Origin: an uncultured Candidatus Rokubacteria bacterium
GTDB lineage: Bacteria; Methylomirabilota; Methylomirabilia; Rokubacteriales; CSP1-6
Direction of reading: 5' to 3'
Length of the DNA: 64,000 nucleotides
Assembly: GCA_963789955.1 (NCBI GenBank)
Contig: CAWBMV010000037.1
Span: 96,001-160,000, forward strand
The translations under genes and the position numbers were made by a program. Of this stretch, positions 1 through 64,000 are shown one piece after another; positions within the stretch are counted from its first letter, which is position 1; every line of letters starts with the position of its first letter. Under the pieces are notes generated by a model, which saw only the letters and a program-made list of their open reading frames with translations, ran no database searches and was not told where the DNA came from.

Positions 1-1408
1 CCTGAAGGACCTGGCTCGCCACTTCGGCGTCGCCGCCGAAGGCCGGACCTACGTCGAAGGCTCGCAGATCACGCGCGAGTTCCACGAATCGCCCGAGCGG
101 CTCATGGCCTACGCGGGCGATGACGCGATCGAGACGCTCGCGATCGGGTCGATCCTGGCGCCGCCGTACTTCGCGCAGGCGCAGACGGTACCCTTCGACT
201 ATCAGTCGTGCACGTTGCGCGGCGCGGCCGCCAAGATCGACGCGCTCGTGCTTCGCGAGTACCTCGCGCGGGGCCAGGCGGTGCCCCTGCCCAGACCGGT
301 CGGTCCCGTCGGCGGCGGCCACACCGTGATCTGTCAGGAAGGCGTCGCTCGGCCTGTCCTGCACGTGGACGTCACCTCGCTCTACCCCTCGCTGATGCTC
401 GCCAAGTCCATCGCGCCCGCGTCCGACACGCTCGGCGTCTTCCCGGAGCTTCTGCAGCACCTGCGCGACTTCCGCGTGCGCGCCAAGCGCCTGGCCCGCG
501 AAGCGGCCGAGCCCGCCGAGCGCGCGCATCTGGGTGCGCTGCAGCAGTCCTTCAAGATCCTGATCAACGCGTTCTACGGCTATCTCGCGTTCAGCGGCGG
601 GCACTGGAACGACTTCGACGCCGCCGACCGCGTGACCGCCGAGGGGCGGGCCGTGGTCACGGCGATCCTGGCGGGGCTCGAGAGTCTCGGCGCGGTGCCG
701 GTCGAGGCCGATACCGACGGCGTCTACTTCGTGCCGCCGTCGGGACACTCAGCGGCCGACGACGAAGCGCTGCTCGAACGCCTCACGGCGGGCCTCCCGT
801 CGGGCATCCAGCTCGAGCTGGACGGCCGGTACGCGGCGATGTTCAGCTACAAGATGAAGACCTACGCGCTGCTCGACGAGCGAGGCCGCCTGAGCCTCAA
901 GGGCTCGGCGTTCCGCTCGCGCGGCCTCGAGCCCTTCCAGCGGCAGATCATCGGCGAGATCGTCCGCTGCCTCGTGCAGGGACGCCGTGCCGAGGCGCGC
1001 GCGATCATCGACCGCTGGCTCCGCGACTTCGCCGCGCACCGCGTCGAGCTTCGCGCCTTCGCGAGGACCGAGACCCTTCAAGAATCACTCGAGGCATATC
1101 GCGAAAAGGTGCGGATCGGCGCGCGCTCGGCGTCGGCGGCGTACGAGCTCGCCGTGGCCTCGGAGCGCGCGGTGCAGCCCGGCGACCAGATTTCCTATTA
1201 CGTGGCGGGCCGCGGGCCGAACGTCACGGTCAACGAGTACGCGAAGCTGGCCAGCCTCTGGGACGCGGCGCGCCCCGACGAGAACGTCGAGTACTACCAG
1301 ACGAAGGTTCTCGAGATCTGGGAGCGCTTCCGCGCCTTCGCCGACTTCGACGGTCTACGGCCTCCGGCGGCGGAGACGGAGACGAACGCCCAGCTCACAC
1401 TCTTCTAG
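1..1408 (+). CDS. Family B DNA polymerase (5' end outside window)
   Basis: Frame open from position 2; PolB motifs DVTSLYPS, KILINAFYG, ADTDG; C-terminal QLTLF clamp-binding-like motif. Confidence 0.92.
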   Translation, partial: LKDLARHFGVAAEGRTYVEGSQITREFHESPERLMAYAGDDAIETLAIGSILAPPYFAQAQTVPFDYQSCTLRGAAAKIDALVLREYLARGQAVPLPRPVGPVGGGHTVICQEGVARPVLHVDVTSLYPSLMLAKSIAPASDTLGVFPELLQHLRDFRVRAKRLAREAAEPAERAHLGALQQSFKILINAFYGYLAFSGGHWNDFDAADRVTAEGRAVVTAILAGLESLGAVPVEADTDGVYFVPPSGHSAADDEALLERLTAGLPSGIQLELDGRYAAMFSYKMKTYALLDERGRLSLKGSAFRSRGLEPFQRQIIGEIVRCLVQGRRAEARAIIDRWLRDFAAHRVELRAFARTETLQESLEAYREKVRIGARSASAAYELAVASERAVQPGDQISYYVAGRGPNVTVNEYAKLASLWDAARPDENVEYYQTKVLEIWERFRAFADFDGLRPPAAETETNAQLTLF

Positions 1409-1416
1409 CGACACGC

Positions 1417-1951
1417 GTGGTCACGATCGTCCACCCGGTCCTGCCGGCGGCAGGCCGGCTCATCTGCGGGCCGCGGCCCTCGCGGCCGTTCCGCGCAGGG
1501 CTTGCGGCGCTGGTCGACGCTCGGTGTCTCGACGATCGCGTGCCTGCTCGACGACCACGAGATGCCGGCGGAGCTCGTCGCGGTGTACGACACGTCGGCG
1601 CTCACAATCCTCCGCCACGCGATTCCCGACTTCGGTCGGCCGGCGGACGCCGGCGGTCTGGCGGTCTTCGTGAACGACCTTCTCGACCGGCTGCGACGTG
1701 GCGAGACGATCTACCTGCACTGCCTCGCCGGGATCGGTCGAACCGGAACCGTGCTCGCGTGTCTGCTGAAGACGGCCGGCGCGGCGGGCGATCCCGTCGA
1801 GCTCGTCAGGACGATCTACGATCCCCGGGCGCTCGAGACCGAGGAGCAACAGCGATTCGCCCGGGCTTTCGTGCCCGGACCCGCTACCAGACCAGGCTCA
1901 GCTGCCGGGGCGACCTCTGATCCGGGCGATCCGCGCGGCGCCGAGAGCTGA
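1417..1951 (+). CDS. Dual-specificity/tyrosine phosphatase-like protein (probable frameshift near 1520)
   Basis: CX5R active site HCLAGIGRT and IPDFG acid loop in ORF 1502-1951; plausible N-terminus from GTG 1417 in another frame. Confidence 0.75.
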
Positions 1952-2825
1952 GCCCAACTTCGTCCGCCAGGCGCCGCACTCGCTCCTCCGTCTCGCGCAC
2001 GTATTCGGCGGGCGCGTAGGCCGCCCCGCGATAGAGGCGCTCGTACTCGGGCACCAGGCGCGGGAAGTCGACCGCGAGGAAGTCGAGAAAGATCTCGCGC
2101 GTGCCCGGCCGCAGGAAGAGCACGTTGGACTCGGCTCCAATCGCTCCGGCGTCGCGAGCCGCCAGCAGCAACGCGCGCAGGTTCTCCTCGTCATCGGTCA
2201 GGCGCGGCAGGATCGGCATGATGAAGAGCCGCGCCGCGACGCCGGCGTCGGCGAGCGCCCTCATGGCCGTGAAGCGAAGGTCGGGCCGCGGCGCCCGGGG
2301 CTCGAGCCTCCGAGCCAGCGCCGCGTCGATGGTGATGATCGAGAGGTTCACGGTCACGTCCGAGGCAGCCGAGATCTCCCGGAGAAGGCCGGCGTCGCGT
2401 GAGACGAGGGTGGACTTGGTCGTGATCGACAGATGGAGCCCCGGGACGGCACGGGCGGCCTCGAGGACGCGCCGGGTCACCTCGAATCTCCCCTCGGCCG
2501 GCTGATAGGGATCCGTCGCGGTCCCGATCGCCACGCTCTGGCCGCTTCGCCGAGCACGGCGCAGCTGGGCCACCAGCCGGTCGCGATCGGCGTCCTTCAC
2601 ATAGATCGTCCGCTCGAACGCGGTGGGATCGTTCAGCCCGAGGAACTCGTGCGTGTAGCGCGCGAAGCAGTAGCGGCAGGCCATCTCGCAGCCGCGATAC
2701 GGATTCACGGTCCAGCCGAACGGCATCGGCCGGCCGTTGAACTTGTTCAGGAGGTCCTTGGCGCGAAGCTGGTGATATTCGACGCCACGTCGCTCGTCGA
2801 TCGTGAGCCCGAGCCTCTCCGCCAT
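1884..2825 (-). CDS. Radical SAM protein, SplB/Rv2578c-like DNA-repair-associated family
   Basis: NPYRGCEMACRYC (CX3CX2C), GTATDPYQP, ITTKS; ends RQLSLVW; true start may be ATG 2881. Confidence 0.88.
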   Translation of the reverse strand: MAERLGLTIDERRGVEYHQLRAKDLLNKFNGRPMPFGWTVNPYRGCEMACRYCFARYTHEFLGLNDPTAFERTIYVKDADRDRLVAQLRRARRSGQSVAIGTATDPYQPAEGRFEVTRRVLEAARAVPGLHLSITTKSTLVSRDAGLLREISAASDVTVNLSIITIDAALARRLEPRAPRPDLRFTAMRALADAGVAARLFIMPILPRLTDDEENLRALLLAARDAGAIGAESNVLFLRPGTREIFLDFLAVDFPRLVPEYERLYRGAAYAPAEYVRETEERVRRLADEVGLSSRRRADRPDQRSPRQLSLVW

Positions 2826-2903
2826 CCCGGGTGCGGCAACACCGGGCTTGATCGGCTGGCCTAGGCCTCTTCAGTCGTCATGTGTTGAGTATAGCAGGCC
2901 CAT

Positions 2904-2942
2904 AGAAAAACCCGGGGTCCGACGGTGGGATCCCCGGGTTCT
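2904..2942 (-). terminator. Rho-independent terminator of the RRM gene
   Basis: Minus strand AACCCGGGGATCC-loop-GGACCCCGGGTT followed by a U-tract, immediately after the RRM stop. Confidence 0.8.
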
Positions 2943-2953
2943 TGTCTACGTGC

Positions 2954-3289
2954 CTACCGGCGCCATCCGCCGCCGCCGCCACCACCGCCGGGGCGTGGCC
3001 CGCGGTCGCCTCGCGGACCGCCGCCTGCTCCGGTCCGCTGCGGCTGTGGCCGCGCCTCGTCGACGACGAGGTTCCGGTCCCTGAACAGCCGGCCGTTCAG
3101 CATCTCGACTGCCTTGCCAGCCTCTTCCTTGGTCGCCATCTCGACGAACCCGAATCCGCGCGGCCGACCGGTGAACTGGTCCGTGATGATTCGGACTGTT
3201 TCGACGGTCCCGGCCTGCTGGAAGAGCTCGCGAAGGTCCTCCTCGGTGGCCTGGAAAGAGAGGTTTCCTACGAACAACTTTGCGGCCAT
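2954..3289 (-). CDS. RRM RNA-binding protein with Gly/Arg-rich tail
   Basis: RNP2 LFVGNL, RNP1 RGFGFVEM; AGGAGG RBS upstream. Confidence 0.95.
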   Translation of the reverse strand: MAAKLFVGNLSFQATEEDLRELFQQAGTVETVRIITDQFTGRPRGFGFVEMATKEEAGKAVEMLNGRLFRDRNLVVDEARPQPQRTGAGGGPRGDRGPRPGGGGGGGGWRR

Positions 3290-3427
3290 CGCACGACCTC
3301 CTAGCCCTAACGAAAGCGGCGGAATTAGGACGTTACTTCCGGGCTGCCCCGTGCTGGCGCAAAGATATATGACAACGGGTGACGCATGTCAAGTTGATCG
3401 AAAAATGAGTGAATCAAACCGAAAGAA

Positions 3428-4222
3428 TCAAAGATAGACGCCGCGAGTCGCGCCACCGTCGACGGTGATGCACACGCCCGTGATGAACGAGGCGCGGGCC
3501 GATACCAGAAAGCAGACGAGATCGGAAATGTCTTCAGGCGTCGCGATCCGCTTGAGCGGATACTGACTCGCCGCTTCGGCGCGCTGCGCCTCGACGGTCG
3601 TGCCCGCCAGCGCTGCTTGCTGAGCGATCAGACTCTCCCAGCGCGCGGTGGCGGTCGCCGCCGGCGACACGGCGGTGACGAGAATGTTCGATGGCGCGCC
3701 GAGGTCGGCGAGACCCTTCGAGAAGTTTATGAGCCCCGAGTTCGCGATGCCGCCTGTCAGATAGCCCGGAGTCGGATTCCGCGCGGCGGCGCCGACGACG
3801 TTGACGATGCGTCCCCCGCCCTGCGCTTGCATCATCGGGAACACGGCGCGAGCCATCCGGACGTATCCGAGAATCTTCAGGCTCCAGTCACCGGCCCACT
3901 GCTCGTCGGGAATCTTGAGGAAGTCGCCGCCGCGGATCGCGCCGGCGTTGTTGATCAGGATGTCGATCCGTCCGAACCGCTCCTTGACCGTCGCGGCGAC
4001 CCGATTGACCTCGTCGAGCCGGCTCAGATCGCCCGGCACGATGAGCGCCTCGGCGTTGGTCTTCGCCTTGACCTCCTGTGCCGTCTGCTCGAGCCGCGAC
4101 TTGTCGCGCGCGCAGATCGCGACTCTCGCGCCCTCCGCGGCGAGACCGAACGCGATGGCCCGCCCGATTCCCTGACTTCCACCCGTCACCAGCGCCGTCT
4201 TACCGGTCAGTTCGAGGTTCAC
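3428..4222 (-). CDS. SDR family oxidoreductase
   Basis: TGGSQGIG, NNAG; GTG 4222 with AAGGAG RBS, overlapping the upstream stop. Confidence 0.9.
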   Translation of the reverse strand: MNLELTGKTALVTGGSQGIGRAIAFGLAAEGARVAICARDKSRLEQTAQEVKAKTNAEALIVPGDLSRLDEVNRVAATVKERFGRIDILINNAGAIRGGDFLKIPDEQWAGDWSLKILGYVRMARAVFPMMQAQGGGRIVNVVGAAARNPTPGYLTGGIANSGLINFSKGLADLGAPSNILVTAVSPAATATARWESLIAQQAALAGTTVEAQRAEAASQYPLKRIATPEDISDLVCFLVSARASFITGVCITVDGGATRGVYL

Positions 4223-4785
4223 GAGATCTCCTTTCGTATCGGAAATGCCGGGACCGTTTGCCAATCGAGCTGAAAGATCCGTTCGACCGTGCGGCCGACC
4301 GCGAGGGCGAACGCTTCGAGGTCGAGCCCGTCGAGCGTTTGCCCGCGAAGCCGCCGCCGGCCCTCGTCGAGCAGCGCCCGGGCGCCGGCGAAGTTGCCGT
4401 TGGCGAGATGCTGGTAGCCGACCGCGATCTGGATCAGGCCCTGCAGCGCCTCGCGCTCGCCACCTGCGGCATCGCGCCAGGCGGGCTCGAGGAGCTCGTG
4501 CACCTCGAAGTAGAGATGCGCGTCGAACAGCGCCGCGGCCGCCTCGAGAACGTCCGCGCGCGAGCGCATTCGCTCGCTCGCCCGGGCGGCGAGCGCGGCG
4601 TCCGCGCTCAACGCCCGCTGCCGGATCAGCGGTCGGCAGTCGAGATCGCCGGGCTCCAGCCAGTCGGGCGGCGCCTCGGTCTCTGCGAGGGCGGCGAGCT
4701 CACGGCGTGCCTCGGGCTGCTCCAGCGCGGCCAGAATGATCTCGGCGAGACGGTTTCGGACCCGTAGTGGCGCGGTCGGGATCAC
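4219..4785 (-). CDS. DUF309 domain protein
   Basis: YFEVHELLEPAW...LQGLIQIAVGYQH signature. Confidence 0.8.
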   Translation of the reverse strand: MIPTAPLRVRNRLAEIILAALEQPEARRELAALAETEAPPDWLEPGDLDCRPLIRQRALSADAALAARASERMRSRADVLEAAAALFDAHLYFEVHELLEPAWRDAAGGEREALQGLIQIAVGYQHLANGNFAGARALLDEGRRRLRGQTLDGLDLEAFALAVGRTVERIFQLDWQTVPAFPIRKEIS

Positions 4786-5264
4786 ACGATGCCCGCGACG
4801 GCCCCGGGCGTTTCGACCGGCACCGGCGCGGCGGCCTCGGGCTCCGGCAAGTGCTCGACCCGCGTCCCGGCGATCAGGTCGTGCAGCGCGCGCTTGTCGT
4901 GCCGAAGCCCGGCCATCACGAAGCCCAGGGTGAGCGTCGCGACCGAGGCGAAGTACGCCCCGAACCGAAGGAGCGCGGCGCCGAACGGCGGGGGCCCTTC
5001 CTCGCCGGCCACGACCCTGACCCCGACGAGCATCTTGCCGATCGTCTGCCCCGCGAGGCTGTGCAGCACGGTCGTGTAGGCTCCGGCGAAGACCAGGGTG
5101 AAGACGGCCACCAGGGGCTTGAGCGTCGCGGCGCTATCGACGTCGCCGCCCAGCATGCGACGGCCGATGAGCCCCAGCGAGAACTGCACGAAGGCGAACA
5201 CGACGAAGTCGAGGCCGGCGGCGAGCGCGCGAATCCAGAAGCCGGCGGGGCGAGGCTCAATCAT
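4782..5264 (-). CDS. RDD family membrane protein
   Basis: AGFWIRALAAGLD, GQTIGKM, KRALHDLIAGTRV. Confidence 0.88.
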   Translation of the reverse strand: MIEPRPAGFWIRALAAGLDFVVFAFVQFSLGLIGRRMLGGDVDSAATLKPLVAVFTLVFAGAYTTVLHSLAGQTIGKMLVGVRVVAGEEGPPPFGAALLRFGAYFASVATLTLGFVMAGLRHDKRALHDLIAGTRVEHLPEPEAAAPVPVETPGAVAGIV

Positions 5265-5282
5265 GCCGCGTATAATATCGCC

Positions 5283-6479
5283 ATGATTTCGGTGCAGGAC
5301 GGCCAAAATCAGATCCTTCGCCAGCTCGCCGAACCGACACCGCCCGAGGTCGTCGCGGTGACCCGCGCGCGCGATCGCGTGCTCGCCGAGGATCTGCCCG
5401 CGCCGTTCGACGTGCCGCCGGCGGACAACTCGGCCGTCGACGGCTACGCCGTGGCGAGCGACGACGTGCCGGCCGCGAACACGCGCGAGCTCGCCGTGAT
5501 CGCCGAGCTGGCGGCCGGCACCGTGTTCGCCGGCACCGTCGCGTCGGGCCAGACCGTGCGCATCATGACCGGCGCGCCGATGCCGCGCGGCGCCGACACC
5601 GTGTACCCGCAAGAGGTGGTCGAGCGGCGCGGCGATCGCCTGAAGGTCGGCTCGATTTCCAAGGGCGCCAACGTCAGGAAGCGCGGCGAGGACGTCCAGG
5701 CGGGCACGATCGCGATCGAGCGCGGCACCGTTCTGCGCCCGCAGGAGCTCGGGCTCATCACCTCGCTCGGCCAGTGGCAGGTGCTCGTGCACCGCCGCCC
5801 GCGCGTGGCCCTTCTCTCGACCGGCGACGAGGTCGTCGAGCCCGGCACGCCGCGCAAGCCCGGCCAGATCTACGACGCCAATCGCTTCACGTTGCGCGGC
5901 TCGGTCGAGCAGTGCGGCGGCGAGGTCATCGATCTCGGCATCGTGGCCGACGCGCGCGACGAGCTTCGGACGCGGCTGCTCGAGGCGGCGGAGATCGGCG
6001 ACATCGTCGTGACATCGGGCGGCGTGTCGGTCGGCGCGCACGACCTGGTGAAGGACGTGCTCGGCGAGATCGGCGCGATCGACTTCTGGCAGGTGGCGAT
6101 GCAGCCCGGACGCCCGCTGGCCTTCGGGCGCATCGGATCGGCGCACTTCTTCGGGCTGCCCGGCAACCCGGTCGCCTCGATGCTGGCGTTCATGCTCTTC
6201 GTCCGGCCGGCGATCTACAAGCTGGCCGGCCGGCGCCGCCTGTTCCCCGAGATGGCCGAGGCGACGGCCGTCGAGACCATGAGCAAGAAGAAGGGCCGCC
6301 GCGAGTTCAAGCGCGGCGTCGTCCACTGGAAGAACGGCCGCTGGGAGGCGCGGACGACGGGACCGCAGGGTTCCGGTATCCTCTCCTCGATGGCGGCGGG
6401 CAATTGCCTCATCGTGCTCGAAGAAGAGCGAGGCGACGTGGCGGTCGGTGAGACCGTTCTCGTCGAGCCGTTCGCATGA
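5283..6479 (+). CDS. moeA: Molybdopterin molybdotransferase
   Basis: DNSAVDGYA, RIMTGAPMP, STGDE, TSGGVSVG, GLPGNP. Confidence 0.95.
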   Translation: MISVQDGQNQILRQLAEPTPPEVVAVTRARDRVLAEDLPAPFDVPPADNSAVDGYAVASDDVPAANTRELAVIAELAAGTVFAGTVASGQTVRIMTGAPMPRGADTVYPQEVVERRGDRLKVGSISKGANVRKRGEDVQAGTIAIERGTVLRPQELGLITSLGQWQVLVHRRPRVALLSTGDEVVEPGTPRKPGQIYDANRFTLRGSVEQCGGEVIDLGIVADARDELRTRLLEAAEIGDIVVTSGGVSVGAHDLVKDVLGEIGAIDFWQVAMQPGRPLAFGRIGSAHFFGLPGNPVASMLAFMLFVRPAIYKLAGRRRLFPEMAEATAVETMSKKKGRREFKRGVVHWKNGRWEARTTGPQGSGILSSMAAGNCLIVLEEERGDVAVGETVLVEPFA

Positions 6480-8041
6480 CCAACAAGGTCTCCGTCGACC
6501 TCATCGACACCGTCACGCCGATGGTCGAGACTCGCGTACGCGAGGCCGCGCGCCGACTGCCCCACCTGCGCTATGCCGACATCCGGCTCGAGGTCACCGA
6601 GGCCAAGGGCGCCGGGTCGGAGAACGGCACGCCCAAGTTCTCCGGCGACGACTACGGCTTCTCGCTCGGCGCGCGCGTCCTCGCCGGCGACCGGATGATC
6701 GCGCCGGGCTACGTCGGGCAGACGCTCGGCACCGCCGATCTGGCCGACCTCGACCGGATCGTGCGCGAAGCGCTCGAGCGGGCCTATCGGCGCGCGATGG
6801 TGAACGGCGAGATGAAGGCCGACGCGCGCGAGAAGTACGGGGCCCTCGGCGAGTCGCTCGCCGACACGCGCCTGCACCCGGTCGAGGTGCGCCAGGACAA
6901 GGTCGCGGCCGTCTACCGGGTCGATCCGCGCACGATGTCGCTCACCGAGATGGTGCGCTACGCGACCGACGTCTCCCGCCAGGTCGCGGCCGTCGACACG
7001 GGGGTCAAGTACAACTACGTCGGGACGGTGACCGAGCTCTCGCGCGAGCTCTTCGTGTCGAGCGAGGGCGCGCGGATCGATCAGTCGTTCGCGCTGACCA
7101 TGGGCACCTGCACGGTCGTCACCGTCGACGGCGAGGTGAGCCAGGATCTGTACGACGCGCTCGGGCACCAGCGCGGCTGGGAGATCTTGCTCGACGGCGT
7201 CGACGAGGCGGCGCTGCGCTTTCCGAGCTTCCTCGATTTCGCGCTGAGCCTGGCGCGCGAGGGCGTGGCGCTCGCGGCCGCCCCGGTGCTGCCGACCTCG
7301 GACGGCGACGTGGTCGTGGTCACCGATCCGCACTACAACACGCTCGTGTCCCACGAGATCATCGGCCATCCCGTCGAGCTCGACCGCGCGCTCAAGATGG
7401 AGACGGCGTACGCCGGGCGCTCCTGGCTGCTCGGCGGGCTCACCGAGCATCAGGTCGGCCGCCGGGTCGCCTCGCCGCTCGTGACCGCGTACTCGGATCC
7501 GGCGCTGCCGGGCTTCGGCCACTACAAGTACGATCACGAGGGCACGCCGGCGCGCCGCGTCGTCCACATCGACCGCGGCATCTTCCGTGGCTTCATGAAC
7601 AGCCGGCAGACCGCGGCGATCTTCGGCGGGGAGCCCAACGGCCACTGGAAGGCGACCGACGCCTCGCTGGTGCCGCTGATCCGGATGTCCAACACCGTGT
7701 TCGACGCGGGCGCGCGGCCGGCGGACGACATCGTGAAGGAAGTCGACCACGGCTACTACGTGGCCGGACACCGCACGCCGTCGATCGCCGAGAGCCGCGA
7801 GAACTTCCGCATCTCCGCGCGCGGCGTCTACGAGATCCGCAACGGCGAGCTCGGGCGGCTCTACCGCGACGGCGGCATCGCCGCCGACTCGCGCGACTAC
7901 CTCATGAACGTCGACGCGGTCGGCACCGACTTCCGGCTCTACCCGATCCCCAACTGCGGCAAGGGCCAGCCGATGCAGACCAAGAAGCTCGGCAACGGCG
8001 GCCCGACGATGCGCACGCGCGCGCGGGTGATCGGCGGCTAG
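6476..8041 (+). CDS. TldD-family metalloprotease subunit (divergent)
   Basis: HEIIGH Zn motif, RMSNT, C-terminal CGKGQP. Confidence 0.88.
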   Translation: MTNKVSVDLIDTVTPMVETRVREAARRLPHLRYADIRLEVTEAKGAGSENGTPKFSGDDYGFSLGARVLAGDRMIAPGYVGQTLGTADLADLDRIVREALERAYRRAMVNGEMKADAREKYGALGESLADTRLHPVEVRQDKVAAVYRVDPRTMSLTEMVRYATDVSRQVAAVDTGVKYNYVGTVTELSRELFVSSEGARIDQSFALTMGTCTVVTVDGEVSQDLYDALGHQRGWEILLDGVDEAALRFPSFLDFALSLAREGVALAAAPVLPTSDGDVVVVTDPHYNTLVSHEIIGHPVELDRALKMETAYAGRSWLLGGLTEHQVGRRVASPLVTAYSDPALPGFGHYKYDHEGTPARRVVHIDRGIFRGFMNSRQTAAIFGGEPNGHWKATDASLVPLIRMSNTVFDAGARPADDIVKEVDHGYYVAGHRTPSIAESRENFRISARGVYEIRNGELGRLYRDGGIAADSRDYLMNVDAVGTDFRLYPIPNCGKGQPMQTKKLGNGGPTMRTRARVIGG

Positions 8042-8464
8042 ATGCGCGGCGCGCTGACCGTCGTCGGGGCCGTCGGCCTGCTGTTCGCCACCGCCGCGCC
8101 CGCGGCGCCCCCCGAATATCCCGTCAACTTCATCAAGGTCGACGAGCTCAAGAGCTTCCTCGACCGCGGCACCAAGGCGGACATCATCGACGTCCGGCAC
8201 TGGGAGCAGTTCGTCGAGAGCCACATCAAGGGCGCCCGCTCGATGCCGCTCCGTGTCGTCAACGACCGCGCCCCCGAGATCTCCAAGACAGGGCTGGTAG
8301 TCTTTTACTGAACGTGCCCGCACGCGCTGTCCCGGGGGGCCAGCGACATTCTGTACTAGCTCGGATGGCGGAATCATCGCGTGCTCGAGGAAGGGCTTCC
8401 CGGATGGATGGACAAGGGCTACCCCGTCGAGGGACGGAACCCGACGGCGCCGCCCGGGCACTGA
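8042..8464 (+). CDS. Exported rhodanese-domain protein, probable selenoprotein (UGA 8309-8311; additional in-frame TAG 8357-8359)
   Basis: Signal peptide; IIDVR, SHIKGA, VVFY-TGA-TCPH; the same frame continues to LEEGLPGW..GYPVEG and stops at 8462-8464. Confidence 0.75.
8312..8348 (+). promoter_or_regulatory. Putative bacterial SECIS element
   Basis: CGCTG(8325-8329)/CAGCG(8341-8345) plus CCC/GGG stem with a G-rich apical loop about 23 nt 3' of the UGA. Confidence 0.55.
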
Positions 8465-8471
8465 GCACACG

Positions 8472-10031
8472 ATGAGGACGGTCGACGAGCTGGCACGGGC
8501 AAGCGAGGAAGCGCTGGCGCTGGTCGCGCGCCAGACGGATGTCCGCGAGGCCGAGGTGTTCGTCGCCGCGAACTCCGCGGTGCTGACCCGGCTCAACTAC
8601 ACGTCCCACATTCCCTGCAACGGCGTCGAGGAGCCCAAATCGACCGAGTCCTACGGCCTGGGCATCCAGGCGGTCTTCGAGACGCCGGAGGGCCCGAGGA
8701 TCGGATTCGGCAGCGAGCCGAGCGACCTTTCGCTCGCGGGGGCCGAGCGCGCGCTGGTCAAGGCGCGCCGGGCGGCGGTCGCCGATCCCGAGTTCGTCTC
8801 GCTCCCCGCGCCGACGGGCGCCTCGCGCACACTCGCCGACTACCACGACCCGCGGCTGATGGCGCTCGACGACGCGGGCCTGGTCGAGGCCGGCTGGAAG
8901 GTCACCGGCGGCGCGCTCCGGACGTTCAGCGCCTCGAGCCGGCTGGCCGATCTCGCCCAGGACGACGAGGGGCTCCGGCAGCTCGGCCTCATCCTCGGCG
9001 GCGACGTGACCATCCTGAGAGAGCGGATGGCGATCGCCTCGACCACGATGCCGCGCGCCCAGACCGACGAGACGTCGCTGATCACCGCGTTCGCGACGGC
9101 CATGGTCGAGACGCGCGGCGCCAAGGGCTCGGGGGCGTCGACGGGAACGCGGCTCGATCACTTCACCGACGAGGCCGGCGTGGAGGCGGCGCAGAACGCG
9201 ATCAACGCGATCGGCGGCGAGCGCGTGCCCTCGGGCGCCTACACGGTCGTCTTCGGTCGCCAGCCCGTGGCCGACTTGCTGAACAACATCGTGATCCCCG
9301 CCTGCCACGCGAGCTCGTTCTACTCCTCGAGCACGCCGTTCCTCGGCAAGCTCGGCCGCGCCGTGGCCTCGACGCGCTTGAGCCTCTACGACGACGGCGC
9401 GCGCCCCGGGTTCATGGGCTCGAAGGGCATCACGTGCGAAGGGCTGCCGACCGGACGGACCGATCTGATCAAGAACGGGATGTTCGTCGGGTGCCTCTCG
9501 AACTGGTACGAGACGCAGCGGCTGCTGCGCGATCCGGCCCTCGCCGAGAAGCTCGGCACCAGCGGGCCCGCCGCGGAAGCGGCGCTCGTGCCGCGCAACG
9601 GCTTTCGGTTCGGCTCCGGCGGCGGCCGCCAGTTCGACAGCGCGCCCGGCGTGGCCGCGTCGAACGTCGTGCTCGAGGGCGGCGAGGCGATCGGCATCGA
9701 CGAGCTGATCCGACGGGTCGGCGACGGTCTCTACATCGGCCGCATCTGGTACACGTACCCGATCAACGGCCTGCGCGCGGGTGATTTCACCTGTACCGTC
9801 GTCGCCGATTCCTATATCATCCGCGACGGACGCATCGCGGCGCCGCTCAAGGCCAACGCGATCCGGATCAACGACAACATCGCCACGTTCCTCAACAACG
9901 TCGTCGGGATCACCAAGGATGTGAAGGGCACGATCGTCTGGGCCGCGGACGAGGTCGTGTACGCGCCCGAGGTGGCCGTCACCGGCGTTCATGTCGACGA
10001 AATCGCGGGATTCATGGAGGACCTCGACTGA
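8472..10031 (+). CDS. TldE/PmbA-family protein (divergent)
   Basis: PmbA-like features (FLGKLG..VAS, EGLPT, SNVVLEGG, GDF); lacks HExxGH. Confidence 0.85.
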   Translation: MRTVDELARASEEALALVARQTDVREAEVFVAANSAVLTRLNYTSHIPCNGVEEPKSTESYGLGIQAVFETPEGPRIGFGSEPSDLSLAGAERALVKARRAAVADPEFVSLPAPTGASRTLADYHDPRLMALDDAGLVEAGWKVTGGALRTFSASSRLADLAQDDEGLRQLGLILGGDVTILRERMAIASTTMPRAQTDETSLITAFATAMVETRGAKGSGASTGTRLDHFTDEAGVEAAQNAINAIGGERVPSGAYTVVFGRQPVADLLNNIVIPACHASSFYSSSTPFLGKLGRAVASTRLSLYDDGARPGFMGSKGITCEGLPTGRTDLIKNGMFVGCLSNWYETQRLLRDPALAEKLGTSGPAAEAALVPRNGFRFGSGGGRQFDSAPGVAASNVVLEGGEAIGIDELIRRVGDGLYIGRIWYTYPINGLRAGDFTCTVVADSYIIRDGRIAAPLKANAIRINDNIATFLNNVVGITKDVKGTIVWAADEVVYAPEVAVTGVHVDEIAGFMEDLD

Positions 10032-10945
10032 TGGGTGAAGTACGTCTCGAGTCGATCGCGCGCGAGTGTCGTGTTCAGATTCTCCGCATGCTCGCTCACG
10101 CGGGCTCCGGGCATCCCGGCGGCTCGCTGTCGGTGATCGACATCCTCACGACCTTGTACTTCGGGCGGCTCCGGTTCGACCCCAAGCGTCCGGACTGGCC
10201 GGATCGCGACCGCGTCGTGCTCTCGAAGGGCCATGCGGTCCCCGCGCTCTACGCCGTGCTCTCGAGAGCCGGCTACTTCCCGGAGAAGCAGCTCATCACC
10301 TTGCGCAAGCTCGGCTCGCCGCTCCAGGGCCATCCCGATCGCACGGCGCTGCCCGGCATCGAGGCGGCCACCGGCTCGCTCGGCGAGGGGCTGTCGATCT
10401 CGCTCGGGATGGCGCTCGGCCTCAAGCTCGCCGGCTCGAAGGCGCGGGTCTACTGCATCCTCGGCGACGGCGAGACCCAGGAGGGTCAGATCTGGGAAGC
10501 CGCGATGTCGGCGCCGAAGCTCGGGCAGCCCGACCACGCGCTCGACAATCTCGTGGTCATCCTCGACTACAACAAGATCCAGCTCGACAACTTCGTGAAG
10601 AAGGTGCTCGACATCGAGCCGGTCACCGCCAAGTGGCAGTCGTTCGGCTGGCCCGTCATCGAGATCGACGGCCACGACCTCGCGCAGATCACGAAGGCGC
10701 TCGACCAGGCGGAAGCGACCCCCGGCGGGCCCACCTTCATCGTGGCGCACACGGTCAAGGGCAAGGGCGTGTCGTTCATGGAGAACGACCCGGAGTGGCA
10801 CGGCAAGGCGCCGAAGCCGGCGGAGGCGATCAAGGCCATTCGCGAGGTCCTCGGCGTCACCGAAGGCGCCTGGGAGGACTACTTGAAGACCGATTCGGCG
10901 ACCCGCGCGATCGTGGACGAGCTCGCCGCCCTGGAGAAGAAGTGA
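10031..10945 (+). CDS. Transketolase N-terminal (TPP-binding) subunit
   Basis: SGHPGGSLS, LSKGHA, LQGHP, GDGETQEG, TVKGKG. Confidence 0.93.
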   Translation: MGEVRLESIARECRVQILRMLAHAGSGHPGGSLSVIDILTTLYFGRLRFDPKRPDWPDRDRVVLSKGHAVPALYAVLSRAGYFPEKQLITLRKLGSPLQGHPDRTALPGIEAATGSLGEGLSISLGMALGLKLAGSKARVYCILGDGETQEGQIWEAAMSAPKLGQPDHALDNLVVILDYNKIQLDNFVKKVLDIEPVTAKWQSFGWPVIEIDGHDLAQITKALDQAEATPGGPTFIVAHTVKGKGVSFMENDPEWHGKAPKPAEAIKAIREVLGVTEGAWEDYLKTDSATRAIVDELAALEKK

Positions 10946-11871
10946 TGCCGGCCAAGGCCAGTCGCGCCGCGTTCGGAGAAGCGCTCCTCGATCTGGGCGC
11001 CAAGGACGAGCGGATCGTCACGCTCGACGCCGACCTGTCGAAATCGACCATGACCGTGAACTTCGCGAAGAAGTATCCGGCTCGGGCGTTCAACCTGGGT
11101 ATCGCGGAGTCGAACATGATCGGCGTGGGCGCCGGGCTGGCGCTCACCGGCCGCATCCCCTTCGCCTGCTCGTTCGCCTGCTTCATCGTGGGCCGCTTCG
11201 AGACGATCCGGATCTCCGTCGCCTACACGAACGCGAATCTGAAGATCGTCGGGACCCATTCGGGCATCGCGATCGGCGAGGACGGCTACAGCCAGATGGG
11301 CATCGAGGACATCGCCTGCATCCGCTCGCTCCCGAACATCGGGATCATCCAGCCCGCGGACGAGCTCGAGACCAAGCAGGCCATCGCCTTCGCCGTCGAG
11401 CACCAGGGGCCGCTCTACCTGAGGCTCACGCGGCAGAACCTCGAGCCCGTGTGTCCGCCCGACTATCGCTTCCAGTACGGCCGCTGGCTCGTGCTCCGCA
11501 AAGGTCACGACGTGACGTTGATCGGCACGGGCGGGCCCCTGTTCAACTGTCTCGAGGCGGCCAAGAGCCTGCAGGCCGACGGCATCTCGGCCGAGGTCAT
11601 CAACGCCGCGTGCATCAAGCCGCTGGACGAAGAGCTGCTGATCCAGTCGGCGGGCAAGACCGGCCACGTCGTGACCGTGGAAGACCACACGGTCGCCGGC
11701 GGGCTCGGCGGGGCGGTCGCCGAGCTGCTCGGCGACGTGCTGCCGACGCCGATGAAGCGGCTGGGCGTTCACGGATTCGGCGAATCGGGCGATCTGAAGG
11801 GCCTCTACGCCAAGCACGGCCTCGATCCGGCCGGGATCGCCGCGAGCGTGAAGAAGTTCCTCAACCGCTGA
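10945..11871 (+). CDS. Transketolase C-terminal subunit
   Basis: DADLSKST, GIAESNM, GEDGYSQ, VTVEDH; TGATG overlap with the N subunit. Confidence 0.93.
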   Translation: MPAKASRAAFGEALLDLGAKDERIVTLDADLSKSTMTVNFAKKYPARAFNLGIAESNMIGVGAGLALTGRIPFACSFACFIVGRFETIRISVAYTNANLKIVGTHSGIAIGEDGYSQMGIEDIACIRSLPNIGIIQPADELETKQAIAFAVEHQGPLYLRLTRQNLEPVCPPDYRFQYGRWLVLRKGHDVTLIGTGGPLFNCLEAAKSLQADGISAEVINAACIKPLDEELLIQSAGKTGHVVTVEDHTVAGGLGGAVAELLGDVLPTPMKRLGVHGFGESGDLKGLYAKHGLDPAGIAASVKKFLNR

Positions 11872-11899
11872 GGCACGGCGCGCCGCGTCGGGGCTCGGG

Positions 11900-12495
11900 T
11901 CGTGGAGCGACAGCGCTCCCGACCCTACCGGACTATCTCCGGCCGGGACTCGACCTCGTCTTCGTCGGGATCAATCCCGGACTCTACTCGGCTCGTCAGG
12001 GCCACTACTTCGCGCGCTCGACGAATCGCTTCTGGCCGGCATTCACGTCATCGAGGCTGAGCGAGCGCGTATCCGCGACGGGCCTCGGTACCGACGTCCT
12101 CAGACCCGAGCACGACGCGAGCGCTGCTGGCCTTCGGCATCGGCTTCACCGACGTCGTCAAGCGCGACGTCGAGCAACGCGGCGGAGCTCGAGCGCGAGC
12201 GACTTCGAGAAGTGGGCGCCGCGTCTTCTGAGCAAGCTCAGGCGCTTGGCGCCGCGCGTGGCCTGCTTCCACGGCCTCACCGCCTACCGACCGTTCCTCG
12301 CGCGTGGCACTCGGCGATCGACGACCGAGCGCCGGCGCTCGGTCCTCAGCCAGAGGTCGTCGGGACGACGCGGCTCTTCGTGGTGCCGAACCCGAGCCCG
12401 GCCAACGCCCACTTCACGCTTGGCCGACCAGGCCGCCTGGTATGACCGCCTGGCCGAATTCCTCGACGCGCGGGAGAAGCCAGCCGGCCGGCTAG
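11900..12495 (+). CDS. mug: Mismatch-specific uracil/thymine-DNA glycosylase (MUG/TDG family), frameshifted; start uncertain
   Basis: [37 protein letters not shown] spread across frames. Confidence 0.8.
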
Positions 12496-13886
12496 GGCCG
12501 GACCATGTCGGCCGCGCCGCACCCAGCGGTCGTACTGCTCGGCGGTCACGTAGCCGGAGGCGACCGCCGCATCACGGAGCGTGAGCCCTCCGGCGTGCGC
12601 CTTCTTGGCGATCTCCGCCGCGCGGTCGTAGCCGATATGCGGGGCGAGCGCGGTCACGAGCATGAGCGACCGGTCGACGAGCTCCGCGATCCTGGTCCGG
12701 TTCGCCTCGATCCCCTCCACACAGAACTCGCGGAAGCGCGCGCAGGCGTCGGTCAGCAAATCCACCGAGTGCAGGAAGTTGAAGATGATGACCGGCTTGA
12801 AGACGTTCAGCTCGAAGTTGCCCTGCGAGCCGGCGACGGCGATCGCCGTGTCGTTGCCCATCACCTGGACGGCAACCATCGTCACTGCCTCGGCCTGAGT
12901 CGGGTTGACCTTGCCCGGCATGATCGACGAGCCGGGCTCGTTCTCGGGCAGCGAGAGCTCGCCGAGCCCGCTGCGCGGCCCGGAGCCGAGCCAGCGGAGG
13001 TCGTTCGCGATCTTCATGAGCGCGCCGGCCGAGCGTGCGAAGGGCACCGCTCGCCATGACCAGATCGTCGTGGGCGGCGAGCGCGGCGAACTTGTTGGCG
13101 GCCGAGGTGAACGGCAAGCCCGTCAGCTCGGCGAGCTTCGCCGCGACGGCTTCGCCGAACCCGGCCGGCGCGTTGAGGCCGGTGCCGACCGCGGTGCCGC
13201 CGATCGCCAGCGCCAGGAGCCCGGGCAGGATCGCGTCGATCCGCGCGAGGCCGGCGTCGAGCTGGGCGACGTAGCCCGAGAACTCCTGACCGAGCGTGAG
13301 CGGCACCGCGTCTTGCAGATGCGTGCGGCCGATCTTCACGACGTCGTCGAACTCGCGCGCCTTGGCCGCGAGCGCGTCGCGCAGCGCGCGGACGCTCGGC
13401 ACGAGCCGGCGTGTCAGGTCGAGCGCGGCCGCGACGTGCATGGCCGTGGGGAACGTGTCGTTGGACGACTGCGACATGTTCACGTGGTCGTTCGGATGGA
13501 TCGGATCCTTGCTGCCGAGCCGGCCGCCCGCGAGCTCGATCGCCCGATTCGCGATCACCTCGTTCACGTTCATGTTGGTCTGGGTGCCGGAGCCGGTTTG
13601 CCAGACGGACAGCGGGAAGTGGTCGTCGAGCGTGGCCGGCGATCACCTCGTCCGCGGCGCGCACGATCAGCTCGGCGCGGCGGCTGTCGAGAAGACCGAG
13701 CTTCTGGTTGACCAGTGCGGCGGCCTTCTTCAGGAGACCGAGGGCGCGAACGACCGCGATCGGCATCCGGTCGTGGCCGATCGCGAAGTGGTGCAGCGAG
13801 CGCTCGGTCTGAGCGCCCCAGTAGCGGTCGGCGCGGACGTCGATCCGCCCCATGCTGTCGCTCTCGACGCGGGTCTGCGAAGTCAT
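12492..13886 (-). CDS. fumC: Class II fumarate hydratase (frameshifted into several pieces)
   Basis: [45 protein letters not shown]. Confidence 0.92.
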
Positions 13887-13901
13887 GCCTGACCTACCGG
13901 A

Positions 13902-14669
13902 TCAAATCAGCCGATACCCGTAGACGAGGCCGAAGGCGATCGAGCCGAGGCCGGCGCAGAGGGCGAGCGCCTGTCGGGCGCGCCGGTAGCGGAGCGCCAT
14001 GGACACGGGATACGCCATGACCGCGGTCAGCACCGTCATGCCGATGATCGTGCCGATCCCGAAGATCAACAGATAGATGACGGCGCTCGCGGTCGAGCGC
14101 AGGGTCGCCAGCACCAGGAGCGAGACCGCCGCGCTGCCGGCCAGACCGTGGACGGCACCGACGACGAGCGCGCGCCCCGCCGGCCAGCCACTGCGCCAGC
14201 CGAGCTTGGCGAGCCAGCGTGAGGGATGAACGTGCGGGTGCTCATGCGTGTGCTCGGCGTCGTGAGCGTGCGGGTGGCTGTGCACCACGCCCACGCCCGC
14301 GCCCCCGCCGTGGTCGTGGTCGGCGACGAGATGCCCGGCGGGCACGGTCTCGAGCCCTCGCACGGCGTCGCGCAGGCGCAGCACGCCCAGCACGATCAGC
14401 ATGGCCGCCACCGCCAGCTCGAGGCTCCCCCCGACCGCCGGCGTGATCGTGAGCTTCAGCCCGATGATGATGGCGCCCACGATCGTCAAGGTCGTCATGT
14501 GGCCGGCGCCCCAGAGCACGCCGATCAGCGCGCCGTCGGCGAAGCGACGCTCGCGCGTGAGGATCGTCGCCACCGCGACCAGGTGGTCCGGATCGGTCGC
14601 GTGCTGCAGACCCAGGAGAAACCCGAGGAGGATCGCCGAGATCGGCGCGGGATCCACGAGCGCGGTCAC
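13902..14669 (-). CDS. High-affinity Ni/Co transporter (NiCoT/UreH-like) with His-rich loop
   Basis: LGLQHATDPDHL, WGAGH, GAVHGLAGS, HSHPHAHDAEHTHEHPH. Confidence 0.85.
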   Translation of the reverse strand: MTALVDPAPISAILLGFLLGLQHATDPDHLVAVATILTRERRFADGALIGVLWGAGHMTTLTIVGAIIIGLKLTITPAVGGSLELAVAAMLIVLGVLRLRDAVRGLETVPAGHLVADHDHGGGAGVGVVHSHPHAHDAEHTHEHPHVHPSRWLAKLGWRSGWPAGRALVVGAVHGLAGSAAVSLLVLATLRSTASAVIYLLIFGIGTIIGMTVLTAVMAYPVSMALRYRRARQALALCAGLGSIAFGLVYGYRLI

Positions 14670-15460
14670 TCCGACATCTTCAAGAGGAGCCCGGTGCGCC
14701 GCGCCCGCTGGATCGCGGCGAGGAACGCCCAGTGGGCGAGCGCGGCATAGACGACCGACAGGACCAGCCCGGTCGCGATCGGCGTCTGGAACTCGGACGC
14801 GAATCCGTAGTGCGACCGGTAGGCGTCGAGGAAATACGTGAGCGGGATCGCGCGGGCGATCATCGCGATCGAGTCGGGCAGCACCGAGATCGGATAGTAG
14901 ATCCCCGCGAGCACGAGCACCATGTTGACGCTCGCCCACGCGAACGCCTCGGCCCGGTTGCCGAAGAGCGTGATCAACGCGCACACGGCGACGCCGACCA
15001 CCCAGGCGGTGAGAAAGCAGCCCAGCAGGAACGTGCCGAGCGCGAGCCAGCCGGGCTGGAGCACGTGGAAGCCGAACGCCCACCGGCCGAGCGCCGCCAG
15101 CAGGACGAACACGGCCAGGCTGCGCACCATGCCGACGATCCAGGATCCGAGCGTCAGGTGGCGAATGCCGATCGGCGCCAGGAACTGGTGCTTGAGCGAC
15201 TTCGACCAGACGTCGAGCAGGACCGCATAGGCGACCTCGAGCTGGCAGACGTTGACGATCGACAGCGCGATCGTGCCGACCAGCACGAACGACGCCTGCG
15301 CGTCCGTCAGCTCGAGGAACCGCGACATCAGGCCGATCGAGAGCACGCCCACGATCGGCCAGAAGAGCAGCTCGAAGAAGAAGAACACGTTGCGGGCGCC
15401 CATCAGGGCGTTCCGGAGCGTCACCGCCCAGACGGCGAGCAGCTCATTTCGCCAGCTCAA
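14666..15460 (-). CDS. ABC-2 type transporter permease
   Basis: Multi-TM protein with AGIYYPISVLP...IPLTY; follows the ATPase. Confidence 0.82.
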   Translation of the reverse strand: MSWRNELLAVWAVTLRNALMGARNVFFFFELLFWPIVGVLSIGLMSRFLELTDAQASFVLVGTIALSIVNVCQLEVAYAVLLDVWSKSLKHQFLAPIGIRHLTLGSWIVGMVRSLAVFVLLAALGRWAFGFHVLQPGWLALGTFLLGCFLTAWVVGVAVCALITLFGNRAEAFAWASVNMVLVLAGIYYPISVLPDSIAMIARAIPLTYFLDAYRSHYGFASEFQTPIATGLVLSVVYAALAHWAFLAAIQRARRTGLLLKMSE

Positions 15461-16381
15461 CGAAGACCTCCTCGAGCTCCGGCTCGCGGACCTGCACGTT
15501 CCTGATGACGACGCCCTCGGTGTGGAGCGCGCGCAGCAACTCCGGCAGCCGCTTCTCGGCCTCGTCCACGGTGCACTCGACCCAGCCGTCGACCTCGACG
15601 CACCGGAGAACACCCGGAGCTCTCGGCCAGCCACGGCACGCGCGGCGGATCGAGCTTGAGCGCGATGACCTCGCCGAGGCGGATCTGGCGCTTCAGCTCG
15701 CCCGAGGTGCCGCGCGCCAGGATGCGCCCGGCCTTGATGAAGGCGATCTCGTCGCAGAGCTCGTCGGCCTCGCGCATGTAGTGCGTCGTCAGCACGATCG
15801 TGATCCCCTGCTCGCGGCGGAGCCGCGCGATGTGGGCGCGCACGCGCACGGCGACGTCGGGATCGAGACCGAGCGTGGGCTCGTCGAGGAAGAGGAGCTC
15901 CGGCTCGTTGACCAGCGCCTTGGCGAGCGCGACGCGCTGCTTGAGCCCGGTCGACAGGTCCGAATACGGGACGCGGCGATACGGCGTCGAGCTCACACAG
16001 CTCGATCAGCGAGTCGACACGCTGGCGCAGGCGGCGACCGCTCAGGCCGTACAGGCGGCCGTAGAACGCGACGATCTCGCCGACCCGCAGGCTCCACAGG
16101 AACGACGGCCGCCCGCTCACCATGTTGAGCCGCCGGCGCAAGGCACCCGCCTCGCGAACGACGTCGTGCCCGAGGATCGTCACGCGGCCGCGATCGGGCG
16201 TCAGCAAGGTGGCGAGAATCGACAGCAAGGTGGTCTTGCCCGCGCCGTTGGGACCGAGGACGCCGACGATCGCGCCGCGCGCCACCGTCAGCGAAACTCC
16301 GCGCAACGCCTCGGTCGCGCGGCGGCGCGGCCATCCGGAGCGGAACGTCTTCTCTACGTCTTGCGCGTCGATCGCGAGCAT
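15444..16381 (-). CDS. ABC transporter ATP-binding protein (frameshifted)
   Basis: GPNGAGKT, LSTGLKQR, LFLDEPT, TTHY split over frames. Confidence 0.88.
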
Positions 16382-16552
16382 ACTCAGTGATGATACCATC
16401 CACGTCATGGCCGGCTCCGACGAGTGGCGCTGCGCCGCCGCGACGGTGACGCCCGGCCACAGCGCAACGTTCCGTCGAGCGCGCCGGCGCGCTCAACGCA
16501 TTCGTCGTGAATCACGACGGTCAGTACGCGCGTACGTGAACCGCGTCCGGCG

Positions 16553-16969
16553 ATGAGCGATCTCACGGCCGTCGAGCAGGCGAACGCCGGCTTCTATCAG
16601 GCGTTCGAGACGCTCGATATCGCGCGGATGGAGCTCGTCTGGTCGCACGGCGAGCACGTGCAGTGCGTCCACCCGGGCTGGCCCCTCCTGGTCGGCTGGG
16701 AGGCCGTGCGCACGTCGTGGGCGACGATCTTCGAGAACACGGCGGAGATGCGGTTCAGCCTCTCCGATGTCCGCGCGAGCGCGACCGGCGACCTGGCCTG
16801 GGTCACCTGCACGGAGAACATCTTCTCCGAGGTCCACGGGCGCCTCGCGGTCACCTCGGTCCTCGCCACCAATCTGTTCGAGCGCACGGCCGACGGCTGG
16901 CGGCTGATCCACCACCACGCCTCGCACGTCTTCTCGGCAGCCCCCGAGAGCGACTCGACCAACAACTAG
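16553..16969 (+). CDS. SnoaL/NTF2-like protein
   Basis: ANAGFYQAFE, CVHPGW, ATNLFE...WRLIHHHAS. Confidence 0.85.
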   Translation: MSDLTAVEQANAGFYQAFETLDIARMELVWSHGEHVQCVHPGWPLLVGWEAVRTSWATIFENTAEMRFSLSDVRASATGDLAWVTCTENIFSEVHGRLAVTSVLATNLFERTADGWRLIHHHASHVFSAAPESDSTNN

Positions 16970-17015
16970 GCCGCGGCCACGGCCGGACGACTCCCCGGCG
17001 TCGCCCGGCACGACG

Positions 17016-18527
17016 CTACCTCGTCTCGCGCTGGAGGAGAATCCAGCCGCCGGCGCGGCCGATCTCGCGATAGCCGGACGCCGGCTGCGCGCGAAGGACC
17101 GGCTCGACGTCCAGGACGTACTCGCTGATCCCCAGACCGGTCGGATAGATGAAGATCTGGCGGCGCGTCGCCAGATGCGGAGCGAGGCGCTCGTTCGCGC
17201 TCACCGCCGCCTCACCGGGAATCTGCCGCATCAGCGAGTAGGCCGCGCGCTGTTCGGCGTCGAGCCGCCAGCGCGTGACCATGAGGTCGTTCGCCGTTCG
17301 CGCCGTGAGCAGCACGCTCGCGAAGAGACCCAGCGCGAGCAGCGCCGGCGCCCGCCGCCAGTCGCGGATCCGCGCGTATCCGTCGATCGCGGCGAGCATC
17401 AGGAACGGCAGGACGAACGACTGGTACTGGGACCGGAAGTTGATGAGCACGGGGTCGATGCTCAGGAGATTCATCGCCAGTCCCGGCACCACCGCCAGCA
17501 GCACGCGCGGCGCGAACAGCGGCAGGAAGCCGAGTGACACCAGCATCACCAGGAGATAGACGAGCTTGCCGCCGGTCGCGGCGACGACGATCCACCGCCA
17601 CGGACGCACCACGATGTTGAGCAGCACCTCCCCGAGCGAAGAACCCAGATAGGCGTAGCGGTGCAGGTGCGGGTACGGCTCGCCCCGGAAGAGCGGCAAC
17701 ACATACTTGAGATCGAACGCCAGCAGCAGCACGCTCGCGACGGCGATCACCGCGCCGAGCCGCCAGCGGCCGCGCGCGACCGCGAGCCAGATCCCGAAGC
17801 CGACCACCACGATCGCGGCGTCCTCGCGGCAGGCCAGGGTCAGCGCGAGCGCGACCGCGCACCACGCGTAACGGCCGGCATCGAACGCGAGCGCCGCGGC
17901 GATGATCAAGGTGATCGCGAACGCCTGGGGATGGATGTCGCGGATGTTGATCCCGTGGAGCGACGGATTGACCAGGAAGAGCAGCGCGAGGCCGCCGGCG
18001 GCCGGCACCGCGCCGAGCCGGCGCACCGCGTATCCGAACACCGCCAGGCCGCCCGCCGCCAGCACGAGCGTCTGCACGACGAGCAATCCGATCGCCCCCG
18101 GCGCGACGCGGCCGAGCGGCACCATGAGATAGAGCACGGGCGAGAGGTGATCGCCCCAGGCGTTCATCGGCGGGAACGTCACGTACGCGCCGCGGCCGGT
18201 GGCGATACTCCAGACGACCTGCACGTAGTAGCCGAGATCGAGGGCGTGGGTCCTCAGCGCCAGGTGCCGGGTGACGACGATGAACCCCATCACGAGGGCG
18301 TAAACGACGGCGCCCAGGATCGCCATCGACGCGGGCGACACCGCGGGCAACCGGAGCGGCGCCGCCAGCGCGCGGAGCGCCACGACCACGGCGAGGGCGA
18401 TGACGAACTCGTCGGCGCGGGTGAACGAGTGACCGGCGACGGTCAACGCGCCCCGCGCGATCACCACCACCAGGAGCAGAGCGACACACGCCGCGACCGC
18501 CTCGAGGAGGCGGGCCGCGCGCGTCAC
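17016..18527 (-). CDS. DUF2079-like polytopic membrane protein (putative GT-C glycosyltransferase)
   Basis: DLGYYVQ, GDHLSP, DIHP, CRED, SQY motifs; many TM segments. Confidence 0.75.
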   Translation of the reverse strand: MTRAARLLEAVAACVALLLVVVIARGALTVAGHSFTRADEFVIALAVVVALRALAAPLRLPAVSPASMAILGAVVYALVMGFIVVTRHLALRTHALDLGYYVQVVWSIATGRGAYVTFPPMNAWGDHLSPVLYLMVPLGRVAPGAIGLLVVQTLVLAAGGLAVFGYAVRRLGAVPAAGGLALLFLVNPSLHGINIRDIHPQAFAITLIIAAALAFDAGRYAWCAVALALTLACREDAAIVVVGFGIWLAVARGRWRLGAVIAVASVLLLAFDLKYVLPLFRGEPYPHLHRYAYLGSSLGEVLLNIVVRPWRWIVVAATGGKLVYLLVMLVSLGFLPLFAPRVLLAVVPGLAMNLLSIDPVLINFRSQYQSFVLPFLMLAAIDGYARIRDWRRAPALLALGLFASVLLTARTANDLMVTRWRLDAEQRAAYSLMRQIPGEAAVSANERLAPHLATRRQIFIYPTGLGISEYVLDVEPVLRAQPASGYREIGRAGGWILLQRETR

Positions 18528-19300
18528 GGCAGGCGCGTGTATCTGGCCCGCAGGCTGTCGAAGCGGCGCGAGCGCCGCAGACCGCGCTGGTTCAAGGTGA
18601 ACCAGAAGAGCACCGAGAGGATCCGCAGGCCGTAGCCGACCGAGGCGAAGAAGCTGGCGGACGACGCCTCGGGGAAGTAGCGCGTCGGCACGGCGATCTC
18701 GGCGATCCGGAACTTCGCGGCGACCACCTGCGCGATGATCTCCTGGTCGAAGACGAAGCCGTCCGAGTTCGCGGGGAAGTTGACGGTTTCGAGCACCTCG
18801 CGCCGGAACGCGCGATACCCCGTGTGGTACTCCGAGAGCGACAGCGAGAATGCGCGGTTCTCCAGGCCGGTCAGGAAACGATTCGCGAAGTACTTCCACC
18901 AGGGCATGCCCTGCGCGAGCGCCGAGCCTTCCTTGAGGCGCGAGCCCAGCACCACGTCGGCCCGGCCGCTCACGATCGGCTCGATGATCTGCGGCACGAG
19001 CCGCGGATCGTACTGGTAGTCCGGGTGCACCATGACCACGATCTCGGCCCCGGCCCGGAGCGCCTCGGCGTAGCACGTCTTCTGGTTGGCGCCGTAGCCG
19101 TAGTTGCGGTTGTGGACGAAGATCTCGAGGCCCAGCTGGCGCGCGATGTCGAGCGTCGCGTCGGTCGAGCCGTCGTCGACCAGGATGACGAGGTTCACGG
19201 TGTCCTTCGGCAGCTCCTCGTAGGTCAGCCGGAGCGTCTGGCCGGCGTTGTAGGCGGGCATCACGACGACGACCTTCGGGGCGGATCGAGTCACGCTCAT
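18524..19300 (-). CDS. Glycosyltransferase family 2 (polyprenol-phosphate glycosyltransferase-like)
   Basis: MPAYNA, VDDGSTD, NYGYG, HPDYQY, TGYRAF. Confidence 0.9.
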   Translation of the reverse strand: MSVTRSAPKVVVVMPAYNAGQTLRLTYEELPKDTVNLVILVDDGSTDATLDIARQLGLEIFVHNRNYGYGANQKTCYAEALRAGAEIVVMVHPDYQYDPRLVPQIIEPIVSGRADVVLGSRLKEGSALAQGMPWWKYFANRFLTGLENRAFSLSLSEYHTGYRAFRREVLETVNFPANSDGFVFDQEIIAQVVAAKFRIAEIAVPTRYFPEASSASFFASVGYGLRILSVLFWFTLNQRGLRRSRRFDSLRARYTRLP

Positions 19301-20007
19301 GACACTCCCGGCCGCTCGGCGTTATCTTCGGGATGGGCCAACACGATGAACTGGTAACCGAGAAGACGGCGCACCTTGCGCGCGATCACCGCGTTGATCG
19401 CGTGGGTGGCGTTCACCCACCCGCGATGCCAGCTCACCGGCAGGATCTGGTAGAGCGGCGCCGGGGTGGCGGTGAAGCGCTCGATCGAGAGACCCGCGTC
19501 GGCGAGCATCGCGCGCAGCGAGCGCTCGGTGAAGAACCGCAAGTGCGACTGATCGAGGATTCCACGGTCGAGGTAGTCGAAGCGTCCGACCAGGAGCAGC
19601 AGCCGGATCCACAGGTGCGCGATGTTCGGCACCGAGATGACCACGAACCCGGCGGGCGCCAGGCTTCGGTCGAGCTCCACGAGCACCCGCAGCGGGTCGA
19701 CCAGGTGCTCGAGCACGTCGCCGTACACGATGACGTCGAAGGGCCCCTCACCGACCGGGATCTCGCGGTCGAGATTCAAGGTGATCATGCGCTCGCAGTG
19801 GCGGGCGCCGGCCTGCGCGAGCACCGGATCGCCCTCGATCGCCGTCACGCGCCAGCCGCGCGCGGTGAGCTGGCGGCTCAGCAAACCGTCGGCGGCGCCG
19901 ACATCGAGCAGCCGCCGGCCCCGCCCGTCACCCAGCCAGCGCAGGATCACCGAGTGGCTGCTGTGCGGATCGGGCTTGAGGACGTACCGCGGTGACGTCC
20001 CGCTCAT
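19297..20007 (-). CDS. Class I SAM-dependent methyltransferase
   Basis: LLDVGAADG, DVLEHLVDP, HLRFFT. Confidence 0.88.
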   Translation of the reverse strand: MSGTSPRYVLKPDPHSSHSVILRWLGDGRGRRLLDVGAADGLLSRQLTARGWRVTAIEGDPVLAQAGARHCERMITLNLDREIPVGEGPFDVIVYGDVLEHLVDPLRVLVELDRSLAPAGFVVISVPNIAHLWIRLLLLVGRFDYLDRGILDQSHLRFFTERSLRAMLADAGLSIERFTATPAPLYQILPVSWHRGWVNATHAINAVIARKVRRLLGYQFIVLAHPEDNAERPGVS

Positions 20008-20014
20008 CGCTCAA

Positions 20015-21707
20015 TCATCGGACGGCAGGCCCTCGATCAGCAAGATTGGAATAGAGCCGGCGCCCGCCGGCTTCGGCGATCAGGTGGACGGAGGCCGGCG
20101 GCAGGGCGCGCACCACGCTCCGCGCCGGGTCGACCGTCGAGATCAGGAACACGCGGCCCGGAAGCTCGTCCAGACCCGCTCGAGCCGCGGCGAGTCCCAG
20201 AAGACGTCGCGCGCCTCGGGGAAGCCGGCGCCGAACGCGAGATTCGGCTGAAGGCCGTTGACGACATGCACCGGGGCCTTCACGACCAGGAGCAGCGACG
20301 CGCTGCTCTCGATCGGCCCCTCGTGCATGACGACGTCGCCCGGCTGGAGCCGACTCGCGAGCGCCGCCGTCAGCGGACGCACGGAGCGAGCTCGCGCCAG
20401 CTGCGTCCTCGCGTCCGCCGCGACCGCCGGCAGAAAGGCGATCGTCGCCGCCAGCGCGATCCCGACACCGAGCGCCGTGGCGCGCCACCAGGCAGCGGCC
20501 GTCAGCGCCACCGTGGCGAGCGCGAAGATCGCAAGGCCGGCTCGCGAGAGTGCGATGACGTCGAGTCCGGCCGAGCGCCGGACGCGAGCCGGCAGGAGCC
20601 CCGGCCAGGATCGCCACGCACACGCCCGTGACCAGCGCGAACAGCGCGAGCAAGGGGCCCACCAGCATCCGCGCCGTCGTCGCGCCCGTCGCGCCTTCGA
20701 TCGCCTCGTCCCAGACGCGCGCCGCCAGAAGGGCGAGCGCCGGAAACGCGACGAGGGCGTGATGAGGCAGCCTGAACGGCGCGAGCGCAGCGAACCCGAC
20801 GACGATCGCAGCCCAGAGTCCGAGCAGGAGCCAGAGCCGCGCCCGCGCGTCGGCCCAGGGCCGCCTGAACACCAGCGCGAACGCCCACGGCCAGCGCGAG
20901 CGCCCACGGAAGGAACCCGAGCAAGGTCAGGCCGAGGAAGCCGAGCAGTCCCAGCGGGGTTTCGTCGTCGGACGCCAGGCGCGGACGCGTGAACGCGTAG
21001 AGATGATTGTCGACCACGACGTGACGGAGAAAACCCGGGCTCCGCGTTTCCATCACGAGATACCAGGGCACGGCGATCGCGAGCGCCACCAGGACGCCCC
21101 ACCAGGGGATCCACGGGGTCACCGGCCGCTCGCGTGTGAGCCAGAAGAAGACCGCGATGACCGGCACGACGGCGAGCGCGTCGAGAAAGTCGCGTGTGAT
21201 CATGGCCAGGCCCAGGCTCGCGTAAAAGACGAGGAGCCCGCGGCGCGTGTCGCCGAGATACGCGAGCACGAACCCGGCCCAGGCGAGCGTGACCCAGAAC
21301 ACGAACAGGAGCTCCGGCCTCGCGGTGCGGCCGTAGACGAATACGCCGAGGTTCGCGGCGACCATGAGCCCGGCGAGCAGTCCCAGACGCGGCCCGCCCA
21401 GGGCGATGCCGAGGCGCGCGGTCAGCGCCGCGCAGCCCACGGCGGCCAGCGCGGGCCAGAGCCGCGCGGCGAACGGCGTCGCGCCAGCCGCGCCGAACGA
21501 GGCCGACACGAGCCAGTGGAGCAGCGGCGGCTGGTCGACGTAGCGCACGCCGTCGATCCGCGGTGTGATCCAGTCGCGAGCGAGCGCCATCTCACGCGCG
21601 ATCGCGGCATGGAATCCTTCCGGCGGATCGAGGAACGGCGCCGCGCCGAGCCCGACGAGGTACAGGCCGGCCGCCACGAGCGCAACGCCGAGCGGGATGC
21701 CCCGCAC
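20015..21707 (-). CDS. ArnT/PMT-like lipid-linked glycosyltransferase (frameshifted)
   Basis: DPPEG..A.IAREM..DWITP, QPPLLHW, AARLWPA, PWY; several frames. Confidence 0.75.
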
Positions 21708-21718
21708 GGGACTGGGAG

Positions 21719-22448
21719 CTAGGTGACCTTGACGAGCGCGTCGGCCGGCAGGCTTCGGAGGAACTCGGTCAGCGCGCCGTCGAGGTACTCACGATCGCGG
21801 GACTCGAGCGTGACCTTCACCTTGTATTCAGGATTGGAGAACTCGGGGTAGGAGCCGAGCAGCAGCTGCGGGAAGCCCACCAGGAGCCGGTTCAGGTAGT
21901 CGGCGAGCACGCCCTCGCCGATGGCCACGAACACGTTCTTCAGGTGGATCGGCTGGTCGCGGAACCGTTCGCGGATGGCTTCGAACTTCTGGCGGAAGAT
22001 CTCCGGCACGCCGGGCAAGACGTACACGTTGCGCATCAGCACGGTCGGAAAGCGTATCGTCTCGCCGCCCACCAGCTCGGCGCCCTCGGGAATCTCGGCC
22101 ATCTTGAGATGCGACTCGTTGAGCCGGTCCCGGAAGTGACGCTGCAGCAGCGTCGACCAGCATCGGGTGGCGTACGACCTTGGCCCCCATGGCGAGCGCG
22201 ACCCCCTCGAGGGTGACGTCGTCGTGCGTGGGCCCCACGCCGCCCGAGGTGAACACGACGTCGTGGGCGCGGCTGAAGGCCGCGACTTCCTGGGCGATCA
22301 GCTGGATTTCGTCGGGGATGACGGTGATGCGTCGTACGTCGACGCCGAGCGCGCGGAGCTCCCGGCACAGATACGCGGCGTTGGCGTCGGCGATCTTCCC
22401 GGAGAGGATCTCGTTGCCCACGAGAATGATGCCCGCGGTCTTCGGCAT
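21719..22448 (-). CDS. CinA-like molybdopterin-binding domain protein (frameshifted)
   Basis: VGNEILSGKIADAN, SGGVGPTHDDVT, LPGVPE. Confidence 0.85.
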
Positions 22449-22565
22449 GGGTCCCGAGCGATTCTACGATGCTAGAATGCAGGAGTCCATTCGGTGGTTC
22501 GCGCTGCAGGCCGTCGCGGGGCTGGGCCCCGCCGGCCGAGGCGCGATTCTGAATTGGAGACAACG

Positions 22566-23366
22566 ATGATTCAATTGAGCGGCTGGGCGCTCACCCTCGG
22601 CGCGTCGTCCGGGTTCGGCGAGGCGGCCAGTCTCGCGCTGGCCCGCGCCGGATTGAACATCTTCGGCGTCCATCTCGACCGCAAGGCGACGATGCCCAAT
22701 GCTGAGCGGATCACCGCCGAGATCAAGGCGCTCGGCCGCCAGGCGGTGTTCTTCAACGTCAACGCCGCCGACGCCGAGAAGCGCGCCGAAGTCGCCGGGC
22801 AGATGGCGCACGTGCTCGAGGAGCGCGGCGAGTCGGGCACGTTACGCGTGCTCCTGCACTCGCTGGCGTTCGGCACCCTCAAGCTCTACGTCGCCGATCC
22901 GATGAAGGAAGCCGTCACGCAGGCGCAGATGGACATGACCCTGGACGTGATGGCCCACTCGCTCGTCTACTGGACCCAGGAGGTCGTGGGCCGCGGGCTC
23001 ATGACGCGCGGCGGGCGCATCTACGCGATGACCTCGTCCGGCGGGACGCGCGTGCTGCCCTTCTACGGCCCGGTGTCCGCGGCAAAGGCGGCGCTCGAGT
23101 CGCATATCCGCCAGCTCGCCTCCGAGCTCGCGCCGCAAGGCATCACCGCGAACGCCATCCGCGCCGGCGTGACCGACACGCCCGCCCTGCAGAAGATCCC
23201 GAAGCACGACTCGATCATCGCCGAGGCACAGCGGCGCAACCCGAGCGGACGCATGACGACGACCGAGGACGTCGCGCGGGCCATCGTCGTGCTGTCCCAC
23301 CCTGACACGTACTGGATCACCGGCAACGTGATCGGCGTCGACGGCGGGGAAGATATCGTCGGGTGA
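22566..23366 (+). CDS. SDR family reductase (FabL/enoyl-ACP-reductase-like)
   Basis: LGASSGFG, YGPVSAAKAALE, VDGG. Confidence 0.85.
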   Translation: MIQLSGWALTLGASSGFGEAASLALARAGLNIFGVHLDRKATMPNAERITAEIKALGRQAVFFNVNAADAEKRAEVAGQMAHVLEERGESGTLRVLLHSLAFGTLKLYVADPMKEAVTQAQMDMTLDVMAHSLVYWTQEVVGRGLMTRGGRIYAMTSSGGTRVLPFYGPVSAAKAALESHIRQLASELAPQGITANAIRAGVTDTPALQKIPKHDSIIAEAQRRNPSGRMTTTEDVARAIVVLSHPDTYWITGNVIGVDGGEDIVG

Positions 23367-24155
23367 CCTACACCCAGGGGGTGGTGCTCGGCCTCGTCCA
23401 GGGGCTCACCGAGTTCCTCCCTGTATCGTCCTCCGGCCACCTGATCCTCGTGCCGCACGTCTTCGGCTGGCAGGATCAGGGGCTCGGCTTCGACGCGGTC
23501 ATGCATCTCGGGACGCTCGCGGCACTCCTCGCCTACTTCCGCCGCGAGCTCCTCGGCATGGCCACGGGCGCGCTCTCACGGCGACTCGCCGTCTTGCTCA
23601 TCCTGGCGACGATCCCCGGCGCGCTGGTCGGGCGTGATCCTGGAAAAGCTCGTCGAGTCCAAGCTCCGCTCACCCCTGCTCATCGCGTGCACGACCGCCG
23701 GATGGGCGATCGTCATGTGGATCGCCGATCGCCGCGCTGCGCCCGCGCCGACACGAGCGGGCGATCCGCTCGAGCGCGTCTCGCTCGGCCAGGCCCTCAC
23801 GGTCGGCTGCGCTCAGGCCCTGGCGTTGATCCCGGGCACGTCGCGCTCGGGCATCACGATCACCGCGGGACTGTTCAGCGGCTTCGATCGTGCGACGGCG
23901 GCCCGTTTCGCGTTCCTGCTGGGCATTCCGATCACCGCCGGCGCGGGCAGCCTGAAGGCGCTCCACTTGCTGAAGGAAGGTCTCCCGCCCGGTGACGGAG
24001 GGCCGTTGACGGCGGCGCTGATCACGGCGTTCGTCAGCGGCTGGTTCGCGGTGTGGTTTCTGGTCAGCTATCTGAAGACCCGCTCGCTGCAGCCGTTCGT
24101 GATCTACCGGCTGTTGCTCGCGCTCGTGATCTTCCTGGTCATCCTGCGCGGCTGA
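23363..24155 (+). CDS. uppP: Undecaprenyl-diphosphate phosphatase (frameshift near 23630)
   Basis: GLTEFLPVSSSGH, PGTSRSG, FVIYR. Confidence 0.9.
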
Positions 24156-24197
24156 CGCGACGACCCGGCCGGCTGCCCGAGGCGCCGAGCGCCGCGG

Positions 24198-24983
24198 TCA
24201 GGCCCACATCAGATCGAAGAGCCGGCAGGCGTTGGTCGAGAGCTGGAACATCACGTCCTCGACCGGCAGGTGCTTGAGCTTCGCGACTTCTTCGGCGACT
24301 CGGCTGGCGAGCCAGGGGCCGGACTCGACGCCCTCGAACTCGCCGCCGTACTCCCACGGACCATCGCTCTCGACCAGCAGGGCGTCGAGCGGGACGCCGG
24401 TGACGAGGTCGCGGTCGCGATCGCGGGACACGAGGTCCGGGGTGACCGAGACCAGGTAGCCGGCGTCGATGATGGCGCGCGTGACCGCGGCGGGCGCCTT
24501 GTGCCAGTGGAACACGGCGCGCTCGACACCGTGGTGCTTGAGCGCGTCGAGCGCGTCGGCCGCGGCGCCGTGGGGCGCGTGCAGCGCCACCGGAAGATTC
24601 CAGCGGATGGCGAGATCGAGGAGCCGGTCGAGCCGCGCTCGGCCCTGCTCACGGAGCGCGTCCGGGTCGGGCGCGCCCTCGAGCGAATACCACGGCAGGC
24701 CGATCTCGCCGATGCCCACGATCCGTGAATGATGCGCGGCGATCTGCGCCTCGACCCGCTGAAGGTCCTCGTCGCCGAGATCGGACCGATCCGGGTGGAA
24801 TCCCAGGCAGGCCCAGACCGACTTGGGCGCGGCGGCGGCCGCCTCGAGCGTTTGCGCATTCGTCTCGGGGTCGCAGCCGACGGCGATCGCGCCCCACACG
24901 TCGTGCGCCATCGACAGCCGGAGCGTCTCCTTGAGGTCGGCGAACGCCGGATCGTGCAGGTGACAGTGGCTGTCGATGAGCAT
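24198..24983 (-). CDS. TatD family hydrolase/nuclease
   Basis: IDSHCH, GFHP, GIGEIGL, ESDGP. Confidence 0.88.
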   Translation of the reverse strand: MLIDSHCHLHDPAFADLKETLRLSMAHDVWGAIAVGCDPETNAQTLEAAAAAPKSVWACLGFHPDRSDLGDEDLQRVEAQIAAHHSRIVGIGEIGLPWYSLEGAPDPDALREQGRARLDRLLDLAIRWNLPVALHAPHGAAADALDALKHHGVERAVFHWHKAPAAVTRAIIDAGYLVSVTPDLVSRDRDRDLVTGVPLDALLVESDGPWEYGGEFEGVESGPWLASRVAEEVAKLKHLPVEDVMFQLSTNACRLFDLMWA

Positions 24984-24994
24984 CGTGCAGTCTG

Positions 24995-26329
24995 TCAGGT
25001 TCCCGCCACCACCATCCGGCCGATCCTGAGCGTGGGCGCCACTGTCCGATCACGCAGGACCAGGTCGTCCCCGACGCCGTCGATCGCCGACAGCATCTCC
25101 AGCAGATTGCCGGCCACCGTCACCTCCTCCACCGGATACGCGAGCTCGCCGTTCTCGATCCACTGCCCGACCGCACCGCGAGAATAATCGCCGGTGACGC
25201 CGTTGACGCCGAAGCCGATCAGCTCGGTCACGTAGAACCCGTTCTTGACCGACCGGATCAAGTCCTCCGGCTTCGTCGTTCCCGGCAGCATCATGAGGTT
25301 CGTCGTCGTGACCGAGACACCGCTGCCGTCCCGGCCGGCGTGGTGCGTGGACTCGAGGCCGAGCTTGCGGGCGCAGTAGGTGTCGAGCAAGTACGACTCG
25401 AGGACCCCCTCGCGCACCAGGACGGTCCGGCCCGTCGCCAGCCCCTCGCCGTCGAACGGACGCGAGCCGAGCGCCGACGGGATCAGGGCGTCGTCCACGA
25501 TCGTGACGCTCGGCGCCGCGATCTTCGTGCCGAGCCGGTCGAGCAGGAACGAGGCGCGGCGATAGAGGCTCGGGCCGCTCGCCGCGCCGGCGATCGAGCG
25601 CACCAGGCTCGCCGCGGTCTCCGGGTCGAACACCACCGGCACCTCGACCGATTTCATCTTGCGAGCGCCCAGCCGCCGCACCGCGCGCGCCGCCGCCTTG
25701 CGTCCGACGGCTTCGGGATCCTCGAGCCCGGCGCGCTTGCGCGCGGTCGAGTACCAGTAGTCGCGCTGCATCTCGCCGTTGCGCGACGCGATCGGCGACA
25801 CGCTGATACTGAAGCCCGTCGTCGCGTAGCCGTGGGCGAAGCCGTGCGAGGTCGCGTAGGCGTAGCGGGCGCGGCGATCGGAATACTCGGCGCCCTCGGA
25901 GTTGGTCACGCGCGGATCGCTCTCGAGCGCCGCCGCCTCGGCGCGGCGCGCGATCTCGATCTTCTCCTCGGGCGACAGATCGCCGCCCGCGTCCTCGAGG
26001 TCGAGATCGGGCACCCGCGCGATGAGGGTCGCCGGATCCGGCAAGCCGGCGTGGGGGTCCTCCGCCGTGATCTTCGCCAGCGCGGTCGCCTCGTCCACGA
26101 CCCGCTCGAGCGACTCCCGCGACAGGTCCGACGTCGACGCGGCGGCCGAGGCGCGGCCGGCGAAGACGCGCAGGGACAGCCGCTGCTCGCGAGAGTGGTT
26201 GATGTTCTCGATCTCGCGCATGCGCACGGAGGCGCTGAAGTGGCTCTCCTCGACGAGGAAACCGTCGGCAGCGGTGGCGCCGCGCTGGGCGGCGCGCTTG
26301 AGCACCGACACCAGCAGGTCGGTGTTCAT
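24995..26329 (-). CDS. pmbA: TldE/PmbA protein (canonical)
   Basis: MQRDYWY, SRPFDGEG, GVTGDYSRGA, EEVTVAGNL. Confidence 0.9.
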   Translation of the reverse strand: MNTDLLVSVLKRAAQRGATAADGFLVEESHFSASVRMREIENINHSREQRLSLRVFAGRASAAASTSDLSRESLERVVDEATALAKITAEDPHAGLPDPATLIARVPDLDLEDAGGDLSPEEKIEIARRAEAAALESDPRVTNSEGAEYSDRRARYAYATSHGFAHGYATTGFSISVSPIASRNGEMQRDYWYSTARKRAGLEDPEAVGRKAAARAVRRLGARKMKSVEVPVVFDPETAASLVRSIAGAASGPSLYRRASFLLDRLGTKIAAPSVTIVDDALIPSALGSRPFDGEGLATGRTVLVREGVLESYLLDTYCARKLGLESTHHAGRDGSGVSVTTTNLMMLPGTTKPEDLIRSVKNGFYVTELIGFGVNGVTGDYSRGAVGQWIENGELAYPVEEVTVAGNLLEMLSAIDGVGDDLVLRDRTVAPTLRIGRMVVAGT

Positions 26330-26354
26330 TGTAGCGGGGTCCTCGAGGCCGGCT

Positions 26355-26477
26355 TGGACCGAGGGTGGCCTGAGATAGGCGCGAGCCGGCTCCGCGGCGA
26401 CGTATTCATCGCGTTATGCTCCGCGAGCCCGGCTTCCCGTCCACGGGCCCCGTGGTGGACCGAAGGTGACTCTGAGA
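26355..26477. repeat. About 21-bp imperfect direct repeats flanking a palindromic insert in the tldD-pmbA spacer
   Basis: TGGACCGAGGGTGGCCTGAGA (26355-26375) vs TGGACCGAAGGTGACTCTGAGA (26456-26477). Confidence 0.55.
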
Positions 26478-26493
26478 GCGACGCACGCTGGCT

Positions 26494-27942
26494 TCATACC
26501 GCCGTCCCCCCCACGGTGATGCCGTCGATGCGGATCGTCGGGAGACCGACGCCGACCGGCACCGACTGCCCGTCCTTGCCGCAGGTCCCCACGCCTTCGT
26601 CGAGCTTCAGGTCGTTGCCGACTCGGGACACGCGCGTCAGGGCTTCCGGTCCGTTGCCGATGAGGGTCGCGCCCTTGACCGGCGCGGTGATCCGGCCGTC
26701 CTCGACCAGGTAGGCTTCGCTCGCCGAGAACACGAACTTGCCGTTCGTGATGTCCACCTGGCCGCCGCCGAAGGTCACGGCGTAGAGGCCGTGCTTGACG
26801 GACTTCAAGATCTCCTGGGGGTCGTCCTGGCCGGCGAGCATGAACGTGTTGGTCATGCGCGGCATCGGCGCGTACGCGTACGACTCGCGGCGTCCGTTGC
26901 CGGTCGGCTTCATGCCCATGAGCCGGGCGTTGAGCCGGTCTTGCATGTAGCCGGTGAGGATCCCGTTCTCGATCAGCACCGTGCGGCCCGTCGGCGTGCC
27001 CTCGTCGTCGACGTTGAGCGAGCCGCGCCGATTCGCGATCGTGCCGTCGTCGACCACCGTCACCAGCTCGGAGGCGACCTTCTGGCCCATGCGGCCGGCG
27101 AAGGCCGAGGTGCCCTTGCGATTGAAGTCGCCCTCGAGGCCGTGACCGATCGCCTCGTGCAGGAGAATTCCGGGCCAGCCCGGTCCGAACACGACCGTCA
27201 TCGCCCCGGCCGGCGCATCCACCGCGCTCAGCTTGAGCACGGCCTGGCGCGCCGCTTCCGCGGCGAACCGGCGCCAGCGCTCGTCTTGCAGGTAGAAGTC
27301 GAAGGTCACCCGCCCGCCGCCGCCGTACGAGCCGATCTCGCGCTTACCGCCGTCTTCGGCGATGGCGGTGACGTTGAGCCGGGTGAGCGGACGGATGTCG
27401 CCGACGGTCCAGCCGGACGCGGTGGCGATGAGCATGATCACTTCTTCGCTCGCGATCGACGCGATGACCTGCTTGATGCGGGGATCGGCCGCGCGGGTCT
27501 CGGCGTCGATCTTTCGCAACAGGTCGAGCTTGCGCGCGAGCTCGGCGGCGATCGGGGGCTCGGCCAAGGTGTAGAGATCGTGCGGGCGGCCGCGGCCCGG
27601 CAGGGCCAGATTCCCAGACGACGCGCTGCGGTCGGCGATCGCGCGCGCCTGGCGCGCGGCTTCTTCGAGGTTCTTGATCGAGATCTCGTCCGTGTGGGCG
27701 TAGCCGGTCCGGGTTCCCGACTGGGCCCGGACCCCTGCCCCCTGGCTCACGTGGCGCGAGGCCTTTTTGACCGCGCCTTCCTCGAGAACCAGATCTTCGT
27801 TGATGCGGTACTCGAGGTAGATATCGGCGTCGTCGACCTTGCCGATGAGGTTACCGCCGAGGACGCGCTCCATGAGATCGGACGTGATGCTGAATCGGTC
27901 AGAAAAAAAACTCTCCGGACGGGTGCGGGCCAGATCTGTCAT
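26494..27942 (-). CDS. tldD: TldD metalloprotease (canonical)
   Basis: GWPGILLHEAIGHGLEGDFNRKG, PRMTNT, CGKDGQSVPVGVG. Confidence 0.95.
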   Translation of the reverse strand: MTDLARTRPESFFSDRFSITSDLMERVLGGNLIGKVDDADIYLEYRINEDLVLEEGAVKKASRHVSQGAGVRAQSGTRTGYAHTDEISIKNLEEAARQARAIADRSASSGNLALPGRGRPHDLYTLAEPPIAAELARKLDLLRKIDAETRAADPRIKQVIASIASEEVIMLIATASGWTVGDIRPLTRLNVTAIAEDGGKREIGSYGGGGRVTFDFYLQDERWRRFAAEAARQAVLKLSAVDAPAGAMTVVFGPGWPGILLHEAIGHGLEGDFNRKGTSAFAGRMGQKVASELVTVVDDGTIANRRGSLNVDDEGTPTGRTVLIENGILTGYMQDRLNARLMGMKPTGNGRRESYAYAPMPRMTNTFMLAGQDDPQEILKSVKHGLYAVTFGGGQVDITNGKFVFSASEAYLVEDGRITAPVKGATLIGNGPEALTRVSRVGNDLKLDEGVGTCGKDGQSVPVGVGLPTIRIDGITVGGTAV

Positions 27943-28038
27943 TGGCGGTTCGGCCTCCAGGCCGTCGTGAGGGCCAATCCTATCGCGCGACCCCCGGCGC
28001 CCCAAGCTTTTTGGATTCGTCTTTCCTACATCTTCATT

Positions 28039-28884
28039 CTACCTGTCGCGTGAAGTGTGAGACCGGCGGCACGAAGCTAACCAGCCGCTTGAAAGGCTCT
28101 GAATTATCTCGTGAATGCGTCTGACCCCGTGCACGAGCGACGGTCCAGGAGACAGGATGTCGGCGCCGTCGATTTCGTGGATTTGGTTGGTCTTCACCGC
28201 CGCGATGTCAGTCCATCCCGGCCGGCGTCCTGATCTGGCTCGCGTCGACCGGCTTGCCGCACCACGACGCGAGGATGATCTGAGGGTCACGCGCGATGAC
28301 GGCCTCGGGCGTGACGATCCGGTCCGGGGCCGCGGGCTGGTCGCGCAGCTCGGCGAACACGTCGCGCCCGCCGGCGATCTCGATGGCCTCGGACACCCAG
28401 CGAATGCCCGCGATCAGCGGGTCCATCCACTCCTCGAAGTAGACACGCGGGCGATCCGGCCACGCCGCCGAGTACTCGCGCACCTGGCGGATGTCGTCCC
28501 GCAGATCCCTGATCAGATCGCGGGCGCGCCCGCTCGCAGCCCAGCGCGCCGCCGATGAGCAGAATCGTTTCCAGGATCTCGTCGAACGAGCGCTGGTTGG
28601 TGCAGAGCACGGTCACGCCGGCCCCGATCAAATCGCGGACGACATCGCGCTGAAGATCGGAGAAGGCCAGGACCAGATCCGGCTCCAGCGCGAGGATCCG
28701 CTCCAGCTTGAACGTCGTGAAGCCGCCGACGCGAGCCTTCTCGCGCGCGGCTTCCGGGCGCCGCGCGGTGCCGGGGACGCCGACGACCCGATCACCGGCG
28801 CCCAGCAAGAAAGGCGATCTCCGCGGTCTCGGCCGTCAGGCAGACGACACGGCGCGGGAACTCCACCGCACTCTCGCCGTACAT
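28039..28884 (-). CDS. BtuF-like cobalamin/Fe-siderophore-binding protein (multiple frameshifts)
   Basis: RVVCLTAET, PDLVLAFSDLQ, YFEEWMDP, SWCGK, ILSPGP across frames. Confidence 0.75.
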
Positions 28885-28886
28885 GC

Positions 28887-29599
28887 TCAGGTCGCAGAGC
28901 GCGCGCGAGCGGCCGCTCGACCCCGGCGAATCCGCTCAGCAGCAGCCATCCGGGAAATGCCCGAGCCCACTCGCGCGGTCCGTGCACGACGACGGCGCGG
29001 GAGCGTACCGCCGCGCTGAAGCTCAGATCCCCGAGCCAGACCTCTCGTCATCGCCTCGAGGTCCGCGCTGACGATCAGGTCGGATTCGAAGCCCGGATCT
29101 CTCACACACAGGTCGACCTCGGGGCGCTGGCAGGACGAGCCACAGGGTCGAGCGCCCCGATACCGCGCCGGGATGCCTCGAAAGTCGAAGCGCGTGACGA
29201 CGCGCTCGGCCGGGAAGACGGTCGACCGCGATCCGCCGGTGGATGTCCCACATGAGAGGCCCGGGGTCCAGGTTCTCCAGGCTCAGTCGCGACCGTGGAT
29301 CCAGCGCTGGCCCCACTCGCCGAGCCGGTCGATGACCGCGCGGAACTCCTCGCCGGCCGGCGTCAACCGATACTCGCGCCCCCGTCCGCTCTTAGCGGGA
29401 TGCTCTCGATCACGCCCGTGTCCTCGAGCGTGGCTGCAAGCGCTGGGCGAGCAGCGAGCGAGAGATCAGGGGCATGCCGCGGCGAGATCTTGAAGCGCCG
29501 GCTGCCGCAGAACATCTCGCGCAGTATCAGCGGGGTCCACCGCTCGGCGAAGACCTCGCTGGCCACCGCGACCGGGCAGAACTGTCCGTAGCCGCGCAT
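28887..29599 (-). CDS. HxlR-family winged-helix regulator with C-terminal extension (multiple frameshifts)
   Basis: YGQFCPVA.ASEVFAERWTPLILRE; downstream fragments LMWDIHRR, DPGFE.DL. Confidence 0.72.
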
Positions 29600-29731
29600 C
29601 GTGACCGGACTCTAGGAGTCTGCGATCGACCGGCAAGTCCATTTTTTGGGCTTGCGTCCTCTCGACGGGGCGGCCATTGTCCATGGAGGAGGACATCACT
29701 GGCTGTCGCGACTCCGAGCCTCGACGAGGAC

Positions 29732-30862
29732 ATGGATGGCAGAGAGCAAACACCGGACCTGGGTCGCGTGTCCGAGCGAGCTCGGGCCACGCTTCGCCGA
29801 GCGCGCCGCCGCGCACGACGCCAACGACATCGTTCGTGGCCGACAACTACGACGAGCTCCGGACGCACCGGGTCTTTTCGGCCGGGGTGCCCGCCGAGCT
29901 CGGCGGCGGCGGCGCGTCTCACGCCTGAGCTTTGCGCGATGCTGAGATCCTTCGCGCACTACTGCAGCTCGACGGCGCTGGCGCTTTCGATGCACACCCA
30001 CCTGGTGGCCGTCCCCGCGTGGCGCTGGCGTCACGAGCAGGCGCCGGTCGATCCATTTCTCCGTCGCGTCGCGGCCGAAGAGCTCATTCTCGTCTCGACC
30101 GGCGGGTCGGACTTCCTGGCGGGCAGCGGAACGGCCCGAGAAGGTCGAGGGCGGCTATCGGATCACCGGCCGCAAGATCTTCGGCAGCGGCTCGCCGGGT
30201 GGCGACCTGCTGATGACGATGGCGGTCTTCGACGACCCGCAGCACGGGCCCACGGTGTTGCATTTCCCGTTCCGCTCGACGCGCCCGGCGTTAAGATTCT
30301 CGACAACTGGCGCACGCTCGGCATGCGCGCGACCGGATCGAACGACATCGTGCTGGACGAGGTGTTCGTGCCTGATTCCGCCGTCGGCATCCGACGGACG
30401 CCCGGGGTCTGGAGCCCTCCCTTCCACACGATCGATACGATCGCCTTGCCGCTCGTCTACTCGGTCTACGTCGGCGTCGCCGAGCGCGCGCGTGACCTGG
30501 CGCTGCGCGAGGCGTCGAAGAAGCGCCAAGGACCCGACCGTCCAGCGCTCGTCGGTGAGATGGACAACGAGCTGACGACGGCGCGGCTGGCACTCCGGCA
30601 CATGATCGACGTCGCCGCGACCGACACGATAGGCGCGGAGACGACCAACGCGGTCCTCGTCGGGCGCACGCTCGCCGGACGGGCGGCCATCGGACGGTGG
30701 AGCAGGCGATGGAGGTCGTCGGCGGCGCCGCGTTCTATCCGCGCTCTCGGGCTCGAGCGACTCTTCCGCGACGTCCAGGGCGCCCGCTACCACCAGGTGC
30801 GAGAGCCCGCACAGGTGCTCTACGCGGGACGACTCGCGCTCGGTTTGGATGTGAACGGTTGA
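29732..30862 (+). CDS. Acyl-CoA dehydrogenase family protein (multiple frameshifts)
   Basis: VPAELGG, STALALSMH, W.TLGMRATGSNDI, LERLFRDVQ. Confidence 0.8.
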   Translation: MDGREQTPDLGRVSERARATLRRARRRARRQRHRSWPTTTTSSGRTGSFRPGCPPSSAAAARLTPELCAMLRSFAHYCSSTALALSMHTHLVAVPAWRWRHEQAPVDPFLRRVAAEELILVSTGGSDFLAGSGTAREGRGRLSDHRPQDLRQRLAGWRPADDDGGLRRPAARAHGVAFPVPLDAPGVKILDNWRTLGMRATGSNDIVLDEVFVPDSAVGIRRTPGVWSPPFHTIDTIALPLVYSVYVGVAERARDLALREASKKRQGPDRPALVGEMDNELTTARLALRHMIDVAATDTIGAETTNAVLVGRTLAGRAAIGRWSRRWRSSAAPRSIRALGLERLFRDVQGARYHQVREPAQVLYAGRLALGLDVNG

Positions 30863-30911
30863 ATCCTCGATCACGATCAATGCTCTACCCGAGCATGAAG
30901 GAGTCCGGCCC

Positions 30912-32135
30912 ATGCATATGAAAAACCGCATCGCCGCCCTCATCCTGATTGCCACGACTTTGACCGGCGCGCTCTACGCCCGCGCCGACGTCGTCACCGA
31001 CGCGAACGCCAAAGCCGCCGACATCGCCTCGAAGGCTCCGGGGACTCCACCGGCGGTGAGGATCATGGCGTTCGTCCAGACCTCGGTATTCGAGGCAGCC
31101 AACGCGATTACCGGTCGCTATCCGCCGCTCATGGCGAAGATCAACGCGGCGCCCGGGGCGTCGGTCGATGCCGCGGTCGCCGCCGCGACGCGGACGGCGC
31201 TCGCGAAGCTGATGCCCACCCAGCAGGCGGCAATCGATGCCGACTACGAGGCCGCCCTGAAGCTGGTGCCGGATGGCGCGGCCAAGACCAGCGGCATCGC
31301 GGTCGGCGAGCAGGCGGCGACCGCGTGCCTCGCCCGCGTCGACGAAGGGCTCGGCCTACCGGACGCGTATCGCCCCCACACGGCGCCGGGTGTCTATGTC
31401 CCGACCTTCATGCCGGCGGTGCCGAACTGGGGCAAGCGGAAACCCTGGGTGATGACCAGCGGCGCGCAGTTCCGGCCGGGGCCCCCACCCGCCCTGACGA
31501 GTGAAGCGTGGGCCCGTGACTACAACGAGATCAAAGCGATCGGGGCGAAGAACAGCACGCGGCGCACGCCGGAGCAGACCGCCATCGCCAAGTTCTGGGA
31601 AGCGACGGCGCCGGCGGTCTACTGGCCCGTGGCGCGCGCGGTGGCGGCCGCCCCGGGGCGGGACGTCACCGCGAACGCCCGCCTGCTGGCGATCGCGGCG
31701 ATGGCGATGGACGACGCGCTGATCGCGGTGTTCGACGCCAAGTACACCTATAACCTCTGGCGTCCGGTCACGGCGATTCGTAATGGCGACGTCGACGGCA
31801 ACGATGCCACCGAGCGCGATCCGAGCTGGACACCGTTCATCGACACGCCCATGCACCCGGAGTACCCGTGTGCCCATTGCATCGTCTCAGCCTCGCTCGC
31901 CGCCGTGCTCCAGGCCGAGCTCGCCAGCGGCCCGGTGCCGGCCCTGAGCTCGGCGAGCTCGACCGCGGGCGGCGCGGTGCGCACGTGGAAGAGCGTCGAC
32001 GAGTTCGTGCAGGAAGTCGCCGTCGCCCGCATCTATGACGGCGTGCACTACAGAAACTCGACGGTGGTCGGCAGCGCGATGGGCAAGCAGATCGGCGAGC
32101 TCGCGGTGAAGAGCTTCCCCAAACCGATCCGCTGA
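30912..32135 (+). CDS. Secreted vanadium-dependent haloperoxidase / PAP2 superfamily protein
   Basis: Signal peptide; KYTYNLWRP, PMHPEYPCAH, RIYDGVHY. Confidence 0.85.
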   Translation: MHMKNRIAALILIATTLTGALYARADVVTDANAKAADIASKAPGTPPAVRIMAFVQTSVFEAANAITGRYPPLMAKINAAPGASVDAAVAAATRTALAKLMPTQQAAIDADYEAALKLVPDGAAKTSGIAVGEQAATACLARVDEGLGLPDAYRPHTAPGVYVPTFMPAVPNWGKRKPWVMTSGAQFRPGPPPALTSEAWARDYNEIKAIGAKNSTRRTPEQTAIAKFWEATAPAVYWPVARAVAAAPGRDVTANARLLAIAAMAMDDALIAVFDAKYTYNLWRPVTAIRNGDVDGNDATERDPSWTPFIDTPMHPEYPCAHCIVSASLAAVLQAELASGPVPALSSASSTAGGAVRTWKSVDEFVQEVAVARIYDGVHYRNSTVVGSAMGKQIGELAVKSFPKPIR

Positions 32136-32159
32136 ACCGCGAGAGCGACGGCGCGGGGC

Positions 32160-33488
32160 CTACCCCTCGTAGGTCTCGCGCTTCGCCAGAGCCCGCTGGG
32201 CGGCGAGGTAGCTCGCGCGAGTCATCGGCGGCTTGGCCTTGGCCATCACCTCGCGGGCGCCGGCGGCGCCGTCCCAGAGCATATCGACCACCATCGCCGC
32301 CAGCGCCTTGGCGGGACCGAGGTACGCGAGCGGCTTGTCGACGATGGCGAAGTCGGCGCCGTGTCCGGTGCCCCGAGCGCCGCCGATGTACGGATGGAGG
32401 ATGGGCATGACCTGCGAGAGGTCGCCCATGTCGGTCGATCCGGTCCGGTGACCGATCTGCCGGTAGTGCTCTTCGCCGAAGAGCCCGGTGACGGTGTCGC
32501 GGAAGTGGCGGGCCATGATCGGATCGCAGGTCATCGGCATATAGCCCGGTATCGTCTCGATCTCGACCTTGGCGCCGAGCGCCAGCGCTCCGGCACGCAG
32601 CGCGCGATCGACCTTCACGTTGGCGTCGAGGATCGCCTGCATCGTCTTGCCGCGCACGTACGTCTCGATCCGCACCTCGCCCGGGATGACGTTCACCTGC
32701 GAGCCGCCGTGCGTGATGATCGGATGCACGCGGATCGTGTCCTCGTCGCGGAACGTCTCGCGGATGGCGTTGATCGACATGAGGCCGATGTTCGCGGCGT
32801 AGAGCGCGTTGATGCCCATGTGCGGCGCGCCGCCGGCGTGGGCCGCGCGACCGATGTAGCGCACGGTCTTCACGATGCAGCCGTTGTTCGAGGCGGGCAC
32901 GCCCGCCTTGCCCTCCTCCGCTCGCGACGTCGTATGGATCATCATCGCCAGGTCCACGTCGTCGAAATGACCGAGCCGCAGGAGCTCGGGCTTGCCGCCG
33001 AGGAACTCGAGCTTGCCGGCGCGCGCCTGGGACATGCGCCACTCGATGTCTCCGTACTCCTCGGCGGGCACCGAGAAGAACACCGCGCGGCCCGCGAGCT
33101 GGTCGAAGGCCTTGGCGTCGAGCAGACCCATCGCCGCGCCGAGCATCCCGGCGATCTGCGCGTTGTGACCGCACGCGTGCGCGGCGCCCGTCGCCGGGTC
33201 GCCCTCGGGGTGGCCGGCGACGACCAGCGCGTCGAGCTCGCCGAGCACGGCGAAGGTCGGGCCGTCACCGCCGCGGCCGGCCACGTCGGCACGCACGCCC
33301 GTCATCGCCAGACCCGACCGCGGAGCCAGGCCGAGCTTCTTGAAGGTCTCCTCGACCAGGCGCGCGGTCTTGACTTCCTTGAATCCCAGCTCCGGCTGCC
33401 GCCGTATCTGCTCGCCCAGCCCGATGATCTCGTCGCCTCGCTGATCGATCGCCTGGAAGACCCGCTGCTTCAGCTCGTCCTTGGTCAT
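32160..33488 (-). CDS. M20 family amidohydrolase
   Basis: PELGFKE, GELDAL, HACGHN, PAEE, GSTDMGD. Confidence 0.9.
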   Translation of the reverse strand: MTKDELKQRVFQAIDQRGDEIIGLGEQIRRQPELGFKEVKTARLVEETFKKLGLAPRSGLAMTGVRADVAGRGGDGPTFAVLGELDALVVAGHPEGDPATGAAHACGHNAQIAGMLGAAMGLLDAKAFDQLAGRAVFFSVPAEEYGDIEWRMSQARAGKLEFLGGKPELLRLGHFDDVDLAMMIHTTSRAEEGKAGVPASNNGCIVKTVRYIGRAAHAGGAPHMGINALYAANIGLMSINAIRETFRDEDTIRVHPIITHGGSQVNVIPGEVRIETYVRGKTMQAILDANVKVDRALRAGALALGAKVEIETIPGYMPMTCDPIMARHFRDTVTGLFGEEHYRQIGHRTGSTDMGDLSQVMPILHPYIGGARGTGHGADFAIVDKPLAYLGPAKALAAMVVDMLWDGAAGAREVMAKAKPPMTRASYLAAQRALAKRETYEG

Positions 33489-33609
33489 CTCGCCTCTCCG
33501 TGCGTCAAGAGTTTCTGGCAACGGTTGAACGGCAGACATTCTACTGCCGCCGACCGCGTCCGCGCCTGCATACTGACGGGAGCCGAACCCACTCGGTCAA
33601 GAGGGGCAC

Positions 33610-34519
33610 ATGGACGTTCTGCGCGCGCTGATCCTCCGGCTCTCGGTGGACATCCATCACGTCATCGAGGCCGCGGGCATCGTGGTGCTGGGCCTCGTCT
33701 TCTACTCCTACGCCCGGCGGTGGCTCGACGCGCATGGGCGCATCGATCCCCGGCTGCGCGCCCTGGTGACCGGCGCCATCTTCGGCGATGCTGACGATCG
33801 CGCTGATGATCTCGCGGATCGAAGTGGGCCCGGGCGCCTTCGTCGACGCGCGCGCCCTCCCGATCGCGCTGATCACCCTGGTCGAAGGCGGCGGCGCGGG
33901 ACTGGTCGCGGCGCTCGTCGCCTGCGCCTATCGAATCTCGCTCGGCGGCGCGGGCGCTCCGGCCGGCGTGATCGGGCTCCTGGCCACCGCCGGCGCCGCC
34001 ACCCTGGCCCTCGTGTGGGCGCGAAGATCGGGAGGGGTGCGGTCCCGCCACGGCTGCGTCCTGGGCGTCGCCGTCTATCTCATCACGTTCGCCTCGTTCG
34101 CGCTGCTGGGTGCTCGGGGCGTGGAGCTCTTCAAGCGCGACTGGCTGCCGCTCTTGTTCGTCAGCGTGGTCGGCATCGGCGGCTTCACGCGGCTCTTCGT
34201 CGACGTGGTGAACGCCCAGGCGGCCGAAGCGGCGCGGCGTGACGCCGCCGAGCTGCGCGCCGTGAACCTGCTCGCGCGCGCCGCGGCGCACGAGATCAAC
34301 AACGCGCTCATGATCGTGGGTGGCGGGCTCGCGATCCTCGCCCGTCGGCTTCCGGCCGACAGCGAGGACGCTCAGTGGGCGGCGCGCGCGCGCGATGGTG
34401 TGAACACGGTCAAGGACATCGTCACACGCATGAACACGATCACGCAGATCGAGGAAGTCCCCGGGCGCGGCGCGCTGTCCCCGATGCTCGACATTCGCCG
34501 GTCTAGCGCTTCGGAATAG
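33610..34519 (+). CDS. 5TM-LYT-like membrane sensor with His-phosphoacceptor helix but no ATPase domain (frameshift near 33790)
   Basis: TM region with VDAR..I.L motif; AAAHEINNAL H-box; ends about 75 aa later. Confidence 0.65.
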
Positions 34520-34946
34520 CGTCAGGACCCAGGACTCGAAAGCCTTCGCGTTCGGCGGCCTGGGCCTGGCGGCGGTCGAAGGTCACGAACTCCAGGGTCG
34601 CGGGCTCGTGCTCGGCGGCGACCAGCGCCGCCCCGATGTGGAGGGCGTCCGACGCGCGGAGCGAATGCGTCACCACGATGCGTTCGGCGTGACGCCGGAC
34701 GATGTCGGCGGCCGTGACTTCGGACCAGCGCTCCCAGGCGTCGAGGAAGTGCCGCCGCACGAGGGTGAGCTGCCGCGCCGCGGCGGGCTCACCGTGGCTT
34801 CGGCGCGCCAGCGCCGCCAGCATCTCCACGCGGGCCAAGGTCCAGACGACGACCTCAGGATCGTCTCGGAGACAGCGCACCGCGGTCCCCGACTCGCGCT
34901 CGGCGATGAACAGCGGCACGAGAGCGGACGTGTCCCAGAATCTCAC
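34503..34946 (-). CDS. vapC: PIN-domain toxin
   Basis: FWDTSALV...LRASDALHIGAA...FVTFDRR. Confidence 0.88.
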   Translation of the reverse strand: MRFWDTSALVPLFIAERESGTAVRCLRDDPEVVVWTLARVEMLAALARRSHGEPAAARQLTLVRRHFLDAWERWSEVTAADIVRRHAERIVVTHSLRASDALHIGAALVAAEHEPATLEFVTFDRRQAQAAEREGFRVLGPDAIPKR

Positions 34947-35238
34947 CAGCCGCGCTCGCGCTCCTCCAGCAAGACCGCGCAGGACACCGCCCGGAAGACG
35001 AGTGGGCTTGCGCGCCCGCAGGCCGGTGGACCGTCGGCCGGCGCCGCGGCGGATAAGCCCCTGGCGCTCGAGCCGTAGCCAGCCGTTCGGACGCTCCGCG
35101 CGCGCCGTCGTGCGGCAGGGGAACGAGCCGGGCGACCGGCCGGTCGCGGTCCAGCACGATCACCGAGCCGCCCCGGCGCACGTGGTCCAGATAGCGCGAG
35201 AGGTTGTTCTTCAAGTTGGCTATCTTGGCCTGTTTCAT
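34943..35238 (-). CDS. Phd/YefM family antitoxin (frameshifted)
   Basis: IANLKNNLSRYLDHVRRG.SVIVLDRDRPVARLVP; GTGA overlap with the toxin. Confidence 0.85.
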
Positions 35239-35247
35239 ATGGCTATG

Positions 35248-36351
35248 TTAGCTATGTAGGCCTCGAGACACAAATCTTCCGGGCAGGAAGTCCTTCACGG
35301 CCAGACTCGGCTGGCGGCCGGTGATCCATTCGGTCATCAGGCGAGCGGTGATCGGCGCCAGCAGGATCCCGTTGCGAAAATGCCCGGTGGCGACGAAGAG
35401 CCCCTCGACGCCGGGCCACGGACCGAGCACGGGCAGGCTGTCGGGCGCCCAGGGCCTGAAGCCGCACCAGGTCCGCGCGATCGGCAAGTCGCGGAGCGAC
35501 GGCACGAGCGCGATCGCGGCTTGAAGCAAGCCGGCGATCCCCTCGGCGGTGACGGCGCGGTGAAATCCGGCGCGCTCGACGGTGGCTCCGATCAAGAGCT
35601 CCCCTGACGGCCGCGGGACGAGGTAGACCTCGCCGTGGACGCAGTGCGTGACGACGGGCGGCACGTGGGCGAGCGCGACCATCTGGCCGCGGCGCGGCTC
35701 GATCCGGAGCGGCGCGCCGAGCGCGGTCATCAGCTCGCTGCTCCAGGCACCGGCGGCCAGCAGCACCGCGTCGCCCTCGATTCGCTCGCCCTCCGTCACC
35801 ACCGCGCGCGCCCGGCCGCTCTCCACGATCAGCCGTGACACGTTGCAGGCGGTGCGGAGCTCGACGCCGATCGACACCGCCGCCTGGGCGTACGCCAGCA
35901 CCAGCCGCTGGTTGTTCAGCCAGTGGTCGCCCTTGACGAAAACCGCGTGCCGGATCTTCGGGGACAGAGCGGGCTCGCGCCGGTGAATCTCGTCGCCCTC
36001 CAGGCGCTCCACGCCGAATTCCGCGAGGTCCGCCCATTGCGCGACGTCACGCTGCTTCTGAGCCGCGGACGTGGGATAGATCGTTCCGCGGGTGACGTAC
36101 TCCACGTCGATGCCGGTGCGCTTCTGGAGATCGCGGACGACCTCGGGATAGAGGCGCCAGCTGGCGAGGGCGAGCCGCGCGAAGTTCGTTTCGGTCGACT
36201 CGTCGATGGGCGCCAGGAGGCCCGCGGCGGCGCTCGAGGCTTCGGCGCCCGGCGTGGCCCGCTCGAAGACGGTGACCTGGCACCCTGCCCCGGCGAGCTC
36301 ATAGGCCGCCGCGCAGCCGATGATCCCGCCGCCGACGACCAGAACCTTCAC
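35248..36351 (-). CDS. thiO: Glycine oxidase
   Basis: GGGIIG, ASSAAAGLL, GHFRNGILLAP; in the thi operon. Confidence 0.9.
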   Translation of the reverse strand: MKVLVVGGGIIGCAAAYELAGAGCQVTVFERATPGAEASSAAAGLLAPIDESTETNFARLALASWRLYPEVVRDLQKRTGIDVEYVTRGTIYPTSAAQKQRDVAQWADLAEFGVERLEGDEIHRREPALSPKIRHAVFVKGDHWLNNQRLVLAYAQAAVSIGVELRTACNVSRLIVESGRARAVVTEGERIEGDAVLLAAGAWSSELMTALGAPLRIEPRRGQMVALAHVPPVVTHCVHGEVYLVPRPSGELLIGATVERAGFHRAVTAEGIAGLLQAAIALVPSLRDLPIARTWCGFRPWAPDSLPVLGPWPGVEGLFVATGHFRNGILLAPITARLMTEWITGRQPSLAVKDFLPGRFVSRGLHS

Positions 36352-36974
36352 GCGCCGCGGTCGAGCGCGTCGAGAAAGCGGCGGGTCGCGTCGGCCGGAG
36401 ACTCGGCCGCGATGATTCCGGAGATCACGGCGATACCGCGCGCGCCGGCCGCCAGCACGTCGCGCACGCGATCCGGGGTGATCCCGCCGATCGCGATCAC
36501 CGGAAGGCGTACGGTCGCCGCGACCCGCGTCAACCGCTCGAGCCCCTGCGGCGGGCCGTACGGGCGCTTCGACGGCGTGTCGTAGACCGGCCCGAACACG
36601 ACCCAGTCGGCGCCCTTCAGCTCGGCCTCGACCGCCTCATCGAGCGAGTGCGTGGACACGCCGATCCGCAGACGCTTGTCGGCGATCGCGCGGATGTCCT
36701 GGATCGGGAGCGAGGTCGAGGTGCGCTGGACGGCGTCGGCGCCGACCGCGAGCGCCACGTCGACCCGGTCGTTGACGATCAGGAGCGCTTGCCGGTCCTG
36801 CGTGAGCGCGCGAATGCGCCGGCACAGGAAGGCAAGATCGGCCGCGCCGAGATCCTTCTCGCGGACCTGGACGGCGGGCAGGCCCGCCGCCAGGCACTCG
36901 CCCACGACCGCGGTGAGATCGCGGCCGTGCGTCTGGGTGCGGTCAGTGACGAGACAGAGCTTCAGCTCGTCCAA
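36348..36974 (-). CDS. thiE: Thiamine-phosphate synthase
   Basis: QVREK, NDRVD, STHS, TPSK, AIGGI. Confidence 0.92.
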
Positions 36975-37741
36975 TCGGGGACGCCCTCGAGCGGCGAGGA
37001 CGCGGTGGCGTAGAGCTTCTTGCCGATCCGCCCGGCCTTGAACGCCAGGCGCCCGGCCTCGACGCCGAGCCGCATCGCGCGGGCCATGTCGACCGGGTCC
37101 TGGGCGCCCGAGATCGCCGTGTTCATCAGCACCCCCTCGCAGCCGAGCTCCATCGCGATGGCAGCGTCCGACGCGGTGCCCACCCCCGCGTCCACGATGA
37201 CCGGCACGCTGACCGTCTCGAGGATGATCTTGATGTTGTACGGATTGCGGATGCCGAGGCCGGAGCCGATCGGCGCGCCCAGCGGCATGACGACGGCCGC
37301 GCCCGCGTCCTCGAGCTTCTTCGCCATCACCGGGTCGTCGTTCGTGTAGGGCATCACCGTGAAGCCCTCGCGCGCGAGCGTCTTCGTCGCCTCGAGCAGC
37401 CCGAAGACGTCCGGGAACAAGGTGCGCGGATCACCGATGACCTCGAGCTTGACCATCTCGCCGAGCCCGGCTTCGCGGGCCAGGTAGCATGTCCGGATCG
37501 CCTCGTCGGCAGTGTAGCAACCCGCCGTGTTCGGCAGGAGCGTATAGCGCGTGGTGTCCAGGTGATCGAGGATCGATTCGCCCGACGGCAGACTGACTCG
37601 ACGCAGCGCCACCGTGACGATCTGAGCGCCCGACGCCTCGTGCGCTCGCTTCATGACGTCCATCGACGCGTACTTTCCCGTTCCGACGATGAGTCGCGAC
37701 GAGAATTCCTTGCCCCCGATGACCAGATTCGTATCGCTCAT
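36962..37741 (-). CDS. thiG: Thiazole synthase
   Basis: [36 protein letters not shown]. Confidence 0.96.
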
Positions 37742-37758
37742 GGCTCGACCTCCCTGCT

Positions 37759-37959
37759 CTATCCGCCGCCCATCGGTCTGACGATCTCGACCCGGTCGCC
37801 ATCGTGCAGCACGGTCGCCTCGTACGCGCTCTTCGGGGTGACCTCACGGTTCACGGCGACCGCGGTGTACTGGCGCTTGACGTTGAGATGCACGAGCAGC
37901 CCTTCAACGTTCAGGCCGTCGGCGACTTCCAGGTCCTTTCCGTTGACGCTGATCTTCAT
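37759..37959 (-). CDS. thiS: Sulfur carrier protein
   Basis: About 66 aa, AVAVN, C-terminal GG. Confidence 0.92.
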
Positions 37960-37999
37960 AAACAAAACGGCCGCGTCCCCTTGACGGGTGCGGCCGCTC
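37960..37999 (-). terminator. Riboswitch expression-platform hairpin (terminator/RBS sequestrator)
   Basis: CGGCCGC..CCC/GGG..GCGGCCG followed by TTTTGTTT directly before the thiS ATG. Confidence 0.6.
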
Positions 38000-38007
38000 A
38001 TTTCCTC

Positions 38008-38093
38008 GCCGTGTTCCCTTCGCTGGAATTACCCAGATCAGGTTCGAGGGGTCCCGGGCCGCACCCGGTTCTCAGGAATCCTCCCCCCACGAC
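38008..38093 (-). ncRNA. TPP riboswitch
   Basis: Minus strand GGGG..CTGAGA..CCC..GAACCTGATCTGGGTAATTCCAGCGAAGGGAA consensus upstream of thiS; TG-TATACT promoter at about 38104-38112. Confidence 0.93.
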
Positions 38094-38117
38094 GTCAGGC
38101 CGGAGTATACCACCGCG

Positions 38118-39440
38118 TTAGGCGAGCGTGAGCTGGCGGCCGGGCTTGGCCATCACCCGCGGCAGCGCGCCCTCCACCCACTTGGCGCCCGGCGAGAGTA
38201 CGACCGACGCCGAGCGCACGTGAAACGACTCGGGATCGCGGCCCGGGGCCGGCGTGCCGCGCTCGCGCAAGGCGCGGGCGGCGCTCATGAGACGACGCCG
38301 CACGTGGATGATCGCGGTGTCGCTGGTGCCCAGGTGCTCGAGCGCGCGGTCGACGATGCCGCCCTGGCTCTCCTGGATCGCCTGGTCCTGGACGCCGAAG
38401 CCGGGAATGCCGCAGAACATGCGCGTGCGGTGCGCTTCCCAGTCCATGCCGTAGTCGTTGTCGCGATTCGCGGCGGTGCGGATGTCGCCGTAGGGCTCGG
38501 AGGTCGGGGGCAGATAGTCGCAGACGTGAGCGCCCCGCCCGGCGACGTTGAGGTCGATCTCTTCACGCGTCAGCGGGCGATCCGGATGCCACGTCACCAT
38601 CCAGTTGATGACGTTCGCGTCGTCCATCGGCACCCAGATGTGCGACTGCGTGATCTTCTCGTCGAGATCGGTCGGCGGCATCGTGTAGAACGGCATCAGG
38701 AACTGGGTGACGCGCCACAGATGCTGACCGTCGGGGCGCGAGCGCTGCGCGCCGATCAGCACGCCGTAGTCGGTGTCGACCACGTCGAAGCGCGGCGCGC
38801 GGTCGGCCGTCTGCACCGCCGAGCCGACGCCGAAGCTCGCCGCGTCGAGCTCGCGCGTGACTTCCGCGTCGGCGTGGTCGAGCGGCGCGTGCAGGAACGA
38901 GATGTGGCTCGAGTCGATGCCGCCCTCCATCGCCTGGAACCAGTTGCACTCCTGCACCCGCTTGGACGCGAAGCTGTGCGAGTCCGGCAGGAGCGTCCAT
39001 TCCAGATGGGGCATCGGCGGCGGCGGGCTCGCCGGCCCCATGTACGCGAAGATCATGCCGCCGCGCTCCTCGCAGGGATACCCGGCGTGGCGGATCTTCG
39101 AGCAGAAACCGCCGCCGGGCTCGTTCGGCATCTCGAGGCACCGGCCGTCCATCCCGAACGCCCAGCCGTGATAGACACAGCGCATGCCCGCGTCCTCGAC
39201 GCGGCCGAAATAGAGCGAGGCCAGCCGGTGCGGACAGAACTCGCCGATCAGCCCGGGCCGGCCGTTCTTGGCGCGAAACGCGATCAGCCGCTCGCCCAGC
39301 AGCTTCACGCGCTTCACCCGCCCGCCGGCGACGAGCTCGCCCGAGGTCACCACCGGGATCCAGTACTGTCTGATCAAGGCACCCATCGGCGTGCCCGCAT
39401 CCGTCCGCGTCAGTAGCTCGTTGTCTTCGCGGCTCAGCAT
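38118..39440 (-). CDS. Rieske non-heme iron oxygenase alpha subunit (phthalate dioxygenase/LigX-like)
   Basis: CPHR..CVYHGW Rieske motif; EGGIDSSHISFLH; QDQAIQES. Confidence 0.9.
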   Translation of the reverse strand: MLSREDNELLTRTDAGTPMGALIRQYWIPVVTSGELVAGGRVKRVKLLGERLIAFRAKNGRPGLIGEFCPHRLASLYFGRVEDAGMRCVYHGWAFGMDGRCLEMPNEPGGGFCSKIRHAGYPCEERGGMIFAYMGPASPPPPMPHLEWTLLPDSHSFASKRVQECNWFQAMEGGIDSSHISFLHAPLDHADAEVTRELDAASFGVGSAVQTADRAPRFDVVDTDYGVLIGAQRSRPDGQHLWRVTQFLMPFYTMPPTDLDEKITQSHIWVPMDDANVINWMVTWHPDRPLTREEIDLNVAGRGAHVCDYLPPTSEPYGDIRTAANRDNDYGMDWEAHRTRMFCGIPGFGVQDQAIQESQGGIVDRALEHLGTSDTAIIHVRRRLMSAARALRERGTPAPGRDPESFHVRSASVVLSPGAKWVEGALPRVMAKPGRQLTLA

Positions 39441-39458
39441 GGTGTCCTCACTCCTGGC

Positions 39459-41408
39459 TCAGGATGCTTCGGTGATGGCGTTGACGGCGCTGGGATTCTC
39501 GAGCGACGAGAGATCGCCCGGCTCCTTGCCCAGATAGGTCGCGCGAATCACGCGCCGCATGATCTTGGCGCTGCGGGTCTTCGGCAGATCCTTCGTGAAC
39601 AGGACGCGCTCGGGCTTGAGCGCCTTGCCCATCTGCCGGGCGACCAGGTCCGAGAGCTGAGTGCGCAGCGGCTCGGAGGCTTGATGGCTCGGCCGCAGCA
39701 CGACGAAGCAGACGATCGCCTCGCCCTTCACCTCGTGCGGCACGCCGACGACGCCGGCCTCGGCGACGGCCTCATGAGAGACCAGCACCGACTCGACCTC
39801 CGCCGGGCCGAGCCGCTTGCCGGCGATCTTCAACGTGTCGTCCGAGCGGCCCTGGATGAACCAGAAGCCGTCCTCGTCGACGTAGGCCCAGTCGCCGTGG
39901 ACCCACACGTTCGGCCAGCGCGACCAGTACGTCTCCTCGTAGCGCTGCGGGTCTTTCCAGAAGCCCTGCGTCATCCCCGGCCAGGGCGCGGTGACGACGA
40001 GCTCGCCGACCTGGCCGCGCACGGGGCGCCCGTCGTCGCCGAAGCAGTCGGCCGCCATGCCCGGGATCGGCCCGGTGAACGAGCACGGCTTGATCGGCGC
40101 GATCGGGAACGAGCTCAGAATGCCGCCCGAGATCTCGGTGCCGCCGGTGTAGTTGATGATCGGCACGCGCGCCTTGCCGGCGTTCTCGAAGAGCCAGCGA
40201 TACGGCTCGGGATTCCAGGGCTCGCCGGTCGAGCCGAGCACCCTGAGCGAGCCGAGCTCGTGAGCGTGCACGTGCTCGGCGCCGTGAGGCATGAGCGCGC
40301 GGACGGCCGTCGGCGAGAGTCCCATGACCGTGATCTTGTGCCGCTCCACGAGCGACCAGAGGCGATCGGGCTTCGGGAAATCGGGCACGCCCTCGAAGAG
40401 CACGGCGGTGCCGCCGTGAAAGAGTCCCGCGGTGATGAGCATCGGGCCCATCAGCCAGCCCAGGTCCGTCAGCCAGAAGAGCCGATCACCCGGGCCCACG
40501 TCCATCAGGTAGCCGAAGTCGTGGGCGCACTTGAGCAGGAAGCCGCCCTGCGTGAGCACCGCGCCCTTCGGCCGGCCCGTCGTGCCCGACGTGTAGATGA
40601 TCAAGCACGGGCGATCGAACGCGCCGGGCAGCGCGGGGCAGACGTCCGACTCTTGCCCGATCAGCTCGTGCCACCAGCGATCGCGTCCCTCAGTCCACGG
40701 GATCTCGCGGCCGAGACGCTTGTAGACGATCACGTTCCGGATCGACGGGGACGCCGCCGCCGCCTCGTCGGCGGTTTCCTTCATCTTCACGATCTGACCG
40801 CGGCGATAGAAGCCGTCGGCGGTGACGAGCGCCTTGGCCTCGCAATCTTGCAGGCGAGAGGCCACCGCTTGAGCGCCGTAGCCCGAGAAGCACGGCGTGT
40901 AGATCGCGCCGATCCGCACGATCGCGAGCGTGGCGATCGCGGCCTCGGGCGACATCGGCAGGAACACGCCGACGCGATCCCCCTCGCCGACGCCGAGTCG
41001 CCTGAGCGCGTTGGCGAGCTGGTTCACCTCGCGCGCCAGCTCGTGATAGCTGAGGGTCCGCGTTCGACCGTCGTCGCCTTCCCAGATGAGCGCGGCCTGG
41101 TCGCCGCGCCCGCTGTCGACGTGGCGATCGACGCAGTTGTCGGCGAAGTTCATCAGACCGCCCTCGAACCAGTGCGGCCACTGGACGCCGCGCGAGATGT
41201 CGCGCACCCGCGTGTACGGGCGGCTGAACCGCAGACCGAGATCGCGGACCACGGCGTCCCAGTACCAGTCCGGCTCGGCGATGCTCCGCCGCTGCAGCTC
41301 CTCCAGCGACCCCACGCCGAGCGAGCGCATGAACCGGGCGAGACGCGTGCGCTCGGCATACTCGCGGGTGGGTCGCCAGACGATCTCTTCCCGGCCGGTC
41401 TCGGTCAT
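39459..41408 (-). CDS. Acetyl-CoA synthetase-like AMP-binding enzyme
   Basis: YTSGTTGRPKG, STGEPW, GRSDD, PKTRSAKIMRR. Confidence 0.92.
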   Translation of the reverse strand: MTETGREEIVWRPTREYAERTRLARFMRSLGVGSLEELQRRSIAEPDWYWDAVVRDLGLRFSRPYTRVRDISRGVQWPHWFEGGLMNFADNCVDRHVDSGRGDQAALIWEGDDGRTRTLSYHELAREVNQLANALRRLGVGEGDRVGVFLPMSPEAAIATLAIVRIGAIYTPCFSGYGAQAVASRLQDCEAKALVTADGFYRRGQIVKMKETADEAAAASPSIRNVIVYKRLGREIPWTEGRDRWWHELIGQESDVCPALPGAFDRPCLIIYTSGTTGRPKGAVLTQGGFLLKCAHDFGYLMDVGPGDRLFWLTDLGWLMGPMLITAGLFHGGTAVLFEGVPDFPKPDRLWSLVERHKITVMGLSPTAVRALMPHGAEHVHAHELGSLRVLGSTGEPWNPEPYRWLFENAGKARVPIINYTGGTEISGGILSSFPIAPIKPCSFTGPIPGMAADCFGDDGRPVRGQVGELVVTAPWPGMTQGFWKDPQRYEETYWSRWPNVWVHGDWAYVDEDGFWFIQGRSDDTLKIAGKRLGPAEVESVLVSHEAVAEAGVVGVPHEVKGEAIVCFVVLRPSHQASEPLRTQLSDLVARQMGKALKPERVLFTKDLPKTRSAKIMRRVIRATYLGKEPGDLSSLENPSAVNAITEAS

Positions 41409-41445
41409 CCGATCCTCCCGAGAGGGCAGTGTACCCGGACGCGAG

Positions 41446-42306
41446 CTACTGGGCCAACGCGGCGGGCCCTTCGGCTCCCCCAACGGACAAGGTCGCGACG
41501 AGCCCGAGCACCAGGGCCGCGTACGCGAGCGCGATCAGCGCGCGCTGGCGCGGAGTCAGCGCGTCGTACTCGGATCCGGGATTCCGCCAGCGCTGCACCA
41601 CCGACCAGAGGCCGACGATCAGGACGAGGAGGAGAATCGGCGACCGGCTGGCCAGGAGCGCGACGATCCCGACGGCGTAGCCGATCACCCAGTACGTGCG
41701 CGTGAAGGCGGTCACGATGCGGCCGCCGTCGAGCGGCGGCACCGGGATCAGGTTGAAGAGATTGATCAGGACCGCGCTGTGGCCGAGCGCGCGCAGCAGC
41801 GGGAGCTCGAGCTCGATCCCGGCCCAGAGCGTCGCCCAGGCGGCGAGCGAGCCGGCGATCGGGCCCGCCATGGCCACCCTGGCCTCGACGGCGGCGTTGC
41901 GCGGTTGGCCCTTCATCGCGATGAAGGCGCCGACGAACGGGATGAACACGGGCGCGCCGGCCGGAATGCCCTCGAGCCGCATCGCGACGGCGTGGCCCAT
42001 CTCGTGGACGAAGATCAGCAGGACGAAGCCGGCGGCGAAGAGCCAGCCCCACTCGATCGCGTAGGCACCGATCGAGAGGAGCATGGTCGCAAGCGTCTTG
42101 AACTTCAGCACGCCCGCCAGCAGACCCAGGAGCTTGGCCTTGCCGAGGACGAAGAGCAGGCCGGCGCCGGCGACCCCCGCCGCCGTTCTGCCGGCGTGCG
42201 ACGACCGAGCTTCGTCCTGAGCCTTCGGCTGCTGAAGTCTCTGGTACACCGCCCGGAGATTCTCGATCTCGCGGGCGCGGCGCTCGGCCTCGGACGGCTC
42301 GGTCAC
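41446..42306 (-). CDS. Site-2 protease (M50) family protein
   Basis: HEMGH and NLIPVPPLDGG. Confidence 0.9.
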   Translation of the reverse strand: MTEPSEAERRAREIENLRAVYQRLQQPKAQDEARSSHAGRTAAGVAGAGLLFVLGKAKLLGLLAGVLKFKTLATMLLSIGAYAIEWGWLFAAGFVLLIFVHEMGHAVAMRLEGIPAGAPVFIPFVGAFIAMKGQPRNAAVEARVAMAGPIAGSLAAWATLWAGIELELPLLRALGHSAVLINLFNLIPVPPLDGGRIVTAFTRTYWVIGYAVGIVALLASRSPILLLVLIVGLWSVVQRWRNPGSEYDALTPRQRALIALAYAALVLGLVATLSVGGAEGPAALAQ

Positions 42307-42903
42307 GCCGGCGGCAGCTTGATCGGACGCGGGATGAACCAGGCCTCGTACATGATGATGCCGAGGAACACGAGCTTCATGATCCCGAAGTTCGCCGCGA
42401 TGACGTGATAGAACGCGTTGAGGCTCGGCGGCGGAAAGGTCACGCGAAACGCCTCACCGCGCTGCGCGAGCGCGGCGTTGATGAAACGTCATGTTGACGA
42501 GAAAGACGGCCACGAGGAAGGACAGCGCGCCGACCGTCACCGCCAGGATCTGAAGCCCGACGCTCCGCTTGCCGCCGGCGAAGCGGAGCGTGCCGTGGCC
42601 GACGAGCAGGCCGATGACCACCGCCACCAGCCCGAAGCCGATCTTGGTCATCGCGGTGACGCCCCACCACGCGAGCGCGCCGGCGGTGCCGCCGAGGATG
42701 GCGCCGACCGCCGCCATCGGGTAGTTGATGTCCTGTGACAGGGCGGCGACACCCGTCCGGACCTGAAGCTTGAGGATGTCGAAGCACGTGCGGCAGAACA
42801 CGCGGTCGCCCGCGGGGACCCGCTCGCTCTCGCTGAGCGCCGACTGGCAGCGCCCGCACCTCGTGGCGACCGGCATCGTCGTGGCTGGGTTCACATCGGC
42901 CAT
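42303..42903 (-). CDS. Hypothetical membrane protein with N-terminal CxxC...CxxC (frameshift near 42485)
   Basis: CGRC..CRTC followed by TM segments; GTGA overlap with the M50 gene. Confidence 0.6.
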
Positions 42904-43109
42904 GATGGGCCTCCCTCGCGAAAATCTGGGATAGATCCACGATAGATTCCGGGTCGCGGCAGGGTCAACTATTGCGGCCCACCGGCGCGCTCGCGAAACG
43001 ACACCGCCGGTCGGGCTCGGCGCCTCGCCACATGCGGTCCGTAGTGCCGCCGCGGGCTACACTGGGCGCACGCCATGCGAACTTCGTCCCGCGGCGCGCG
43101 GAGCACGAC

Positions 43110-43511
43110 GTGACTCAGTTCGCGACGACGCGCCGTCCGCACGAGCGAACCGTCGCGGCGCCGGACGGCTCGGACGTCCGAGTCCTGCTGGGCCTCGCCG
43201 GCGGCGGCATGGCCGAGTTCGAGCTGGCCGCCGGACTGGTATCCGCGGCGATCACTCACCGAACGGTCGAAGAAATCTGGTACGTCCTGACCGGCCGGGG
43301 CGAGATGTGGCGGCGCCAGGATTCGCGCGAAGAAGTCGTCGCCCTGGAGCCCGGCGTCTGCCTCACGATTCCGCGGGGCACCCACTTTCAGTTCCGAGCG
43401 CTCGGCGACACCGCGCTGCGAGTCATCGGCGTCACGATGCCCCCCTGGCCCGGCGCCGACGAAGCGATCGCCGTGAAAGGCCCGTGGACCGTCAGCCCTT
43501 CAGGGCGCTGA
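43110..43511 (+). CDS. Cupin domain protein
   Basis: APDGSDVR, HRTVEEIWY, PRGTHFQFR. Confidence 0.85.
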   Translation: MTQFATTRRPHERTVAAPDGSDVRVLLGLAGGGMAEFELAAGLVSAAITHRTVEEIWYVLTGRGEMWRRQDSREEVVALEPGVCLTIPRGTHFQFRALGDTALRVIGVTMPPWPGADEAIAVKGPWTVSPSGR

Positions 43512-44340
43512 CCCTGACTCCTTCGACGATTCGTCGGTTGGCCACCAGGAACACGATCAGCAGCGGCAGCGCGCTCAGGACCGCACCGGCCATGATCGGC
43601 CCGTACGACTCCGCCGCGTAGGCCCCGCGCAGCAGCGCCAGCGCGACGGGCAGCGGGAACATGTCGGGCTTGTTGACCGCGATCAGCGGCCACAGAAAAT
43701 CGTTCCACGCCGACCGGAAGGCAAAGATCGCGAGCGCGCCGAGAACCGGCTGCGAGAGCGGCAGCACGATGCGGGTGAAGATCTGCCAGGGATCGGCGCC
43801 GTCGATGCGCGCCGCGTCCTCGAGCTCGGACGGAATCGTCAGGAAGAACTGGCGGAGCAGGAAGACGCCGAACGCGAACGTCATCGCCGCCTCGGGAACG
43901 ATGAGCCCCTGATACGTGCTGAGCCAGCCGAGCCGCTGCACGAGCACGTACTGCGGCACCAGGATCACCGCGTTCGGGATCATGAGGCTGCCGACGAGCA
44001 GCCCGAAGATCAGGCTGCGGCCGCGAAAGCGCATCCGCGCGAGCGGATAGGCGGCCATCGCGCTGGTCAGCACGACCACCGCCACCGAGCCGAGCGACAC
44101 CACGGTGCTGTTGAAGAACGCGCGGCCGATGCGCGCCGTGCGCGAGCTGCTGAAGAGCACCTCGCCGTAGTGCGCGATCGTCACCGGCCACGGGATCCAC
44201 TCGGGCGGCACGCGCACGATGTTCTCGGTCAGCTTCAGCGAGGTCACCAGCACCCACACCGCGGGCAGCAGCCAGGCGATCGCCACGAGCACCATGAGCC
44301 CGGTGAGACACGCGCGCCAGAGGCGAGCCGATCGGCCCAT
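43492..44340 (-). CDS. Carbohydrate ABC transporter permease
   Basis: ELEDAARIDGA EAA loop; WNDFLWP. Confidence 0.92.
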   Translation of the reverse strand: MGRSARLWRACLTGLMVLVAIAWLLPAVWVLVTSLKLTENIVRVPPEWIPWPVTIAHYGEVLFSSSRTARIGRAFFNSTVVSLGSVAVVVLTSAMAAYPLARMRFRGRSLIFGLLVGSLMIPNAVILVPQYVLVQRLGWLSTYQGLIVPEAAMTFAFGVFLLRQFFLTIPSELEDAARIDGADPWQIFTRIVLPLSQPVLGALAIFAFRSAWNDFLWPLIAVNKPDMFPLPVALALLRGAYAAESYGPIMAGAVLSALPLLIVFLVANRRIVEGVRVSALKG

Positions 44341-44347
44341 GTCGGCG

Positions 44348-45235
44348 TCAGTACTGCGTGTGGCCGCGCAGCAGCCGGAACTGGAGCAGCGAGAACGCGA
44401 GGATGATCAGGAACAGCACCCACGCCATGGCCGAGGCCGAGCCGAAGTGGAAGAAGTTCTGGAAGGCGGTCTCGTAGAGGTGCTGGACCACGGTCCGCGT
44501 CGCGTCGCCCGGTCCGCCGTTGGTGAGGACGAACACCTGGCCGAAGATCTGGAACGAGCCGATGACGTGAGTCACCAGCACGAAGAGAAAGACCGGGCGC
44601 AGCAGCGGCATCGTGATCGACCAGAAGCTGCGCCACCCGCCGGCGCCGTCGAGCGCCGCCGCCTCGTAGAGCTCACGCGGAATGTCCTGGAGGCCGGCCA
44701 GGTAGATCACGAGGTAGTACCCGGTCACCCACCACACGGTCGTCAGGATGATCGCCCACATCGCGGTGTTCGGATCGGCGAGCCACGAGCGAACGGGAAT
44801 GCCGGCCGCGCGCAGATAGTAGGTCGACGGACCGATCACGGGGTCGAGCAGCCAGAGCCACGTGAGGCCGACCGTGACGACCGACAACGTGAACGGAAAG
44901 AAGAACGCGCCGCGCAGGAACGTCCGCAGCGCCACGCCGCGATTCAGCGCCACCGCCAGCAGAAGCGGGACGGCCAGGATCGGGATGGTGCTGGCGATCG
45001 TGTAGTAGGCGGTATTCAGAAGGCTCACGTGAAACCGCGTGTCGTCGAGGAGCCGCGCGTAGTTCGCGGTGCCCACGAACACGTGCTGGGCGCGGCCGAG
45101 CCGCGCGTTGGTGAACGAGAGCCAGAGGCCCTCGAGCAATGGATAGACGCGGAAGACCGCGAACAGGGCCAGGCCGGGCGCCAGGAACAGGTAGGGTGTC
45201 CAGGCGCCTCGGCGGCGCGCGCGGCGCGGCTTCAC
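44348..45235 (-). CDS. Carbohydrate ABC transporter permease
   Basis: LYEAAALDGA; TNGGP. Confidence 0.92.
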   Translation of the reverse strand: MKPRRARRRGAWTPYLFLAPGLALFAVFRVYPLLEGLWLSFTNARLGRAQHVFVGTANYARLLDDTRFHVSLLNTAYYTIASTIPILAVPLLLAVALNRGVALRTFLRGAFFFPFTLSVVTVGLTWLWLLDPVIGPSTYYLRAAGIPVRSWLADPNTAMWAIILTTVWWVTGYYLVIYLAGLQDIPRELYEAAALDGAGGWRSFWSITMPLLRPVFLFVLVTHVIGSFQIFGQVFVLTNGGPGDATRTVVQHLYETAFQNFFHFGSASAMAWVLFLIILAFSLLQFRLLRGHTQY

Positions 45236-45247
45236 CGGGCTCGCGGG

Positions 45248-46519
45248 CTAGTCGGGCAGCGCGTTGATCTGCCGCGCCAGCTCGCCCATGGCCGCGGCGG
45301 CCGGCTTCTGGCCGATGTAGACGTTCTCGATGACCGGCCGGGTGATGTTTTCCGCCGCGACCCACTTCGGCGTGGGCTGCCCCGACTGCCACTGCCCGGC
45401 TTGCGCGAGCAAGGTGCGGAAGACGGGATCGCCGGTGATGCGCGGGTCGCTGTGCGGCTTGCGGAGCGCGGAGACCTGCCCGGCCTTCAGGGTCCACTCC
45501 GCCACGTGATCGCTCATCCAGCGGATGTGGGCCCACGCCGCGTCGCGCTTCGCCGCGTCGACCGCCTTTTTCTTCGGCAAGGTGAACTGGTGCGGCATCG
45601 TCCACACCGTCGCCTGCTTGAAGATGCGCGGCACCGGCGCCGCGACGAAATCGACCTTGGCCTCGCGCAGCCCCGTGAAATTCCACGAGCCGGCGATCCA
45701 GAGGCCGAGCTTGCCGGCGATGAACGCGTCACGGCAGTTGGCGTTCGACGGCGGCGCGATCTTGTGCTGGTTCTGGATCGCGCTCCAGAACTCGGCCACC
45801 TCGATCGCCGCGGGCTCCCCGAGGCCGGACTTCTTGAGGTCCGCCGCGTAGACGTTCGCGCCGTTCTGCCAGAGCAGGTTGTGGAAGCCCCAGGTGTAGC
45901 GGCCCGGGTTGACGGTGCCGATGGAGAACCCGAAGGTGTCGCCCTTCGTGATCTGCTTGCCCATCGCCAGCACTTCGTCGCGTGTCGTGGGAATCTTCGG
46001 CTTGCCGTCCGGTCCGGCGAGACCGGCGTCGCGCAGCACCTTGGTGTTCACGTAGAGGAGATGCTGAGGCACGTCGAGCGGGATCGAGTACCGCTTGCCC
46101 TGATACGTCCCGCCCTGCCACGTCGACGGCAGATAGTCCTCTGCCTTGAAGCCCTTCGCGGCTGCCGTCGCCTCCGCCATCGGCTCGAGAATGCCGTCGC
46201 TGGCGAAATGCGGAACCTCGACCGTGTGGATCAGCGCCAGATCCGGGCCCTCGTCGGCCGGCACCGCGACCTGCAGCTTCGCGTAGAGATCCGCCCAGAC
46301 GATCCGCTGCTGCTCCATGCGGATGCCGGTGTCGCGCGTGAACTGGTCGATGAGCTCGTCCATGATCTTGCCGTCGGCGCCGGTGAGCCCGTTCCAGTAG
46401 GTGATGGTGGGCTTCGCCTGGGCCGAGGCGCGGCGTGAGCCGAGCGTGAGCGCAGTGGCGCCGACCGCGGCGCCTCCGAGGAAGCGACGGCGGCTGAGCG
46501 ACGATGTCGGCTTTGACAT
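45248..46519 (-). CDS. Sugar ABC substrate-binding protein (Tat-exported)
   Basis: SRRRFL twin-Arg signal; family 1 SBP motifs GPDL, YSIPLD. Confidence 0.9.
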   Translation of the reverse strand: MSKPTSSLSRRRFLGGAAVGATALTLGSRRASAQAKPTITYWNGLTGADGKIMDELIDQFTRDTGIRMEQQRIVWADLYAKLQVAVPADEGPDLALIHTVEVPHFASDGILEPMAEATAAAKGFKAEDYLPSTWQGGTYQGKRYSIPLDVPQHLLYVNTKVLRDAGLAGPDGKPKIPTTRDEVLAMGKQITKGDTFGFSIGTVNPGRYTWGFHNLLWQNGANVYAADLKKSGLGEPAAIEVAEFWSAIQNQHKIAPPSNANCRDAFIAGKLGLWIAGSWNFTGLREAKVDFVAAPVPRIFKQATVWTMPHQFTLPKKKAVDAAKRDAAWAHIRWMSDHVAEWTLKAGQVSALRKPHSDPRITGDPVFRTLLAQAGQWQSGQPTPKWVAAENITRPVIENVYIGQKPAAAAMGELARQINALPD

Positions 46520-46609
46520 GACTTCTCCTCTGACTCGAGGCACATCCAGTGACCGTGCGGGAGTATAACAGGGCGGCGGGACGTCCCTTCACTCTCGCGG
46601 GAGGACTCA

Positions 46610-48106
46610 ATGGCCCGGATCGGCATCGACCTGACCAGGCGGATCGGCACCGTGGACCGCCGCATCTTCGGAAACTTCATCGAGCACCTCGGCCGCTGCA
46701 TCTACGGCGGCATCTACGAGGAAGGCTCGCCGCTGAGCGACGCCGCGGGCTTTCGCCGCGACGTGCTCGACGCGGTCCGCCCGCTCCGCGTGCCGGTGCT
46801 CCGGTGGCCGGGCGGCAACTTCGTGAGCGGCTACCACTGGCTCGACGGCGTCGGGCCCGCGGCCGAGCGCCCGCGGCGCATGGAGCTGGCCTGGCACGCC
46901 GAGGAATCCAATCGCTTCGGCACCAACGAGTTCATCCAGTACTGCCGCGTGATCGGCGCCGAGCCCTACATCTGCGTGAACATGGGCTCGGGCACGATGG
47001 ACGAGGCGCAGGCGTGGCTCGAGTACTGCAACGGCACGGGCAACACGCACTGGGCGAACCTGCGCCGCGCGCACGGCTACCCCGAGCCGCACCGCGTCCA
47101 CTACTGGGGCCTCGGCAACGAGATGTACGGCGGCTGGCAGATCGGCAGCCTGAGCGCCGAGGACTACGTGAAGAAGGCCAAGAGCTTCGCGTTCGTGATG
47201 AAGCGGACCGACCCCAGCATCGAGCTGATCGGCTGCGGCCACAACGGCGTGAGCGACTGGGACGTGACGGTGCTCGACGGCCTGGCGCCGTTCGTCGACT
47301 ACCACAGCATTCATCTCTACACGGGCCAGCGCGACCACTACGCGACCGTGTTCCAGTCGCACCAGGCCGAGCGCGCCGTCCGGATCTGCGCCGCGATGAT
47401 CGAGCGCGTGCGGCACGTGCAGCGCATCGAGCACCCGATCGCCATCGCCTTCGACGAATGGAACGTGTGGCATCGCACGCGCAGCCTCGAGGACCGCATC
47501 GGCGGCGTCGAGGAGCGCTACAACCTGACCGACGCCCTCGCGATCGCGACGTACCTGAACGGGTTTCTTCGTCATTGCCGCGAGGTGCGGATCGCGAATC
47601 TCGCCCAGCTCGTGAACGCGATCGCGCCGATCTTCACCCGGCGCGACGGGCTGTTCTTGCAGACGATCTATCACCCGCTGCGCCTCTACGCGGAGCACAC
47701 GCGGGAGATCGCCCTGGATGTGGCCGTGGAGAGCCCCACTCACGAGCTGGCCCCCGGACAGGAAGAGAGCGGCTGGGGTCGCGTGCACCACGTCGCCGAC
47801 CTCGGGCCGTTCTCGATGCTCGACGCCACCGCCACCTGCGACCCGAGCGGAACGCAGCTGACCATCGCGGTGGTCAACCGGGATCGCGACCGCGCGCATC
47901 GGGCGTCGATCGAGCTGGGCGAGGCCGCCGCGAAGGGCGATGCGCTGGTGTCCGAGGTCAACGGCGCCGGTGTCGAGGCGACCAACTCGTTCGACACCCC
48001 GCGAGCCGTCGACGTGCGCGAGAGCCGAGTCTCGGCCCGGGGCCATCGCTTCGAGCACGAGTTCCCGGCGCACTCGATCAGCGTGCTCCGCGTGCCGCTC
48101 GGCTGA
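46610..48106 (+). CDS. Alpha-L-arabinofuranosidase (GH51)
   Basis: FIEHLGRCIYGG, RWPGGNF, LGNEM, FDEWNVW, AQLVN. Confidence 0.93.
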   Translation: MARIGIDLTRRIGTVDRRIFGNFIEHLGRCIYGGIYEEGSPLSDAAGFRRDVLDAVRPLRVPVLRWPGGNFVSGYHWLDGVGPAAERPRRMELAWHAEESNRFGTNEFIQYCRVIGAEPYICVNMGSGTMDEAQAWLEYCNGTGNTHWANLRRAHGYPEPHRVHYWGLGNEMYGGWQIGSLSAEDYVKKAKSFAFVMKRTDPSIELIGCGHNGVSDWDVTVLDGLAPFVDYHSIHLYTGQRDHYATVFQSHQAERAVRICAAMIERVRHVQRIEHPIAIAFDEWNVWHRTRSLEDRIGGVEERYNLTDALAIATYLNGFLRHCREVRIANLAQLVNAIAPIFTRRDGLFLQTIYHPLRLYAEHTREIALDVAVESPTHELAPGQEESGWGRVHHVADLGPFSMLDATATCDPSGTQLTIAVVNRDRDRAHRASIELGEAAAKGDALVSEVNGAGVEATNSFDTPRAVDVRESRVSARGHRFEHEFPAHSISVLRVPLG

Positions 48107-48191
48107 GCCCGCCCGCAATCGCGGTGATAGAATCCGCTTCACCGGGCCGAGCTCGCGGCTCCGAGTGACGCGCGTAGGAATCGAGGACGAC

Positions 48192-49022
48192 ATGGCCGAC
48201 GCACAGCGCTTCGACATACCGGATAGCTGGGGACTGAACGACAAGGTCGCGATCGTGACCGGCGGCGGCGCCGCCGGTGACGGCATCGGGAACGGCCGCG
48301 CCGCGGCGCTCCTGCTGGCGCGTGCCGGCACGCGCGTGATCGTGGTCGACCGCGACGTCGCGCTCGCGAAGCGGACGGTCGAGATGATCGAGGCCGGCGG
48401 CGGCCAGGGCCTCGCCTTCCAGGCGGACATGACCCGCGCGTCCGACTGCGCGGCCGTCGTCGAAGCCGCGATGGACCGCTATGGCCGGCTCGACTATCTG
48501 GACAACAACGTCGGCATCGGCAGCCGCGGCTCCGTCGTCGACGAGACCGAGGAGAGCTGGCGGCGGCTCATGAACGTCAACGTCGACACGATGTTCCTCG
48601 CGGCGAAGCACGCGATCCCCGCGATGCGGCGCACGGGCGGCGGCGCGATCGTCAACGTGTCGTCGATCTCCGCGCTGCGTCCGCGTGGTCTCACCGCCTA
48701 CTCCGTCTCGAAGGGCGCGGTCATCGCGCTGACCAAGGCGATGGCGGTCGACCACGGGCCCGAGGGCATCCGCGTGAACTGCGTCGCGCCCGGGCCCGTC
48801 TACACGCCCATGGTCTATCAGCGGGGCATGAGCCCGGCGGCGCGCGATCGCCGGCGGACCGCCTCGGCCCTCAAGGTCGAAGGCACGGGCTGGGACATCG
48901 GGCACGCCGTGCGCTTCCTCATGTCGGACTACGCGCGCTACATCACCGGCCACGTGCTCGTCGTGGACGGCGGCGCGACCCTGTCAGGCCCCGAACGCGA
49001 CGCCGGCGGGGCCGGCGGCTGA
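48192..49022 (+). CDS. SDR family oxidoreductase
   Basis: TGGG..GIG, NNVG, YSVSK; GAGGA RBS. Confidence 0.9.
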   Translation: MADAQRFDIPDSWGLNDKVAIVTGGGAAGDGIGNGRAAALLLARAGTRVIVVDRDVALAKRTVEMIEAGGGQGLAFQADMTRASDCAAVVEAAMDRYGRLDYLDNNVGIGSRGSVVDETEESWRRLMNVNVDTMFLAAKHAIPAMRRTGGGAIVNVSSISALRPRGLTAYSVSKGAVIALTKAMAVDHGPEGIRVNCVAPGPVYTPMVYQRGMSPAARDRRRTASALKVEGTGWDIGHAVRFLMSDYARYITGHVLVVDGGATLSGPERDAGGAGG

Positions 49023-49058
49023 AACCGGTCCAGTTTCAGCCGCCTGCCGCGCGGGGAG

Positions 49059-49421
49059 CTAGCTCGAGGACGAGCGGCTCAGATTGCGGGACCAGCCGCC
49101 CGACAGGACGAAGCGCGGGAACGTGATCCATTGCTCGGCGAAGAAGCGGCTCACGAAGTCGATCGGGCCCGCGAACGGCGTCGGAGCTTCGTGCTCGCGC
49201 CGGTGGCCGCGTCCCTGGATCACGACCGCCGCCACCATGCCGATGAGGGCGAGGCCCATCGCGAGGCCGGAGCGGTCGCGAGACCCACGATGAGCGTGAT
49301 CGACGGCGATCTCGAACAGCGGCACGGCGACGATGTGAAGCCGCAGATTGGTCCGGTCCTGGTGCTTCGCCGAGTAGTCGCTCCACTGCCATTCGAGCAA
49401 GCGCGGTCGAACCAGTCCCAT
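49059..49421 (-). CDS. DUF962/Mpo1-like small membrane protein
   Basis: Y..KH..RTNL.LHIVAVP, QGRGH, EQWITFPRF. Confidence 0.7.
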   Translation of the reverse strand: MGLVRPRLLEWQWSDYSAKHQDRTNLRLHIVAVPLFEIAVDHAHRGSRDRSGLAMGLALIGMVAAVVIQGRGHRREHEAPTPFAGPIDFVSRFFAEQWITFPRFVLSGGWSRNLSRSSSS

Positions 49422-49441
49422 CGGGCGTGCCCCTCCCGGCG

Positions 49442-50266
49442 ATGAGCCTACCGCCGCACGACCCGCTCCTCAATGCACGCCGCACCGGCTACACGCGGAG
49501 CGGGTTCGGCGCTCGCTATCACGCTCACCGGCCGAAACCGCCGGCGGCTCTCGTGGACGTGCTCCTGCAGCTGGCGGGCACGCGGCGGCCGCGGCTCGTC
49601 GTCGATCTCGGCAGCGGTACCGGCATCTCGACGATGCTCTGGGCGCCCCACGCCGAGCGCGTCGTCGGCGTCGAGCCGCTCGACGAGATGCGGAAGATCG
49701 CCGAAGCCGGCAACGCGTCTGCCAACGTGAGCTTCAAGGCCGGCGTCGCGCAGCAGACCGGAGTTGCGGACGGCGCCGCCGACATCGTGACGTGCGCCCA
49801 GTCGCTGCACCACACGGAGCCCGCGGGCACCATGGCGGAGATCGGCCGGATCTTGCGGCCGGGCGGCGTCTTCGCGGCGTACGACTACGACTGGCCGCCG
49901 ATGGTCCACTGGGAGGCCAACCAGGCGTTCGCCGTGTTCATGGACGGCATTCGCGCGCTCAGGACGAAGCACGGAATCCAGAGCGAGGAGGAACAGTGGG
50001 GCAAGGACGAGCACACCGACCGGATCGACCGGAGCGGCGTGTTCCGTCACGTCTCGGAGATCTCGTTGCACAACGTCGAGCGGTGCACGGCCGAGCGCCT
50101 GGTCGGGTTCGCGTGCACGATCGGCATCGTCCTGCCGGTGCTCGATCTCGGACTCTCCGACGGCGAGCTGGGATTGACGGCCCTGCGCGACGTCGCCGAG
50201 CGCACGCTCGGCGCGGACGGCCTGCCGTGGTACGTGAGCTATCGCGTCCGCGCGGCGGTCAAGTGA
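49442..50266 (+). CDS. Class I SAM-dependent methyltransferase
   Basis: VDLGSGTG, CAQSLH, LRPGG. Confidence 0.85.
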   Translation: MSLPPHDPLLNARRTGYTRSGFGARYHAHRPKPPAALVDVLLQLAGTRRPRLVVDLGSGTGISTMLWAPHAERVVGVEPLDEMRKIAEAGNASANVSFKAGVAQQTGVADGAADIVTCAQSLHHTEPAGTMAEIGRILRPGGVFAAYDYDWPPMVHWEANQAFAVFMDGIRALRTKHGIQSEEEQWGKDEHTDRIDRSGVFRHVSEISLHNVERCTAERLVGFACTIGIVLPVLDLGLSDGELGLTALRDVAERTLGADGLPWYVSYRVRAAVK

Positions 50267-50834
50267 ATGCCGTCCGTCTTCTCGCACGCGATCGCCGCCG
50301 TCGCGGTGGGGGGCGCGGCGGTCGGCGGGCCGTCCCGCGTTCGCATCTGGGTCCTCGGCGCGCTCTGCGCCGTGGCGCCTGACCTCGACGTCGTCTCGTT
50401 CCTGTTCGGCATCCGCTACGGCGACATCCTGGGCCACCGTGGGCTCTCCCACTCGATCTTCTTCGCGGCCGTGCTGGCCACGGTCGTGACCATCTTCGTG
50501 CGCCACATCTGGCCGGAGAGCCCGGGCTGCCGCCAGGCTCTGGCCATTCTTCTTCGTGGCCACGGCCTCGCACGGATTGCTCGACTCGATGACCAACGGC
50601 GGCCTCGGCGTGGCGTTCTTCGCGCCGTTCTCCAACGATCGCTACTTTCTTCCCTGGCGGCCGATCCTGGTCTCGCCGATCTCGGTCCACGTGTTTCTGG
50701 GCTACCGCGGCATCAGGGTGATGTGGAGCGAGCTCGGCTGGATCTGGCTGCCAGGAGCGCTGCTCTTCCTGGCCGGTCTGGCGCTGCGACGGCGCCGCTC
50801 TCGAGAGCCCGTCGAGACACGCGGTCGAGACTAG
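50267..50834 (+). CDS. YdjM/YbcI-like membrane metal-dependent hydrolase (frameshifted)
   Basis: PDLD, HRGLSHS, SHGLLD.MT.GG. Confidence 0.85.
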
Positions 50835-50839
50835 CCGCT

Positions 50840-51562
50840 CTACTTGGCGAAGACCTCTTTCAGGAGAGAGGTCACGCGCGCCGCCGGGTCCGAGCGAATC
50901 TTGCGCTCCTCGTCCCCGACCACGTGGAAGAGGCCGTCGAGCGCCTTGCCGACGACGTAGCGATCGAGATCGTAGCTCTCGGTCTTCAAGAACGGGATCG
51001 CCTTGGCCTGGCCGAGCAGCTCGTTGTACTGCTTGACCGTGCCGACCTCGTCCATCGCGCGGTCGACGATCGGCCGAAACGCCAGGGTCAGCGAGGCTGA
51101 GGTCTTGCCCTTGAAGTAGTCGGTCGCCGCGGTCGGCGTCCCGTTGAGAATCCTCTGGGCATCGTCGATCGACATCTTCCCGATCGCGTCCCAGAAGATC
51201 TTCTTCGCTTCCGGCGCCGCGCGTTCCGCCGCGCGGTTCATGCTGAGCACGAGCTTGTCGACGTCGGACCCGTAGCCCGCCGCGCGCAGCCCCTTCTCGA
51301 CCGTGCGCAGCTTCTCGGGCATCAGGATCTTGATCGCCTGGTTGGAGAAGTAGCCGTCGGTCTTGCCCGTGAGCTTCACGGCGTTCTCGGTCCCGACCTG
51401 GAGCGCTTGCTTGAGCCCGGCACCGATCTTCGAGTCCGCCGACGTTCCGATTCCGGGCTTCGAGTAGGTCTCGACCTCCTTGAGAATCGAATCGAGCTGG
51501 GCCGAGGCGGGTGCGGCGGACAGCAGAACGAGCGCAGAGAGCAGCAGAATCACTCGTCGCAT
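50840..51562 (-). CDS. DUF4197 exported protein
   Basis: GLKQAL..G, SMNRAAE.A, ALDGLF...EE..IR.DP. Confidence 0.85.
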   Translation of the reverse strand: MRRVILLLSALVLLSAAPASAQLDSILKEVETYSKPGIGTSADSKIGAGLKQALQVGTENAVKLTGKTDGYFSNQAIKILMPEKLRTVEKGLRAAGYGSDVDKLVLSMNRAAERAAPEAKKIFWDAIGKMSIDDAQRILNGTPTAATDYFKGKTSASLTLAFRPIVDRAMDEVGTVKQYNELLGQAKAIPFLKTESYDLDRYVVGKALDGLFHVVGDEERKIRSDPAARVTSLLKEVFAK

Positions 51563-51563
51563 G

Positions 51564-53580
51564 TCAGGCCTCCTCCAGCTGACGGGCCAGCTCGGCGCGA
51601 TCGGTCACGGGAAGCTCGCAGGCGTAGTTCCGGCAGACGTACGCGGTCGCCTTGCCGCCCACCGCTTCCCGTCCCTGGAGCAGTGGAATCCCGGCCGCCC
51701 CGGCGCCGTCGCCGCTCACCATCCCCGTCACCACACGGTTGGGAAGGTAGCGGCCGAACACCTCGTTCACGAGCGCGCCGAGCCCGTCGCCCGCGACGGG
51801 AGCCACCAGCGCCACCTCGACCACGGGCCCGAGATGAAAATCGAGCGCGCACAGGAAGCGGCCGAAGCCGCTGGCGTGTCGGGCCATCAGATCCGCCATC
51901 GGCCTCAGCGCGGTCAGCGCCGTCGTTTCGTAGCGCGACTCGCCCGTCAGCACCGCCAGCCGGAAGAGCGTCTCGATGGCGACCGACGTGCCGCACGGCA
52001 CCGCGTTGTCGAACAGATTGCGCGGCCGCACGATGAGCGGCTCGCCATCGCTCCCGGTGTCGTAGAAGCCGTCGAGCCGATCGTCCCAGAAGAGCCGGAT
52101 CATGTCGTCGGCCAGCGCGCGCGCCTCGTCGAGCCATCGCCGGTCGAACGTCGCCTCGTAGACTTCGAGCAGCGCCACCGCGACCATCGCGTAGTCTTCG
52201 AGATAGCCCTTGAGCTTCGCCCGGCCGCCCTTCCACGTTCGGAGCAGGCGGCCGTCGGCCCGCATCGAGCCCAGGATGAACTCGGCGTTCTTGACGGCGG
52301 CGGCGATGTAGTCCGGCCGCCCGAGCGCCCGGCCCGCCTCGGCGAACGCCCGGCAGGCGAGGCCGTTCCACGACGCGAGCACCTTGTCGTCACGACCCGG
52401 GTGGACACGCTTCTCGCGCGCGTCGTAGAGCTTTCGCTTGATCGCCGCGATCCGCAGCGGATCCGGCTCGCCCGCGACGTAGAGGATGCTCTTGCCCTCG
52501 AAGTTCGGGCCGCGGTCCACACCCCAGTACCGGCCCGCGTACTCCGCGTCGGCGGCCCCGAGCACCTCGCGCAGCTCGTCGGGGCTCCACACGAAGAACT
52601 TGCCCTCGTGGCCCTCGGAATCCGCGTCCTGCGACGAATAGAAGCCGCCGGCCGGGTCCGTCATCTCGCGCAGGAGGTAGTCGAGCGTCTCCTCGCACAC
52701 GCGGCGGCACTCCGGGTCGCCGAGCGCGAGCCAGCCGTGCAGGTAGAGCGAGGCGAGCTGCGCGTTGTCGTACAGCATCTTCTCGAAGTGCGGCACCAGC
52801 CAGTGCGCGTCGACCGAGTAGCGATGGAAGCCGCCGCCGACCTGGTCGTACATGCCGCCGCGCGCCATCATCGTCAAGGTGGTGTGCGCCGTCTGGCGCG
52901 CGCGCGCGTTCTGCGTGCGCTTCCAGTAGCGCAGCACGAACTCCCAGATCATCGGCTGCGGGAACTTCGGCGCGCCGCCCAGCCCTCCGTCGGCGTCGTC
53001 GAACTGCGCCGAGATGAACTGAAACGCGTCGCCGAGGATCGCGGGCGGTCAGGAGCTCGGTCGCCGCGCGCAGGCGCTCGGACTGGCCGAGCGCCTCGCT
53101 GATCTTTCGCGACGACTCGACGACTTCGCCGCGGCGTGTCGCCCACGCGTCGGCGATCGCCGCCAGCAGGCGCGGGAACCCCGGCAGGCCGTGACGGTCG
53201 ACCGGCGGGTAATACGTACCGCCGTAGAACGGCGCGCCGTCGGGTGTGAGGAACACGGTCATCGGCCAGCCGCCGTGACCGGTCATCGACTGGACGGCCT
53301 GCATGTAGATCTGGTCGACGTCGGGGCGCTCCTCCCGGTCGACCTTCACGCTCACGAAGTGCCGGTTCATCACGCCGGCGATCTCGGGATTCTCGAACGA
53401 CTCGTGCTCCATCACGTGACACCAGTGGCAGGCCGAGTAGCCGACCGAGAGCAGGAGCGGCTTGTCCTCGGCGCGCGCCTTGGCGAAGGCCTCGTCGCCC
53501 CACGGATACCAGTCGACGGGGTTGTGCGCGTGCTGGAGCAGGTACGGGCTGGTTTCCTGAGCGAGACGGTTGTCAGCCAC
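51564..53580 (-). CDS. YyaL/SPATA20-like thioredoxin-domain protein (frameshift near 53040)
   Basis: [47 protein letters not shown]. Confidence 0.92.
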
Positions 53581-53587
53581 GGCGTCG

Positions 53588-54571
53588 TCAGCGCGCGAAC
53601 GGCAGCGCGCTGACCGTGGCCGCCACCGTCGTGCCGGAGAAACGAACCGACACACGCGTGCCCGGCTCGGCGTGCTGGCGGCGGACGAACGCCAGGGCGA
53701 TCGGACGCGAGAGGCCGAACGACCGGGCCGCGCTCGTGACCTTGCCGATCGTCGTATCGTCGGCCAGGACCTCGGCTCCCGGCTGCAGGCACCTGGTCGC
53801 CGTCGATCACCAGGCCACGGAGCATGCGGTTCACGTGGCCTCGGTCGCGAATCCTGACGACGACCTCCTGGCCGGGATAGCAGCCCTTCGTGTGAGAGAG
53901 CAGATTCTCGAACGGGATCTCCGGCAGCAGCACGGACTCGTCCACGTCGTGACCGAACAGCGGCGTGCCCGCCTCGATCCTCAGCGATTCGTAGGCCTCG
54001 TGGCCGATCGGCCGGGCACCGGCTGCCGACGAGCGTCTCGCGCACGTTCGCCGCCTCGCCGGCCGGGCACATGATCCACACCTCGGCCTCGCCGGTCTCG
54101 CGCGCGCCACTCACGAGCCGTATCGGCGTCTCGCCGAGCTTGGCGGCGACGTGCGACCACGGGCTGTCGGGCGGCGCCGCGCCCGCGAGTCGGGTGGTCG
54201 TCTCGCGAGCGGCCGGACCGGCCAGCACGAAGAGCGCGTACTCGCGTGAGACGTCCTCGATCGCCACCTTCTCGGAGAAGAGATAGTGATCGAGCGCCTC
54301 GGCGGTCTTCGCGGCCATCGCCGGCGGCGTGACGACGAAGATCCGGTCGTCGGCGACCCAGACGAACAGGACGACCTGCACCTTGCCGTGGATGTCGAGC
54401 AACGTCGCCGCGCACCCCTGCCCCGGCGCCCAGCGCCTTGATCTCGTTGCTGACGAGCGCGTGAAGGAAGCTGGCCCGATCGCGGCCGGTGAGCTCGAGG
54501 ACGCCGAAATCGCTGCGGTCGAGGAGGCCGACCTGACGTCGCACGAGCGCGTACTCTTCGGACGGAGCCAT
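53588..54571 (-). CDS. YgfZ/GcvT-like folate-binding protein (multiple frameshifts)
   Basis: KGCYPGQE motif; G.DR.SFL. Confidence 0.85.
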
Positions 54572-54612
54572 GGCGTCATTCTACATGACGACCGCGTGCT
54601 AGACTGCGCCCG

Positions 54613-55272
54613 GTGCGACCGCCACCACGCTCCACGATTCGCCGCTTCCAGCGACGACTGCTCGCGTGGTACGCGGAGCACGGCCGTGACCTGCCCTGGC
54701 GGCGCACGCGGCAGCCGTATCGCGTGCTGGTGTCGGAGATCATGCTGCAGCAGACGCAGGTCGACCGGGTCGTCCCGAAGTATCACGAGTTCCTGCGTCA
54801 CTACCCGACCATCGAGAAGCTCGCCGCGGCGCCGGTCGACGCCGTGCGACGTCTCTGGTACCCGCTCGGCTACAACATCCGTCCGATCCGGCTTCACGCG
54901 ATCGCGTGCGAGAGCGTCGCCCGCTACGGTGGACGGCTCCCCGACCGCGAAGAAGCGCTGCGGCAGATGCCGGGGATCGGCCGCTACACGGCCGGCGCGA
55001 TCCTGTCGTTCGCCTACGGACAGGACGCCGCCGTGCTCGATACCAACGTGCGGCGCGTCCTCGGTCGCGTCTTCCTCGGGCCGCGGCGGCTCGCGCGGGT
55101 GCGCGGGCAGCGGATCTTCTGGGATCTCGCCGCGGCGCTCGTCCCACGCGGCCGCGGCTACGACTTCAATCAGGCGCTCATGGATTTCGGGGCGACGTGG
55201 TGCACGCCGCGCAAGCCCCGCTGTGCTCCCTGCCCCATGAAGCGCTTCTGCGCCACGTACCGGGTTGCCTGA
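54613..55272 (+). CDS. mutY: A/G-specific adenine glycosylase, catalytic domain only
   Basis: [34 protein letters not shown]6CX2CX5C FeS motif. Confidence 0.88.
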
Positions 55273-55651
55273 TCTCGTCGAGGTCGTCGCGGGCTTGATC
55301 CAGGACGATGCGCGCCGCTATCTGATCACGCGGCGCCGCGGCAGCTCGCATCTCGCGGGGATGTGGGAATTCCCGGGCGGCAAGCGGGAGGCCGGCGAGT
55401 CGCTCGAGGACGCGCTTCGGCGCGAGCTCACCGAGGAGCTATCGGCGCGCTTCGAGGTCGGCGAGAGGGTCGAGACCGTCCGGTGGGAGTATCCCGAACG
55501 GACGGTCGTCATCCACTTCTATCGCTGCCGACACGAGTCGGGGACGATCGAGCCGCGCGAGTCGCAGGCGATGGAATGGGTCGCGCCGGAGCGTCTCAAG
55601 GAATTCGAGTTCCCGCCGGCCGACCGGGAGCTGATCGCCCGCCTTCGCTGA
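55265..55651 (+). CDS. MutT/NudG-like NUDIX pyrophosphohydrolase
   Basis: [26 protein letters not shown]udix box; FPPAD. Confidence 0.88.
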
Positions 55652-55662
55652 CCGGCCGCATC

Positions 55663-57243
55663 TCAACGATCTCGGGTCCACGCCCGTTGCCAGAGATCCA
55701 GGCGGGGCTTCAGTGGATCGGTACCGACGATCACGCCCGAATTGGTGAAGTGTATGAGCCGATCGACTTCGCGATCGTGCCGCGGCCACAGCGGCCTGCC
55801 GCCGCCGTTGGGGTCGGTGGTCAGTCCGAAGCTCACCCAGTAGGCGCTGACGAGATCCGCCATCGCCTGGTCGGTTGGGGTCACCTTCTTCGGCCCCACG
55901 AGCGCGGCCGGGACGTTCATGGCGAATGGGATCTCGTAGCCGTGCAGGGCGCCCATGTTCTGGCCTCGCTGCGCTTCCGACACGTAGGCGAAGCGGTAGA
56001 GCCAGACGGTCTGGCCGGTGCGCGCCATCTCGTTCGCGAGGTGCCGCGCCGGTTCCACGAGCGTCCGGTCGGCGAAGATTTGCTGCTTGAGCTCGTCGAG
56101 CGTGGAATCGCCGAGCGGGTCGTAGAGCCTGCGCGCCTTGTCCGCGTCCGGACCGAACAGGCCGAACAGCTCGTACTTGGTGCTCGCCGAGCCGAGCGCG
56201 AGGTCGCGGTCGTTGGCGCCGATGATGACGGGCACCACCGTCTGGCGACCGGCCGCGAGCGCGGCCTCCGGACGCTCGGTCAGGAAGCGGCCGTCGATGA
56301 TCGACATCGCCATCCCCGGCGGGGTGGTGTCGGCCGCCAGCGCCTTCAAGGTCGCGGCAGCGCTGACGCCCTCGAGAAGCTTCGCGGCCGGCAGGGCGCG
56401 CAGCTCCTTCAGAGCCGCGACGCCCTCGCCGGTCACGCCGACCGAGCGGCTCCAGTCCGTCGCGATCTTCTCGGCCGTCGCGAGGTCGGAAGACGGGATC
56501 GCTCTCGCCCGCGGACCCGGCGTGCCGGGCGACTGCAAGATCGCGCGCTGGAAGAGCCCGCGCGACATCGGCGAGACGAGGTGCGCGAGCACCGAGCCGC
56601 CGCCGGCCGATTCGCCGAAGATGGTGACCTGGTCCGGATCGCCGCCGAAGGCGGCAATGTTGTTCTGCACCCAACGCAACGCGGCGAGCTGATCCATGAA
56701 TCCGTAGTTGCCGCGTACGTCGTCCGGCGCCTCGTCGCCCAGCGCCGGATGCGCGAAGTATCCGAAGCGACCGAGCCGGAAGTTCATGCTGACGACCATG
56801 ACGCCCTTCGCCGCCATGGCGTCGAACGGGTAGAGGGAAGCGCCGCCGTGCACCATCGCGCCGCCGTGCATCCAGACCATGACCGGCAGCGGTCGGGCCG
56901 GAGCCTGGGCGGGGCGCCAGACGTTGAGCGTGAGGCAATCCTCGGACTTGGGCACGTTGTCGGTCTGCATGCAGGCGGGCCCGAACCGATTCGTCTCCTT
57001 CACCCCCGTCCAGGGCAGCACCGGCTGCGGGTTTCGCCAGCGAAGCTCGCCGACCGGCGCCGCGGCATAGGGAATGCCCTTCCAGCTGATCACGCTGTTC
57101 GCGAGCACGCCGCGCACGGTGCCGTCCTCGAGGGTGGCCATGGTCGCGGTTCCGTGCACCTGCGCGCACGCCTGTCCGGTGACGAACAGGATCGCTCCAG
57201 CCGCGGTGAGCGCCGACAGTGTCCGAAGACGCCGAGTCACCAT
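55663..57243 (-). CDS. Type-B carboxylesterase (exported)
   Basis: GIPYA, SEDCLTLNVW, FGESAGG, signal peptide. Confidence 0.9.
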   Translation of the reverse strand: MVTRRLRTLSALTAAGAILFVTGQACAQVHGTATMATLEDGTVRGVLANSVISWKGIPYAAAPVGELRWRNPQPVLPWTGVKETNRFGPACMQTDNVPKSEDCLTLNVWRPAQAPARPLPVMVWMHGGAMVHGGASLYPFDAMAAKGVMVVSMNFRLGRFGYFAHPALGDEAPDDVRGNYGFMDQLAALRWVQNNIAAFGGDPDQVTIFGESAGGGSVLAHLVSPMSRGLFQRAILQSPGTPGPRARAIPSSDLATAEKIATDWSRSVGVTGEGVAALKELRALPAAKLLEGVSAAATLKALAADTTPPGMAMSIIDGRFLTERPEAALAAGRQTVVPVIIGANDRDLALGSASTKYELFGLFGPDADKARRLYDPLGDSTLDELKQQIFADRTLVEPARHLANEMARTGQTVWLYRFAYVSEAQRGQNMGALHGYEIPFAMNVPAALVGPKKVTPTDQAMADLVSAYWVSFGLTTDPNGGGRPLWPRHDREVDRLIHFTNSGVIVGTDPLKPRLDLWQRAWTRDR

Positions 57244-57333
57244 ATGTGCGCCTGATTGTTCGGCCCACGCGTGCCGACGACAAATTGGACTTTGGTCCGA
57301 TGGTCGTCGCCGGTACAATCGGCTCCTTCCAAC

Positions 57334-58495
57334 ATGGACCTACCGAAGACGGCAAGCGCGGTGGTGATCGGCGGCGGTGTCGTGGGCTGCAGCATCGCCT
57401 ACAATCTCGCACGGCGCGGTCTCGCCGGCGTCGTCGTCGTGGAGCGCGAGACCGTCGGCTCGGGAACGACGAGCAAGGCGGCGGGCGGCATTCGTGTCCA
57501 GTTCCCGACCGAGACCGAGATCCGCTTCTCGCTGGAAGCGATCCGCGTGTTCGAGCGCTTTCAGGACGAGTTCGGCGTCGATCCCGGCTACAAGAAGATC
57601 GGCTACCTGTTCCTCGTCTCCGATCCCAAGCAGCTCAGCGCATTCGAGAAGCGGATCGCGCTGCAGACCAAGCTCGGCGGCGACGTGCGGGTCATCACGC
57701 CCGATGATGCCCGGAAGCTCGTCCCGGCCCTCCGGGTCGACGATCTGATCGCGGCGGTGTGGGGCCCCGGAGACGGGCTGGCCGGGCCGGCCGAGGTCAC
57801 GGCCGGCTTCGCGCGGCGGGCGCGCGAGCTCGGCGTGAAGATCATCGAGGGCGTGCGCGTCGAGTCGATCGAACGGACGGAAGGCCGGGTGACCGGCGTG
57901 ACGACGACGACCGGAGCGGATCTCCTCGCCGCTGGTGATCAACGCGGCCGGACCCTCCGCCGCGCGCGTGGCGCGGCTCGCGGGTGTCGATCTGCCGGTG
58001 CACCCGCGGCGCCGGCACATCTTCTTCACCGAGCCCTTCCCCGCCATTCCCGGACCCGTGCCGCTGACGACCGACGTGACGAGCGGCTTCTACTTCAGGA
58101 AGGAAATGGAGCAGGTGCTGCTGAGCCCGGGCGACGTCGAGGACATCGGCGAGGACTTCGACGTGCCGATGGATCCCGGGAAGGTCGAGGAGGCCGTGCA
58201 GAAGGCGATCCAGCGCCTGCCGATCATCGGTGACGCGCGCATCGCCGGCGGCTGGGCCGGGCTCAGGCCGCTCACGCCCGACGATCACGCGATCATCGGC
58301 TGGGCGCCTGGTGTCGGCGGCTTCTTCCAGGCGGTCGGCTTCGGCGGCCACGGCTTCCAGCACTCGCCCGCGACCGGCCGCTACGTGGCGGAATGGCTGC
58401 TCGACGGCAAGCCGTCCATGGACCTGTCGCTCTTCGATCCCCGGCGATTCAGCCGCGGGCGAGCCGCCGCGGACCTCAAGGTCGACGCCGAGTAG
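57334..58495 (+). CDS. FAD-dependent oxidoreductase (sarcosine oxidase beta/DAO family), frameshift near 57920
   Basis: IGGGVVG, GTTSKAAG, NAAG, GFGGHGF. Confidence 0.87.
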
Positions 58496-58499
58496 CTCG

Positions 58500-59612
58500 A
58501 TGAAGATCGCCGACGTTCGCGTGATCCTCGCGGATATTCCCGTCACGCGCCCGCACAAGATGTCCTTCACCACGCTCGAGGCCGTCAACTTCGCCTTCGT
58601 TCGCCTCGAGACCGCCGACGGCCTCGTCGGCTGGGGCGAAGCCGCGTGCCTGGGCGGCCCGACGTGGAGCGAAGAATCGTCGGAGTCGGTCGCCGTCACC
58701 ATCGAGCGCTACATCGCACCGTGGCTCGTCGGGCGCGATGCGACTTTGATCGAGGCACTGAGCCGCGAGATGGCGAAGCGCGTCCAGGGCAATCCCTTCG
58801 CGCGCGCCGCGGTCGAGATGGCGCTCTGGGACCTGAACGGCCGGGCGCTCGGTGTTCCCGTCCATCGCCTGCTCGGCGGCCGTGTGCGCGACCGCGTGCC
58901 GCTCTCGTGGTCGCTCGCGGTCGAGAGCCCCGAAGCCGAGATCGCCGAGGCGCGCGAGAAGGTGGCCCGCGGCCACCGCATCTTCAAGATCAAGACCGCC
59001 GCGCATCCGGTGGCCCACGACGTCGACCGGGTCCGGCGACTCCGCGAGGCTGTTGGGCCCGACGTCTCGCTCCGCGTCGACGCCAATCAGGGATGGGATC
59101 GCGCGACGGCGCTCCAGGCCATCCGGGCCTTCGAGCCCTATCACCTGGATTTCGTCGAGCAGCCGGTGGCGCGCTGGGACGGCGACGGGATGGCCGAGAT
59201 CGCGCGGGCGGTGACGGTGCCGGTGATGGCCGACGAGTCCTGCTGCTCGACCCACGACGCGCTCGCGATCACCCGGCGTGGCGGCGTGAGCATTCTCGCG
59301 CTCAAGCTGACGAAGTCAGCCGGCATTCTCAACACGATGGCGATCGCGCGCATCGCCGAGGCCGCCGGGATGAGCTGCTACGTGGGCTGCATGATCGAGA
59401 CGTCGCTCGGCACCGCGGCCTACCTGCAGGTGGCGCTCGCGGCAGCGCCGGTCACGTGGGGCTGCGAGCTGTTCGGCCCGTTGCTCCTCAAAGGCGACGT
59501 GGTACGCCGGCCCGTGCAATACGCCGACGGCGCGATTCTGGCGCTCGACGGCCCAGGCCTCGGCGTCGAGATCGACGAGGCGCTCCTGAAGGAGTGGTCG
59601 CGCCCTCGCTGA
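58500..59612 (+). CDS. Muconate cycloisomerase-like enolase superfamily enzyme
   Basis: FKIK, DANQ, EQP, DES, GCELFGPLL. Confidence 0.85.
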   Translation: MKIADVRVILADIPVTRPHKMSFTTLEAVNFAFVRLETADGLVGWGEAACLGGPTWSEESSESVAVTIERYIAPWLVGRDATLIEALSREMAKRVQGNPFARAAVEMALWDLNGRALGVPVHRLLGGRVRDRVPLSWSLAVESPEAEIAEAREKVARGHRIFKIKTAAHPVAHDVDRVRRLREAVGPDVSLRVDANQGWDRATALQAIRAFEPYHLDFVEQPVARWDGDGMAEIARAVTVPVMADESCCSTHDALAITRRGGVSILALKLTKSAGILNTMAIARIAEAAGMSCYVGCMIETSLGTAAYLQVALAAAPVTWGCELFGPLLLKGDVVRRPVQYADGAILALDGPGLGVEIDEALLKEWSRPR

Positions 59613-59623
59613 GCCGGTCACAC

Positions 59624-60384
59624 TCAGCGCTGCTTGGTGAGAAAGGCCTCCATCCCGCGCTTGGCGTCTCCCGCCGCGAACGACGCGTGATGCGCGCTCT
59701 CGCAGAATCGAGCGCAGGCTCGGAAGTCGGACTCGGTCCGCCGCCGCGCGTACTGCTTGTTCTGCTTCATCGCGATCGGCGCGAACTGCGCCAGCGTTGC
59801 GGGCCAGCGCGGTCGCCTCGGTCATAAGCTCGCGCCGGGGAACCACCTTGATCGTCAGCCCGGCGTCCTGCGCCTGCCGGGCGTCGAGTGAATCGCCGCT
59901 GAGGACGAGATAGAGGCCACGGCTCATCCCGATCGTGTTCCAGAGGAGCTCGAGGCCGAAGACGGCCGGGATCCCGTCGCGGATCTCGGGCATCCCGTAG
60001 CGCGCGTTCTCGGACGAGATCCGGATGTCGGCCAGCAGCGCCAGCTGACAGCCCGCGCCCATCGCCCAGCCGTTCACCGCGGCGATCACCGGGACGTCGA
60101 GCATCCGGATCTGGTCGTACAGGGTCTCGAACTCCCGTACCCACTCCTCGGCCTCGGGCCCGCTCATGTCCTTCGCTTCGGTCAGGTCCTGCCCGGCGCT
60201 GAACGCCTGCTCGCCCGCGCCCGTCATGACGACGGCGCGAATGCTCTCGATCGTGCTTGATCTGCGCCAACGCGTCGGCCAGCTCGCCCTTGAGCGCGCG
60301 ATTGAGCGCGTTCAAGACGCGCGGCCGATTGAGCGTGATGACGACGACGTTCTCCGTTCGCTCCCACACGATGTTTGCGTACAT
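59624..60384 (-). CDS. Enoyl-CoA hydratase/isomerase (multiple frameshifts)
   Basis: LNRPRVLNAL, AFSAGQD, PVIAAVNGWAMGAG, MPE. Confidence 0.85.
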
Positions 60385-60452
60385 GCACGCCTCCTCCTGA
60401 GTCGATCGTCGCCGACTCTAGCATGCGCGACTTCAGCCGTGACCGTCGGCCC

Positions 60453-61744
60453 CTACCTCGCCAACGGATGCAGTACGTCGATGGCGTAGGCGACGTCGAG
60501 ACGCTCCCCCAGCCAGTGCGGCAGCGCCGTGCGCGCGTGAAGAGCCAGCCCGTTCTCTTCGTTTCGCGATCGAATGACGGCCACAGGATCCGCCGGTAGA
60601 TCTGGAGACGGCGGGACCTGCGGGATCGCCACGCCATTGGGCCGCTTGAATTGAAGCTCGCCGTCCGGCTGGCGTTCCACCAGAAAACCCTGCTCGTGAA
60701 CCGCGCGGTGATGCCGGCGGCACAGCATCGTGAGGTTCGAGAGCGTCGTCGGGCCGCCGTGCGCCCAATGGCGGATGTGGTGACCCTGCCCGAAGCGCAC
60801 GCCGCAGCCCGGGAAGCGACAGCCCTTGTCACGATGCTGAAGCGCTCTTCGAATCGCCGGGGGAATCGTCCGTGTTCGGGCGCCGACCTCTATCACTCGC
60901 CCCTCGGCGTCCTGACACATGAGCACTCGGGTCGCGTCGCAGGCGAGGCGCTGCGACGTTCCGGCCGGAACGCGCGCCCCGCCCTCGAGCACCGATTGCC
61001 CGGGTTGCTCGGCGTCGGCCAGGACGGCAGCATCGACGTGCACAACCACCTGATAGCGCTCTCCTGGGGCACCGGGATCGATGCCCTTGTGGAGCGCGGT
61101 CTCGGCAAGCAACGTAAGTGCGTCGGCTTGTAACTGCTCCATCGTCGGCGGATTGTCGTCGAGCGCTTCGTCACGGCGTCTCTGGCACAGGCACTCCCGG
61201 GCCGCCTCTAGCGCCTTGAGGAGCAAGGCACCTACCTCCGGAGTCAATCGTCCGTGGATCCTGACGGTACCGTCTTCGTCCTGATACACGTGCAGCGCGC
61301 GAGCGGCGTGGTGGCGATTGGCCACCTGGTTTTCGGTCTTGAGGTCCATCCGGCGCCAGCCACGGACGATGCGCTCGACATGTTCAGCGGTACCGGCCCG
61401 GCCGACCGCCAGCAGTGTTTCTTCAGTCTCGGGCGTTGCCACACGGGTCAGCTCACGAACCTTGGCATAGGACAGCTCGCCGCGGGCAAGCGCCTGCGCC
61501 AGCAACGGCAGCGTGCCGAGGGCACGTGCAACCCGCACGTGCTCCCGAGCCGCGCCCGGAGCGTAGCCCACGCGCCAGCTCAGCCACGCGGCGCACGAGC
61601 TGAAGCCCGAGTTCCATCCGCCGCGCGCGTCGAACTCGCGGATGAGATCGAGCAGCCGCGCGGTCGCCGCTTCGAGATGCGCCGAGAGCTCGGCGATCTC
61701 GTCACCGAGGCGATCGATAGCCGCGTAGTAAGATCGGGGTCCAT
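60453..61744 (-). CDS. DUF222 (13E12-repeat-like) + HNH endonuclease; frameshift near the start; possibly mobile
   Basis: RDKGCRFPGC..HHIRHWAHGGPTTLSNLTMLCRRHH; RLACDA; the frame extends upstream of 61571; ATG 61744 has an AAGGAG RBS. Confidence 0.85.
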
Positions 61745-61989
61745 GACGAGTCTCCTTTCGCTAGATCGACCCTACACCCCGGTCTTGGGAGCACGCCGAC
61801 GGCGCTGAGAACGACGATCGCGGATGGTCCCCGGTCATTTTCGCGAGACCACACGGTCCTCGTTCGTTCGCGGTCCCTGGACGTTCCTGGAGCGATCTCC
61901 GAGATATGCTCGCGACGTGCCCCGATCGCCGCGCCGAACGCTGTCAAGGTGCAATTTTTTAGACACTAGGCCTCTGCTACCGTAGGCCG

Positions 61990-63552
61990 ATGGAAGCGAT
62001 CTCGGACCTGCTGGACCGCCGAGCGCGCGACGACTCGGCGAAACCGTTCTGCGTGTTCGACGGCTCAGTGGTCTCTTTCGGTGAGCTCCAGCAGCGAGTG
62101 AACAGTCTGGCTACAGGCTTCGCCGCCCTCGGCATCCGCTCCGGCGACCGCGTCGCGGTCATGCTCGCGAATCACCCCGAGCACCTCGTGGTCTTTCTGG
62201 CGCTCGTGAGGCTCGGAGCGACGCAGATCCCCGTCAACGTCCATCTCCGCGGGCTCGGGCTCGAGTACGTCCTGGCGCACTCCGAGGCGCGGGTCGTTGT
62301 GGCCGACGAGTGCTTTGCTCCGCTACTAGTCGCGCTGCTGCCGAAGAGCTCGATCGGGCTCTCCGTCTGGCGAGGCACGCCAACGCCGGCCGTCGGGCCG
62401 GCACGCTCGATCAGCCTCCTCGACGTCGCCGCGGCCGGCACGTCCGCCGGGCCGCCGAGCACACCGGATGCCGACCGCATCGTGTCGATCACCTACACCT
62501 CGGGCACGACCGGGCCGCCCAAAGGCGTCATGCTCGGCGAGAAGCCCTACTTGATGGCCGGCCATGTGGCCGGGCAGCTTGCCGCAGTTCGTGCGGGCGA
62601 CGTGATGCTCACGTGGGAGCCGCTCTATCACATCGGAGGTAGTCAGGTGATCGTCACCTGCCTCCAGCACGGCGTGTTGATGGCGCTGCTCGAGCGATTC
62701 AGCGCGTCCTCGTTCTGGGATGAGGCGCGGCGCTATCGGGCGACCCAGATGCACTACCTCGGCGGCGTACTCGGCCTGCTTCTCAAGCAACCGCCGCGGC
62801 CCGACGATCGGGAACACGCCGTGCGCATCGCATGGGGCGGCGGCGCCCCCGCGCATCTCTGGGAGCCCTTCGAGCGCCGGTTTGGCGCTCGCATTCATGA
62901 ATGCTACGGCATGACCGAAGCCGCGAGCTTCAGCACGATCAATCTCGCAGGACGCGTGGGCTCGATCGGCCGCCCGGTCCCGCACTTCGAGGTGAAGATC
63001 CTCACCGAGGACGGACGGCCGGCCGCGACCCACGAGACGGGACAGATCGTCGTGCGCGAGCGGGAGCCCGGGCTCCTCATGAAGGGATACTTCAAGGACC
63101 CCGAGCGCACGGCCGAGACCTTGCGCGACGGCTGGCTCTACACCGGCGACTTCGGCGCGACTGACGCCGACGGCTTTCTCTATTTCGCCGGCCGGCGGCG
63201 CGACCGCCTGCGGCGCCGCGGCGAGAACGTCTCGGCATGGGAGATCGAGCAGGTGGTCTCGATGCACGCCGACGTCGAGGCGTGCGCCGCGATCGGCGTG
63301 TCGTCCGACGTGGGCGACGAGGACATCAAGGTGTTCGTGAAGCCGGTCGGCGGAAAGCGGATCGAGCCCCTGGATCTCATTCGCTGGTGCGAGCAGCACC
63401 TCGCCTACTTCCAGATCCCGCGCTACATCGAGCTGGTCGACGCGTTCCCGCTGACGCCCACCGAGCGAATCCGCAAGGACCAGCTCTCGCCGTCGATCAC
63501 GTCGTGCTTCGATCTCGAGCACTCCGGTTACCGAGCCCGGCGCTCGAAGTAG
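61990..63552 (+). CDS. ATP-dependent acyl-CoA ligase (CaiC-like)
   Basis: YTSGTTGPPKG, YGMTE, TGD, RRRGENVS. Confidence 0.9.
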   Translation: MEAISDLLDRRARDDSAKPFCVFDGSVVSFGELQQRVNSLATGFAALGIRSGDRVAVMLANHPEHLVVFLALVRLGATQIPVNVHLRGLGLEYVLAHSEARVVVADECFAPLLVALLPKSSIGLSVWRGTPTPAVGPARSISLLDVAAAGTSAGPPSTPDADRIVSITYTSGTTGPPKGVMLGEKPYLMAGHVAGQLAAVRAGDVMLTWEPLYHIGGSQVIVTCLQHGVLMALLERFSASSFWDEARRYRATQMHYLGGVLGLLLKQPPRPDDREHAVRIAWGGGAPAHLWEPFERRFGARIHECYGMTEAASFSTINLAGRVGSIGRPVPHFEVKILTEDGRPAATHETGQIVVREREPGLLMKGYFKDPERTAETLRDGWLYTGDFGATDADGFLYFAGRRRDRLRRRGENVSAWEIEQVVSMHADVEACAAIGVSSDVGDEDIKVFVKPVGGKRIEPLDLIRWCEQHLAYFQIPRYIELVDAFPLTPTERIRKDQLSPSITSCFDLEHSGYRARRSK

Positions 63553-63647
63553 CCAGACCCGCCCCGGAGCGTATTGACGCTGATCCTCCGGCCGCATAGC
63601 ATGAGGGCCGCTCGGCTCCGTACCCAGCCCTTCGGTGGAGGATCACG

Positions 63648-64000
63648 ATGACACGAGCTCGGAATGCTCTGCTGGCAGCTCTCCTGGTGGTCGGGCTCAC
63701 CACGCCGGCTCTGGCCCAGAAGCCCGTAAAGATCGGCGTCCTCACGCCGCTCTCGCCGCCCGGAGACGCGGCTGCCGGACAGTTCATCGTCCGCGGCGCC
63801 AAGATGGGCGCGGAGGAAGTAAATGCGCGCGGCGGCGTCCTCGGCGGGCGGAAGATCGAGCTGGTCATCGAGGACGACTCCGGCACGCCGGAGAAGGGCG
63901 CGGCCGGCTTTCGCAAGCTCGCGTCTCAGGACCAGGCGGTCGCCGTCGTCGGTCAATTCCACAGCTCGGTGATGACGGCCGTGCAGGTCCTCGCCGAACA
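63648..64000 (+). CDS. Branched-chain amino acid-type ABC substrate-binding protein (partial)
   Basis: GGAGG RBS, signal peptide, KIGVLTPLS, N.RGGVLG..IELVIEDD, VVGQFHS. Confidence 0.85.
   Translation, partial: MTRARNALLAALLVVGLTTPALAQKPVKIGVLTPLSPPGDAAAGQFIVRGAKMGAEEVNARGGVLGGRKIELVIEDDSGTPEKGAAGFRKLASQDQAVAVVGQFHSSVMTAVQVLAE

Follow-up and report, generated by a model that had tools for sequence, protein, structure and literature searches.

Organization of the locus

The window (the whole stretch of DNA analysed, 64,000 nucleotides) carries a conserved block of same-strand genes, in which a short rhodanese gene interrupted by an in-frame TGA is located between two genes encoding TldD/PmbA-family peptidases. 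The features of this region are listed below.

4767..6479, + strand: MoeA-type molybdopterin molybdenumtransferase gene, which opens the conserved same-strand block
6476..8041, + strand: upstream TldD/PmbA-family peptidase gene, whose TAG stop abuts the rhodanese ATG
8042..8464, + strand: predicted Sec-rhodanese coding sequence, 140 codons plus a terminal TGA (PF00581 match, orthologue alignments)
8042..8107, + strand: signal-peptide-like N-terminus, MRGALTVVGAVGLLFATAAPAA, with Arg2, then a hydrophobic stretch (about residues 3-19) and A-A-P-A-A-P-P
8309..8311, + strand: UGA codon 90, predicted to be read as selenocysteine, at the rhodanese catalytic-cysteine position (orthologue columns, 6mxv alignment)
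8315..8317, + strand: TGC codon 92, the invariant cysteine of U-x-C, followed by the invariant Pro93 and His94 (alignment A2)
8325..8345, + strand: putative SECIS-type hairpin, CGCUG/CAGCG, U.C mismatch, CCC/GGG, apical loop GGG at 8334-8336
8357..8359, + strand: in-frame TAG, codon 106, unique to this assembly (TCG in the nearest relatives)
8462..8464, + strand: true terminal TGA stop, kept after ...P-[GA]-H in close orthologues
8472..10031, + strand: second, downstream TldD/PmbA-family peptidase gene (profile match)

The ATG-started open reading frame of 8042-8311 encodes 89 amino acids and ends with ...GLVVFY directly before the TGA of 8309-8311, exactly where the initial annotation had placed it. 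Beyond this codon the frame runs on as TCPHALSRGASDILY*LGWRNHRVLEEGLPGWMDKGYPVEGRNPTAPPGH up to the TGA of 8462-8464, and the ATG of the next gene follows at 8472. The asterisk, which was printed without discussion in the first read-through translation, corresponds to the TAG of codon 106. Around codon 90 the active loop reads Y-U-T-C-P-H. The Pfam Rhodanese profile PF00581 matches the read-through product with 48.8 bits (cut-off 22.2) over residues 33-124, covering profile positions 2-101 of 102, so the part behind the TGA completes the rhodanese domain. The earlier proposal of a read-through product extending to 8462-8464 thus held as far as the fold is concerned, but the in-frame TAG at codon 106 blocks the 140-aa protein in the copy as assembled.

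A scan for promoters and terminators over 4500-12400 found none, a result without informative value in this type of organism. As well, one metatranscriptome contig (1104 nt) covers 7900-8600 without interruption, but it does not demonstrate transcription or an operon transcript because DNA carry-over is possible.

Selenocysteine decoding at codon 90

Of the 40 orthologues whose codon-90 column was read in related genomes, 38 carry TGA and two carry TGC; these figures combine two sets, one with TGA throughout (20/20) and one with TGA in 18/20 and TGC in L043 and L044. From 60 related genomes, 42 strong rows were obtained (88 bits or more, the own genome counted and G025 excluded), including 39 with exactly one in-frame TGA, two without any, and the own genome, which has the TGA plus the TAG. 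Moreover, all 29 metagenome contigs carry TGA at this column (L080 once indels are allowed for), and contigs of four sequencing runs, which represent relatives of about 95-99% identity, show no other letters at 8309-8311. Among the best 80 of 247 confirmed loci in named genomes, 55 possess TGA and 25 possess a cysteine codon (TGC/TGT), and the TGA-bearing loci within these best 80 belong to Methylomirabilota/Rokubacteria, Binatia and Desulfobacterota.

One Cys homologue, the 140-aa protein P0013, reads YCTCPH. Cys-form homologues with the loop Y-C-A-C-P-H-H are found in Myxococcota (including Labilithrix luteola DSM 27648), WOR-3, Eisenbacteria and Desulfobacterales, and they are the cysteine counterparts expected for a genuine selenoprotein family. 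A 140-aa protein with Arg at the Sec column, P0002, was also encountered as a single record on one contig of 836 bases.

The genome itself possesses the machinery for selenocysteine insertion. The tRNA-Sec was detected at 69.8 bits (gathering score 47) and was called by ARAGORN as tRNA-SeC with the anticodon tca, and it is adjoined on contig C1 by genes for SelA (500.1 bits) and SelB (wing domain, 65.9 bits). A selD gene is also present (304.3 bits, cut-off 125), and all four components exceed their curated cut-offs.

In the public annotation the TGA of 8309-8311 is a true stop, which would leave an 89-aa fragment followed by 150 nt of non-coding or remnant sequence. Consistent with this, 118 of the 120 top-ranking database proteins have been annotated with a length of 89 aa and stop at this codon, and TGA is the usual stop in this region, where it ends nine of 13 neighbouring genes. 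However, such a product would be devoid of the catalytic residue and of a third of the fold, the Cys homologues read straight through the column, and the full Sec machinery is encoded in the genome. The downstream frame is also conserved at the protein level. Over its 50 codons, the variable sites at codon positions 1, 2 and 3 number 15, 12 and 42, a pattern by which the codons downstream of the TGA are judged to be under purifying selection of the coding type, while C92, P93, H94, G108, R110, N111 and W122 are invariant in alignment A2. Termination at codon 90 is therefore very improbable. A genome-wide reassignment of TGA to a standard amino acid, for which nothing speaks beyond the open frame, has a next to negligible probability, as TGA ends this gene (8462-8464) and eight other neighbouring genes, in-frame TGA occurs solely in one column, which aligns with Cys, and a dedicated tRNA-Sec, selA and selB exist.

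Selenocysteine at the UGA, in the column of the rhodanese catalytic cysteine, is thus strongly supported by comparative evidence at the level of the family. The initial annotation had proposed this decoding and had pointed to homologues at codon 90 and to the Sec genes as the places to check it. Related genomes, metagenome contigs and named loci all show TGA or Cys there, and the four Sec components were found, so that the conserved TGA, the Cys homologues at the same column, the coding selection, the machinery and the hairpin described below all speak for the proposal.

A SECIS-type hairpin downstream of the UGA

The hairpin that had been proposed to follow the UGA, with CGCTG/CAGCG and CCC/GGG arms, was recovered at 8325-8345. 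It runs in the order CGCUG-U-CCC-GGG-GGG-C-CAGCG, with its loop 22 nt after the UGA and an MFE of -10.7 kcal/mol. According to the bSECIS model outlined in PMC13188914, a bacterial SECIS is characterized by a loop of 3-9 nt, an upper stem of 4-16 bp, a G in the first two loop positions, a distance of 16-37 nt from the UGA and an MFE of at most -7.5 kcal/mol. The loop GGG, which starts with G, the spacing and the MFE of the present hairpin all lie within this description. Its stem consists of 3 bp, a U.C mismatch and 5 bp, and so reaches an upper stem of 4-16 bp only if the mismatch is tolerated; the upper stem is continuous in 20 of the 55 Sec forms.

Compared with the bacterial SECIS consensus, for which the E. 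coli fdh genes are the paradigm (PMC13188914), the hairpin is likewise situated inside the coding region just past the UGA, and its 3-nt loop likewise opens with a G that is followed by G or U. It differs from the consensus as described there in that the upper stem of the own genome is broken after 3 bp by the U.C mismatch.

Folding energy was considered as an argument for a SECIS and was dropped, since the hairpin is not significant against shuffles. Its stability does not exceed chance in this GC-rich sequence (z -1.48, with 18 of 200 shuffles folding as well), the 48-nt stretch from the UGA has a folding z-score of +0.36 against shuffles, and the RNAalifold consensus is weak, with four pairs only and -1.9 kcal/mol, describing the conserved core.

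The significance of the hairpin derives instead from comparative data. A G[G/U]N loop is found in all 55 Sec forms, which retain 4-5 of the five core pairs and have a mean MFE of -10.4, whereas all five pairs occur in none of the 25 Cys forms and such a loop in two of them, with a mean MFE of -2.7; this contrast is confounded by phylogeny, as close relatives of Sec forms make up only two of these 25 sequences. The loop-closing pair changes in a compensatory manner, being C-G in 26 sequences and A-U in 11, which is the sole covariation and is confined to one clade. Variation at third positions is low in codons 96-102 (2/7) in comparison with the codons after them (35/38). On these comparisons, it is strongly supported that the element at 8325-8345 is a SECIS-type hairpin that tracks the Sec versus Cys forms.

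The ribosome would accordingly be expected to read UGA-90 as selenocysteine, with the hairpin 16-36 nt downstream, its 3-nt loop G-[G/U]-N and its conserved GGCC-type core acting as a putative bacterial SECIS. By analogy with the E. coli paradigm, this element would recruit SelB carrying Sec-tRNA(Sec).

The in-frame TAG at codon 106

The assembled copy is not an intact gene in the sense of one with no premature stop besides the Sec UGA, for it contains the TAG of 8357-8359. Owing to this codon, the product would end after 105 residues even with selenocysteine at position 90, and because of this premature stop the copy as assembled may make no functional protein at all. A single substitution, C>A at 8358, separates the TAG from the codon of the nearest relatives. 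It is absent from the 19 other orthologues and from the 29 metagenome contigs, and codon 106 is TCG or CAG in contigs of four runs from four studies, which stem from relatives of about 95-99% identity. Pyrrolysine was considered at this codon and rejected, as no PylS was found and the codon is not conserved.

The chances are about equally divided between an assembly that carries a wrong consensus base or a rare variant and a very recent inactivating mutation. An assembly error or minority variant, which would leave the gene of the organism intact with TCG (Ser) at codon 106, has an even chance of being correct. It is favoured by the single C>A change that separates the copy from its nearest relatives L077 (98% identity) and L080 (97%), by the variability of position 106, which is otherwise free (S, K, Q, T, R or G), and by indications that errors were left uncorrected in other parts of the window. 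The only fumC match of the genome is broken by two frameshifts, near 13060 and 13630, while fumC lies in open frames of 435-725 aa in six same-genus relatives, which points to consensus errors in the assembly; fumC was the one other broken gene in the window that was checked by hand. Against an error at codon 106, positions 7900-8600 aligned without indels to contigs from four runs, so that no accumulation of errors is visible here, and the errors in fumC are indels, not substitutions. In addition, the source reads were not found among the sequencing runs, the best of which contained 0.62 of the sampled words.

A real nonsense mutation, by which the copy would be a freshly inactivated pseudogene yielding at most an unfoldable fragment of 105 residues, comes just short of an even chance. 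The assembly as given reads TAG, and TAG is an ordinary stop here, ending four of 13 neighbouring genes, including the one immediately upstream, with no PylS in evidence (best 28.7 bits, cut-off 178). A stop at 106 would also remove the strand 112-115 and the helix 118-124 of the structure model. However, the copy carries no other degenerative change, the residues after the TAG being identical to those of L077, and the TAG recurs in none of the other genomes, contigs or four runs; the broken fumC likewise weighs against this reading. The extra stop calls for caution before this copy is counted as a functional selenoprotein.

Predicted fold, export and function

The hydropathy over residues 3-19 reaches 2.46, a signal-peptide-like N-terminus is kept in all aligned orthologues, and residues 5-16 form a low-confidence helix in the structure model. 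A signal peptide of this kind would send the protein across the inner membrane. The model, with a pLDDT of 87.4, comprises a strand at 85-89, a loop at 90-94 and a helix at 95-104, and U90 directly follows the strand as the first position of the active-site loop. In agreement with this, the query 'vfyc' aligns with 'FYC' of the rhodanese 6mxv, and the top Foldseek matches are rhodaneses with probability 1.00, among them the single-domain 3nhv, 3fnj and YgaP 5hbo.

Selenocysteine 90 would therefore sit at the catalytic-cysteine position of rhodaneses, and the invariant Cys92, two residues on, could close a selenenylsulfide with it. From this pair a redox-cycling role is presumed, and the protein is most likely a redox-cycling periplasmic sulfur (sulfane/persulfide) transferase or reductase, as opposed to a plain Cys-persulfide carrier. 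The neighbours in the own lineage, including MoeA, the two TldD/PmbA genes and a transketolase, offer no hint at the function. VKOR is encoded directly upstream in two distant Sec members, with SCO1 and CtaG nearby, and the Cys member in Labilithrix is fused behind a c-type cytochrome. These VKOR, SCO1 and CtaG neighbours in Binatia and Desulfobacterota, together with the cytochrome c fusion in Myxococcota, suggest a role as a redox partner. A selenenylsulfide-based redox function is thus what we infer from the motif together with the surroundings of the four distant loci examined.

Overall, 8042-8464 very probably represents the gene of a small, presumably exported single-domain rhodanese belonging to a conserved selenoprotein subfamily with the loop Y-U-x-C-P-[H/R], in which UGA-90 would be decoded as selenocysteine by means of a SECIS and serve redox chemistry.

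Comparison with known rhodanese systems

The periplasmic PspE of E. coli is a thiosulfate sulfurtransferase, as is GlpE, and both share the single-domain rhodanese fold with the protein described here. They differ from it in using cysteine, in having another active loop and in possessing no second cysteine. The two PspE models score far below their cut-offs of 102 and 126 on the read-through product (NF007627, 25.8 bits; TIGR02981, 21.5 bits).

Rhodanese selenoproteins have already been catalogued in five forms, according to a review table. The initial annotation had presented the gene as a hidden one; with five forms on record, including an exported C-x-U form that is its mirror image, it is less hidden or novel than this implies. 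In the sequences supplied with PMC12013277, that form, rhodanese_LYCAU (NF041203), consists of a single rhodanese domain of about 130 aa with a signal-peptide-like N-terminal segment, and, like that of the present protein, its active-site loop begins with Sec and Cys at a distance of two residues, followed by Pro. Its profile aligns at positions 17-125 of 126. However, Sec and Cys are swapped between the two: the loop given there is ...L-Y-C-A-U-P..., while here it is ...F-Y-U-T-C-P..., with Sec at the canonical catalytic position and Cys at +2. As the NF041203 profile reaches 47.5 bits against a cut-off of 115, and F-Y-U-T-C stands in place of the L-Y-C-A-U motif, the protein is not a member of this equivalog. 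The examples in the supplement of PMC12013277 are from Desulfobacterota, whereas the U-x-C form occurs in Methylomirabilota, Binatia and some Desulfobacterota.

In the COG0607 form 1/COG2897 type (U-x-x-G, ...VYURSGxRS...), Sec also replaces the catalytic cysteine directly past the strand ...V-Y. In the examples shown for that type, the classical C-R-x-G-x-R-S loop is kept with no cysteine at +2, unlike the U-T-C-P-H-A found here; those examples are without a signal peptide, and several have a long C-terminal extension.

The U-x-C rhodanese form was absent from the catalogues searched, within a limited coverage of the literature, and the motifs YUTCPH, YUACPH and YUQCPR have no occurrence in the deep-Sep supplements. 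No NCBIfam model reaches its cut-off for the read-through product. According to a citing review, Deng et al. 2026 reported a Methylomirabilota MAG with 63 predicted selenoproteins, and the lists of Deng et al. 2026 or Haft & Tolstoy 2025 may already include the gene. We tentatively consider it possible, though rather unlikely, that the subfamily constitutes a sixth, uncatalogued rhodanese selenoprotein form, namely an exported Y-U-x-C-P-[H/R] protein with Sec as the catalytic and Cys at +2 as the resolving residue, which would act as a selenenylsulfide-cycling periplasmic redox partner and not as a classical sulfurtransferase. If this is true, the form would be widespread in soil Methylomirabilota, yet cut short at 89 aa in practically every public annotation. 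Given the prevalence of the 89-aa calls and the lack of an NCBIfam model at cut-off, a dedicated profile would correct gene calls by the hundreds in phyla that are abundant in soil.

Finally, the Cys-form homologues (Y-C-A-C-P-H-H, 33-46% identity) have the same type of loop, in which both positions are Cys, and they are devoid of the UGA and of a SECIS-type hairpin at the homologous place. A U-x-U form has also been reported (PMC1976440). One fold appears in three natural versions of an i/i+2 chalcogen pair, namely U-x-C as found here, C-x-U and U-x-U as described in the respective records (NF041203 and PMC1976440), and C-x-C. The series of U-x-C, C-x-U and C-x-C provides a natural set for asking why selenium takes one position or the other.

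Gene and Predicted Protein

The open reading frame at 8042-8311 (+), whose ATG directly abuts the TAG of the upstream gene, ends with TGA 8309-8311 after ...KTGLVVFY, and read-through of the same frame gives 140 codons to TGA 8462-8464, as the initial annotation had described. The read-through product, MRGALTVVGAVGLLFATAAPAAPPEYPV...GLVVFY-U-TCPHALSRGASDILY-*-LGWRNHRVLEEGLPGWMDKGYPVEGRNPTAPPGH, is covered end to end by the Pfam rhodanese domain PF00581 (residues 33-124 on positions 2-101 of the 102-position profile; 48.8 bits, cut-off 22.2), which agrees with the proposal that read-through completes a rhodanese fold. The AlphaFold model (31 aligned sequences, pLDDT 87.4) comprises a strand at residues 85-89, the loop U-T-C-P-H at 90-94, a helix at 95-104, a strand at 112-115, and a helix at 118-124, and its top structural matches are single-domain rhodaneses, e.g., 3nhv, 3fnj, and YgaP. 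Because the query 'vfyc' falls on 'FYC' of the rhodanese 6mxv in the sequence alignment and strand 85-89 lies directly before the loop, codon 90 is placed at the canonical position of the catalytic Cys, as had been supposed. The N-terminus is signal-peptide-like, with Arg2, a hydrophobic core of residues 3-19, and then AAPAAPP.

Public protein calls truncate this gene. Among the best 120 database calls for its relatives, 118 are 89 aa long, under names including 'rhodanese-like domain-containing protein [Methylomirabilota bacterium]' and 'SseA'.

Selenocysteine Reading of Codon 90

The genome is equipped to make selenoproteins: it possesses a tRNA-Sec (69.8 bits versus 47; SeC with anticodon tca in ARAGORN), which is adjoined on contig C1 by selA at 500.1 bits and by the wing domain of selB at 65.9 bits, and also selD on contig C6 (304.3 bits, cut-off 125). 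As for ordinary stop use, TGA ends nine and TAG four of 13 neighboring genes. The selD match (locus L088, C6:164505-165326) begins at profile position 42 of 311 with its N-terminal part unaligned; in other SelD proteins this part holds a Cys/Sec residue, and selD may carry its own in-frame UGA upstream.

The read-through protein was searched against 60 related genomes (G025, flagged as unpublished, was left out of the counts), and 42 strong rows of at least 88 bits were obtained, own genome counted, in which exactly one in-frame TGA was present in 39, none in two, and TGA plus TAG in the own genome. Strong matches occurred in 15 of 16 same-genus, 11 of 19 other family, and 14 of 24 remaining genomes of the order, the sole same-genus genome lacking one (G011) being 66% complete. 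At the codon-90 column, TGA follows VV[F]Y in all 20 genus and family loci and is present in 18 of 20 more distant ones (...VVLY-U-ACPHHL...), the other two carrying TGC (...VVVY-C-ACPHHL...), so that 38 of 40 loci have TGA. A pattern scan of metagenome contigs found TGA in 29 of 29 stretches, where L080 was counted after allowing single-base indels. The metagenome contig of L080 (431,693 bases, 97% identical) shows single-base gaps at six places over 768 aligned bases, and two of these fall within the rhodanese gene. It has the look of an error-prone long-read assembly, so its frameshifts are not to be taken as biology.

The named-genome scan yielded 247 confirmed relatives, and in the best 80 of these the column reads TGA in 55 (Rokuibacteriota/Methylomirabilota, Binatia, 'Deltaproteobacteria', and Thermodesulfobacteriota) and TGC/TGT in 25 (two Methylomirabilota, Dadabacteria, Kofleriaceae and other Myxococcota including Labilithrix luteola, Desulfobacterales, WOR-3, and Eisenbacteria). 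As well, the 140-aa database protein P0013 (59% identical) reads YCTCPH. The distribution is the classic Sec/Cys pattern. Another 140-aa protein, P0002 (72% identical, from one 836-base contig), has Arg at this column (YRTCPN), one base from TGA; either Sec has truly been lost there or this one short contig contains an error. Contigs of four sequencing runs from four studies, all of relatives, show no letter other than those of TGA at 8309-8311.

Downstream of the TGA, variable sites at codon positions 1/2/3 number 15/12/42 over 50 codons (20 orthologues), and an alignment of 31 sequences shows no variation at C92, P93, H94, G108, R110, N111, E117, G118, G121, and W122; the frame 3' of the TGA is under coding selection. 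As far as sequence analysis reaches, the Sec reading of UGA-90 is established at the family level.

Hairpin Downstream of the UGA

The hairpin previously called SECIS-like lies at 8325-8345 (CGCUG-U-CCC[GGG]GGG-C-CAGCG, MFE -10.7 kcal/mol), and its loop starts 22 nt after the UGA. According to the bacterial SECIS model (Zhang et al. 2026, PMC13188914), a loop of 3-9 nt with G in its first two positions, mostly then G or U, is carried on an upper stem of 4-16 bp, 16-37 nt from the UGA, with an MFE no higher than -7.5 kcal/mol. The hairpin fits this model, with the caveat that here a U.C mismatch interrupts the stem beyond its first 3 bp. Its energy is no evidence, since 18 of 200 shuffles fold equally well and no excess stability is seen over the 48 nt from the UGA (z = +0.36); the evidence is comparative.

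Across 38 Sec sequences, core pairs 21-33, 23-31, and 24-30 are constant, loop position 26 is always G, and pair 25-29 is C-G in 26 and A-U in 11, a two-sided change which counts as one event because it is confined to one clade. Paired cells amount to 77.5% in the true register versus 29.5-52.6% with the partner slid by 1-3 columns, and RNAalifold recovered the four-pair core and no more. Third-position variation is low in hairpin codons 96-102 (2 of 7) versus 35 of 38 after the hairpin. In the two Cys forms that group within the Sec forms, the loop has changed from GUU to GCC.

Table. Hairpin features in the 80 named loci; the contrast between Sec forms (TGA at codon 90) and Cys forms (TGC/TGT) is partly phylogenetic.
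Feature; Sec forms; Cys forms
Core pairs formed; 4-5 of 5 in 55/55; all 5 in 0/25
G[G/U]N loop; 55/55; 2/25
Mean MFE (kcal/mol); -10.4; -2.7

In-Frame TAG at Codon 106

The asterisk in the read-through product, which the initial annotation had printed without comment, marks a TAG in the reading frame at 8357-8359 (codon 106). The proposal that UGA encodes Sec is right for the family, through conservation, machinery, and hairpin, but this copy has the extra stop, which would cut off the final strand(s) and helix of the modeled fold. No PylS was found in the own genome. Codon 106 encodes K (7), Q (4), S (4), R (2), T (1), or G (1) in 19 other orthologues, and is TCG (15), AAG (9), ACG (2), CAG (1), AGG (1), or CGG (1) and never TAG in 29 contigs. 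In the two closest relatives the codon is TCG (L077, 98% identical over 765 nt, and L080), so the TAG represents one C>A change at 8358. C is present at 8358 in runs X1, X4, and the RNA library X15, and at 8357 in X2; contigs from these four runs, each of a different study, belong to relatives, the best run holding 0.62 of sampled words, so they are not the source reads. The TAG is private to this assembly.

There is about an even chance that the TAG is an assembly error or variant. In favor of an error, two single-base shifts near 13630 and 13060 distribute fumC (12346-13901, minus), the genome's only FumaraseC_C match, over three frames. Its open frame is 258 aa versus 435-725 aa in six same-genus relatives, and this suggests that consensus errors were left in the assembly, or that fumC is a pseudogene. 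However, the fumC defects are indels, whereas the TAG is a substitution, and positions 7900-8600 show no indels against the four runs. A real nonsense allele is given the same even chance.

Gene Neighborhood and Proposed Function

The rhodanese gene lies in a run on one strand in which stops and starts touch or overlap:

4767-6479, +, MoeA, first of the run
6476-8041, +, TldD/PmbA-family gene, upstream of the rhodanese
8042-8464, +, rhodanese
8472-10031, +, second TldD/PmbA-family gene, downstream of the rhodanese
10031-10945 and 10945-11871, +, split transketolase, end of the run

The MoeA product begins with an additional stretch of about 170 residues ahead of MoeA_N, which starts at residue 174, and no Pfam match was obtained for this stretch at the threshold used.

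The close orthologues retain this gene order: both TldD-family neighbors are present in 38 of 44 close loci (L093-L136), some of the remainder being cut by contig ends. The order is absent from all 36 more distant loci (L137-L172), in four of which neighbors were annotated. In two of the distant loci, on Binatia and Thermodesulfobacteriota chromosomes (L144:2081-3435 and L148:1550-3351), the Sec-rhodanese is immediately preceded by a VKOR-family gene, CtaG/Cox11 occurs close by in both loci and SCO1 in one of them, and the loop in members of this type is Y-U-Q-C-P-R; these genes may form a periplasmic redox module. In Labilithrix luteola DSM 27648 (L172:2170-3396), the Cys form (YCACPHH) makes up the C-terminal domain in a cytochrome c fusion of 409 aa that carries its c-type cytochrome domain in the middle, and the function of the family could be tested in this cultured organism. 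One order-level Rokubacteria locus was annotated and gave no functional clue. VKOR, CtaG/Cox11, SCO1, and cytochrome c are all concerned with extracytoplasmic redox or metal handling, which fits the signal-peptide-like N-terminus.

Beyond Sec decoding, which the sequence comparisons show, we infer export and redox cycling, in which Sec90 of the exported rhodanese would act as the nucleophile and Cys92 would resolve the Sec90 adduct into a selenenylsulfide.

Comparison with Known Rhodanese Selenoproteins

Rhodanese-related sulfurtransferases are listed among selenoprotein families in the Sargasso Sea survey (PMC1088965), the GOS survey (PMC2398784), and a 2022 review (PMC9312934). Five rhodanese selenoprotein forms are tabled in PMC13188914, namely UxxS, UxxG, CxU (NF041203), a further UxxG, and TsoB (UxxxxU), and a U-x-U form comes from the Olavius symbiont paper (PMC1976440). 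The sequences behind such names in the deep-Sep supplements (PMC12013277) include ...FYCGGPTU..., ...VYURSGxRS..., and the CxU form ...VLYCAUPSEATS..., whereas YUTCPH, YUACPH, and YUQCPR do not occur in those of its supplements that were searched. Our literature search returned no paper in which a rhodanese is connected with the selenoproteins of either Rokubacteria or Methylomirabilota. The U-x-C form may already be listed in prior work, and a Methylomirabilota MAG with 63 predicted selenoproteins is cited in PMC13188914 (Deng et al. 2026).

Similar to the present protein, the CxU form of PMC12013277 is about 130 aa long with a signal-peptide-like start; the present form, ...VVFYUTCPHALS..., is its mirror image at the same two positions. 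Because it scores 47.5 bits against the NF041203 cut-off of 115, the U-x-C form is related to NF041203 but no member of it. Rhodanese selenoproteins are already known, and the U-x-C form is a new variant at most; it is of use chiefly for annotation and for completing the natural series U-x-C, C-x-U, U-x-U, and C-x-C.
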